Source: an uncultured bacterium
GTDB taxonomy: Bacteria > Patescibacteriota > Minisyncoccia > UBA6257 > 2-01-FULL-56-20
Reading direction: 5' to 3'
Length of the DNA stretch: 36,137 nucleotides
Assembly: GCA_963696395.1 (NCBI GenBank)
Contig: CAVOJZ010000001.1
Span: 1-36,137, forward strand
Shown here: one piece after another, positions 1 to 36,137 of the stretch
Layout of the letters: each line of letters opens with the position of its first letter
How positions within the stretch are numbered: the first letter of the stretch is position 1
Position numbers and translations under genes: made by a program
Notes under the pieces: model-generated
Databases searched by the model: none
What the model was told of the DNA's origin: nothing
The model's input: the letters and a program-made list of their open reading frames with translations, nothing else

Positions 1-1074
1 GAGGACAACTCAGCCCTTCTTGGAGCCATGATTATCACGCGTCTCCAGCTTGCGGCCATGTCGCGTGTCGATATCGCAGAGGAAAAACGCCGCGACTTTT
101 TCCTGTACGTTGACGAGTTTCAAAACTTCGCCACCGCGTCGTTTGCGAATATTCTTTCCGAAGCGCGAAAATACCGTCTGAGCCTTGTTCTTGCGCACCA
201 ATATATCGGCCAGCTTGTCGGGGCGGAAGGCAACACCAAAGTCCGCGATGCGGTATTCGGCAACGTCGGCACAATCATTACATTTCGTATTGGTGCCGCC
301 GACGCGGAATTCTTGGAACCCGAATTTATGCCGGAGTTTTTACAGCAGGATCTTGTAAACCTGGCCAAGGCAAATGTTTATTTAAAACTGATGATCGACG
401 GCGTTTCATCGAGGCCGTTTTCGGCAACAACCCTGCCTCCGGTTAAGCCTCCTCTTCTCTCTCATCGGGACGTGATCATCGCAAACTCTCAACAAAAATA
501 CGGAACCCAGCGAAGTATCGTTGAGTCGAGAATTGCGAGTGAGTGGGGCGCACAAAGCGACGCCGCAATCAACGAAAAAATCGGCCGCCGGAATGAGCAG
601 TCGCTTTCGCAAACACTTCGCAACGATTCTCGCCAGAATTCATCCTTCCGTCCGAGGGGAACCTCGCCGAGCCGCCTTAACGGACCCAATCAATCTTTTG
701 GGAATGCTCCGCGTGAAGCCTGGCCGCGTCCGGTTCGGGAGGCGGCACCTGTGATTCAGCAGGCGCCACAAATATCGAACCCCAGGCCGGCTCAGGTTTC
801 GCCGCCAGCCGGAGAAGCGCCGGTATTAATGCCCGTGATTGAGCCTTCCGCCACGAAGCCAACCGTCCCGGAAAAAAATCCTGTCCCGGCTGCGGTTTCA
901 CAGGCTGCCGCTCCGCAGGTCGCGATTGACCAGCCGCAAACGCCACAGACACCACCGGCTAAACCGGCTCATAAGCATTTTCCAAAATCAAACGTTGATA
1001 TCAATGCTTTGCGGCGCGCCATCAGCGAATCACTAAAAAAACAAAGCGAGGAAGGAGAAAAGGGCAGCTCCTGA
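1..1074 (+). CDS. VirD4/TraD-like (type IV coupling protein family) P-loop ATPase, C-terminal part; 5'-truncated by the window edge
   Basis: Frame 1 is open from base 1 (EDNSALLGAMIITRLQLAAMSR). Walker B region FFLYVDEFQNF, then LSEARKYRLSLVLAHQY and FGNVGTIITFRIG, typical of VirD4/TraD C-terminal domains. Long Pro/Ala/Gln-rich tail. Confidence 0.8.
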   Translation, partial: EDNSALLGAMIITRLQLAAMSRVDIAEEKRRDFFLYVDEFQNFATASFANILSEARKYRLSLVLAHQYIGQLVGAEGNTKVRDAVFGNVGTIITFRIGAADAEFLEPEFMPEFLQQDLVNLAKANVYLKLMIDGVSSRPFSATTLPPVKPPLLSHRDVIIANSQQKYGTQRSIVESRIASEWGAQSDAAINEKIGRRNEQSLSQTLRNDSRQNSSFRPRGTSPSRLNGPNQSFGNAPREAWPRPVREAAPVIQQAPQISNPRPAQVSPPAGEAPVLMPVIEPSATKPTVPEKNPVPAAVSQAAAPQVAIDQPQTPQTPPAKPAHKHFPKSNVDINALRRAISESLKKQSEEGEKGSS

Positions 1075-1084
1075 TTTTTTCGCT

Positions 1085-1741
1085 ATGCGATTCCATATCC
1101 TCACTATTTTCCCGGATATATTCGATTCGTATCTTGGCGAATCGCTTTTTAAGCGTGCTCTCGCAAAGAAAATCATTTCAGTTGACGTCCATGATATCAG
1201 GACTTATACAACCGACCGGCATCGCAAGGTTGATGACCGGCCTTTTGGCGGCGGACCCGGTATGGTTCTGAAAGTCCAGCCGGTATACAATGCGGTCAAA
1301 AAAATCAAAACAAAGATCAAAGGCGGAAAGAAAAATGTGCGGGTTATATTGTTTTCGACCCGCGGGAAAAAACTTGATGCAAAAATGGCAAAACGCCTTT
1401 CACGGACGGAGCATTTGATTTTAATTTGCGGACGTTATGAGGGTGTTGATGAGCGGATCGCCCAATATGTTGCCGATGAGGAGGTTTCGATAGGGGATTA
1501 TGTCTTGAGCGGCGGAGAATTGCCCGCCCTCGTGCTTGTGGAAGCTGTGAGCCGGCACATTCCGGGCTTTCTCGGCAAAGAAGAATCGCTTGAGGAAACG
1601 AACGGATCATTCCCGACATATACGCGGCCCGAGGTATTTAGCCCCGCCAAAGCAAAGTCTTGGGCTGTCCCAAAGGTGTTGCTGTCCGGAAATCATAAGA
1701 AAATAAAAGAGTGGAGAAAGCTCGGAAAGAGAAGTTCATAA
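1085..1741 (+). CDS. trmD: tRNA (guanine-N1)-methyltransferase TrmD
   Basis: Motifs VDDRPFGGGPGMVL, LICGRYEGVDERI, SIGDYVLSGGELPA and LLSGNHKKI. Confidence 0.97.
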   Translation: MRFHILTIFPDIFDSYLGESLFKRALAKKIISVDVHDIRTYTTDRHRKVDDRPFGGGPGMVLKVQPVYNAVKKIKTKIKGGKKNVRVILFSTRGKKLDAKMAKRLSRTEHLILICGRYEGVDERIAQYVADEEVSIGDYVLSGGELPALVLVEAVSRHIPGFLGKEESLEETNGSFPTYTRPEVFSPAKAKSWAVPKVLLSGNHKKIKEWRKLGKRSS

Positions 1742-1772
1742 TTTTTTAACCTACTCGGCATATGCTGGAGGA

Positions 1773-3176
1773 ATGTCGAACGACTACTCGTTAGCCGATG
1801 AGGGGTTTTGGTTTCTTGCCGCATTCATACTCGGTATTTTCGTCGCGCCTTTCGGTTGGATTATTTGTCCGATCGTTGCAATGGTCGGCATTATTTTTTG
1901 CGCTCTCTTTTCTGCACAGAAAAAGATTTGGTGGCGTATTGCGGCCGGGGTTCTTGCATCGTTTTGCGCGGGAGTGTTGTTGTACCGTTTTTACGTCGCG
2001 CTGGACGCGGAATCGCTTAGATTGCCGATAGGAAAGGAAATTTCTTTTTTAGCTCTTGTTGTGAGTGATCCGTCAGAATCGGCAAAATACGAAATATTCA
2101 CGGCTGACCCATGGCACTCTCACGCCCTCACCGTTCTCGCTCCGCCAACAAGTGGATTTCGTTACGGCGATCTGCTCGAAATAAACGGATTCCTTGGCTC
2201 GCCCGACGGTCAGGGGAAAAACCCATTTGTCATTCCGCTTAAAATAACGATCATCGGACACCACCACGGTTCTCGGCTTCTCGAAGCATTGAGCAATTTC
2301 AAACGCTCAATACTGAAACGATTCGTGAGTTTTTTGCCGCAAGACCAGGCGGCACTTTTGGGCGGCGTTACCATTGGAGGCTCCTCGGGTATGAGCGTCG
2401 AACTAAAGAACGAAATGGAAGCTTCAGGGACTTCCTACGTGCTTTCAATGTACGGGTTTAAAATCGCGGCGATCATCGCCCTCGCATCATCAATTTTTGC
2501 TTATGTGCTTCCGCGCCGTGTTTCGCTGCTCATCGGTTTGTGTATTATCGCTCTCTTCGTTCTTATGGCGGGACTTATTGCATCCGCTGTGAGGGCGGGA
2601 ATTATGGCCGCCATAGCGCTAATCTCACAGGGAATTGGTCGGCCATTCAACAAGCGCAACGCGCTGATGTTCACGGCATCAATCATGTTATGTTTCAACC
2701 CGTTCCTCCTTGCCGGTGATATTGGGTTTCAACTCTCATTTTTAAGCGTTATCGGAATTTTATGCCTAACCAATCCAATAAAACGTTATTGGCGGTACAA
2801 AAGCCCCGGTTTTTTGCTATGGAGAGACGGAGTTACAACCACGATTGCCGTGCTCGCGCCGATGGTGCCATTTATTACCGCGCCAGACGGCAAATTTACC
2901 GTGAGCGCAATCCTATCGAATACTCTGATGTTTCTCGCGACGCTATACACCTTCTTTCTTGGCATTTCGCTTGCGGCGGCAAGTTTCATCTCGTCGCCGG
3001 CTTCCTTCATGATCGCCGAGGCCGGATCAATCATTCTGAAATATCAATTATTGGTGGTGAAGTTTTTTTCCATCGTGGCTATTTCATTTCCGATCTCATT
3101 CCATGAGCCAGTCGTTGTAATTATTTATTACGCAGCCATCGTCATTTTTATAATCAGTCAGCATGAAGATTTTTAG
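1773..3176 (+). CDS. comEC: ComEC/Rec2 family competence membrane protein (N-terminal OB-like region plus Competence domain); metal motif degenerate
   Basis: Multi-TM protein with GFRYGDLLEING (OB-like), QAALLGGVTIG, SAVRAGIMA, FNPFLLAGDIGFQLSFLSVIGI and SAILSN. The expected HxxxxSGxH/N segment reads SYVLSMYGFK. Confidence 0.85.
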   Translation: MSNDYSLADEGFWFLAAFILGIFVAPFGWIICPIVAMVGIIFCALFSAQKKIWWRIAAGVLASFCAGVLLYRFYVALDAESLRLPIGKEISFLALVVSDPSESAKYEIFTADPWHSHALTVLAPPTSGFRYGDLLEINGFLGSPDGQGKNPFVIPLKITIIGHHHGSRLLEALSNFKRSILKRFVSFLPQDQAALLGGVTIGGSSGMSVELKNEMEASGTSYVLSMYGFKIAAIIALASSIFAYVLPRRVSLLIGLCIIALFVLMAGLIASAVRAGIMAAIALISQGIGRPFNKRNALMFTASIMLCFNPFLLAGDIGFQLSFLSVIGILCLTNPIKRYWRYKSPGFLLWRDGVTTTIAVLAPMVPFITAPDGKFTVSAILSNTLMFLATLYTFFLGISLAAASFISSPASFMIAEAGSIILKYQLLVVKFFSIVAISFPISFHEPVVVIIYYAAIVIFIISQHEDF

Positions 3177-3945
3177 AACAATCGATCCGATCAGCCTTTT
3201 TATTATTTTTAGCTTCGCGATTTTTGATTGTGCGACTTGGTGGACGATATTTATGTCCACAATGAACGAGCCTGTCAGAATATATTTTCTCGGCGTAACC
3301 ACCGGAAGTTCGGAGTTGGTTGTCCTTCCTGGAGATATAAAGTTATTGATCGATGCGGGACCTGATCAAAAAATTATCGACGCGTTGGCAAAAATAATGC
3401 CGGAAAACGACCGGAGAATCGACTTAGCGATCGTTACTACGCCATTAGTGAATCATTTCGGTGGCTACACCAATATCCTTGAACAATATCGTCTTGGCGC
3501 ATTTCTCTATAATGGCCGAAAACCGTTATCTTACGGTGATGAGACATCCTGGCAGCAACTAACACAAAAGATTAGAGATCTCCATATCCCAATCGTAACA
3601 CTCGGAGCCGGAGATAAAATTATTTACGGCGCCAGTGCTGCCGCCGTTTTATCTCCGGATTCGGCTTTTAGCCATAGCGCATCTTTGAATGACGCATCAA
3701 TAGTTTTATATCTTAAAACGGAAAACCTCGGCGTATTGTTTGCTGCAAGTGCGGGAGCGAATGTTGAAAAGATGATTTTCTCAAGATACGGCAACATTCG
3801 TGTCGACGTTTTACAGGGCGATACTTCGTTTAAAGAATTTGATCCGATTACCGCAACTTCGAGCAAAGCTGGCGTTGTAACCGAGTTATGGCAAACCGAA
3901 GATAGCTCAAAAAAACAGGCTCTGCATACGAGAGTTATCAGATAG
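3163..3945 (+). CDS. ComEC-associated metallo-beta-lactamase-fold protein (separately encoded ComEC C-terminal module); motif degenerate
   Basis: Overlaps the comEC stop. LLIDAGPD, RRIDLAIVTTPLVNHFGG (canonical THxHxDHxGG) and SLNDASIVLYL (canonical NxxSxV) are recognisable. N-terminal hydrophobic segment. Confidence 0.8.
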   Translation: MKIFRTIDPISLFIIFSFAIFDCATWWTIFMSTMNEPVRIYFLGVTTGSSELVVLPGDIKLLIDAGPDQKIIDALAKIMPENDRRIDLAIVTTPLVNHFGGYTNILEQYRLGAFLYNGRKPLSYGDETSWQQLTQKIRDLHIPIVTLGAGDKIIYGASAAAVLSPDSAFSHSASLNDASIVLYLKTENLGVLFAASAGANVEKMIFSRYGNIRVDVLQGDTSFKEFDPITATSSKAGVVTELWQTEDSSKKQALHTRVIR

Positions 3946-3974
3946 GCGGGAAGCGATGATACAATGAGAGCATA

Positions 3975-5246
3975 ATGATGAAAATTCAAAATACCGAGGC
4001 GCTTGCGCTCACATCCGGCAGAAAAGCGTTGCTTGCGATCGCGGAAGCGGGACTGAAGGCAATCGATACTGAAACCGTAATCCGTGAAGAGATCAAGCGC
4101 TCAGTAGACACGGTGCAAGTGGCGGGTGAAACGATTGACCTGAAAGAGATAAAAAAATTAATTTTTATTGCCGTCGGGAAATGTGCTGCCGATTCGGCGT
4201 TCGCCGTTTCACAAGTGATCGGCGACCATATCACGAGTGGCGTTGTCGTCGACGTTAAGGAATGCCCGCCGATCGATAACCTTAAAACTTTTAAAGGAAC
4301 GCATCCACTGCCTTCGGCTGAAAATTTACGGGCCGCCCAGGCGGTTCGCGATGCTCTAGCCGGCCTCACCGAAAATGATTTGGCACTTTTTGTTATTTCC
4401 GGTGGTGGATCGACCTTGCTTTTTTTGCCCGAAGACGAACGCTCGAATGAAGAAATAAGGATTGTAACGGAACTCATGGATGCCGGAGCAACAATTCAGG
4501 AGACCAATATTGTCCGCAAGCATTTATCGCTTGCCCGTGGAGGTTATCTTGCAAAATACGCCTATCCAGCACGTGTTGTCGCGCTTATCATGAGCGATGT
4601 TCCGGCAAATGACATTTCTTTTATCGCGTCCGGCCCGACCGTTATGGACGAGACCACAATAAAAGACGCAGAAGCTGTTTTGGCCAGATTTAAAATTAAA
4701 AAAGCCGGACTGGTTGAAACACCAAAGGAAGATAAATATTTTAAAAAAGTAACTAATTTCCTCGCCGCTTCAAATATTCGGGCGCTTGCGGAAATGAAAA
4801 AGTGCGCAGAGGCCATGGGATTCAACGCAATCATCGAGGACACGGAATTAGTTGGGGAGGCAGCGGCGACTGGAAAATCTATTTCGGCAAAGATTGCCGC
4901 AGCGAATTCAAAAACCGTTATGCTGTGGGGCGGCGAAACTACCGTAAAAGTTCGCGGTAGCGGAACCGGAGGGAGGAATCTTGAGGTGAGCCTGTCGGCG
5001 TTGAGGTCGGTTCCTGATGGCGTCGAGATTCTCTCGCTTGCGTCTGACGGGCGCGATCATGGACCCTTCGCCGGCGCGATCTGTGATACAATAACAAAAA
5101 GAGTTGTCGAGAAAGCCGGACTCGATATCGAACACTTTTTGCGCGAGAACAACACCTATCCTTTTTTCGAAGAGGTGGGGAATTATGTGATGACGGGCGA
5201 CACCGGGTCGAACGTGTCGGATCTCATCATCGCTCTAAAAGAATAA
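3975..5246 (+). CDS. Glycerate kinase, class II (MOFRL/DUF4147 family; usually 2-phosphoglycerate forming)
   Basis: Motifs AVGKCA, GTHPLPS, VISGGGSTLL, NIVRKHLS..RGG, SDVP.ND..FIASGPT, GGETTV.V.G.G.GGRN, SDGRD and TGSNVSDL. An alternative ATG lies at 3978. Confidence 0.9.
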   Translation: MMKIQNTEALALTSGRKALLAIAEAGLKAIDTETVIREEIKRSVDTVQVAGETIDLKEIKKLIFIAVGKCAADSAFAVSQVIGDHITSGVVVDVKECPPIDNLKTFKGTHPLPSAENLRAAQAVRDALAGLTENDLALFVISGGGSTLLFLPEDERSNEEIRIVTELMDAGATIQETNIVRKHLSLARGGYLAKYAYPARVVALIMSDVPANDISFIASGPTVMDETTIKDAEAVLARFKIKKAGLVETPKEDKYFKKVTNFLAASNIRALAEMKKCAEAMGFNAIIEDTELVGEAAATGKSISAKIAAANSKTVMLWGGETTVKVRGSGTGGRNLEVSLSALRSVPDGVEILSLASDGRDHGPFAGAICDTITKRVVEKAGLDIEHFLRENNTYPFFEEVGNYVMTGDTGSNVSDLIIALKE

Positions 5247-5256
5247 CTTTAAAAAT

Positions 5257-7728
5257 ATGGATAAATCTAACAAACACATTTTGCAATATGAAGAAGTCGG
5301 CATAAAAGATGTCGGAATGGTCGGAGGGAAAAATGCCTCGCTCGGGGAGATGATTCGAACGCTTCATGAAAAGAAAGTGCCCGTGCCGTCGGGCTTTGTG
5401 GTCACCGCTTCCGCGTATTTTTATTTCCTGGAAAAAACAGGACTCGATAAGTTTATTAAAGATACATTAAAAGGACTTAATACCAAAAATTTGGCGGAGT
5501 TGCATCGTTGCGGCTCGACAATTCGCTCAGCCATTATGAAAACCGAATTTCCGAAAGACTTGGCTGACGAAATCGTACATGCTTACCACGGACTCGAAAA
5601 GAAATACGGGAAAAATGCCGATGTTGCCGTCCGTTCATCCGCGACCGCGGAAGATCTGCCTGGTGCGAGTTTTGCCGGCGAACAAGAAAGTTATCTTGGT
5701 ATTCGAGGTGCGAGCCAGGTTTCCGAAGCAGTGCGAGCCACCATGGCTTCGCTTTTCACCGATCGCGCGATCTCTTATCGCACGGATCGGGGGTTCGATC
5801 ACATGAAGATTGCATTATCGGCTGGCGTGCAAAAAATGGTTCGTTCGGATCAGGCCTGCTCAGGTGTTATGTTTTCGCTCGATACCGAATCGGGTTTCCC
5901 GAATGTGGTGATTATAAACGGATCCTGGGGGCTCGGCGAAATGATTGTTAAGGGCGAAGTGACGCCCGATGAATTTCTTGTCTGGAAGGAAGGAATCAAG
6001 CAGGGAATCCAAAAACCAATAATCGACAAAAAACTTGGCGTGAAACTCCGCAAGATGATTTATCATCACGGCGCAAACATTCAACAGACAAAAGTGATTC
6101 CAACATCACAGGCGGAACGGGATTCGTTCGTGCTGACCGATGATGAAGTGATGAAACTCGCGACGTGGGGAACGATCATCGAGAAGCATTATTCGGATCA
6201 TTACAAGAAATGGACGCCAATGGATATGGAGTGGGCCAAAGATGGCGTTACGGGTGAACTTTTCATTGTGCAGGCGAGACCCGAAACCGTTCACGCCAAT
6301 CAGGACTTTTCCAAGATCAAGGAATACGTGCCGCTCGAGCATCGCGAACCGATTCTGATGGGGGCTTCGGTGGGTTCAAAAATCGCAACAGGCAAGGCTC
6401 ATGTGATTATGGACACAAAACACATCGCGGATTTTCGCAAGGGCGAAATTTTGGTAACGACAATGACCGATCCGGACTGGGAGCCGATTATGAAAATGGC
6501 TTCTGCAATCGTGACCGACAAGGGTGGCAGGACTTCGCATGCCGCTATTGTTTCGCGTGAACTTGGTATTCCCGCGATCGTGGGCACGGAAAAAGCAACC
6601 AAAATAATCAAATCGGGCGATGAAATTACCGTTGATACGACCGGCAGTGCCGGGAACATTTATAGAGGATTTTTGAAATTCAAGGTGGTGGAGCACGACC
6701 TTAAGAAAATTCCGAAACCCAAGACGAAGATCATGATCAATGTTGCGATACCCGATAGCGCTTTTGAGACATCGTTTCTTCCGAATGACGGTGTCGGGCT
6801 CGCACGCGAGGAGTTCATAATCGCATCAAAAATGGGTCTGCATCCGATGGCTTTGCTTAATTTAAGCGCCCAAACTCCGGCGGTTCGAAAAGCGATCGAA
6901 GAAAAAATGCGAGGATGGAAAGATCCAAAAAAATATTACGTGGACAATCTCGCCTATGGAATCGCAAAAATTGGCGCGGCATTTTACCCGAACCATGTGA
7001 TTGTCCGGTTTTCCGACTTCAAGACAAACGAATATCGAACACTGCTTGGCGGTGAGATGTACGAACCGAAAGAAGAGAATCCGATGATCGGCTGGCGCGG
7101 AGCGTCACGATATTATGATCCGAAATTTAAGCCGGCGTTTATGCTCGAAGCCGCCGCAGTGAAAAAAGTCCGGGAAGAACTCGGTCTTACCAATGTCATT
7201 CCCATGGTCCCGTTTTGCAGAACCGTGGAAGAGGGGATTAAGGTTCAGGAAACGATGGCGGAGGCAGGCCTCATTACGAATTACATCGCCCGCACGCGGA
7301 AAGTTCGGCACGCTCTCAAATCATTGGCGAATGGGAAAAAGGCAACAACCACGCCAATCTATGTTATGTGTGAAATTCCCTCAAACGTTTTAAATGCGGA
7401 CGCCTTCTTGGACATATTCGACGGCATGTCGATTGGATCAAATGATTTAACCCAGCTGACCATGGGCCTCGATCGTGATTCAGGTATTGTGACGAAAATT
7501 GCAAACGAAAAAAATCCCGCAGTGGAGCGGCTGATCGCGGAAATCATCGCAAAATGCCGAAAGCAGAAAAAGTATATAGGTATTTGCGGCCAGGGGCCGT
7601 CCGATTATCCTGATTTTGCGGAATTTCTTGTCGGATGTGGGATCGAAAGCATGTCTCTTAATCCGGATACCGTTGTCCGCACCACGGTGGCGGTGGCTAA
7701 AAAAGAAAAAGAAATGAAAAAAAGATAA
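5257..7728 (+). CDS. ppsA: Phosphoenolpyruvate synthase (pyruvate, water dikinase)
   Basis: VGGKNASLGEM, AVRSSATAEDLPGASFAGEQE, DMEWAKDG..LFIVQARPETVH, phospho-His GGRTSHAAIVSRE, GVGLAREEF, ENPMIGWRGASRY, SIGSNDLTQ and GICGQGPSD. Confidence 0.97.
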   Translation: MDKSNKHILQYEEVGIKDVGMVGGKNASLGEMIRTLHEKKVPVPSGFVVTASAYFYFLEKTGLDKFIKDTLKGLNTKNLAELHRCGSTIRSAIMKTEFPKDLADEIVHAYHGLEKKYGKNADVAVRSSATAEDLPGASFAGEQESYLGIRGASQVSEAVRATMASLFTDRAISYRTDRGFDHMKIALSAGVQKMVRSDQACSGVMFSLDTESGFPNVVIINGSWGLGEMIVKGEVTPDEFLVWKEGIKQGIQKPIIDKKLGVKLRKMIYHHGANIQQTKVIPTSQAERDSFVLTDDEVMKLATWGTIIEKHYSDHYKKWTPMDMEWAKDGVTGELFIVQARPETVHANQDFSKIKEYVPLEHREPILMGASVGSKIATGKAHVIMDTKHIADFRKGEILVTTMTDPDWEPIMKMASAIVTDKGGRTSHAAIVSRELGIPAIVGTEKATKIIKSGDEITVDTTGSAGNIYRGFLKFKVVEHDLKKIPKPKTKIMINVAIPDSAFETSFLPNDGVGLAREEFIIASKMGLHPMALLNLSAQTPAVRKAIEEKMRGWKDPKKYYVDNLAYGIAKIGAAFYPNHVIVRFSDFKTNEYRTLLGGEMYEPKEENPMIGWRGASRYYDPKFKPAFMLEAAAVKKVREELGLTNVIPMVPFCRTVEEGIKVQETMAEAGLITNYIARTRKVRHALKSLANGKKATTTPIYVMCEIPSNVLNADAFLDIFDGMSIGSNDLTQLTMGLDRDSGIVTKIANEKNPAVERLIAEIIAKCRKQKKYIGICGQGPSDYPDFAEFLVGCGIESMSLNPDTVVRTTVAVAKKEKEMKKR

Positions 7729-7734
7729 AAAAGC

Positions 7735-8721
7735 ATGGCACACAAGGCAACTTTTTTTAATGTCGACAGGTGGGGCGAGGAAGGTAAAAATTACTTGCGA
7801 TCGAGTTCGAAGCTGGCATCTGCAGGAGTCGAAGTCGCATTTGTCGATGCGATAGTATCAGCGGATAGCATACCGTCCGATAAAGACTTCGAAATTCTTG
7901 GCGTTTTTATGGATTCCAAAGTTGACGCAGCGACAATCGCAGCCCTTCCGGCAGTAAAATTTATCACCACGCTCTCGACAGGGTTCGACCACATCGACCT
8001 TAAAATCGCCGCGGAACGGGGAATTCCCGTTTCGTCGGTGCCCGCTTACGGTGAAAATACCGTTGCAGAATTCGCGTTCGCGCTTATTCTGTCGCTTTCA
8101 AGAAAGATTTGCGAATCGCGCGAAAGGATTCGCACCGAAGGGAAATTTACAACAGAGGGCCTCACGGGATTCGATCTTGCCGGGAAAACGATCGGCGTGG
8201 TTGGTACGGGGCGTATCGGCAAACATGCCGTTCGCATGGGCAGTGGTTTTGGCATGAAGGTTATTGCCTACGACGTCATCCACGACGACGCCTTCGCCGC
8301 ACAAATGGGTTTCCCCTATGTTTCCCTTGAAGAACTTTTGGCGAAAAGCGACGTGATAACCATCCACTGTCCTTACCTTCCGAGCACGCATCACCTCATC
8401 AACAATGGCAATATCGGTCTGGCGAAAAAAGGAGCGGTCTTGGTGAACACGGCCCGTGGGGCAATTGTGGAGACCTCGGCTATGATCACCGCATTAAAAA
8501 ATGGGCAGCTTGGCGGTGCCGGACTCGATGTATTGGAAGAGGAAGGCGATATGAAAGCGGGGAATATGGAAGCTGTCAAAGACTTAATCGCCATGCCAAA
8601 TGTGATCGTGACGCCACACAACGCATTCAATACCAAAGAGGCATTTCTCAGAATTCTTGATACCACGATCGACAATATTGTTGGCTATGTAAAGGGAGCG
8701 CCGATCAACATCGTCAAGTAG
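7735..8721 (+). CDS. D-isomer-specific 2-hydroxyacid dehydrogenase (D-lactate dehydrogenase / hydroxypyruvate reductase family)
   Basis: STGFDHID, VPAYGENTVAEF, Rossmann motif GVVGTGRIG, VNTARG (Arg), GLDVLEEE (Glu) and TPHNAF (His). Confidence 0.93.
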   Translation: MAHKATFFNVDRWGEEGKNYLRSSSKLASAGVEVAFVDAIVSADSIPSDKDFEILGVFMDSKVDAATIAALPAVKFITTLSTGFDHIDLKIAAERGIPVSSVPAYGENTVAEFAFALILSLSRKICESRERIRTEGKFTTEGLTGFDLAGKTIGVVGTGRIGKHAVRMGSGFGMKVIAYDVIHDDAFAAQMGFPYVSLEELLAKSDVITIHCPYLPSTHHLINNGNIGLAKKGAVLVNTARGAIVETSAMITALKNGQLGGAGLDVLEEEGDMKAGNMEAVKDLIAMPNVIVTPHNAFNTKEAFLRILDTTIDNIVGYVKGAPINIVK

Positions 8722-8722
8722 G

Positions 8723-9898
8723 ATGAAAATAAAATCGCTCCAAGCGCGGCCAATTCTCGACTCACGCGGCCAATGGACGGTAGAGGCTGAAATTATTTTT
8801 GCCGATGGCGTGAGTGCGGTGGCGTCGGTTCCACAGGGCAAAAGCACCGGCTCGTCGGAAGCAGTCGCATTACCGGCAAAAAAAGCCGTCCATAACATCG
8901 AAAAAATAATCTTGCCCAAACTGCGAGGGAAAAATATCTCAACCCAGGCCGACCTGGATGGTTTACTCACCACGCTCGATGGCACCGAGCAGAAAAAAAA
9001 TCTTGGCGCGAATGCAATTCTTGGCGTCTCTATCGCATATCTCCGGGCATACGCGGAGGCGAAGCATATCCCGCTGTGGAAACATATTGCGTCCATCGCC
9101 GAAAGCAAACCTTCGGCGCCGCGGTTGTTTATTAATGTTGTAAACGGCGGTTTGCACGCTGGAAACGATTTACATTTTCAGGAATATTTAATTATTCCAA
9201 AAGCAAAAACAATCCGGGAGTCGGTTGCTGTTGGAACAACTATTTATCAAACGCTCAAAAAAGCTCTGATTCGAACGAAGCAGAAAGGTGCGGCAAATAT
9301 TGGCGATGAAGGTGGTTACGCTCCGGATTTTAAGGACGACATGGAGCCGTTTCGCATTCTCCGTTCCGTAATGTCAACCCTGCACCTCGAAACAGCGGTT
9401 GATTTTGGCATGGATGCCGCTGCCACGGATGCCAAACTGGATGATCGTGAATTAGGTGCGTTTTATCAAAAATTTATTCGGCAGTATCGTCCGTTATATA
9501 TAGAAGATCCGTATCCCGAGGATCAATTTGAAAAATTTTCATCTCTTAAAGAAAAATACGCTGGTGGAAAGAATGCGAATCTTTGGATTGCCGGCGACGA
9601 CCTGACGACAACGAATGTCCGGCGGATGGAGCGGGCCCATGCGGAAGCCAGCGTAAATGCAGTGATTATAAAACCAAACCAAATCGGCTCGGTCACGGAA
9701 GCAATTGATGCCGTTAAAGCCGCCCGACGTTACGGATGGAAGGTGGTTGCTTCTCACCGCAGCGGCGAAACAAACGATACCTTTATTGCGGATTTTGCCT
9801 ACGGCATTGGTGCCGATGGCCTGAAACTTGGCGCCCCCGCACGAGGCGAGCGCATCGCAAAATATAACCGATTGCTGGAAATTGAGGCGGGGAATTAA
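8723..9898 (+). CDS. eno: Enolase (compact, 391 aa)
   Basis: ILDSRG.WTVE, PQGKSTG, LGANAILGVS, NGGLHA..FQEY, GDEGG, IEDP, GDDL, IKPNQIG, SHRSGET and ARGERIAKYNRLLEIE. Confidence 0.95.
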   Translation: MKIKSLQARPILDSRGQWTVEAEIIFADGVSAVASVPQGKSTGSSEAVALPAKKAVHNIEKIILPKLRGKNISTQADLDGLLTTLDGTEQKKNLGANAILGVSIAYLRAYAEAKHIPLWKHIASIAESKPSAPRLFINVVNGGLHAGNDLHFQEYLIIPKAKTIRESVAVGTTIYQTLKKALIRTKQKGAANIGDEGGYAPDFKDDMEPFRILRSVMSTLHLETAVDFGMDAAATDAKLDDRELGAFYQKFIRQYRPLYIEDPYPEDQFEKFSSLKEKYAGGKNANLWIAGDDLTTTNVRRMERAHAEASVNAVIIKPNQIGSVTEAIDAVKAARRYGWKVVASHRSGETNDTFIADFAYGIGADGLKLGAPARGERIAKYNRLLEIEAGN

Positions 9899-9914
9899 GG
9901 TATAATGAAGTGGT

Positions 9915-11426
9915 ATGACGCTTCTTATCAAGAATGTGCGTATCATTGGCGGAGCGCGGGACTTTCCTGACCCGTGCGATATTTTTGTAAACGGGGAAAG
10001 GATTTCAGCAATCGGAAACTTTCCGAAGAAACCCGCAGATGTCATTCTTGATGGCCAAGGGGCGTACCTAAGTCCCGGTTTTATCGATGTCAGTACCGCG
10101 TCGGATCATTATCTGACCTTGCTTGAATATCCGAGCCAGGAGGATTTTTTGAAACAAGGAGTGACGACCATTTTCGGGGGCATGTGCGGCGCGTCGCTTG
10201 CGCCGCTTATTTATGGTGGGCTTGAATCGTTTCGGAAATGGGGTGGAACCGACCGCGTAAACGTCAACTGGCACAGCATGGCTGAGTTCCTCGCAGAGAT
10301 AGATAAACGGCCTCTCGCCGTCAATTTTGGAACACTGGCGGGGCATTCAACGATTCGTCGTGCGATTACGGGTGACGCTATCCGGGATTTAACAAAAAAC
10401 GAACTCGAAGTTTTTAAAACAACCCTTGTTGCGGCACTTCAGGAAGGCGGTTTCGGCCTTTCTACCGGCCTCGAATACATCCACACAAGCAAAGCACCTT
10501 ACTCGGAATTAAAGTTTCTCGCTGATATCACCAAGCGTTTCAATGGGGTATATGCGACTCACCTTCGAAATGCCACCGATGAACTGGAAGCATCGGTTCG
10601 TGAAACCATTAAAATCGCCGATGAAACAAATGCAAAAATATTGGTAAATCATTTCGTCCCTATTACGGGCTATGAAAAGCAATACGAGCAATCGTTGAAG
10701 ACGATCGAATCTTTGCCTGCCGAAAAAGATTTTCGTTTTGGCATTTACCCCTCGCTCTTCACGATGTCCGCGATTTACACGTTCCTACCGCGGTGGGCTC
10801 AGGTGGAAGGGTTTGAAAAGATGAGATCACAATTAAAAGATAATTGGATGGCTGCAAAAATCGAAAAGGATATGCCGAAGATGGAGGAGGATAATTTCAT
10901 CGTCGCACAGGCGCCCGGAAACGATTTTTTGGTTGGTCGTTCGCTCCGGGAGATCGGGGATATGTATAACATTGACGATGGACGCGGAGCGCTTTTAAAG
11001 CTTATGGCGACTCTCGATATGCGCGGCGCGGCGCTCTATAAAAATATTAATGAAAAACTGGTAACACGGGCCATGGCCAGTTCGCGAAGCTTTATAACTT
11101 CAAACGCCCCAAGTTTTGGTTTCGCAAAAGATCGGCGGCTGAAGTCGGAACACACAACATCAACCTTCATGCAATTTCTTTCGGCTGTTGAAGATTGGAA
11201 AATAATGCCGCTCGAGGAAGCCATACGGAAAATAACGCTTGAACCGGCAAAGACTTTTAACCTCACCGGACGAGGGGAAATAAAAGAGGGGAATTTCGCA
11301 GACATAACCTGCTTCAAGGGAAGTGAAATAAAATTCACTGTTGTTAACGGATCGCTTGCAATGCAGGATGGTGAATTTAAGGGGTCGTTCCAGGGCGTGG
11401 CGTTACGCCACGCCAGTCCAAAATAA
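9915..11426 (+). CDS. Amidohydrolase, N-acyl-D-amino-acid deacylase-like
   Basis: LSPGFID, QGVTTIFGGMCGASLAP, AVNFGTLAGHSTIRR, GFGLSTGLEY, YATHLRN, EEAIRKITLEPA and RGEIKEGNFADI. The stop overlaps the ftsW start (TAATG at 11424-11428). Confidence 0.85.
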   Translation: MTLLIKNVRIIGGARDFPDPCDIFVNGERISAIGNFPKKPADVILDGQGAYLSPGFIDVSTASDHYLTLLEYPSQEDFLKQGVTTIFGGMCGASLAPLIYGGLESFRKWGGTDRVNVNWHSMAEFLAEIDKRPLAVNFGTLAGHSTIRRAITGDAIRDLTKNELEVFKTTLVAALQEGGFGLSTGLEYIHTSKAPYSELKFLADITKRFNGVYATHLRNATDELEASVRETIKIADETNAKILVNHFVPITGYEKQYEQSLKTIESLPAEKDFRFGIYPSLFTMSAIYTFLPRWAQVEGFEKMRSQLKDNWMAAKIEKDMPKMEEDNFIVAQAPGNDFLVGRSLREIGDMYNIDDGRGALLKLMATLDMRGAALYKNINEKLVTRAMASSRSFITSNAPSFGFAKDRRLKSEHTTSTFMQFLSAVEDWKIMPLEEAIRKITLEPAKTFNLTGRGEIKEGNFADITCFKGSEIKFTVVNGSLAMQDGEFKGSFQGVALRHASPK

Positions 11427-12538
11427 TGGCCACGACAGCACCGCGGCGCGTTGCGCGCAATCCAGACTATCTCCTGCTCGCGGTCATTTTTTTGTTGCTT
11501 GTTTTTGGCTTGGCAATGCTTGCGTCGGCGTCATCGGACCTCGGGAAAACACAATTCAACGACACTTATTATTATCTGAAGCATCAGATACTTTATGGTT
11601 TGTCATTGGGAGCTGCGGGATTTCTGATTGCCTATTTTGTTCCATTCTACCGCTGGAAAAAATTTGCCTTTATCTTTCTTCTCATCGGAATTTTTGCTCT
11701 GATGGCCGTTTTTACTCCGCTTGGAACTTTCGCCGGAGGCTCAAGTCGGTGGCTCAAGCTTGGCTTCCTAAGTTTTCAACCGGCAGAGCTGATGAAGCTT
11801 GTCTTTATCATGTATCTCGCGGCGTGGCTTTCGAATACAAAATTTAAGCGTTCAACTGATTTTCAATCGGGGCTCGTGCCATTTTTAGCGATAGCCGCTC
11901 TTGTCGGAACGTTGCTACTTTTGCAACCGGCAACCAGCACCGTCGCAATTTTACTCGGAGCCGGTCTCGCAGTTTATTTTGTAAGTGGCGCGCCGTTTAA
12001 ATATGTCGTTGGCATTATCGCGCTCGGCGTCGTAGTAGTGGCGCTCGTTATTTACATAACGCCATATCGCCGTGCGCGCATTCTCGGATATCTCGATCCG
12101 AGTTCCGATTCGCAAGGCCAAAACTACCAGGTGAACCAGGCTCTTATCGCAATCGGATCGGGGGGGCTCACGGGGGTCGGTTACGGGCAGTCCGCCACCA
12201 AGGCAAGTTATCTTCCGACACCGATCGATGATTCGATTTTTGCGGTCACCGGTGAAGAGCTTGGCTTTGTCGGTGCTTCAATCCTTGTGGTGCTCTTTGC
12301 GTTGCTTTGCACACGCATGTTCTGGCTTGCTAAACGCATGGGTGATCAATTCGGCAGATTGATGCTCGTCGGCTTCGGTAGTGTGGTTGCTCTTCAAGCA
12401 TTCGTTAATATGGCGTCTATTTCCGGCCTTATACCGCTTACCGGCGTCCCGTTGCCGTTTGTAAGCTACGGCGGAACCGCTCTCGCGATTTTCATCACCA
12501 TGATGGGACTTTCGGTAAATGTAACCAAATATAGGTAG
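11426..12538 (+). CDS. ftsW: SEDS peptidoglycan polymerase FtsW
   Basis: GGSSRWLKLG..SFQPAELMKL, YRRARI, YQVNQALIAIGSGG..GVGYG, DSIFAVTGEELGF and TGVPLPFVSYGGT. Adjacency to murG favours ftsW over rodA. Confidence 0.92.
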   Translation: MATTAPRRVARNPDYLLLAVIFLLLVFGLAMLASASSDLGKTQFNDTYYYLKHQILYGLSLGAAGFLIAYFVPFYRWKKFAFIFLLIGIFALMAVFTPLGTFAGGSSRWLKLGFLSFQPAELMKLVFIMYLAAWLSNTKFKRSTDFQSGLVPFLAIAALVGTLLLLQPATSTVAILLGAGLAVYFVSGAPFKYVVGIIALGVVVVALVIYITPYRRARILGYLDPSSDSQGQNYQVNQALIAIGSGGLTGVGYGQSATKASYLPTPIDDSIFAVTGEELGFVGASILVVLFALLCTRMFWLAKRMGDQFGRLMLVGFGSVVALQAFVNMASISGLIPLTGVPLPFVSYGGTALAIFITMMGLSVNVTKYR

Positions 12539-12547
12539 AATAATACT

Positions 12548-13693
12548 ATGGCCGACCGAAATATATTTACCGTGGTTCTAACCGGAGGCGGCAGCGGGGG
12601 GCACATCTATCCTTTGTTGGCAGTGGCGGAAGTCTTGCAGGGAAAAATCCGGGCGCTCGGCGGGGAAACTCAATTTGTATATATCGGACCGCGGGACGCA
12701 TACGCGCCGTTGTTCGACCAGCGGAATATAGCGATACGGCCGATCATGGTCGGAAAGATACGACGATATTTCTCACTCGAAAACTTCTTGGATATCCCAA
12801 AGTTTTTTATTGGCTTGTGGCAGGCGCTGTGGCAGCTTTACCTTGTGATGCCCGACGTTGTTTTTTCAAAAGGCGGCACAGGAGCCTTCCCGGTTGTGCT
12901 CGCAGCCTGGTTTTACCGCATCCCGGTTGCGCTTCACGAATCGGACGCCGAACCCGGTCTTACCAATCTTGTTTCATCGCGCTTCGCAAATAGAATTTTC
13001 GTCAGTTTTGAGCGTGCAGCCCAGCGCTTCAACCCTGCGAAGACGCTCGTGTCCGGTGCGCCCATCCGGCCTGAGGTGCTTTTGCATCCGCCGACAAAAG
13101 AAGACGCAAAGGAAGCGTTAAATTTTAATAAAAACGAACCGCTCACGCTCGTTTTGGGCGGATCGCAGGGTTCAGTTCGTATTAATGAATTCATTTCGGC
13201 AAACCTTGCCGATATAGTGAAAAATACCCAGATGCTACATCAAACGGGAACCGCTAATTTTGACGATGTAAAAAAATTATCGAATGCCGCACTGGCTGAC
13301 CAACCGGCGGCGGCGAACATCAGGTATCAGCCGGTGAATTATCTTGCCGATAAGCTTCAGGCTGCACTTGCCGCGGCGGATCTTGTCGTTATGCGACCGG
13401 GCGGATCCATTTTTGAAATTGCGGCATTTGGAATTCCTGCAATTCTTATTCCACTTACTGAATCGGCGAACGACCATCAGCGAATCAATGCGTATGAGTT
13501 CGCAAACGCCGGCGGAGGTGTTGTGATCGAAGAGATAAATTTACTTCCGGGGATATTCCTATCTCAACTTAAAAATATTCTTTCCAACACAGAGCTTCGA
13601 TCAAAAATGAGCGCCGCGTCGTCCAAGTTTTTTATCCCGAACGCAGCAGAATCGATCGCCGATGGCATCATTGCCATCGCGGCAGGGAAGTAG
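12548..13693 (+). CDS. murG: UDP-GlcNAc:lipid I transferase MurG
   Basis: TGGGSGGHIYP, FSKGG..AFP, LHESD..PGLTN, VLGGSQGS..IN and ILIPL..SANDHQRINA. Confidence 0.96.
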   Translation: MADRNIFTVVLTGGGSGGHIYPLLAVAEVLQGKIRALGGETQFVYIGPRDAYAPLFDQRNIAIRPIMVGKIRRYFSLENFLDIPKFFIGLWQALWQLYLVMPDVVFSKGGTGAFPVVLAAWFYRIPVALHESDAEPGLTNLVSSRFANRIFVSFERAAQRFNPAKTLVSGAPIRPEVLLHPPTKEDAKEALNFNKNEPLTLVLGGSQGSVRINEFISANLADIVKNTQMLHQTGTANFDDVKKLSNAALADQPAAANIRYQPVNYLADKLQAALAAADLVVMRPGGSIFEIAAFGIPAILIPLTESANDHQRINAYEFANAGGGVVIEEINLLPGIFLSQLKNILSNTELRSKMSAASSKFFIPNAAESIADGIIAIAAGK

Positions 13694-13710
13694 TACGCTA
13701 TATTAGGATA

Positions 13711-13852
13711 TTTAAGGTTGCCCAAAAGGGGGAGTGCTCCAGAGGCGGTTCCTCCTGGGGTCGGATCGACTTTTGTCTCCGGCCCTCTCTGATCGCCGCG
13801 CTGGAAGGGCTAGGGACGATAACATAACCATCGTCCCAACGCCCCTTTTTTT
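13711..13852 (+). ncRNA. Candidate small structured RNA or attenuator leader (unassigned)
   Basis: GC-rich intergenic stretch with hairpins at 13739-13758 and 13759-13784, and a terminator-like hairpin 13807-13844 followed by T7. A TATATT -10-like hexamer lies at 13699-13704. The boundaries are estimates. Confidence 0.4.
13807..13852 (+). terminator. Intrinsic terminator-like hairpin upstream of the pseudouridine synthase
   Basis: Perfect 8-bp stem GGGACGAT(13813-20)/ATCGTCCC(13830-37), extended by GGGC(13807-10)/GCCC(13841-44), then T7 at 13846-13852. Confidence 0.7.
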
Positions 13853-13864
13853 ATACAACAAATC

Positions 13865-14536
13865 ATGGAATTTCCAATGCGAATAAATAAATATTTGGCG
13901 CTCAAAAAACACTCAACGCGGAGAGGTGCGGATGATTTGATTAAAAAACGGCAAGTGTTTATCAACGGCCGCCTGGCGGTTCTTGGCGATAAGGTGAACG
14001 AGTCCGACACCGTTAATGTCCGGTTTCGAGGTGAACCGCCGCACTATCTCTATTTCGCATACCACAAGCCTGCGGGTGCAGCTTCCCATTTTGCCCCCGA
14101 AGATCGCACCGGCGTTTTCCCGGTGAGTGCGCTCGACAAAGAATCGCACGGCCTCACCATTCTCACAAACGACGGCCGCCTTACCGATCGGTTGCTTTCA
14201 AGTAAATATGCGCACGAAAAAGAATATATTGTCGTAACAAGAGAAAAACTTCGGTCAAGTTTTAAAAAGAATATGGAGGCCGGCGTAGCCATTGAGCACG
14301 AGCACACTGAGAAATGTAGAGTGAATATTCTGGACGAAGACACGTTTTCAATCATTCTTACCGACGAAAAAAGCCATCAGGTCCGGCGTATGTGCGTAGC
14401 CTTATTTCAAGAAGTAAAAGATATGAAATGCGTCCGGGTGATGAATATCAAACTCGGAACGCTTAAGGAAGGGGAGCGGCGGAAAATTGAAGGGGACGAG
14501 TTGAAGCGCTTCCTCGAAGGCTTAATGCTTCTCTAG
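13865..14536 (+). CDS. rRNA pseudouridine synthase, RsuA/RluB/RluF family with N-terminal S4 domain
   Basis: S4 domain MRINKYLA..STRRGAD.LIK...V.ING; YHKPAG; catalytic-Asp motif reads SALDKES.GL.ILTNDG; HEKEY; HQVRRM. The start may be ATG 13877. Confidence 0.88.
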   Translation: MEFPMRINKYLALKKHSTRRGADDLIKKRQVFINGRLAVLGDKVNESDTVNVRFRGEPPHYLYFAYHKPAGAASHFAPEDRTGVFPVSALDKESHGLTILTNDGRLTDRLLSSKYAHEKEYIVVTREKLRSSFKKNMEAGVAIEHEHTEKCRVNILDEDTFSIILTDEKSHQVRRMCVALFQEVKDMKCVRVMNIKLGTLKEGERRKIEGDELKRFLEGLMLL

Positions 14537-15103
14537 GATCGCTCGCGCGAGTTCGTCGGCACCCATTTGTTTCTCGGAGGAATAAAAAACGATCTCGTGC
14601 TGGCCGGCAAAGATTCGTGCCGCGGCAATTTTTTCCGCATATTCTGATTTTTTAATCTTATCAACCTTATTGGCGACGATGATCACGCACTTTCCGTGTT
14701 GTTCCAAGCCGGCAAGCATTTCGGCGTCCGTGTTTGTCGCGCCCACATTTACATCGATAATAAGGACAACTATTTTTTGCTCGTAAGGTGAATCGAAAAG
14801 ATACCAATGTATGAGTTTTTGAAGTTTGTCGCGTTCCTCCCATGACCCGGCTGAAAAACCGTATCCCGGTAAATCGAGCAGATAGAATGAGTCATTAACG
14901 AGAAAAATGTTAATTTCCCGCGTGCGCCCCGGCGTCGCGCTCGTTTTGGCCAGAGCTTTTTGTCCTGTTAGCGAATTAATGACGCTCGACTTACCGACAT
15001 TTGAGCGGCCGATAAACGCAACTTGCGGTAATGCATTGTCGAGCATTTCATCCGTTCCGGAGATGCCGCGCATAAACTGCGCGGATGTAATTTTTGCGGT
15101 CAT
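14522..15103 (-). CDS. engB: Ribosome biogenesis GTPase YihA/YsxC (EngB)
   Basis: G1 AFIGRSNVGKSSVIN, SATPGRTREIN, G3 DLPGYG and G4 NKVD. Confidence 0.95.
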   Translation of the reverse strand: MTAKITSAQFMRGISGTDEMLDNALPQVAFIGRSNVGKSSVINSLTGQKALAKTSATPGRTREINIFLVNDSFYLLDLPGYGFSAGSWEERDKLQKLIHWYLFDSPYEQKIVVLIIDVNVGATNTDAEMLAGLEQHGKCVIIVANKVDKIKKSEYAEKIAAARIFAGQHEIVFYSSEKQMGADELARAILEKH

Positions 15104-15588
15104 TTATACACGCACAAATTAATCACAATCGGGCTCACGACGAGATACAGCTGCCACAGGAAAAGGCATACAAAAACGACATAAGCGGCCGTGGTGAACG
15201 AACGTTCATAGCGCCATCCCTGACCGTGGACGCGCTGATAATGTTCTTTAAGTATGCTCCACAGCGATTGCAGAAAAATGAATCCTATATATAAAATGCC
15301 GACGGTAAATAAATTTTTTAACGCTTCATTGTTTTCGATGGAATGCACTGAAACGCTGCAATATGATTGTGCAAGAAAAATCAGGAGCGAAAGCTCCGCG
15401 GCTACCACGAAAAGTGCTTTTATCACCGCCATGCCGGCGATTACTGCGATTACCCCCATGAGTATGGCGAAGAGAATCCCGAGGAGGATCCATAAACTTC
15501 CGATAAGCGTTGCATTCGTGACAAAGAGAACGATCAAATAAAGAATCGAAATCCCGATTGCGATAAACGGTAGACTTTTCTTGAGCAT
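15100..15588 (-). CDS. Hypothetical membrane protein (about 4 TM)
   Basis: 162-aa ORF with several hydrophobic helices. It has a 4-nt overlap with the engB start and a -10-like TAGACT 6 nt upstream of ATG. Confidence 0.7.
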   Translation of the reverse strand: MLKKSLPFIAIGISILYLIVLFVTNATLIGSLWILLGILFAILMGVIAVIAGMAVIKALFVVAAELSLLIFLAQSYCSVSVHSIENNEALKNLFTVGILYIGFIFLQSLWSILKEHYQRVHGQGWRYERSFTTAAYVVFVCLFLWQLYLVVSPIVINLCVYK

Positions 15589-15649
15589 AGTTATAGTCTA
15601 CCGCATCTCCCAAAACCTCCAAAACTCTGCTAAAATAAGGGCTATAGAG

Positions 15650-17098
15650 ATGCCTGAAGCTTCCGAACGACCAATTCGTGTCCGCATTGCGCCAAGCCCA
15701 ACCGGTTCGCTGCATTTTGGCACCGCCAGGACTGCTCTTTTTAATTGGCTTTTTGCGCGGGCGGTTCAGGGTATGTTCATCGTGCGCATAGAAGACACCG
15801 ACAAGGAGCGTTCGGAGAAAAAATTCGAAGATGAAATTCTGGAGGGATTTACGTGGCTCGGTATGGTTTGGGACGAGGGTCCATATCATCAGAGCGAACG
15901 AACGGAAATCTATAAAAAATATTTACAACAATTGCTTGATGAAGGACATGCCTATTATTGCTATTGCAGCAAAGAAGATCTTGAAGCCCAGAGGCAGGGG
16001 ATGCTTGCCGGAGGCCTTGCGCCAAAATATAGCGGACATTGTCGGAACCTGAAAGAAGCACCCGAAGGAAAAAAGCCGGAAGTGATACGGTTCAAAATTC
16101 CGGAGGTAAAAGTTGAATTTAAAGATCTCGTCCGCGGAAAAGTTGTGTTTGATGCAGCGCTGCTCGGCGATCAGGTGATTGCAAAAGATCTCAACACGCC
16201 GCTTTATAACTTTGCAGTTGTAGTGGATGACTCTCTTATGGAGATCAGCCACGTGATACGCGGCGAAGACCACCTTTCGAATACTCCAAAGCAGATTCTT
16301 ATACAAAAAGCTCTTGGCTTTCAGGAGCCGATCTATGCCCACATCCCGCTCATTCTCAATGCTGACCGCAGTAAAATGTCAAAACGCTTAAACGACGTGG
16401 CGCTCATGAATTACCGTGCAAAAGGTTATTTGCCTCAGGCGCTGGTTAATTTTATGGCATTGCTTGGCTGGCACCCGACCGACGATAAAGAAGTTATGAG
16501 CCCCGACGAACTCATCAAGGCTTTTGACATTAAACGGGTGCAACAATCCGGCGCAATCTTTAATGAAGAAAAGCTGATCTGGCTCAACAAGGAGCATATG
16601 AAAAAACTTGGCGATGCGGAACTGACCGAATTGGTCGCACCTTTTGTTGAAAAAGAAATGACTCCGGAGGCGCCGCCTTCACGTGATCTGCTTCAAAAAG
16701 TTATTTCTGTTGGACGGACACGCGCAGCCACGCTTGTAGATTTCGCCACGCAGGGAAAATTCTTTTTTAAATTGCCGAATTACGAAACAGAGCTTCTTGT
16801 ATGGAAGAACGTTCCTTTTGGCGAAGTTTCAACGGTACTCACGGAGGTTCATCGGGCATTAAAAGCAATATCGGCTGAGGATTTTCATAAAGAGCTATTA
16901 AATGAAGTTCTCGCGGGTGTCATTTCGCAAATGAGCAATACCGGTGGCAGCAGAGGGACTGTTTTGTGGCCGCTTCGAGTCGCGTTGTCAGGTCAGTCGG
17001 CATCGCCCGACCCGCTCGACATTATGGAGGTACTCGGGAAAACAGAATCACTGAGACGCATCGAATTGGCAATCAAGAAGATCTCGCAAAAATTGTAA
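15650..17098 (+). CDS. gltX: Glutamate--tRNA ligase
   Basis: RVRIAPSPTGSLHFGTARTALFN (HIGH region), RIEDTD.ERS, SHVIRGEDHLSNT and KMSKR. Start placed at ATG 15650 (MPEASERPIRVR); the 15581 start overlaps the divergent gene. Confidence 0.96.
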   Translation: MPEASERPIRVRIAPSPTGSLHFGTARTALFNWLFARAVQGMFIVRIEDTDKERSEKKFEDEILEGFTWLGMVWDEGPYHQSERTEIYKKYLQQLLDEGHAYYCYCSKEDLEAQRQGMLAGGLAPKYSGHCRNLKEAPEGKKPEVIRFKIPEVKVEFKDLVRGKVVFDAALLGDQVIAKDLNTPLYNFAVVVDDSLMEISHVIRGEDHLSNTPKQILIQKALGFQEPIYAHIPLILNADRSKMSKRLNDVALMNYRAKGYLPQALVNFMALLGWHPTDDKEVMSPDELIKAFDIKRVQQSGAIFNEEKLIWLNKEHMKKLGDAELTELVAPFVEKEMTPEAPPSRDLLQKVISVGRTRAATLVDFATQGKFFFKLPNYETELLVWKNVPFGEVSTVLTEVHRALKAISAEDFHKELLNEVLAGVISQMSNTGGSRGTVLWPLRVALSGQSASPDPLDIMEVLGKTESLRRIELAIKKISQKL

Positions 17099-17145
17099 AA
17101 GAAAGGGGAGTGAAGTTGGCGCGACGTTGTTGTATACTAAAAGAG

Positions 17146-17568
17146 ATGAAACCAGAACGGTTTTTCCCTGTCATCGTCGCATCGATTGCCATATTTATTT
17201 CTCTCTCGAACGTAACGCATGCTTATTCGATCGGCACGGGCGGTCCGGTGCTAAGCACGTCGAGTGTCACTATCGATAATTCCTTCGAAACCCTTATTGC
17301 ACCATTCGAAGCTTTCTTCCATAGCTTGTCCGGCTCAATTGGCACCCAATCAATCCTTGGGACGAATCCATCGAACCCGGCATCAACGCCGTCATTCAAT
17401 TTTAGCAACATCCAAAACATAAATCCGCAGACGTTATTGCAGGAAGTAGATCAGTGGTTCATGGATCATAGTTTCACGCAGATCGTCGCTGCGGTTCTTG
17501 GGGCGATACTGTGGGTGCTGTGGCTGGCTCAGCAGTTCATTCAATGGTTGTTGGGGCTTATTCATTAA
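17146..17568 (+). CDS. Hypothetical membrane/secreted protein (140 aa)
   Basis: From ATG 17146 there is a signal-like N-terminus (MKPERFFPVIVASIAIFISLSNVTHA), a Ser/Asn/Pro-rich middle and a C-terminal TM. TATACT lies 7 nt upstream. Confidence 0.7.
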   Translation: MKPERFFPVIVASIAIFISLSNVTHAYSIGTGGPVLSTSSVTIDNSFETLIAPFEAFFHSLSGSIGTQSILGTNPSNPASTPSFNFSNIQNINPQTLLQEVDQWFMDHSFTQIVAAVLGAILWVLWLAQQFIQWLLGLIH

Positions 17569-17676
17569 TTCAGATATGTATGTCGTAAAATCTACCTTGT
17601 GCGACAGGTAGGAACTTTGAAGCAGGCTATTCCCTCCAGCCGTACAGTATGTAAGAATAGCTCAGCAAACAAGTCT

Positions 17677-18318
17677 ATGGGAAAACGACTCACAATTATT
17701 TTTTTTATTATTTTCATTCTGGGTTTTTTCAATTACGTCGGAGCTGTCCTAGTTAAAGCCATTACTCCTAGCGGTTTTTCAATTATGGCTCCCGTGGGCT
17801 CTGGCGCGGAGCTCGCTTCAGCAGATTCGTTGTCTGCCATAAGCTTTAATTTGTTTAGCAAGAACGGAAAAGGTTGGAGCTATGTAACACAAGGATACGG
17901 CCGAACCCCCTACTCGGCGTGGTACGTTAATGGATGGCACAACGGCATTGATATTGCAGCACGCTATGGAGCGCCGATTTATTCTCCGCGCGAGGGCGTT
18001 GTCATCGCAACCGGCAACCAGGACAACTATTGCCCGGGACGCGGCTTCGGCAAATTTGTCGCCGTGAGCGATCCCGGCGATGGCGTTGTTCTTTGGTATG
18101 CGCACCTTGGACAAATAATGGTTTCTAGCGGACAATCCATAGAGAAAGGTGTCCAAATCGGGACGATCGGTGAAACCGGACTTGAAACCGGAACGCATCT
18201 ACACTTTTCAGTTTTTGAAGCAACCGGCTTCTCGATTAAGGATAAAAATGGATGCGGACCGGACGCCGACGGCAGAGATGTTAATCCGGTTCCCTACCTC
18301 GAGGCGTTTTCGAACTAG
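17677..18318 (+). CDS. M23 family metallopeptidase with N-terminal membrane anchor
   Basis: Zn motifs WHNGIDI (HxxxD) and GTHLHF (HxH); YAHL; GTIGETG. Start placed at ATG 17677 (MGKRLTIIFF). Confidence 0.9.
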   Translation: MGKRLTIIFFIIFILGFFNYVGAVLVKAITPSGFSIMAPVGSGAELASADSLSAISFNLFSKNGKGWSYVTQGYGRTPYSAWYVNGWHNGIDIAARYGAPIYSPREGVVIATGNQDNYCPGRGFGKFVAVSDPGDGVVLWYAHLGQIMVSSGQSIEKGVQIGTIGETGLETGTHLHFSVFEATGFSIKDKNGCGPDADGRDVNPVPYLEAFSN

Positions 18319-18321
18319 GCC

Positions 18322-19674
18322 ATGAAGAAAATTCATTTTGTAGGTATCGGCGGTATAGGCATGAGTGCGCTTGCGCGATATTTTTTAGCCCAGAAATTAG
18401 CCGTCTCGGGCTCCGACGCCGCCGAAAGCAATATCACAAAAGCCCTCCGAAAAGAGGGGTTAAACGTCAAAATTGGGCATAAAAAGGGCTATATCGGATC
18501 CGATACGAGGCTCGTCGTCTATAATCGGGCCATTCCGATGAATAATCCTGAAATTCTTGCCGCCAAGCATTTTGGGATTCCCGTCGTCCCCTACGCAAAA
18601 GTTCTCGGTGAAATTACAAGAAGTCATGAAACAATTGCGATTACCGGATCCCACGGAAAAACAACCACAACGGCGCTTGCGGGTATCGTCCTTCTGAAAA
18701 ATAATTTCGACCCGACCATTTTGATCGGATCCAATCTGACCGAGCTTGGCGGCAAAAATGTCCGTATCGGGCGAAGCCCACATTTGGTCCTTGAGGCAGA
18801 CGACTTCGGCGCCGCTTTCCTCGAGTACACCCCAAAGATTGCAATTGTAACCAATATTGACCGAGAGCATCTCGATTTCTATAAATCATTCGCGAATTTA
18901 AAAAATGCATTTCTACTTTTTCTTTCACACGTAGAAAAGGGTGGCGCGATGATATTGAATAGTGACGACAAAAATCTTTTCGCGCTCAAATCGAAAATTT
19001 CTGCGATCGGCAGAAAAAAGCACGTACGTGTAATCTGGTACTCGCATAAGAATAACTATGCGCGCAAACTTAAAAAAGTATTAAAGATTTCCGGCGAACA
19101 TAACGTTTCGAATGCCGCGGCGGTGTACGAACTCGGAGGCTTGCTCAATATCCCTGAACGAAATATTTTACGCGCTCTTGGATCGTATCGCGGCGCCTGG
19201 CGACGCATGGAGTTTCGCGGAACAACAAAAGTGGCTAAGCGGGCAACAGTCGTATTCGATGACTACGCCCACCATCCAACCGAAATCAAGGCAACCCTTT
19301 CGGCTTTTCGTGAGAAATTTCCAACGGCGCCGCTTGTCTGTGTTTTTCAGCCCCACCAAGCTCAGCGACTGGATTCGCTTTTCAGCGAGTTCCGAGATGC
19401 TTTTGAAACTGCCGATGCAACCGTCATTCTTCCTCTCTATCACGTCAAAGGAAGGGATTTCATCGCAAAGCATAGCGCGCGCGATCTTGTCCGGGCAATG
19501 AATGACAAGTATCCGACTAGCAGTGTTCTATATTGCGCCGATCCGAAGCTAATACGTACCGTCCTTGCTCGCGCCATAGAGCCGTTTAAAACTCCCCGCT
19601 CCCCTGTTCTTGTCATGATGGGCGCTGGCGATATCGTTAAAATCACCGACCGGCTTATTGGACAACGTCAGTAA
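18322..19674 (+). CDS. murC: UDP-N-acetylmuramate--L-alanine ligase
   Basis: IHFVGIGGIGMSALA, AITGSHGKTTTT, VLEADDF, VTNIDREHLD, GEHNVSNA, DDYAHHPTEI and FQPH. Confidence 0.95.
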   Translation: MKKIHFVGIGGIGMSALARYFLAQKLAVSGSDAAESNITKALRKEGLNVKIGHKKGYIGSDTRLVVYNRAIPMNNPEILAAKHFGIPVVPYAKVLGEITRSHETIAITGSHGKTTTTALAGIVLLKNNFDPTILIGSNLTELGGKNVRIGRSPHLVLEADDFGAAFLEYTPKIAIVTNIDREHLDFYKSFANLKNAFLLFLSHVEKGGAMILNSDDKNLFALKSKISAIGRKKHVRVIWYSHKNNYARKLKKVLKISGEHNVSNAAAVYELGGLLNIPERNILRALGSYRGAWRRMEFRGTTKVAKRATVVFDDYAHHPTEIKATLSAFREKFPTAPLVCVFQPHQAQRLDSLFSEFRDAFETADATVILPLYHVKGRDFIAKHSARDLVRAMNDKYPTSSVLYCADPKLIRTVLARAIEPFKTPRSPVLVMMGAGDIVKITDRLIGQRQ

Positions 19675-19750
19675 CGGTGTAACAATCGCGATTATATTCC
19701 GTTTTTATCTATCAGAACCTTTGGCCGCAAACTTTTCGTTGGAGGCGCGT

Positions 19751-20134
19751 ATGCAAGAGCTCAAGAAAGCGAATGTGGTCGGCTATTCATCGCAAGACAG
19801 CATTCGCAAATTTTTTCCGATCTGGATTTGCCGGGAACCAATTGTAATTCCAGAAGTAAGTTTTGACATCGACGAACCCATAATCCTACCTTCGCATCCG
19901 GAAGGGATTAAGCGGCTCACCGCATGCAACGTCGAACACGTAAAAGCGGTTGCCAAGAATTTTGTCCACGTCTTGATGTACGGACAACTGAAAGGCGGTT
20001 CGTCTTTCCTTGCAATTTGCGACATCACGACAGGACGTGGGGCGATCATTATCGGAGCAGAAAGAAAATCCACGAGGCCTTCTCAAAGGGGCCTCGCTTT
20101 TGTTATGATGAGGCATAATGTTTGGCGATTTTAA
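19751..20134 (+). CDS. Hypothetical protein (127 aa, orphan)
   Basis: GGAGG at 19741-19745 lies 5 nt before ATG 19751, and the ORF fills the gap between murC and the nuclease. No recognisable motif. The 3' end overlaps the next gene by 17 nt. Confidence 0.5.
   Translation: MQELKKANVVGYSSQDSIRKFFPIWICREPIVIPEVSFDIDEPIILPSHPEGIKRLTACNVEHVKAVAKNFVHVLMYGQLKGGSSFLAICDITTGRGAIIIGAERKSTRPSQRGLAFVMMRHNVWRF
20073..20101 (+). terminator. Terminator-like hairpin
   Basis: CGAGGCC(20073-79)/GGCCTCG(20090-96) stem followed by CTTTT. Confidence 0.45.
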
Positions 20135-20888
20135 AAACAGCACTGACTTTAAAGAACAGTGTGGCTACACCATTGACGACGTTTGGTATCCGCGCGTCAC
20201 GAAGATTGTGAGCATAAAGTCAAAGCCGGCTCTCTATTATTACTACGGTGAAGCAAAAAGCTATAAGGCTGCCCAAGATGCAACCGAGCAGTCTGCAAAG
20301 GAGGGCACAATGATCCATGAGGCCGTAGAAGGACTTCTTCTCGGAAAGAATCCTGAGATTCCCGAACAAATTGCGCCTGCCGTGAAATCGTTTTGGGAAT
20401 TTTTCCAGAAAAATAATATTCAGGTGACACCCGATCGTGTTGAGCGGCGGATTGTGAATTATGATCATCGCTACGCCGGAACCGTTGATGCGATAGCGAT
20501 GATCGGAGGAAGGCTTGGCGTGCTCGACATCAAGACATCACAAGCAATCTATCGTGATTACTGTTTGCAAACCTCGGCTTATATGGATGCCCTGAAAGGC
20601 CAATTTAAAGATCTTGAAACGCGCTGGATACTAAAAATTGACCAGGTTCAATATTGCGACCATTGCGGAGCCCGCCGGCGCATTAAGGGTGGCAACGAAA
20701 AAATAAAAATTGACTGGAGGAATCGACAAATGAAAACCTGTGAACACGTATGGGGTCCCCTCGCGGGCGATATTGAATTGCAAGAGTTTCCATCCTGGCA
20801 GAGCGATTTTGAAGCATTTCTTGGGGCAAAACGCCTTTGGGAATGGGAAAACGAAGGGTGGCTAAAGGCCGTAGGATATATGGCGTGA
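20118..20888 (+). CDS. PD-(D/E)XK nuclease superfamily protein (RecB/YqaJ-like) with a putative Zn-binding insert
   Basis: GT.IH67, E109, YAGTVD124, LD137IK139T and Q151xxxY155; C180xxC183 ... C208xH210. Confidence 0.85.
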   Translation: MFGDFKNSTDFKEQCGYTIDDVWYPRVTKIVSIKSKPALYYYYGEAKSYKAAQDATEQSAKEGTMIHEAVEGLLLGKNPEIPEQIAPAVKSFWEFFQKNNIQVTPDRVERRIVNYDHRYAGTVDAIAMIGGRLGVLDIKTSQAIYRDYCLQTSAYMDALKGQFKDLETRWILKIDQVQYCDHCGARRRIKGGNEKIKIDWRNRQMKTCEHVWGPLAGDIELQEFPSWQSDFEAFLGAKRLWEWENEGWLKAVGYMA

Positions 20889-20964
20889 AACGAGTCAGGT
20901 CTGAATATCGTATAATTAAGAAGTAAAGGGTCGATATCAATTTAACCATAAAAACAATACATCT

Positions 20965-21306
20965 ATGTCAAAAACAGCAATTTGGTCAGTCGTTGTGATC
21001 GTCGTGCTTGCCATTGCAGGCGGACTTTTGTGGTGGAACATGAATCAGGGACAAAGTGCAGTCCAAACATCGAACAACGCTGCTCCCGCAGCGACGACGG
21101 CAGAAAACACCCCCTCGGTGGCATCAACATCAAGCAATGGTAATCCGAGCCAATCCGAAGCTGTAGCGTTGCCGAGTGGCAATTCCGATCAGGCCATCAA
21201 TCAGGAATTGACGGATATAAACACCCAGATGAACGGATTGAATTCCGATTCTGCAAGTGTGAACCAAAGCGAAAACGATCAGCCGGTACAGCAAACACAG
21301 TTATAA
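20965..21306 (+). CDS. Small single-pass membrane protein with low-complexity Ser/Asn/Gln ectodomain
   Basis: N-terminal TM (AIWSVVVIVVLAIAGGLLWW), a polar tail and a short predicted helix DQAINQELTDINTQMNGL. TATAAT at 20912-20917. Confidence 0.8.
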   Translation: MSKTAIWSVVVIVVLAIAGGLLWWNMNQGQSAVQTSNNAAPAATTAENTPSVASTSSNGNPSQSEAVALPSGNSDQAINQELTDINTQMNGLNSDSASVNQSENDQPVQQTQL

Positions 21307-21330
21307 ACGTCGAAATTACCCACCACACTC

Positions 21331-22215
21331 ATGAAACAGAAATTTAATTCGTTCGCCGCCATCTGCGGGGCGATCCTTATCAGCGCCTCAAGCGTTGCAA
21401 TCCCCGCTTTTGCAGCAACATCTGCCGATCTTGGCGTGTCGGCCCCGCCGATCGCTTCAGGAACTGTCATTGGTCACGTCGGTCTTGGTAGTACCACTCG
21501 CAGTGGAAACATAACGGCTGCCCGTGCCAATCTAATCACAAAAGCCGGCAATGCCGCCAATCAGGAAATTACTCGTCGAATAACAGCGTTAAACGCCTTG
21601 AGCACGCGGGTGAATGCCATGGTAAAACTTTCCGCCGATGAAAAAAGCACGATCTCCGCTTCAATCCAGTCGCAGATAACCTTGATGAATAACCTTCAGG
21701 CCCAAATCACGGCTGACATCAATTCCGGAGCGACGTCATCTCTTAAGATGGATATCCAATCAATAACAAAATCCTACCGGATTTTCGCTTTGATACTCCC
21801 CCAGGGAACTATTGAAGCGGCTGTCGATCGGATACTGGACATCGCAGGTATCCTGTCTGATCTTTCAACCAAGCTTCAGGCGCGAATTTCCGCGGCTCCT
21901 TCAACAACCAATGTCTCCGGAGCGCAGGGGGCACTCACTGACATGAATGCGAAAGTTGCCGATGCAATTGCGCAGGCAAATGCGGCTAACAGCGAAATTG
22001 CTCCGCTTGTCCCCGACAATGGCGATGCAACGATTATGAAATCGAACACCGCCGCGCTCAAGGATGCACGATCAAAGATCCAGGCTGCGCAGAAAGACTT
22101 AACAGCAGCCCAGAAAGACGCCAACACGATCGCGAAGGATCTGCGGGTGCAAACGGTTAATACAGCGACCACAACGGCAGTTTCTGCGAGCACAAGCGCA
22201 AACGTAAGTCAGTAG
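21331..22215 (+). CDS. Secreted, largely alpha-helical/coiled-coil protein
   Basis: Signal peptide ending IPAFA; Ala/Gln/Thr-rich heptad-like helices; 294 aa. Confidence 0.8.
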   Translation: MKQKFNSFAAICGAILISASSVAIPAFAATSADLGVSAPPIASGTVIGHVGLGSTTRSGNITAARANLITKAGNAANQEITRRITALNALSTRVNAMVKLSADEKSTISASIQSQITLMNNLQAQITADINSGATSSLKMDIQSITKSYRIFALILPQGTIEAAVDRILDIAGILSDLSTKLQARISAAPSTTNVSGAQGALTDMNAKVADAIAQANAANSEIAPLVPDNGDATIMKSNTAALKDARSKIQAAQKDLTAAQKDANTIAKDLRVQTVNTATTTAVSASTSANVSQ

Positions 22216-22242
22216 GATTTACGGCAAAACTTACTCATATTT

Positions 22243-22269
22243 AAAAGCGCTCCTCACTGGGGCGCTTTT
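22243..22269. terminator. Bidirectional intrinsic terminator
   Basis: AAAAGCGC-TCC-TCACT-GGG-GCGCTTTT: an 8-bp perfect stem plus 3 further pairs (one G-U), with A4/T4 flanks, 28 nt after the stop at 22215. Confidence 0.8.
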
Positions 22270-22298
22270 AAATTTTCGATGTTAAACAATCGCCGGAT

Positions 22299-22331
22299 AA
22301 AAAAACCCCAGCTTCTTTGAAGATAGCTGGG
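22299..22331 (-). terminator. Intrinsic terminator closing the large minus-strand RNA
   Basis: The minus strand reads CCCAGCT-ATCTTCAAAGA-AGCTGGG-G-TTTTTTT: a 7-bp perfect stem followed by U7. Confidence 0.8.
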
Positions 22332-23003
22332 ATTGCATTCCCAAGGAGAAGGCGGCGCCAGAGGGTGAACTCCAGCCATTCTAACGATCGAAATCGTCAG
22401 TCAAGTTGGAGCACAAGCTCTGCGCTCGGCCATCTCCGCTGGAAATGTTGTAAAGAGTTTTTTCTACGATCAAGGGTTAAGCCTCGACCAAGCAGCGTTA
22501 TTGGAAAAAATTGGCTTCGATCTTTCGATCGATCGCTACTTTCAGGTAATCGGATTTCCTGCACCACATAAGGCAACAGCACAACCATTGCCGACCCTAA
22601 GTTAGTTTTCGTTTGCGCTTTTCAACGCTCACGACAACAAGTCCTTTGGAACAACGGTTACCATTGTGCCGACTGTAACGCAGATCCTTTCATCTGAGCA
22701 GGCAGGTCGATTCAGTGTATCAACCCGAGTCACTTCGCGCACTTCGGCGTTTGGTTCTCTGCGAACAGAAACCCTAACGTTTTATTTGCACTACGCAACC
22801 CACACTTCCATTACTGGAAGTGCCCCGAGCTTTTTCCGGCTCGAACTCTCTACTTATCGCCTAACCATGCCGCCTACAAACTTTCGTACAACGTCGCCTT
22901 GCGGTTCTGTTGTCGCCTTTGCGCTGCCGCTCTGGCGATTGCTTGCTAGCCTTGGTCAAGCAGATTCTTCCGTTCAATTTGTAATACCCGCTTGGGGTTC
23001 CTG
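22299..23003 (-). ncRNA. Large (~700 nt) highly structured non-coding RNA candidate, GOLLD/ROOL-class (family unverified)
   Basis: No credible ORF in about 890 bp. It has its own promoter (23010-23037) and terminator (22299-22331), at least ten hairpins whose G-U pairs and GNRA/UUCG loops read correctly on the minus strand, and complementary 5' and 3' segments. Confidence 0.78.
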
Positions 23004-23009
23004 ATATCC

Positions 23010-23037
23010 ATACTACGGCATATAAAAATCGAGTCAA
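23010..23037 (-). promoter_or_regulatory. Sigma70-type promoter for the large RNA
   Basis: Minus strand TTGACT(23037-23032)-N16-TAGTAT(23015-23010); predicted start near 23003. Confidence 0.7.
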
Positions 23038-23041
23038 TAGC

Positions 23042-23063
23042 AAAAAAGGCCATTTTAGGCCTT
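23042..23063 (-). terminator. Terminator-like hairpin ending the upstream minus-strand gene pair
   Basis: Minus strand AAGGCC-TAAAAT-GGCCTT-TTTT, between the stop at 23109 and the RNA promoter. Confidence 0.55.
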
Positions 23064-23108
23064 AAAATGCTAATAAACTGAATAACCTGTGGAATCGCTG
23101 TGGAGAAA

Positions 23109-23789
23109 TTACTGCCAAACCGTCGAAACAGGCACCATTTCCGAGTATTGCACCGATGGGAGGGTTGACGTAGGCATAGTGAGCGATCCAACTTCCGCCA
23201 TCCAAACGCTTGAACTTGAGTTCAAGTCACCAAAAATCATACTTTCCCCAGGATTCGGCGAGCTGCAAGCGTAATAACCAATTGTGCCGCTTGCCGTGAA
23301 TGGCCTGGTCCCGGTAAATGGTGTGCAATAAGTCCCGTCAGCAAGTTGCACCGCCCAAGCCCAGTTGGTTGGCACTGTTACCGGAGTGGATGTCGCCGGC
23401 AAGGCTTTCGTCAGGTGTAATACAAACGTGGATGTTGCATACGGACCCTCGGCTGGATTTATGCCGCACAGCAGATCTTTGCTTCCCAAGATCTGGAAAC
23501 AAGGATCGCTGATGGCATTTCCAACGGTACAACGCCACGCATCGCTTCGGTAAGGAGCTGCGATTGAGTTCGTAAAGCAGGTTCCATTTTCAATCGGCGT
23601 ACTACTTGCTGGAGCACTTGCGGCAAAGGTAACCACCTGCGTTGGATTCGCTGCAACAGCCGGTGTCTCTCCCGCTGGCGTTTGGCTTGTATTCGAATTG
23701 ATGTTCGAAAAAGCAAAAAATTGCCCGACGCCGAACAAGATCACAATAAAGAAAACAATTATAGCTCCAATTTTGCTGGTTTTGTTCAT
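23109..23789 (-). CDS. Membrane-anchored extracellular protein with six-Cys domain
   Basis: N-terminal TM (IGAIIVFFIVILFGVGQFFAF), a Thr/Pro/Ala linker, then GTCF, WRCT, DPCF, LLCG, TYCT and YACS. Confidence 0.8.
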   Translation of the reverse strand: MNKTSKIGAIIVFFIVILFGVGQFFAFSNINSNTSQTPAGETPAVAANPTQVVTFAASAPASSTPIENGTCFTNSIAAPYRSDAWRCTVGNAISDPCFQILGSKDLLCGINPAEGPYATSTFVLHLTKALPATSTPVTVPTNWAWAVQLADGTYCTPFTGTRPFTASGTIGYYACSSPNPGESMIFGDLNSSSSVWMAEVGSLTMPTSTLPSVQYSEMVPVSTVWQ

Positions 23790-24509
23790 TTATTTGAACT
23801 GGAAGGTCTGAACGATGCGATCCAAAAGCGAGGTTATCTGGTTGTCGTCAAACGGTTTTAGATTGTACTGTGCCGGGTAGCTTGCAATTTGACCGGAATG
23901 AACCGTGTATTCAATGGCGTAACACTGTCCCCCGTGCAGTGTCCGATAACTGGTTGTCTCGTAATAATTCCCGGCGCCGGCGTCCGCAGACTTAAAAACA
24001 GTAAATTGAACGCCGTTAATCATCGCCGTCGTGCTCGCGGTTGATGGGCCTCCGGTTTGATCGGGCGCCAAGCAGTCAGCGATTGCGTTATTGTTGCGGC
24101 TGCTGCCAACCGTGAGTTTCGCATCGGCAAAATTTGTTTGCGGTTCGAATGCCGATGGGACGGTTATGGCAAAAAATTGGTTGCCCTGACTACCGTTTGC
24201 TCCGAGCCGCCAATCCGGGGTCGGGGTCAGTGTGTAATTCTGGTCAACCGAAAAATCGATCGGGTAGGCAATGCTAAATCCCCCATTATCGCTTTGCCCA
24301 ACCTGCCACTCTGATGGATTCGAATAATAACTCGCACCACTATCGCCGGATGTTGTTATGACGGATGTTTGACCCATTTGATTCGCCTGCGCAATGGTTT
24401 CGCCATATTGAATGCCGTAGTAAAAACCAATAAATGGAAAAACAACGAAGATTGCGGCTGCAATCAGCTTTGAATACCACGTCACTCGATGCCATTCGAT
24501 GTTCGCCAT
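23790..24509 (-). CDS. Membrane-anchored extracellular protein, possibly PsbP/Mog1-like fold
   Basis: N-terminal TM; GGFSIAYPIDF and a terminal YAIEYT...LLDRIVQTFQF, a pattern I associate with PsbP-like domains (fold call is tentative). Abuts the downstream gene. Confidence 0.75.
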   Translation of the reverse strand: MANIEWHRVTWYSKLIAAAIFVVFPFIGFYYGIQYGETIAQANQMGQTSVITTSGDSGASYYSNPSEWQVGQSDNGGFSIAYPIDFSVDQNYTLTPTPDWRLGANGSQGNQFFAITVPSAFEPQTNFADAKLTVGSSRNNNAIADCLAPDQTGGPSTASTTAMINGVQFTVFKSADAGAGNYYETTSYRTLHGGQCYAIEYTVHSGQIASYPAQYNLKPFDDNQITSLLDRIVQTFQFK

Positions 24510-24585
24510 AATATTTTGATTATATGCCTTTGCTCAGTTTTATGATAGGGTGTGGACAGTAACTTCGCAGCGAAAGGGGTCGTTT

Positions 24586-25020
24586 ATGGATAGGGTGCGT
24601 ACGATTTTCCTGGCGTTAAATTTTGTTTTGGGCATTTTCGTTTTAGCGCCAGCTCTTTGTCAAACCGTAAAACTGGGACGAACCCGGCGGAAAAATTTGA
24701 CGGCGGCATCTCTTCGATCGCATATTTTTTGGGTTAACATGATCGCCTACACCGTCATCGCAAGCGCGCTCTCCGTTGAATTCGTGAAAAGAGTTCTGCA
24801 TTACAGTCTTCAGACTCAATCCGCGATTCATATTGCGCACATTCACGTTGTGTTCTTCGTTCTGCCGTTTATGTTTCTGTATATCGCTGGAAAATTCTGG
24901 ATAACCGGAATACGCTTTCCTCGCGCGCACAAATGGATAGCTTACTTCTGCTTTGTTTTTGGACTCGGCACGGTAGCCATGGGCGAATGGCTCAATTTTC
25001 TTCTTGCCGCCGGACAATAA
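24586..25020 (+). CDS. Four-TM membrane protein, DUF420-like
   Basis: Four hydrophobic helices with His at helix starts (LRSHIFW, HIAHIHVV, PRAHKWIA). Start placed at ATG 24586. Confidence 0.6.
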   Translation: MDRVRTIFLALNFVLGIFVLAPALCQTVKLGRTRRKNLTAASLRSHIFWVNMIAYTVIASALSVEFVKRVLHYSLQTQSAIHIAHIHVVFFVLPFMFLYIAGKFWITGIRFPRAHKWIAYFCFVFGLGTVAMGEWLNFLLAAGQ

Positions 25021-25034
25021 GTCCGGCGGTTTTT
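25007..25034 (+). terminator. Intrinsic terminator between convergent genes
   Basis: Perfect 9-bp stem CCGCCGGAC/GTCCGGCGG with the TAA stop in the loop, then T5. Confidence 0.8.
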
Positions 25035-25781
25035 CTATGCCTGTATCTTGGAGAAGAAATAGCTACCGAGCCCCGCCAGGATAACAGCAATAACAAATAA
25101 AACACTGAAGTCGGTCACCAAACTGAACGTTCCGAGATTAACAAGGAGGATGCGGAATGAATCAATGCCGTAGGTCAAAGGGTCGAACTTGGTTATGACG
25201 GAAAGAATCGCGGGCAATCCCGTGAGCGGAAAAAGCGATCCTGAAAGGAAAAAAAGTGGCATGACAAGGAAATTCATAATGAGCTGGAATCCCTGCATAT
25301 CCTCGAGAAGGGATCCGATCATGTTTCCGAGTGCGGTAAAAAGGAAAGCCACGAGGAGCATGAAAAGGATGAATACGGGGAAGAGCGCCCAACTGTATGG
25401 CCGGAAGCCAAAAATAAGCGCAAGGAGAAATACGATAAGCCCCTGCAGGGTGGCTACGGTTGCGCCACCGAGCGTGCGGCCAATCATTATATTAAATCGC
25501 GACACGGGAGCAACGAGGGTTTCTTTTAAAAAGCCGAATTGGCGATCCCAGATGAGTTCGATGCCGGTGAAGACCGCAGTGAAGATAATGCTCATACCAA
25601 TGACGCCCGGTGCCAAAAACTGAAAATAATTCCCCTGCCCCGCTTTTTGAAACACCGCTCCAAGCCCATAGCCAAGCGCAAGCAAGAAAAGCAGCGGCTG
25701 CCCCAGCGATCCGATCATTCGCGACCTGGAGCGGAAGTATCGCTTAATCGCTCTTAGCCAGAGAATATAAATAGTTTTCAT
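25035..25781 (-). CDS. ABC-2 type exporter permease (DrrB-like)
   Basis: From ATG 25781 (MKTIYILWLR): GQPLLF, FLAPGVIGM, DRQFGFLKETLVAPVSR, FFLSGSLFP and PLTYGID. Confidence 0.92.
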   Translation of the reverse strand: MKTIYILWLRAIKRYFRSRSRMIGSLGQPLLFLLALGYGLGAVFQKAGQGNYFQFLAPGVIGMSIIFTAVFTGIELIWDRQFGFLKETLVAPVSRFNIMIGRTLGGATVATLQGLIVFLLALIFGFRPYSWALFPVFILFMLLVAFLFTALGNMIGSLLEDMQGFQLIMNFLVMPLFFLSGSLFPLTGLPAILSVITKFDPLTYGIDSFRILLVNLGTFSLVTDFSVLFVIAVILAGLGSYFFSKIQA

Positions 25782-25791
25782 CGGTTGAAAT

Positions 25792-26595
25792 TTAACGTTT
25801 GCCGCCCCGGAACATGCGACCCATGTTCCGCATCCGATCGGTTGAGCTCGCATCTTCATCCCTGATTTGTTTGCCGGTCAATTCAAGGAATGCGTCTTCA
25901 AGCGTTTGTTTGCTGGTTTGTTTTTTAAGGTCGTCGGAAGATCCCATGGCGATAATGTTTCCGTGATCGATCACAGCGATACGTTGTGCAATTTTGTCGG
26001 CCTCTTCCATATAATGCGTCGTAAAAAATACCGTGATCCCTTCTGTCTTGTTGAGTTCCCGGAGATAACTCCACATGTGGTTCCGAGTTTGTGGGTCAAG
26101 GCCCAGCGTCGGTTCGTCAAGGAATATAACTTTCGGGTGATGCAGGAGGCCTCGCGCAATCTCAAGGCGGCGGCGCATGCCGCCCGAGAATTCTTTCACC
26201 AGGCTATCTTTGCGATCGAATAAATCGACAAACTTTAATAGTTGATCGATGCGTTCACGGCGAAGCGGTTTTGGCACGCCGTAAAGGACGCCGTGGAATT
26301 CCATGTTTTCCCACGCCGTCAATTCGTCATCCAAACTTGGATCCTGGAACACGATTCCGAAGGATTTTCGAACAGCGCTCGCGTCATTAGCCGGATTGTG
26401 ACCATTCAGTGTTATCGTTCCCGTCGTGGGACTCAAGAGCGTCGTAAGCATCTTGATCGTCGTTGATTTCCCGGCTCCGTTTGGCCCAAGAAACGCAAAA
26501 ATCTCACCAGCCTTAACATCGAATGAGATGTCGTTTACAGCCGTGAAATCGCCAAACTTTTTCGTCAGATGGGATACTTGTATTATCGGCTCCAT
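25792..26595 (-). CDS. ABC exporter ATP-binding protein (DrrA-like)
   Basis: Walker A GPNGAGKST, signature FSGGMRRR, Walker B IFLDEPT and H-loop TTHYMEEA. Confidence 0.94.
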   Translation of the reverse strand: MEPIIQVSHLTKKFGDFTAVNDISFDVKAGEIFAFLGPNGAGKSTTIKMLTTLLSPTTGTITLNGHNPANDASAVRKSFGIVFQDPSLDDELTAWENMEFHGVLYGVPKPLRRERIDQLLKFVDLFDRKDSLVKEFSGGMRRRLEIARGLLHHPKVIFLDEPTLGLDPQTRNHMWSYLRELNKTEGITVFFTTHYMEEADKIAQRIAVIDHGNIIAMGSSDDLKKQTSKQTLEDAFLELTGKQIRDEDASSTDRMRNMGRMFRGGKR

Positions 26596-26676
26596 AGCGT
26601 ATACTTAATTTAGAATATAAAATATTAACCAACTTAACTATTTTACCGGCCGCGCCCCTGTTTTGCAAGAATGCGC

Positions 26677-26685
26677 TGTGGATAA
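26677..26685. promoter_or_regulatory. Perfect DnaA-box consensus in the divergent promoter region
   Basis: TGTGGATAA is the reverse complement of TTATCCACA. It is a single copy, so function is unproven. Confidence 0.35.
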
Positions 26686-26746
26686 CAAGAAAGGCGCGTG
26701 ATCCGTTGTATAATGATACGGACGTCGATAAGCAAGTATTACCATC

Positions 26747-28285
26747 ATGAAAAAGAATAGAACACTAATTATCGTCGGAGTTGTCATTGTCGCTTTACTC
26801 GCAATTTATTATTTCGGCTTCCGGACGCGCGGAACCACCTATCAGTTTACAACTGTCACACAAGGATCCATCACTGAAATTGTGAGCGTGACAGGAAATA
26901 CAACTCCGGTAACGAGCCTTGACCTTGCATTCGAAAATGGCGGGACGGTAGCGGCTGTCGATAAGAACGTCGGCGATCATGTGTCTCCCGGTGACGTTAT
27001 AGCAACGCTTGATACGAGCGATCTTCGTGCTCAGCTCGCCCAGGCTCAGGCAAATGTTGACGCACAGAATGCCCAACTCGCCTCATTGGAGGCCGGCGCC
27101 CAACCGGAAGATATCCAGGCTTCAGAAGCTGCGCTTTCCGGTGGTGAGCAGTCGCTTGCAAACATGTACGGCAGTGCAAGTAACGTCATTTCCGATGCCT
27201 ATGCGTCCGCAAATGATGCAGTGAGGACTCAACTCCAGGCCTTCTTTTTAAATCCCGAAACAAACAACCCGCAACTTACATTTGGTGTGAGCGATTCGCA
27301 GACGCTCATCAACGTAAACAATGGTCGGCTCAATGCCAGTGCGGAACTCAACGCCTGGCAAAATGAGTTACAGAATGCGACGCCATCATCCCCTTCCTCA
27401 ACACTCGATCTTTTTTTGTCGAATGCCCTCAATCATCTCGTCGTGATTAAAGCGTTTCTGACGCTAACTTCAAATGCCCTGCTAAAAGAGACCAATCTTT
27501 CTCCGGCAACCTTAGCCGCATACAACACGGCGGTTACGGCGGCAATCAATGAGACAAACACCGCAAATACCAACGTAACGACCGCGATGCAAAATATTGC
27601 TTCGCAAAAAATCACGATTCAACAATTGCAGGCTGAGCTAAACCTTAAACTTGCAGGATCAACTTCCCAACAAATTGCCCAGCAGCAGGCTTTGGTCGAA
27701 CAAGCCCAGGCGAGCGCGGAGAGCGTCCAGGTCAAGATTAATGAGGCCACCTTGATTTCCCCTATTTCCGGGGTTATCACCGTCCAGAACGCTAAAATCG
27801 GGCAAATAGCGACGCCTGGAACGGTTATGACATCGGTCATATCGGACGATAATCTTGAGGTTGACGCATATGTCCCGGAGACCGACATCGGTAAAGTTAG
27901 TGTTGGAAATCCGGTTTCGATGACATTCGATGCTTTTCCTGGAGAAAACTTCCCGGGTAAAATTTTCTATATCGATCCGGCCCAGACGATTCTCTCCGGT
28001 GTTGTTGACTATAAGGTGAAGGCATCGTTCGCCAATGCAGACCCCCGGATGAAGAGCGGGTTGACGGCAAATATGGATATCCAGACGAAGACGGATAGCA
28101 ATGTGTTGATTCTTCCGCAATATGCCATTCTCCAAAACGACCAGGGAAATTTTGTCGAGGTTCTTAAAAATGGAACTGTTGCGCAAGTTCCCGTTACACT
28201 TGGAATTACTGACGGTCAAGGAAACATTGAAGTTGCATCAGGCGTAACCGCCGGCGAACAAGTCGTGAATATCGGACTTAAGTAG
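26747..28285 (+). CDS. MacA/HlyD-like periplasmic adaptor subunit with long coiled coil
   Basis: N-terminal TM, lipoyl-like halves (LAFENGGTV...VGDHVSPGDVIA; LISPISGVIT), VPETDIGKVSVG and MKSGLTANMDI. Confidence 0.9.
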   Translation: MKKNRTLIIVGVVIVALLAIYYFGFRTRGTTYQFTTVTQGSITEIVSVTGNTTPVTSLDLAFENGGTVAAVDKNVGDHVSPGDVIATLDTSDLRAQLAQAQANVDAQNAQLASLEAGAQPEDIQASEAALSGGEQSLANMYGSASNVISDAYASANDAVRTQLQAFFLNPETNNPQLTFGVSDSQTLINVNNGRLNASAELNAWQNELQNATPSSPSSTLDLFLSNALNHLVVIKAFLTLTSNALLKETNLSPATLAAYNTAVTAAINETNTANTNVTTAMQNIASQKITIQQLQAELNLKLAGSTSQQIAQQQALVEQAQASAESVQVKINEATLISPISGVITVQNAKIGQIATPGTVMTSVISDDNLEVDAYVPETDIGKVSVGNPVSMTFDAFPGENFPGKIFYIDPAQTILSGVVDYKVKASFANADPRMKSGLTANMDIQTKTDSNVLILPQYAILQNDQGNFVEVLKNGTVAQVPVTLGITDGQGNIEVASGVTAGEQVVNIGLK

Positions 28286-28291
28286 CACTGC

Positions 28292-29002
28292 ATGATTGAA
28301 GTTAAAGACCTTAAAAAGGACTACACCGACGAAGAAAACATTACATCAGCGCTTCGGGGGGTTTCTTTTACCATCAACAAAGGCGACTTCGTTTCAATTA
28401 TCGGGCCGTCGGGTTCGGGAAAATCCACCTTGCTCCAGATTCTAAGTTTCCTCGATCGCCCAACGGGTGGAACTTACACCTTCCTCGGGAAAGGCATCGA
28501 CGAAATGTCCGATCTTGAACTCGCACATGCCCGCAATAAGCAAATGGGTTTCGTGTTCCAGGCATTCAATTTGCTTTCAAGGCTCACGGTTTACGAAAAT
28601 GTTGAAATTCCGCTTATCTATTCAACCATTCCGCCGTCTGAACGCAAAAAACGGATCGAGGATGCGGTTCGTTCGGTTGGTCTTGAGGAAAAATTATACG
28701 TCGAGACGGGCAAGCTCTCCGGCGGACAAAAACAGCGCATCGCCATAGCGAGAGCTTTGGTAAATGAACCTGATGTTATATTTGCGGACGAACCGACCGG
28801 AAACCTTGATTCAAAATCGGGCGCCCAGGTCATGGATATTTTGGATGGCCTGAATCAAAAGGGCCATACGGTTATTCTGGTAACGCACGAAACGTATACC
28901 GCAGAATTTGCGGATCGCATCATCGCCCTTCGCGACGGAGTTGTGGAGAGCGATTCTCCCGTAAAAAATCCGCGGCACTCAAAAGATCAATTCTTTAAAT
29001 AG
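28292..29002 (+). CDS. MacB/LolD-type ABC ATP-binding protein
   Basis: [44 protein letters not shown] and VTHE. Confidence 0.95.
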
Positions 29003-29006
29003 AAAG

Positions 29007-30251
29007 ATGAAACTTACTGATTCAATAAAATCCGCGCGGGCAACGCTAAAGCACGGCAAAACACGTTCGCTGCTTACCATGCTTGGCATTGTGATCGGGA
29101 TTGCTTCGGTCATCATTTTGATGTCCATTGGCCAATCGGCGCAGGATTTGATTTTAAATCAAGTCGAAGGCATCGGTTCAAACCTCATTTTCATAATTCC
29201 CGGCGGAACCAACGGCAAGTTCCAGTCGCCTGCCGCAGCCCAGGGTGTCATCATAAAAACATTGGTTCAGGCAGACGTTGACGCTTTATCGCGAGAACCT
29301 TCAATCAGCGGCGTCGCTCCGATCGTGAACGGTCAGACGAACGCGGTGTACGGAGATAACAACCTTACGATAACGTATCAGGGCGTCACGGCAAACTTTT
29401 TTTCCATCAGAAACTATACCGTTACGAATGGACTTCCTTTTACCGACCAGGACGTATCGGCCTACAATCACGTGACGGTTATCGGATCGGATCTCGCAAC
29501 AACGCTTTTTGGAAAAAACATCGACCCGATCAATAAGAGCATCCGCCTTGGCAACACCACATTTCGGGTGGTCGGCGTTTTGAAACCGATGGGCGTAGGA
29601 CCGGGCGGCATAAACCAGGATGACCTTGCACTTGTGCCTGTGACGGTGGCGCAAAATCAAATGCTCGGCATCAATTACTTCCAATATGTGCTCGTAGAAG
29701 CAAATCCTTCTTATAACACCTCGTTCGTCACTTCTCGAATCCAATCGGTTCTCGAACAAGACCACGAAATCACCAGTTCAACGAAAGATGACTTTACCAT
29801 TCAAACCCAGGCGGACATCCTTTCGTTGCTTGGCAACATCACTTCCATTCTGACTATTTTCCTCACGGCAATCGCCTCGATATCACTTATCGTGGGAGGC
29901 ATTGGCATTATGAACATCATGCTCGTCTCAGTGATCGAACGAACGCGCGAAATCGGGTTGCGAAAAGCAGTCGGAGCCACCGACCGCGACATTATGCAAC
30001 AATTTCTTGTTGAAGCTGTAATGCTTACGTTCATTGGAGGCATAATCGGAATTGCCCTCGGCGCCATTTTCGTAACACTTGTTTATCTTGTACTATCCAA
30101 TTTTTTTGCGATTGGCTGGGTTTTCGCCTTCCCGTTGTCTGCGGTTGTGATTGCCGTTATCGTCTCAAGTGTTACCGGAGTTGGCTTCGGTATATATCCG
30201 GCGCGGCAGGCTGCCCGAAAAAGCCCTATTGAGGCTTTGCGGTACGAGTAA
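29007..30251 (+). CDS. MacB-type (FtsX-family) ABC permease
   Basis: RSLLTMLGIVIGIASV, ISLIVGGIGIMNIMLVSVIERTREIGLRKAVGA and GIYPARQAARKSPIEALRYE. Confidence 0.95.
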   Translation: MKLTDSIKSARATLKHGKTRSLLTMLGIVIGIASVIILMSIGQSAQDLILNQVEGIGSNLIFIIPGGTNGKFQSPAAAQGVIIKTLVQADVDALSREPSISGVAPIVNGQTNAVYGDNNLTITYQGVTANFFSIRNYTVTNGLPFTDQDVSAYNHVTVIGSDLATTLFGKNIDPINKSIRLGNTTFRVVGVLKPMGVGPGGINQDDLALVPVTVAQNQMLGINYFQYVLVEANPSYNTSFVTSRIQSVLEQDHEITSSTKDDFTIQTQADILSLLGNITSILTIFLTAIASISLIVGGIGIMNIMLVSVIERTREIGLRKAVGATDRDIMQQFLVEAVMLTFIGGIIGIALGAIFVTLVYLVLSNFFAIGWVFAFPLSAVVIAVIVSSVTGVGFGIYPARQAARKSPIEALRYE

Positions 30252-30624
30252 CCCTTTTCTTCTTTTGTGCCGGCTTGCGGTGTTTTGCCTTAACCGCTTT
30301 TTTTGCGTGCAATTGGATTCGCTTCCATTCCGCCTTGAGTTCCCGACCGGTTTTGATAATATCGGCGACGCTTACATCTTCAATCGATCCATATTTTTTG
30401 AGCGTTTGATCGACGATTTTTTTATACTCCCCTTCTCCGAAATGCCGAGCGGTGGCCGCATGGCGTGCAATCTCCTGTCGTGCTTTCGCGATCCACGCTT
30501 TTGCCTTCGTCCGTTGCTGTTTCGTTGTTTTCTCCGAAAGCCAATAAGCCGCAGCGGCCGCGAGAGCGGCAGCCGTCACAACACCAGCACCAATTTCTGC
30601 GACATGCCTGTTTGATTTTTTCAT
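30226..30624 (-). CDS. Small basic protein with N-terminal Gly/Ala hydrophobic segment (YtxH-like, tentative)
   Basis: GAGVVTAAALAAAAAYWL followed by Lys-rich helices. It has a 26-nt convergent overlap with the permease 3' end. Confidence 0.65.
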   Translation of the reverse strand: MKKSNRHVAEIGAGVVTAAALAAAAAYWLSEKTTKQQRTKAKAWIAKARQEIARHAATARHFGEGEYKKIVDQTLKKYGSIEDVSVADIIKTGRELKAEWKRIQLHAKKAVKAKHRKPAQKKKRVTRTAKPQ

Positions 30625-30634
30625 AGTAGTTAGA

Positions 30635-30928
30635 TTATTTTTTAGTTTTATTATTTAATTTCGAACCGGAGCTTTTACGCTTCATAAAGCCGCGGAAGAA
30701 TGAAAACAACCGCTCGACCCGAAATCCATCGTCGCGCATCTCGCTTCTTAATTTATTGATGTCCCCGCGAAACAGTATGGCTTCTTCGCGAACCTGCTCC
30801 GTGATCGACTTTATATCGCTCAAAACCTTAGCAAGGTAAACGAGGACGATGGTTAGAGCGAGAGCTACAACTACTACCGCAACCGTCGTGACAAAGAAAA
30901 AAATATCCGCGTGCATTAATGTGTCCAT
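30635..30928 (-). CDS. Small single-TM protein with amphipathic helix (DUF948/YtxG-like, tentative)
   Basis: TM FFFVTTVAVVVVALALTIVLVYL then KVLSDIKSITEQV. TATAAT lies 8 nt upstream of ATG. Confidence 0.7.
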   Translation of the reverse strand: MDTLMHADIFFFVTTVAVVVVALALTIVLVYLAKVLSDIKSITEQVREEAILFRGDINKLRSEMRDDGFRVERLFSFFRGFMKRKSSGSKLNNKTKK

Positions 30929-30937
30929 GGACTTTCA

Positions 30938-32095
30938 TTATACCAGATGCAACCGGCCAAGAGCTTTTTGTTTTTCACCTCCACCCAACTTGGTTTTCTC
31001 CACCGCCCGGCCAAGGATTTTGATAGTCTCGTCATACGTCTTCGTGTCAACCATATAAGGGGTTCCGTCCTTCCCGCCGTGGGCATAACTATAGCGTGCA
31101 GGATCTTCGTAGGAAGGCTCGGCCCCGTAAATAACTTCGCCGACCAGAGCCAGGGCTCGAAGCGTTTTAGGACCGACTCCCTGAAGAGCGACCAATTCTT
31201 CATACGTTGCAGGCTTGTGTTCTGCTACGGTAGCAAGCACCTTTTCCAAATACTTACTCTTACTGAAATTTTCGTGCACCATGGGATGATACTTAAATTC
31301 CCGGGATTCAAGGTTAAGAAGGGTGAGTTGTTGTCCGGCGCCGTTTTTTACTGATATTGTCTGACTGAGGCGTGAGGAATATTTCCGCAAAAGCTGAATG
31401 TCTTTCATGAGTGTTGCATAGCCCGATTGGACGAGTTCGGTTGAGATCTGCCTCGTTTTTCCACTTTGTTTCGCCGTAAGATCAAGAACGGTTTTCATGA
31501 CCATCGGCGAACTTATTGCAGTATGCGGCTCATCGACCAAATCGTTGATGTCCTCCGAGTACCAATGGTAACGCCGGGCGGATTGTTTTTCGGCATTCAT
31601 GCCCTGTTGGACGACCGCCCACGAACCTTTCTTCGAAAAGAAAAATGCATGATGGTAGAGCTGAAATCCATCCTGCACAAGGGCACTATCAACCTTCGCG
31701 CTCATCTTCGAATTGTAAACAAGATTTTCCGCTCCTTGAGCCGAAAGAGATAATTTTTCACCCCAGCTTCTGATTTCATCCGGCGTCTTGCGCGAAGTCT
31801 TTCCTTTCCCACCACAAATGAAAATTCCCAGATCCTTTTCCTGGCCGCGAATTGCCTCTTTGAGCGCAGCTGTGAGGATCGTGGTGAGTCCGCTTGCATT
31901 CCAATCGAACGCAAGAACCGTGCCAAGCGATTGGAACCAGACCGGATCGGCGATCCGTTTTATAAATTCCTCCGGACCGTATTCGGCGACAAGCACCTGC
32001 GTCATCTCTCGCCCAAGCTTGACCATCCGCTCAAAAAGCCACGGAGGACAATGCCCGCCATCAAGCCGGAATAAGGCAACGCCGCGATGGATCAT
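30938..32095 (-). CDS. DUF763 family protein
   Basis: LDGGHCPPWLFERM, DPVWFQSLG.VLAFDWNASGLTT, SAKVDSALVQDGFQLYHH, WAVVQQGMN...ARRYHW, HhH-like LQGVGPKTLRAL and YSYAHGGKDG.PY. Confidence 0.88.
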   Translation of the reverse strand: MIHRGVALFRLDGGHCPPWLFERMVKLGREMTQVLVAEYGPEEFIKRIADPVWFQSLGTVLAFDWNASGLTTILTAALKEAIRGQEKDLGIFICGGKGKTSRKTPDEIRSWGEKLSLSAQGAENLVYNSKMSAKVDSALVQDGFQLYHHAFFFSKKGSWAVVQQGMNAEKQSARRYHWYSEDINDLVDEPHTAISSPMVMKTVLDLTAKQSGKTRQISTELVQSGYATLMKDIQLLRKYSSRLSQTISVKNGAGQQLTLLNLESREFKYHPMVHENFSKSKYLEKVLATVAEHKPATYEELVALQGVGPKTLRALALVGEVIYGAEPSYEDPARYSYAHGGKDGTPYMVDTKTYDETIKILGRAVEKTKLGGGEKQKALGRLHLV

Positions 32096-32121
32096 ACCTC
32101 CATTATACGCCTCGGAGTCGT

Positions 32122-33624
32122 CTATTCTTCCAAAAACCTCACGAGGAGCCGTACGGACGCACCCGCCGCACCTTTTGCAAGGTGATCACTTTCAATGGCC
32201 GTCATACGAGGAGCGATGTCCAGATGAACCCACGGATATGCCTGCCCACCTTTTTGATCTTTGGTGAATTGCCAAAGGAAAACAGCTCCGGTTATCGCTC
32301 CGCCACCGACGCCTCGCCGCACGCTGGTATTTGCCCAGTCACCGAATGTTCCGCGAATGTCGTCTTCATAGTCAGCGGTGAGCGGCAAAGGCCAGACCAG
32401 ATCCCCGGTCGCCTCGCCGATGGCACGGATTTGGTCCTCCAATTTTTTATTGGTTGTAAATAATGCTGTGTAGCGCAAGCCAAGCGCAACGATCGCCGCA
32501 CCGGTAAGCGTGGCAACATCAATGACAATTCTTGGATTGTATCGTTTTGCGTATTCAAGCGCGTCCGCCAAGATGACGCGCCCTTCGGCGTCGGTATTTA
32601 AAACTTCGATTGTTTTACCCGACATGGTGCGAAGCAAATCGCCCGGCCGATAACTTGATCCGGAAGGCATGTTCTCGACAGCCGGAATCAACGCGACGAC
32701 ATTTCTTTTCAGCTTCAGACGGGCTGCAGCCGCAATGGCATGAATCACCGCCGCACCTCCGGACATATCCATGTGCATTTCGTAAATGCTATCGCCCGGC
32801 TTTAAATTGAGGCCGCCGGTATCAAACGTCACGCCCTTGCCCGCGAGAACAACCGGCTTTTCGGTTTTCGATCCGTTTAGATATTCCATAATGATAAATC
32901 GCGGGGGCGTATCAGAGCCCTGGGCGACACCCAAAACCCCTCCCATTTTCAAAGCCCGTATTTTCTTTTCATCGAGGACACGTACCGCGATATGATTTTT
33001 TTGAGCAACCCTTTTTGCATGACGGGCAAGTAAATCCGGCGTCAAATCGCCGCCCGGTGTATTTGAAAGGTCTCGACAGGCGTTTGTTTCTTCGCCGATA
33101 ATTATTCCCCGCCGCAGACCCTCCAGGATGTCGTGATCGAGTTTATCCGCAACTGCTTCAATTTCTTTTAAAAACGAAAATCCATCCTCGGGTGGCGTTT
33201 TATATTTTACAAAGTCAAAATTGGCCATAACGAAATTGGCCGCCATAAGCTCATACATCGCAAGTGTAGCCGCCGGCGTTTCCATGGGCCCGACCCAACA
33301 GGCGAATCGGTCAAGTTTTTCTTTTCTGGCTGTCTGGACGGCAATCCGCATCGCAACAGAAATTTTCGCATTACTGAACTCTCGCTTCTTGCAGAGTCCG
33401 ACAAGGATGATTTTCCTGTTTTGTTTTTTTCGTGGCGTTGTAAAAACTTTTACTTCGCGCTCTTTAACGGTTAGCGACGAAGCGATCGCGCTCAGATACA
33501 GACCTTCTTCTTTATCAAGAAAACGCGCAAGCGGATTTGCCATCATCCGATCTTCCTCGAGCAGAAAAAAGACGAGGGGGCTGCCCTTTTTCGGAACCGA
33601 TGTATGAGAAATTTTTAATGCCAT
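32122..33624 (-). CDS. pepA: Leucyl aminopeptidase (M17)
   Basis: GKGVTFDTGG, MHMDMSGGA, NTDAEGRVILADAL, DVATLTGA and WVHLDIA. Start placed at ATG 33624 (MALKISH); the 33711 start overlaps rseP. Confidence 0.95.
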   Translation of the reverse strand: MALKISHTSVPKKGSPLVFFLLEEDRMMANPLARFLDKEEGLYLSAIASSLTVKEREVKVFTTPRKKQNRKIILVGLCKKREFSNAKISVAMRIAVQTARKEKLDRFACWVGPMETPAATLAMYELMAANFVMANFDFVKYKTPPEDGFSFLKEIEAVADKLDHDILEGLRRGIIIGEETNACRDLSNTPGGDLTPDLLARHAKRVAQKNHIAVRVLDEKKIRALKMGGVLGVAQGSDTPPRFIIMEYLNGSKTEKPVVLAGKGVTFDTGGLNLKPGDSIYEMHMDMSGGAAVIHAIAAAARLKLKRNVVALIPAVENMPSGSSYRPGDLLRTMSGKTIEVLNTDAEGRVILADALEYAKRYNPRIVIDVATLTGAAIVALGLRYTALFTTNKKLEDQIRAIGEATGDLVWPLPLTADYEDDIRGTFGDWANTSVRRGVGGGAITGAVFLWQFTKDQKGGQAYPWVHLDIAPRMTAIESDHLAKGAAGASVRLLVRFLEE

Positions 33625-33629
33625 GCGCG

Positions 33630-34682
33630 TTAAAACAATCCGTGCACGTCGCGAACGGTGATTAAGATCATGAGGACGATCAGGAACGCGAACCCAAGTC
33701 CGTTTATCCACGCCTCAACTTTTTCAGGTATGGCGGAGCCTTTTATCTTCTCGGCAAGGATCATGACGAACCGGCCGCCATCGAGTGCCGGAAATGGAAT
33801 GAGGTTGACGATGGAAAGATTGATCGAAATGACGCCGATAAGCTGCAAAAGGTACGCGAGCCCGATTTTTCCTGTTTCCTCCGCTACCCCGAAAATGCCG
33901 ACCGGTCCCACGACCCCGGCGGGAATCGAGGCATGAACAAATATTTGCTGAATAAGCTGACCGAACGCGAGCAGGGTAAGCCAAAAAATGATACCGGCAT
34001 CGAGCAAGCCGTCCCAGAGGGCAGAAAACGGATTTTCGCGCGTGGTTCCCCCGGCTTCAAGCGCAACGCCGATCGCCCCCTGGTCCGGTGATGGGTTCAC
34101 GCGCGGCGTGACAGTAAGGTCGACTTCTTTGCCGTTGCGCAAAACCGCTATCGAAATCGGGGTTCCTTCGTGAGTGTCAATGTAGTTCGTAAAACTTTGA
34201 TAATCTTTATAGTTCATGACGATGTCGCCGGACATAAAGCCGGCTTGCGCTGCCGGCGAACCGGATTCGGTGCTCGTTATAACAAGTGTTTGCGGCGAAC
34301 CAATCATGAGTACGACGGAAATACAAAGCCAACCAAGAATAAAATTCATGATTACGCCGGCCAAAACAATCAATGACTTCTTCCAGGTCGGTTGATTGAA
34401 AAAAAGGCGTTTCTTGTCCTCTTCGTTGACCGGAGCATCCATACTACCGTCCGCTACCGCAAATTCACCCCGTTCGCCCGATATTCTGACGAATCCGCCA
34501 AATGGAAGCCAGTTCAAGCTGTATTCCGTGTCTCCTTTTTTGCGCGCGAAAATCCTGGGCGGAAATCCAAACCCGAACTCATCAACTTTCAATCCAAATA
34601 ATTTTGCGACAAAAAAATGGCCGGCTTCGTGGCCGAGAATTAAAAGCGAAAGGCCGATGATCACTAAGATGGCGATAAGCAT
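33630..34682 (-). CDS. rseP: M50 site-2 protease RseP with PDZ domain
   Basis: HEAGH, LPFGGFVRI, AGVIMN, PDZ segment SPAAQAGF..GD.V and NLIPFPALDGG. Confidence 0.94.
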   Translation of the reverse strand: MLIAILVIIGLSLLILGHEAGHFFVAKLFGLKVDEFGFGFPPRIFARKKGDTEYSLNWLPFGGFVRISGERGEFAVADGSMDAPVNEEDKKRLFFNQPTWKKSLIVLAGVIMNFILGWLCISVVLMIGSPQTLVITSTESGSPAAQAGFMSGDIVMNYKDYQSFTNYIDTHEGTPISIAVLRNGKEVDLTVTPRVNPSPDQGAIGVALEAGGTTRENPFSALWDGLLDAGIIFWLTLLAFGQLIQQIFVHASIPAGVVGPVGIFGVAEETGKIGLAYLLQLIGVISINLSIVNLIPFPALDGGRFVMILAEKIKGSAIPEKVEAWINGLGFAFLIVLMILITVRDVHGLF

Positions 34683-34736
34683 CGTTATTCTATAGTACGC
34701 TTAGTATACCAAAATTGGCGCACTGGGGCGAAGCGC

Positions 34737-35297
34737 TTATTCTCCCAGCTCATCGAGCTTGCTTTTCACGAGCGCCTCAACTTCCCCGTTGGCTTTGTCG
34801 GTGGCTTTCTGGATTTTCTCCTTGCCCCGAAACGCATCATCTTCCGTAATCGCCTTGCCCACTTCCGCGTCTTTCAAATGTTTCACGGCGTCTTCCCGCT
34901 TGGAGCGGATCTGAATGCGCATGGCTTCCGCGGTCTTTTTTACGAGCTTAGTGAGCTCGTCGCGCCGTTCGTTGCCAAGCGAAGAAAGGGTGGCGCGGAT
35001 ATTATTGCCGTCGTTATTCGTAGACAGACCAAGATGAGCGTCCTCGATTGCCTTCATGACGGCGCCGATGGCACCAGGATCCCAGACGGTTATTTGGATG
35101 GTTCGCGGAGGCAAAACACTTAAAGAGCCGAGTTCACGCAAGGTCAACACCTGGTCATAAAGGTTTATGCGGATGCCCTCGAGCATTTCAACCGACGGAC
35201 GATTGCCCCGAATCTGCCCGAAGTCTTGCTTGAGTTTTTGGGTCACCCCAGAAAGAGATGTTTCGAGATCTTTAATGATTTGTTCTGATAGTGTCAT
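34737..35297 (-). CDS. frr: Ribosome recycling factor
   Basis: IRGNRPS..MLE.I, ITVWD, ERRDELTKLVKK.AE...I.IR..R and EKIQKATD. Confidence 0.93.
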   Translation of the reverse strand: MTLSEQIIKDLETSLSGVTQKLKQDFGQIRGNRPSVEMLEGIRINLYDQVLTLRELGSLSVLPPRTIQITVWDPGAIGAVMKAIEDAHLGLSTNNDGNNIRATLSSLGNERRDELTKLVKKTAEAMRIQIRSKREDAVKHLKDAEVGKAITEDDAFRGKEKIQKATDKANGEVEALVKSKLDELGE

Positions 35298-36136
35298 AGC
35301 AATGCTTCAAGTTGTAGTCGTGGATTCAGGCCGAAATTGTTGACCTCGCCATAAAGCGCGAGCGTTCGGTGCCACATCGCGGCTTTTGCCTTGGATGGCT
35401 TTTCCCAGGCAAGACTAATTATAACGGTTTCGAAAAAATTTCGTAAATTGAAATTATCCGGATTGATAATTGTTTTTATTAAGTCTTTTCGGGTCGTTGT
35501 GGATGACTTGATGTACCTTTCCGCTATTGCGAGCTTTTCCTGGAAATCTTTATCGTAAATCAAACGCCAGGCAAGGCCGGGTTTGCCCAGCGCTTTTTTG
35601 GCGAGGGCGCCGGCTTTTTGTTTTGTCATATCATGCTCGTCCACAAGCCATTGCTCGATGTCTTTCCCGGTGATAAGTCCAAAATAGAGTTTGGGGAGTC
35701 GCGACAGGATCGTCGGCATAATACTTTCGATATCCGAAACGATGATAATGAGCAGCGACGATGCCGGTGGTTCTTCGGCCACTTTGAGCAGTGCGTTTTG
35801 TGCTTCTGTGGTTAGGAGCTCCGCCTCATCTATGATTAACGTCCTTCGAGGGCTCACGTTCGGCTTTTGCCACAGAAAATGTTTGATCTCGCGGACCACG
35901 TCTATGCCAATGGAATCTTTTGCATCCGGATTTTTTGCGTGATCAATAATGGCTGAATCCTGAAACGTAAAACGCTCCGGCGGTGTGGCGAACTCTCCGG
36001 TTTCAAGATGATACGCGAGCGCTGAAGCGAACGTCCTTTTGCCGGTCATCGCCGGCCCGTAGAAAATATAGCCGTGACCGAGCTCGCCACGCTTGATGAG
36101 ATCCTGAAAATCCCTGGCTAAGGCTTTAGCAATACA
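35294..36136 (-). CDS. holB: DNA polymerase III subunit delta' (HolB-like); 5'-truncated by the window edge
   Basis: The frame is open from the edge: ...LGHGYIFYGPAMTGKRTFA (Walker A-like), IGIDVVREI, IIDEAELLTTEAQNALLKVAEEPP and PTILSR. 4-nt overlap with the frr start. Confidence 0.85.
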   Translation of the reverse strand, partial: CIAKALARDFQDLIKRGELGHGYIFYGPAMTGKRTFASALAYHLETGEFATPPERFTFQDSAIIDHAKNPDAKDSIGIDVVREIKHFLWQKPNVSPRRTLIIDEAELLTTEAQNALLKVAEEPPASSLLIIIVSDIESIMPTILSRLPKLYFGLITGKDIEQWLVDEHDMTKQKAGALAKKALGKPGLAWRLIYDKDFQEKLAIAERYIKSSTTTRKDLIKTIINPDNFNLRNFFETVIISLAWEKPSKAKAAMWHRTLALYGEVNNFGLNPRLQLEALL

Positions 36137-36137
36137 T

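Follow-up and report, generated by a model that had tools for sequence, protein, structure and literature searches.

A glycerate kinase, PEP synthase, dehydrogenase and enolase gene neighborhood in Patescibacteria and its proposed role in terminal carbon and energy flow

Four intact open reading frames, all on the plus strand and all with an ATG start, adjoin one another in the window, meaning the whole 36,137-nucleotide stretch of DNA analyzed here, from an uncultured bacterium of the Patescibacteria. They are as follows.

3975-5246, plus strand: class-II (MOFRL-type) glycerate kinase (GK), 423 aa, with DUF4147 and MOFRL domains
5257-7728, plus strand: phosphoenolpyruvate (PEP) synthase (PpsA; pyruvate, water dikinase), 823 aa, with PPDK_N, PEP-utilizers and PEP-utilizers_C domains
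7735-8721, plus strand: D-isomer-specific 2-hydroxyacid dehydrogenase (HADH) of the D-lactate dehydrogenase (D-LDH) type, 328 aa, with 2-Hacid_dh and 2-Hacid_dh_C domains
8723-9898, plus strand: enolase, 391 aa, with Enolase_N and Enolase_C domains

ORF coordinates and junction sequences give gaps of 10, 6 and 1 nt between these co-oriented genes, as the original prediction had stated, and its family assignments hold as well. The short spacing is not distinctive, since gaps of -14 to 31 nt separate all neighboring plus-strand genes from 1085 to 13693. Scans for promoter-like sites (16 vs 15.9 expected) and terminator-like sites (22 vs 22.1 expected) returned counts at chance level and set no operon boundaries. 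Co-orientation and short gaps common to this whole run of genes, together with uninformative scans, would suit an explanation in which four housekeeping genes lie side by side by chance in a densely packed, strand-biased genome. The evidence for linkage comes instead from synteny, as the neighborhood is kept in other genomes while its flanks change, and this goes beyond chance.

Synteny was surveyed at 54 GK-anchored loci from other Patescibacteria genomes with a distance of 8 kb. PpsA lies within this distance of GK at 28 of the 54 loci, HADH at 29 and enolase at 22; all four genes are together at 15 loci and at least three of the four at 27, in a set where related genomes are not independent and several groups of loci were chosen by adjacency. 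Arrangements include GK-PpsA-HADH-ENO, GK-PpsA-ENO-HADH, HADH-GK-ENO-PpsA, and ENO-HADH-GK beside a divergent PpsA, so that the cluster is conserved in CPR but its gene order is shuffled. Genes flanking the four in the window have counterparts at just two of the 54 loci, L031 and L046, each time as a ComEC C-terminal match. Extra ORFs that interrupt the cluster in relatives are mostly small, lineage-specific and without obvious function; no transporter or regulator is evident among them, and the Cys-rich ORFs of ~580 aa have no NCBIfam match. The survey already contradicts chance adjacency and makes it extremely improbable: the neighborhood recurs in many families with altered order and flanks, two given genes of a ~1 Mb genome would be no more than 8 kb apart with a chance below ~2%, and GK identities of 30-68% among the loci exclude near-identical recent copies.

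Both class-II domains are present over the full length of GK, PF13660 (DUF4147) with 206 bits at residues 19-243 and PF05161 (MOFRL) with 96.2 bits at residues 315-416. The nearest solved structure is 2b8n, a putative glycerate kinase from Thermotoga maritima (217.6 bits, residues 38-421), and similarity to 1x3l (PH0495) is likewise full-length (199.9 bits, residues 22-421). GK scores under the equivalog cut-offs of two NCBIfam glycerate 2-kinase models, NF041176 (222.8 vs 550) and NF040791 (201.7 vs 670); both were built for archaeal lineages, so the shortfall limits the naming of the enzyme and not its family placement. The predicted reaction is D-glycerate + ATP -> 2-phosphoglycerate (2-PG), and the direct adjacency of enolase to GK at three loci (L014, L015 and L035) fits 2-PG as the product. 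The enolase is a short protein that falls within TIGR01060 (341.8 bits, cut-off 300, model positions 1-407 of 425), and solved enolases score at most 291 bits against it.

PpsA scores 1100 bits with NF005057 (cut-off 598) and 1066.2 bits with TIGR01418 (cut-off 739.75) and has the architecture of the family. Its translated mobile domain carries G-G-R-T-S-H-A-A-I, which we take to be the phospho-carrier histidine motif. A special kinship with glycolytic archaeal enzymes was considered and rejected, as the top solved match is the bacterial 2ols (794.8 bits) and the archaeal 24-chain forms score 583 and 465 bits. The only PPDK_N match and the only PEP-utilizers_C match in the genome are those of PpsA. 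A Pfam search of the genome found no pyruvate kinase (PK), with positive controls matched in 14/14 genomes, and neither PPDK nor PTS enzyme I was found in this 95.8%-complete genome; PpsA is thus the sole PEP-pyruvate enzyme found.

HADH matches Pfam 2-Hacid_dh_C (186.8 bits) and 2-Hacid_dh. Neither a second true 2-HADH nor an Ldh_1_N (L-LDH/MDH) match was found in the genome. All nine of its highest-scoring solved matches are D-LDHs or D-LDH-like proteins (189-234 bits), with 5z20 at the top; the first solved match of another kind is PGDH 1wwk (186.9 bits), and structures of glyoxylate reductases and glycerate dehydrogenases reach 123-162 bits, the upper value being that of 2cuk (glycerate dehydrogenase/glyoxylate reductase). 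Aligned to 5z20, NTARG pairs with NTGRG, DVLEEE with DVYEEE, PHNAF with AHQAF and VPAYG with VPAYS, segments that presumably hold the catalytic Arg, Glu and His and the Tyr and Phe lining the D-LDH substrate site. No NCBIfam functional cut-off is reached by GK or HADH; HADH falls under the curated cut-offs for D-LDHs (vanH_gen 210 vs 540, NF006374 165.7 vs 356, NF009127 145.7 vs 579) and for glyoxylate/hydroxypyruvate reductases (NF009714 208.4 vs 455, GhrB 152.4 vs 492, GhrA 42 vs 403). Assignment to the GhrA/GhrB/GRHPR type is not supported, D-LDHs outscoring that type. From its sequence, HADH would catalyze pyruvate + NADH <-> D-lactate and possibly also hydroxypyruvate <-> D-glycerate.

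The identities of the four enzymes bear out the chemically contiguous chain of the original prediction, from glycerate through 2-PG, PEP and pyruvate to D-lactate. The rest of the genome, in which absences refer to Pfam searches at 95.84% completeness, does not support its description as a self-contained module or as a separate route entering below upper glycolysis. Whole-genome searches returned no second enolase, both Enolase_C matches falling inside the 8723-9898 ORF; it is the sole housekeeping copy, and trunk enzymes are encoded elsewhere: a phosphoglycerate mutase is present as one copy of iPGM (TIGR01307, 504 bits vs a cut-off of 330.65), and PGK and GAPDH are present as one copy each. 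With a single enolase and with iPGM, PGK and GAPDH present, the module is better described as the last stretch of the ordinary trunk pathway, which GK joins from the side. A split transketolase is also encoded elsewhere in the genome, whereas PFK and PFOR were not found in it. Among 12 cluster-bearing genomes, transketolase is present in all 12, PFOR in one, and PFK and arginine deiminase in none.

These findings are best explained, with a probability of roughly 55%, by a conserved operon-like neighborhood for terminal carbon and energy flow centered on 2-PG, PEP and pyruvate, in which PpsA replaces PK and glycerate enters from the side. Triose phosphate from a pentose-phosphate shunt would be converted by GAPDH, PGK and iPGM to 2-PG and by enolase to PEP, and PpsA would run toward pyruvate in place of PK (PEP + AMP + Pi -> pyruvate + ATP). 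Reduction of pyruvate to D-lactate by the D-LDH-type HADH would re-oxidize the NADH made by GAPDH and pull the near-equilibrium PpsA step. GK would supply 2-PG from D-glycerate directly upstream of enolase, the glycerate being either scavenged or formed from hydroxypyruvate by the same, probably promiscuous, HADH. GK and lactate dehydrogenase alone would not be balanced, since the conversion of glycerate to pyruvate is redox-neutral. PEP may have an outlet through oxaloacetate as well, and ATP need not come solely from substrate-level steps, as an F1-ATPase alpha/beta pair is present.

No internal source was found for the hydroxypyruvate/glycerate start of the route, as originally proposed. 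Both Aminotran_5 matches in the genome look like cysteine desulfurases, the sole models on which they score (NifS 387 bits, SufS 115 bits), and no serine-pyruvate aminotransferase-like gene was found, so formation of hydroxypyruvate from serine was rejected, as was a serine-degradation or serine-cycle segment, which would call for a serine-pyruvate/glyoxylate aminotransferase. Glycerate from glyceraldehyde was rejected because the genome has no aldehyde dehydrogenase family match, and an input to 3-PG through RuBisCO and nucleoside salvage because no RuBisCO large subunit was found. The genome searches found neither another source of glycerate or hydroxypyruvate nor a carboxylate transporter.

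The substrate of HADH is ambiguous, as had been claimed, with a sequence of D-LDH type and a genomic context that pairs it with a glycerate kinase. NAD-linked D-LDHs are normally pyruvate reductases. HADH could instead be mainly a hydroxypyruvate reductase (D-glycerate dehydrogenase), the core of the neighborhood then being HADH -> GK -> enolase, as in the serine-cycle or serine-degradation segment, with PpsA handling the resulting PEP. In an evenly drawn phylum sample of 400 Patescibacteria genomes, GK occurs in 55, and HADH is commoner in GK-bearing genomes (30/55) than in those lacking GK (84/345). Where both are present, HADH is found no farther than 6 kb from GK in 20 of 30 genomes; the corresponding counts are 8 of the 31 genomes with both genes for PpsA at up to 10 kb, and 8 of the 55 for enolase at up to 4 kb. 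The most conserved neighbor of HADH is thus GK rather than PpsA, and among 20 loci whose PpsA is located elsewhere, HADH adjoins GK at 9. In two genomes (G173 and G015), GK has beside it another 2-HADH type, in which a polar His takes the place of the Phe of D-LDHs; this, together with the standing of GK as top neighbor, favors a hydroxypyruvate/glycerate substrate. In two genomes of the window's genus (G421 and G422), PpsA is genus-like, but GK and enolase (judged by identity) and HADH (judged by tree placement) belong to the type of a different lineage. This pattern suggests that a GK-enolase-HADH trio moves as a unit; the placement comes from a quick tree with SH-aLRT support, which omitted the broken L039 row. 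The D-LDH of Pseudomonas aeruginosa, the enzyme of the closest solved homolog, reduces hydroxypyruvate with a kcat of 420 per s, according to Table 1 of PMC4230899.

Weighed against this reading are the D-LDH character of HADH (234 vs 162 bits, with the H-x-A-F motif of D-LDHs kept), its scores far under the reductase cut-offs given above, and cysteine desulfurase-like proteins as the only class-V matches. In the window itself, HADH adjoins PpsA and enolase, not GK. Furthermore, 84 of the 114 HADH-bearing genomes have no GK, and the active-site motifs of their HADHs are the same as those in the window, which fits a GK-independent (lactate) role; PK or PpsA is present in 111 of the 114. Hydroxypyruvate as the main substrate is accordingly regarded as possible, though somewhat unlikely.

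The direction of PpsA invites another alternative, anabolic salvage, in which D-lactate, after oxidation, or pyruvate obtained from a host would be converted to PEP by PpsA and glycerate would be phosphorylated to 2-PG, providing PEP for MurA and triose phosphate via enolase, iPGM, PGK and GAPDH. According to passages of a review (PMC8100219), the PEP synthase reaction strongly favors PEP formation and the enzyme is gluconeogenic in most organisms, although it works glycolytically in Thermococcus kodakarensis. The bacterial type of PpsA, the irreversible GK reaction pointing into the trunk pathway and the F1-ATPase pair agree with salvage, and oxidation of lactate would give exactly the NADH needed by reverse GAPDH. 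The phylum sample adds that PK is present in 85 of 158 genomes with a strong PpsA match, often adjoining PpsA, and in 187 of 242 without one. This coexistence implies a role of its own for PpsA in those genomes; PpsA is no general PK substitute, and a simple pattern of PpsA instead of PK holds only in part across the phylum, 73 of the 158 genomes having no PK. Salvage would nevertheless leave glycolytic carbon at a dead end at PEP, as PK, PPDK and PTS were not found, and no sink was found for the NADH of GAPDH, searches having returned no PFOR in 11 of the 12 cluster-bearing genomes and no L-LDH. Each triose would also cost three ATP equivalents in an organism for which no ATP source of the respiratory or ADI type was found, and an NAD-linked D-LDH would run against its normal direction. 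On balance, salvage as the main function is unlikely.

A considerable part of bacterial diversity belongs to Patescibacteria/CPR, and their energy gain has largely been inferred from patchy gene inventories. Under the preferred reading, the terminal fermentation steps (enolase, PpsA for PK, and the D-LDH-type HADH) are kept as a unit in one lineage, with GK, an enzyme apparently not treated in metabolic surveys of CPR, tied in. If PpsA runs toward pyruvate, each PEP would yield two ATP equivalents rather than one, which matters at the energetic margin, and if hydroxypyruvate is a substrate of HADH, these symbionts would draw on glycerate or hydroxypyruvate as a currency from the host. These questions are experimentally accessible, as each of the four enzymes lends itself to expression and direct assay. 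A bolder extension, which we regard as distinctly improbable, is a laterally exchangeable "C3 cassette" with which PK-less Patescibacteria would live on scavenged C3 acids, using a promiscuous D-LDH-type HADH on both hydroxypyruvate and pyruvate and a reversed PpsA. Two NADH would then be consumed per hydroxypyruvate, one on the way to D-glycerate and one from pyruvate to D-lactate, and GK, enolase and reversed PpsA would return more ATP than they cost (-1 ATP -> ADP, +1 AMP -> ATP). Such a cassette would parallel, in bacteria, the way in which Thermococcus uses PEP synthase, and would be a previously undescribed fermentation leg.

Several known systems resemble parts of this scheme. In T. kodakarensis (Imanaka et al. 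2006, reviewed in PMC8100219), PEP synthase carries PEP to pyruvate with ATP formed from AMP, a step for which PpsA is the only enzyme found here. In Thermococcus, AMP comes from ADP-dependent sugar kinases and PK is also present, whereas in the window's genome no such AMP source was identified and PK was not found. The window PpsA is moreover of bacterial type (2ols), and its glycolytic direction is the one we infer. For CPR, passages of Jaffe et al. 2020 (PMC7304191) describe a lower glycolysis with patchy PK, in which PEP synthetase could interconvert PEP and pyruvate and has thus already been proposed as a PK substitute, and an absence of PFK with a pentose-phosphate shunt; the window's genome fits on both counts. 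These passages mention neither a glycerate kinase nor a GK-PpsA-dehydrogenase-enolase neighborhood, their three occurrences of "glycerate" being phosphoglycerates. A literature search that covered few subscription journals found no paper on glycerate kinase in CPR, and the GK-containing cluster appears to be undescribed.

The glycerate 2-kinase TM1585 of T. maritima reportedly belongs to a serine-degradation context, a finding ascribed to Yang et al. in J Bacteriol in 2008. It shares the DUF4147+MOFRL family with the window GK (the 217.6-bit match to 2b8n), the pairing with a D-2-hydroxyacid dehydrogenase and the feeding of 2-PG to enolase. In contrast, GK identity is modest, no serine/hydroxypyruvate aminotransferase was found in the window's genome, and the partner HADH is of D-LDH rather than glyoxylate/hydroxypyruvate-reductase type. 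A segment of the methylotroph serine cycle (hydroxypyruvate reductase, glycerate 2-kinase and enolase) and the archaeal non-phosphorylative Entner-Doudoroff branch (glycerate 2-kinase, enolase and PK) follow the same reaction order from glycerate through 2-PG and PEP to pyruvate, but no C1 assimilation, KDG aldolase or aldehyde dehydrogenase was seen in the window's genome, and PpsA stands in place of PK or PEP carboxylase. The fermentative NAD-dependent D-LDHs of Gram-negative bacteria (5z20 and relatives; PMC4230899) provide the top HADH match, with the catalytic Arg/Glu/His and the Y...H-x-A-F motifs aligned. HADH differs from them in its ~40% identity, in reaching no NCBIfam D-LDH cut-off, in a ~20-residue N-terminal extension and in being genomically tied to a glycerate kinase.

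The cluster consists of four co-oriented genes separated by gaps of 10, 6 and 1 nt, as the original prediction had it, and both the intact open reading frames and the junction sequences bear this out.

Genes of the cluster in the window (all intact ORFs)
3975-5246, + strand: class-II glycerate kinase (GK); Pfam DUF4147 and MOFRL
5257-7728, + strand: PEP synthase (PpsA); Pfam PPDK_N, PEP-utilizers and PEP-utilizers_C
7735-8721, + strand: D-2-hydroxyacid dehydrogenase (HADH); Pfam 2-Hacid_dh and 2-Hacid_dh_C
8723-9898, + strand: enolase (ENO); Pfam Enolase_N and Enolase_C

On NCBIfam models, PpsA scored 1100 bits (cut-off 598) and enolase 341.8 bits (cut-off 300), GK scored 222.8 and 201.7 bits on glycerate 2-kinase models, under their cut-offs of 550 and 670, and HADH attained no cut-off. 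The enolase (window 8723-9898) is short, at 391 aa, and matches human and archaeal enolases at 291 and 279 bits, exceeding 230 bits against E. coli enolase. The short spacing by itself says little, since all plus-strand genes from 1085 to 13693 (TrmD, two ComEC pieces, GK, PpsA, HADH, ENO, amidohydrolase, FtsW, and MurG) are equally close, at intergenic distances of -14 to 31 nt. Counts of promoter-like and terminator-like sites in the window were at shuffled expectation. ComEC is spread over two overlapping ORFs: 1773-3176 encodes 467 aa with the Competence domain, and 3163-3945 encodes 260 aa that match the ComEC C-terminus no more than weakly; the gene has possibly been split or frameshifted. 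The amidohydrolase-superfamily gene (9915-11426, 503 aa) between enolase and FtsW matches known models at its two ends only, and was not found adjoining the cluster in relatives. A coupling-protein-like protein with a TraG/TraD C-terminal domain lies at the window start (28-1074), and a DUF763 protein (423 bits) at 30938-32095.

Good evidence that the four genes are functionally linked comes from other Patescibacteria, because the neighbourhood persists through rearrangement and change of flanks. Relatives of GK occur in public records named Paceibacterota, Saccharibacteria, Jorgensenbacteria, Roizmanbacteria, and "Patescibacteria group" MAGs, which agrees with the CPR origin presumed in the original prediction. 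GK is present in 55 of 400 genomes drawn evenly across the phylum; within the window's genus, 18 of 22 genomes carry it.

Window proteins placed by tblastn at 54 GK-bearing loci of other genomes, a biased set (8 loci picked for PpsA near GK, 20 for PpsA not near) in which 18 loci end at a contig edge
PpsA within 8 kb of GK: 28/54
HADH within 8 kb of GK: 29/54
Enolase within 8 kb of GK: 22/54
All four genes within 8 kb: 15/54
At least three of the four within 8 kb: 27/54
GK alone: 17/54

In the even 400-genome sample, 30 genomes have both HADH and GK, and in 20 of them the two are at most 6 kb apart; PpsA is within 10 kb of GK in 8 of 31 having both, and enolase within 4 kb in 8 of the 55 GK genomes. 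Of the 54 loci, just 2 gave a match to genes that flank the cluster in the window. The neighbourhood is thus kept across CPR; a fixed gene order is not, since orders vary by lineage and include GK-PpsA-HADH-ENO, GK-PpsA-ENO-HADH, HADH-GK-ENO-PpsA, GK-ENO-PpsA, and ENO-HADH-GK adjoining a divergent PpsA, with or without pyruvate kinase (PK). The original prediction named an unconserved gene order as a refutation, and this applies here in a narrow sense only. Where GK is elsewhere, other pairings occur, namely HADH-enolase in genome G302 (C1:331092-333304) and PpsA-enolase in G245, G328, G039, and G064, the last having enolase matches at two separate sites on contig C4. A Cys-rich protein of ~575-592 aa, with many CxxC pairs and no NCBIfam match, is encoded within the cluster at L010:11374-13101 (+), from a Saccharibacteria MAG, and at L031:9436-11214 (+), from a member of the window's order. 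In three loci of the window's genus, L039 (G401), L022 (G414), and L026 (G406), the PpsA match is in two or three pieces, and in L039 the HADH and enolase matches are likewise broken, owing either to frameshifts or to misassembly.

The original prediction described a self-contained route from hydroxypyruvate or glycerate through 2-phosphoglycerate and PEP to pyruvate and D-lactate. The predicted chain of reactions from glycerate to pyruvate/D-lactate holds; its self-containment does not. The genome (949,819 bp, two contigs, estimated completeness 95.84%) yielded two Enolase_C matches, both within the window's single enolase ORF, and encodes elsewhere one iPGM (TIGR01307, 504 bits; cut-off 330.65), one PGK, one GAPDH, and one split transketolase close to the GAPDH gene. 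By this inventory, the enolase is the housekeeping copy in a trunk pathway that is otherwise of the usual CPR kind, comparable to those described for other CPR genomes (PMC7143001; PMC7304191). Whole-genome searches found no second enolase, no PK (controls positive, 14/14), no Ldh_1_N, RuBisCO, or aldehyde dehydrogenase, and no second PPDK_N or PEP-utilizers_C, hence neither pyruvate phosphate dikinase nor PTS enzyme I. PpsA is the sole enzyme connecting PEP and pyruvate found in the whole genome. Among 12 cluster-bearing genomes, PFOR was present in 1, PFK in none, transketolase in all 12, arginine deiminase in none, and an F1-ATPase alpha/beta pair in 11, including the window's genome; in G407 (C1:441757-444749) the matches to F1-ATPase are fragmented and interrupted by a single TGA, a frameshift or assembly error.

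The reaction of PEP synthase favours PEP formation and the enzyme is gluconeogenic in most organisms, yet it is required for glycolysis in Thermococcus kodakarensis (PMC8100219). Jaffe et al. suggested PEP synthetase as a substitute in CPR without PK (PMC7304191). It is no general replacement for PK across the phylum, because 158 genomes have a strong PpsA match and 85 of these also carry PK, often adjacent. PK occurs in 272 of the 400 sampled genomes, and in 187 of the 242 without a strong PpsA match (odds ratio 0.34, with kin non-independent). PK and PpsA adjoin in many genomes. Directly neighbouring pairs, opposing enzymes of one step kept adjacent, occur in G190, G114, G306, G153, G112, G171, G334, G253, G013, G308, G188, G022, G205, and G397, and at L018:9648-11057; in G190, PpsA-PK and ENO-HADH-GK form one divergent cluster. 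PK matches were found neither in G363, G337, G284, and G123, the sample's cluster-bearing genomes of the window's class, nor in G004 and G332. The window PpsA is of the bacterial type, scoring 795 bits against 2ols, and 583 and 465 bits against the 24-chain PEP synthase entries 9dae and 8a8e.

In the window's organism, we infer that PpsA runs toward pyruvate by necessity, since carbon from GAPDH would otherwise halt at PEP and NADH would have no sink, the sole candidate being the neighbouring pyruvate-reducing dehydrogenase. A PEP outlet through oxaloacetate, by PEP carboxykinase or carboxylase and malic enzyme, is possible. Operation of the cluster in an anabolic salvage direction, the one in which PEP synthase works in most organisms, is less likely but a serious alternative. 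Our main reading, at a probability of roughly 0.55, is that the cluster forms a terminal fermentative leg in which PpsA instead of PK would convert PEP to pyruvate, D-lactate would be the end product, and GK would serve as a side entry for glycerate.

Judged by sequence, HADH is a D-lactate dehydrogenase (D-LDH)-type enzyme. Its nine top solved relatives are D-LDHs or D-LDH-like (234 to 189 bits), followed by phosphoglycerate dehydrogenase (187 bits) and glycerate dehydrogenase/glyoxylate reductase (162 bits), and its alignment retains the Arg, Glu, and His of catalysis, plus the Tyr and Phe that line the D-LDH substrate site. Of the 400 sampled genomes, 114 carry a homologue (84 of 345 without GK, 30 of 55 with it). 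A pyruvate reductase role fits this D-LDH-type sequence, the identity of active-site motifs between the window HADH and enzymes from GK-less genomes, and the presence of PK or PpsA in 111 of the 114 HADH-bearing genomes.

Genomic context pulls the other way. HADH is the commonest neighbour of GK, eight directly GK-adjacent HADHs form a clade with a slightly different motif (quick tree only, SH-aLRT 83), and a different 2-hydroxyacid dehydrogenase type adjoins GK in two genomes.

Divergent 2-hydroxyacid dehydrogenases adjoining GK
L044:7000-7980, - strand: genome G173
L049:9278-10240, + strand: genome G015

These two carry the motif PH-x-A-H-A-T, with Aquifex D-LDH 3kb6 as top solved match and phosphoglycerate dehydrogenase, under its cut-off, as top NCBIfam match. 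A core running from hydroxypyruvate through glycerate and 2-phosphoglycerate to PEP, which overlaps the main reading, accords with this adjacency and is the other serious, though less likely, alternative; no hydroxypyruvate source was found in the genome, and its two class-V aminotransferase-like genes resemble cysteine desulfurases. One enzyme reducing both substrates would be chemically reasonable, because the D-LDH of P. aeruginosa, the closest solved relative of HADH, also reduces hydroxypyruvate (kcat 420 per s, S0.5 3 mM), with kcat/S0.5 of 140 vs 4,000 for pyruvate (PMC4230899).

None of the four enzymes comes from a new family, and substitution of PpsA for PK has already been proposed for CPR. 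A rearranging, recurrent neighbourhood in which a D-LDH-type dehydrogenase accompanies a class-II glycerate kinase appears undescribed in the openly available articles searched, as does the apparent exchange of this neighbourhood between lineages. Such exchange concerns two loci of the window's own genus, L034 (G421) and L035 (G422), both ordered HADH-GK-ENO-PpsA and compared with L021-L030 and L038. Their GK and enolase share 38-40% identity with the window's, vs 54-69% for other genus or family members, and are nearer to other families' versions (47-59%). In the quick tree their dehydrogenase is placed within the clade of HADHs that directly adjoin GK, and their PpsA remains genus-like. Since kinase, enolase, and dehydrogenase are foreign-type and PpsA is not, this suggests that the trio was replaced as a unit, probably laterally.

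Elsewhere in the window's genome, locus L083 (C2:421930-425440) groups a UDP-sulfoquinovose-synthase-like gene (255 bits, under cut-off), a weakly matching SufS-like class-V enzyme, and a cyclopropane-fatty-acyl-phospholipid synthase (554 bits), a lipid chemistry unexpected in so small a genome.

Follow-up and report, generated by a model that had tools for sequence, protein, structure and literature searches.

A stand-alone gene for a large structured RNA, probably of a new family, in Minisyncoccota

We analysed a stretch of 36,137 nucleotides from an uncultured bacterium (the window), in which the ORF stops at 22215 (+) and 23109 (-) enclose a gap. An earlier note, made from the letters alone, had described these roughly 890 bp as lacking a credible protein gene, and this description was accurate. 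The gap holds only short, unsupported ORFs, none of which has a Pfam match, and open stretches on its plus strand do not exceed 132 codons. An alternative genetic code was considered and rejected, as there is no long ORF in the gap under code 4 or 25. In some homologous gaps of related genomes, public gene callers have placed spurious ORFs over the RNA.

The chromosome had been called CPR-like, which agrees with the relatives of its proteins. The closest MurC relatives of the window are MAGs of Minisyncoccia, Liptonbacteria and Patescibacteria, and homologs of the neighbouring protein carry the name Candidatus Paceibacterota. Judged from these sequences, the host chromosome belongs to the Minisyncoccota (Paceibacteria/CPR). 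The RNA gene sits between convergent genes (housekeeping or surface-protein), and the genes around it across the window are exclusively for housekeeping, transport and surface proteins. No tRNA was found in the 36 kb, no tmRNA by ARAGORN in the window, no mobile-element genes near the RNA, and no reverse transcriptase, IscB/TnpB or homing endonuclease genes anywhere in the window. The adjacent proteins of 226 and 239 aa have no Pfam matches. Both are also encoded in genomes without the RNA, and they are therefore not specific partners of it.

The features of the locus are collected in Table 1. The promoter that the earlier note had read on the minus strand was recovered by a promoter scan, and a TTGAC(G/T)-16/17-TAnnAT promoter is present in all nine loci at which we found this type of gene (see below). 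The transcript is predicted to start at 23007-23002 and to end at the U7 tract. The hairpin and U7 terminator proposed in the same note is visible in the sequence, in the minimum-free-energy fold and in terminator-like alignments, although a simple terminator scan missed it, and a hairpin with a U run occurs at the RNA 3′ end in 9/9 loci. Beyond it lies a second hairpin (22243-22269) outside the RNA, which likely terminates transcription in both directions and serves the convergent 294-aa gene. In relatives that do not have the RNA, a hairpin of this kind is all that separates the two genes.

Upstream of the promoter is a box that is the most conserved sequence in the whole cassette. Five loci have it 37 nt from the -35 element and the other four 27-28 nt, spacings one helical turn apart, and the box is not present in relatives without the RNA. 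The box is presumably a regulator-binding site. An origin or dif site was rejected as an explanation of the box, because it is absent from the RNA-less relatives and is not palindromic. Together, the phased box, the sigma-70-type promoter, the RNA and the intrinsic terminator form one cassette.

Table 1. Features at the RNA locus in window coordinates; RNA position p corresponds to window coordinate 23003-p
Feature	Coordinates	Strand	Details and basis
Upstream box TCCACAG-N3-TTCCACAGGTTATTCAGTTT	23075..23104	-	Near-invariant in 9/9 loci; unique in window
Terminator of upstream 226-aa gene, hairpin AAGGCC-TAAAAT-GGCCTT + T run	23041..23063	-	Terminator scan, sequence
Sigma-70-type promoter	23010..23037	-	-35 TTGACT 23037-23032; 16-nt spacer; -10 TAGTAT 23015-23010; promoter scan
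RNA, ~705 nt	22299..23003	-	z -10.25; Rfam 0; no conserved ORF; syntenic RNA in 8 other genomes
5′ domain (RNA 38-147), branched hairpin, closing stem AUCUGCUUGACCA / UGGUUAGGCGAU	22856..22965	-	Conservation, RNAalifold
Long-range helix, 5′ strand GUAGAGAGUU	22844..22853	-	Partner 22450-22459; closes central domain
Hairpin GCACUUCCA-GUAA-UGGAAGUGU, GNRA loop	22802..22823	-	Compensatory changes
Two conserved central-junction arms	22704..22779	-	UUCG-capped arm 22748-22779; hairpin GGGUUGAU-ACACUGA-AUCGACCU 22704-22726
Variable long arm (RNA 302-461)	22542..22701	-	Missing in L082, poorly conserved elsewhere (per-helix table)
Conserved core	22468..22541	-	Stem AAGUAGCG/CGCUGCUU, 22534-22541 with 22490-22497, around hairpin A; hairpin B
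Hairpin A, UCGAUC-GAAA-GAUCGA	22517-22532	-	Inside core stem
Hairpin B	22468-22489	-	Adjoins core stem
Junction island AAAAAACUCUUUACAACAUUUCC	22441..22463	-	Alignments; includes long-range helix 3′ strand 22450-22459
3′ domain (RNA 556-667), long imperfect hairpin, GGAGA/UCUCC basal stem	22336..22447	-	Minimum-free-energy fold
3′ domain apical hairpin CUGACGAU-UUCG-AUCGUUAG	22381-22400	-	Fold
RNA-seq-covered stretch	22417..22673		257-nt contig, 100% identical, soil run X3
RNA intrinsic terminator AAUCCCAGCUAUCU / AGAAGCUGGGG	22299..22334	-	Hairpin 22334-22306, U7 22305-22299; sequence, fold
Second hairpin AAAAGCGCC-CCAGUGAGG-AGCGCUUUU, A/T runs on both sides	22243..22269		Likely bidirectional terminator; sequence, fold

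The RNA of the window folds far better than expected by chance. Its minus-strand energy is -273.6 kcal/mol, compared with -216.2 +/- 5.6 for shuffled sequences, while the plus strand of the same stretch has a z-score of -4.0 and 12 other 705-nt stretches of the window, on either strand, range from -3.4 to +2.0. The tetraloops point to the same strand, as the earlier note had observed. Six of the eight in the window RNA are GNRA or UNCG loops, versus 0/7 on the plus strand. In a larger count, such loops make up 47/77 tetraloops, against 22/245 in shuffles and, with Fisher p=1.4e-12, 5/70 on the opposite strand. We rejected an accumulation of REP- or MITE-like hairpins, given this strand-specific bias and the absence of other copies of the RNA in the window.

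Twelve hairpins had been listed from the sequence, and those at 22802-22823 (GUAA), 22517-22532 (GAAA), 22615-22628 (GAAA), 22381-22400 (UUCG), 22468-22489, 22704-22726 and 22826-22843, as well as a UUCG hairpin near 22760, occur in the minimum-free-energy fold as described. The four at 22409-27, 22572-92, 22681-96 and 22940-62 are alternatives, in place of which the fold and the homologs prefer longer-range pairings. The predicted transcript would consist of a branched 5′ domain, a large multi-branch central domain that a long-range helix closes, and an extended hairpin at the 3′ end, with many helices capped by GNRA or UUCG loops. We did not find canonical 11-nt tetraloop receptors, a conserved palindromic kissing loop or, in the listed loops, a GGA-type repeated protein-binding motif.

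In eight further genomes, a structured RNA of 620-770 nt occupies the corresponding position and is accompanied by the same box, promoter and terminator. Synteny extends across all nine genomes, with a neighbouring protein that is 63-81% identical, and the nine loci have z-scores of -5.1 to -10.4 in the forward direction and weaker ones in reverse. The whole cassette is cleanly absent from three more distant relatives (L003, L169 and L170). No ORF is conserved among the nine loci in any frame.

These observations make a missed protein gene, the mRNA of a small protein or the UTR of a neighbouring gene extremely improbable explanations of the gap. The plus-strand open stretches and the ORFs of public callers would speak for coding, but they meet with the lack of a conserved ORF, of Pfam matches and of long ORFs under other codes. 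As to a UTR, a terminator (23041-23063) stands between the 226-aa gene and the RNA promoter, while the gene downstream runs convergently without overlapping the RNA. For lack of such an overlap, an antisense RNA to the convergent gene was also rejected. The proposal of a stand-alone, minus-strand RNA gene of about 700 nt is thus supported by folding, one-strand tetraloops, a gene order, promoter and terminator that nine genomes have in common, compensatory changes, the absence of a conserved ORF and a metatranscriptome contig.

Five of the nine RNAs share one architecture with compensatory base-pair changes. The closing stem of the 5′ domain is retained at 12/12 pairs in L082 and 11/12 in L159, and its inner stem (RNA 66-69:86-89) is retained in L082 with four compensatory pairs. 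The long-range helix keeps 10/10 pairs in L082, 9/10 in both L159 and L087, and 7/10 in L163. In a sequence-only MAFFT alignment, the hairpin at 22802-22823 has compensatory changes at 7/7 aligned pairs and is 96% paired; it is retained at 8/8 pairs in L086 and 8/9 in L087. In the central junction, L082 retains 10/12 pairs of the UUCG-capped arm and 7/8 of the ACACUGA hairpin; the corresponding figures for L159, which has the loop ACACUGA in common with the window, are 8/10 and 6/6. In the 3′ domain, the basal stem is retained at 17/19 pairs in L082 and, with nine double changes, at 22/34 in L086, while the apical hairpin is retained at 8/8 pairs in L159 and L160. The junction island is the best-conserved sequence within the RNA body and is recognisable by eye in 8/9 loci.

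The covariation tests are based on three to five sequences with structures taken from the same alignments and are therefore suggestive rather than of R-scape grade: double changes occur at 12/26 pairs of the 5′ domain (RNAalifold) and at 11/23 pairs of the core, where 85% of cells are paired versus 32-60% with slid partners, and the central junction is 90% paired versus 22-37% with slid partners (17 pairs versus 0-4). Pairs of the window fold are retained at 75, 67, 60 and 54% in L082, L159, L086 and L087, respectively, compared with 58, 44, 41 and 39% for reversed decoys. A model built from the window, L082 and L159 detects the left-out L086 with E=1.2e-6, and its best, though weak, matches in L087 and L160 are at the expected place. 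A five-sequence model (R1) recovered only its own seeds. The compensatory changes that had been anticipated are thus present in five of the nine loci; L160 and L163 share the core only, and L084 and L161 do not show them.

Even at 81% identity of the neighbouring protein, the RNA body can hardly be aligned, and exact k-mers common to the loci are essentially lacking. MAFFT alignments, whether of whole gaps or of the 3′ domain, were too poor for use. The RNA sequence evolves very fast. The earlier note had also called the RNA ornate, a term used of OLE and ROOL for their many invariant nucleotides; because the sequence is poorly conserved, the term does not apply here. The conserved core is small, comprising the long-range helix, the stem around hairpin A, hairpin B and also the junction island, and the peripheral arms vary freely in length and sequence.

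A pattern of this kind could reflect a trans-acting riboregulator or sponge, in which the conserved single-stranded island or certain loops would base-pair to mRNAs or act by titrating a protein or RNase, the remaining molecule being mainly a stabilising structure. Conservation limited to short islands while the remainder drifts is compatible with such a role, as is a regulated-looking promoter of its own with a phased box. Still, a length of about 700 nt, with tetraloops under selection and a long-range architecture that is conserved, far exceeds what a seed-based sRNA needs, and the listed loops show no repeated GGA-type motif, so that we consider a riboregulator unlikely.

The bodies of L084 and L161 resemble nothing else and have almost no GNRA or UNCG loops. 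They also depart from the tree of the neighbouring protein, in which L084 is the sister of L159. For an RNA that depends on its exact architecture, such a pattern is unusual. It could fit a non-adaptive or selfish transcribed cassette, e.g., the remnant of an inserted element, with a replaceable body whose structure serves transcript stability only. Unrelated bodies behind a conserved box and promoter, a distribution within one clade and clean absence from L003, L169 and L170 are in keeping with that idea. We nonetheless regard it as improbable: the cassette has been retained in nine genomes of about 0.8-0.9 Mb while the neighbouring protein diverged to 63% identity, compensatory changes keep specific helices, and there are no repeats in the window, no mobile-element genes nearby and no copies on viral contigs.

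Another interpretation is a giant RNA peculiar to CPR bacteria, in which the regulatory cassette is conserved while the folded body undergoes rapid diversifying or replacement evolution; it would then be an RNA effector or RNA-only nano-assembly engaged in conflict or in the dealings of an ultra-small symbiont with its host or phages. Three or four mutually unalignable bodies at one locus suggest it, but we find this quite doubtful. If true, it would be a mode of evolution that has not been described for any large bacterial RNA.

The family is narrow, with about nine loci known from our searches. An nhmmer search with the RNA against 80 MurC-anchored GTDB loci found only an identical contig (L001). 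A metagenome scan with the box TTCCACAGGNTATNCAGTTT gave 70 stretches, two of them true and both already known (L118 = L088 and L156 = L084). The others, including the box-like L098 and L142, were rejected as chance or coding matches; L098 lies inside a transporter gene. Scans of viral contigs for the junction island and the box gave no true copy.

The earlier note had expected the RNA to be probably abundant. In a small soil RNA-seq run (X3), the only contig on the 36-kb window is a 257-nt one that falls within the RNA and is identical to it; from this one contig, which is unstranded and has low depth, the RNA appears to be abundant. In run X7, only 4% of the RNA words of L087 are present.

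The gene is real, the RNA is outside every Rfam 15 family, and its structure is under RNA-level selection on the minus strand. Rfam 15 cmscan gave no family match at the gathering threshold in the whole window, at E<10 in 22150-23150, or across the eight homologous RNA gaps at E<5, and reported only terminator-like noise. Among the models that found no match in the window or these eight loci are those of GOLLD, ROOL, OLE, RNase P RNA, tmRNA, SRP RNA, 6S RNA, rRNA, HEARO/omega RNA and group I and group II introns; that of retron ncRNA was unmatched in the window. Of the two alternatives that the earlier note had left to a cmscan check, a divergent known family or a new class, the second one holds.

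That note had likened segments of the RNA to GOLLD-type RNAs. With no match to an Rfam 15 family, a resemblance to GOLLD or ROOL is unsupported, and the surroundings show neither tRNAs nor signs of a phage. Divergent membership of GOLLD, ROOL or OLE would account for a size of about 700 nt, many GNRA- or UUCG-capped helices and apparent abundance, but we think it very improbable in view of the unmatched models at permissive E-values, the housekeeping genes and missing tRNAs of the window and the negative motif scans of viral contigs. The typical setting of GOLLD and ROOL is a phage or prophage, close to tRNA islands (PMC12286853; PMC5737381).

A large ribozyme or other catalytic RNA was also weighed, following the argument that bacterial RNAs of large size and complexity often turn out to be catalysts (PMC5737381). 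The GNRA loops of the RNA suggest tertiary docking. With very few invariant nucleotides in the body, no canonical tetraloop receptor, unmatched Rfam ribozyme and intron models and a narrow distribution, catalysis seems distinctly improbable.

Our best explanation of all of these data, which we consider probable, is a stand-alone gene for a structured non-coding RNA of about 705 nt, representing a new family confined to one soil Minisyncoccota clade. As to its role, the evolutionary pattern leads us to propose tentatively that the RNA acts as a compact, abundant scaffold, either in a ribonucleoprotein or in an RNA-only assembly. In such a scaffold, shape and a small conserved junction would count, rather than long pairing with a target or coding.

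Bacteria have few non-coding RNAs that are both large and complex, and every class of this kind has proved unusual in its biochemistry. OLE assembles into a ribonucleoprotein and into dimers, whereas nanocages are built by ROOL and GOLLD. A literature search found no paper on such a class of large RNAs in the Candidate Phyla Radiation, and genomes as small as these have scant room for non-functional DNA. If confirmed, the RNA would offer a new fold for structural study and a natural experiment in which a large RNA architecture was gained (close relatives do not have the cassette) and then eroded or replaced within one clade. It would also be a probable case of regulated RNA expression in unculturable organisms.

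Among the closest known RNAs is OLE (Ornate, Large, Extremophilic; RF01071). Both are stand-alone, multi-domain bacterial RNAs of about 600-700 nt that are apparently highly expressed, are chromosomal rather than phage-borne and have membrane-anchored proteins encoded nearby. However, OLE has many highly conserved nucleotides, whereas the RNA described here is poorly conserved, and OLE occurs in anaerobic or extremophilic Bacillota with the partner genes oapA, oapB and oapC, whereas our RNA belongs to a CPR bacterium.

ROOL and GOLLD are of similar size (ROOL averages 581 nt and many GOLLD RNAs exceed 800 nt) and likewise have many junctions and tetraloops. The ROOL model has six multistem junctions together with three pseudoknots, and the GOLLD model has a conserved 3′ half. 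A variable region beside a conserved one, an arrangement known from GOLLD with its 5′ and 3′ halves, is also seen in the new RNA, and all three are candidates for RNA-only assemblies. Unlike ROOL and GOLLD, our RNA is outside phages and prophages, has no tRNAs near it and occurs in one clade rather than several phyla.

The raiA-motif RNA is similarly intergenic, independently transcribed and structured, and it appears abundant. However, it is about 200 nt long, well conserved and found in more than 2,500 species, whereas the RNA in Minisyncoccota is 3-4 times its size, occurs rarely and evolves fast. In its mode of evolution, the RNA recalls telomerase RNA, which has a small conserved core and variable peripheral arms and quickly loses alignability among close relatives. 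This is an analogy of evolutionary mode only, as the RNA has neither homology to telomerase RNA nor a template region; the two have in common a small core that persists while the arms around it change.

The RNA gene (23003-22299, minus strand, about 705 nt) forms a transcription unit of its own, conserved and non-coding, and is of no described family. The flanking ORFs end at 22215 (plus strand, 294 aa) and 23109 (minus strand, 226 aa). As the earlier note claimed, there is no credible protein gene between them: the interval contains only short ORFs, none of which matches Pfam, and genetic codes 4 and 25 give no long reading frame. The minus-strand promoter and the hairpin-U7 terminator that the same note had described were both recovered. 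Transcription would begin near 23003 and stop at the U7 tract. A second hairpin (22243-22269) lies 3′ of the RNA terminator and probably acts for the convergent 294-aa gene. This hairpin and the preceding CGACAACCAAAAAGGCGC are kept between distant loci, with equivalents in the related loci L086, L087 and L161 (L086 versus L161: 96% over 25 nt), and the region is better conserved than most of the RNA body.

Features of the RNA gene, its surroundings and related loci. RNA position p corresponds to window coordinate 23003-p; L-numbers are contigs of relatives.
Feature	Position	Strand	Remark
Genes for orphan proteins by the RNA	21331-22215; 23109-23789; 23790-24509	+; -; -	no Pfam family
Terminator hairpin of upstream gene	23063-23046	-	same scan as promoter
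Promoter TTGACT-16-TAGTAT	23037-23010	-	promoter scan
RNA 3′ end	22334-22306 (hairpin), 22305-22299 (U7)	-	hairpin, then U7
5′ domain	RNA 38-50/136-147		branched; closing helix given
Long-range helix	RNA 150-159/544-553		closes central multi-branch domain
Central-domain hairpins	RNA 160-177; 180-201; 277-299		GNRA loop in 180-201
Central-domain arm	RNA 224-255		UUCG loop
Variable long arm	RNA 302-461		deleted in L082
Conserved core stem	RNA 462-469/506-513		encloses hairpin A
Hairpin A	RNA 471-486		GAAA loop
Hairpin B	RNA 514-535		after core stem
Junction island			AAAAAACUCUUUACAACAUUUCC
3′ domain	RNA 556-667		long imperfect hairpin, then terminator
Divergent loci	L084:4682-5554; L161:3685-4616		bodies roughly 730-770 nt
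Empty sites	L003:3465-3603; L169:3684-3701; L170:3690-3787		
Predicted hypothetical ORFs in homologous RNA genes	L082:5000-5467; L083:4779-4883; L085:3052-3192; L088:4645-4794 and 5387-5719; L159:4345-4524; L160:2602-2826		

The window belongs to a housekeeping region of a CPR chromosome and encodes TrmD, ComEC, a glycerate-kinase-like protein, PPDK, enolase, FtsW, MurG, GltX, MurC, MacAB-type exporters, RRF and HolB-like proteins. The claim that the chromosome is CPR-like is borne out by two sets of relatives. The nearest MurC relatives (44-54% identity) are from MAGs labelled Minisyncoccia, Liptonbacteria or Patescibacteria, and homologs of the 226-aa protein, whose gene lies 5′ of the RNA, are named Candidatus Paceibacterota (at NCBI now Minisyncoccota). 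We found no tRNA or tmRNA in the window, and no phage, reverse transcriptase, IscB/TnpB or CRISPR genes. Each of the three proteins nearest the RNA has an N-terminal anchor or signal-like segment, and the 294-aa protein is Ala/Thr/Ser-rich and coiled-coil-like. One source labels some 226-aa homologs “eukaryotic-like serine/threonine-protein kinase”, and nothing here backs this label. These surface-protein genes are not specific partners of the RNA, because they are retained in genomes that do not have it. Cumulative GC skew reaches its maximum at about 20000-23000, where gene orientation also flips from mostly plus to mostly minus. This may place the RNA gene close to the replication terminus; alternatively, the skew may merely track the direction of transcription.

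An nhmmer search with the RNA on 80 MurC-anchored loci recovered only an identical contig, L001. Since sequence search alone failed, we sought homologs by synteny, using the contigs of eleven relatives, out of many, of the 226-aa protein. In eight of these (L082, L084, L086, L087, L159, L160, L161 and L163; protein 63-81% identical), a gap of 760-930 nt separates the gene from the convergent gene. In the remaining three (L003, L169 and L170; 55-59% identical), the two genes are 17-100 nt apart, and the DNA between them contains one bidirectional terminator, with box, promoter and RNA all missing. Because these three relatives have no RNA gap, the cassette of box, promoter, RNA and terminator is limited to one clade, and was gained at the base of this clade or lost outside it. 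The empty sites are clean, which makes them usable for dating the gain or loss.

Four elements recur in all nine loci: an upstream box (YYCACAG-N3-TTCCACAGGTTATYCAGTTT as consensus) that is better conserved than anything else in the region, a promoter (TTGAC(G/T)-16/17-TAnnAT), a conserved start (either GAUAUCAG or GAUURAGU) and an intrinsic terminator. In agreement with the non-coding reading of the earlier note, a six-frame comparison of the nine loci revealed no conserved reading frame. The few short peptide matches are in inconsistent frames, mostly over conserved promoter or junction-island stretches. Public gene callers put ORFs of 34-155 aa within several of the homologous gaps; as none of these is shared by different loci, the calls are probably false.

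The box in the window (23075-23104, minus strand) consists of two direct-repeat CACAG half-sites 11 nt apart, then TTATYCAGTTT. The same half-site element occurs in all eight RNA-bearing relatives, and conservation of the box exceeds that of the RNA itself. There is no second copy in the window. Five loci have 37 nt between the box and the -35 element and the other four have 27-28 nt, a difference of one helical turn. This pattern is as expected of a protein-binding site whose use depends on the helical face, and a regulator would bind the phased box. The box is partly DnaA-box-like (TTCTCCACA versus TTATCCACA, 8/9 positions). A response regulator or DnaA may bind there.

Folded as RNA, the minus strand reaches -273.6 kcal/mol, far better than its dinucleotide shuffles (-216.2 ± 5.6 kcal/mol, z = -10.25), a comparison that had been proposed beforehand. 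The plus strand of the gene has a z-score of -4.0, and twelve other 705-nt stretches of the window range from -3.4 to +2.0 over both strands. Most of the hairpins previously listed are present in the minimum-free-energy fold, and four are displaced by longer-range pairings. Across the nine gaps, z is -5.1 to -10.4 in the promoter direction and -3.0 to -5.8 when reversed. GNRA or UNCG loops make up 47 of 77 tetraloops in the predicted folds of the nine loci, versus 22 of 245 in shuffles and 5 of 70 on the opposite strand (Fisher p=1.4e-12). Given the fold z-scores, the strand-specific tetraloops and the lack of a conserved frame, selection acts on RNA rather than DNA.

The RNA body diverges remarkably fast. 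An nhmmer comparison with L082 gives only two segments (35 and 30 bits) despite 81% identity of the neighbouring protein, blastn between bodies finds islands only, and no 8-mer is common to at least six of the nine loci. Nonetheless, the window, L082, L159, L086 and L087 share a recognisable plan, with the domains and helices tabulated above. In the core (five sequences), 85% of cells are paired versus 32-60% with slid partners, 11/23 pairs have changes on both sides (slid: 1-7) and the covariation score is 0.54 (slid: 0.27 or less). For the central junction (four sequences, sequence-only MAFFT), the corresponding values are 90% (22-37%), 17/27 pairs (0-4) and 0.72 (0.17 or less), and all 7 pairs of its GNRA hairpin covary. 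RNAalifold predicts 26 pairs in the 5′ domain, 12 of them changed on both sides. The compensatory changes for which the earlier note proposed a test are seen in all three regions.

As a non-circular test, a covariance model was trained on just three sequences (window, L082 and L159). It matches the L086 core at the syntenic position (35.9 bits, E=1.2e-6), and its best matches in L160 and L087 (E about 0.35) are exactly at the expected place of the core; L084, L161 and the loci that have no RNA give no match. The second test used a crude pairing-propensity aligner, with reversed sequences as decoys. Of the pairs in the window fold, 75% are retained in L082 (decoy 58%), 67% in L159 (44%), 60% in L086 (41%) and 54% in L087 (39%). 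L160 and L163 are alike (72-77% versus about 60%), with no global likeness to the window. In at least five of the nine genomes, selection maintains a specific fold of the minus-strand transcript.

According to the same aligner, L084 and L161 resemble no other locus, nor one another, and they have no tetraloop bias (1/5 and 0/5 GNRA/UNCG). They retain the box, the promoter, the shared start GAUURGUUCUUURACA and the terminator. Since L084 is sister to L159 in the tree of the neighbouring protein, this suggests that its body was replaced or diverged beyond recognition, with box, promoter and terminator retained.

The many GNRA loops would dock into helices, yielding a compact particle. The small junction that is conserved, made up of the long-range helix, the core stem with its hairpins A and B, and the island, would be its functional centre, and the peripheral arms would be free to vary. 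Because a scaffold RNA is expected to combine a tiny conserved core and fast-changing arms, we tentatively favour a scaffold, ribonucleoprotein or RNA-only assembly. The same pattern is less expected of a seed-type sRNA, and a riboregulator or sponge is unlikely. Nor does it fit as well with a ribozyme, if that has an extended invariant core, and a catalytic RNA is highly improbable. That the cassette is non-adaptive or selfish is quite improbable.

In a public-run index, the sequence turns up in four soil runs: three from 2024, whose type is given only as “DNA?”, and X3, a small RNA-seq run of 2015 (6.3 Mb contigs). X3 has a 257-nt contig identical to 22417-22673, a single, unstranded contig of low depth, and no further contig anywhere in the 36,137-bp window. 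Because one random DNA-contaminant contig would land in the 705-nt gene with a chance of only about 2%, the contig speaks for preferential, probably high, expression of the RNA. Two other RNA runs, X5 and X6, each have one contig that matches only 44 nt (29889-29932, 3 mismatches) and continues into unrelated sequence. We rejected these as expression of this genome; they correspond to a conserved MacB/FtsX-type permease motif from other organisms.

The Rfam 15 scan (4227 models) that had been proposed assigned no family. There was no match in the whole window at gathering thresholds, only terminator-like sRNA noise (22297-22368) on the RNA region at E<10, and nothing within the RNA gaps of the eight homologous loci at E<5. 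As far as covariance models can see, GOLLD, ROOL, OLE, HEARO, RNase P, tmRNA, SRP, 6S and group I/II introns are ruled out. GOLLD and ROOL are usually located in phage or prophage, near tRNA islands (PMC12286853, PMC5737381), a context that is missing around the window RNA. The proposed kinship with GOLLD or ROOL is supported neither by a covariance-model match nor by context. The alternative of a new class holds, as no Rfam 15 family matches and syntenic homologs exist. We found no published description of an RNA of this sort from CPR bacteria. Support for the gene is good and its interest real but moderate, the family being small.

The RNA is a new family within a known kind, the large structured bacterial RNAs. 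In kind it is akin to OLE, ROOL, GOLLD and raiA, structured bacterial RNAs that stand alone and are large or abundant, and every membership test that could be run placed it outside these four. It differs from them in its host, a CPR bacterium, in its very narrow range (about nine loci via 13 protein clusters), in its unusually low sequence conservation, with a body apparently replaced at some loci, and in its conserved, phased upstream box.
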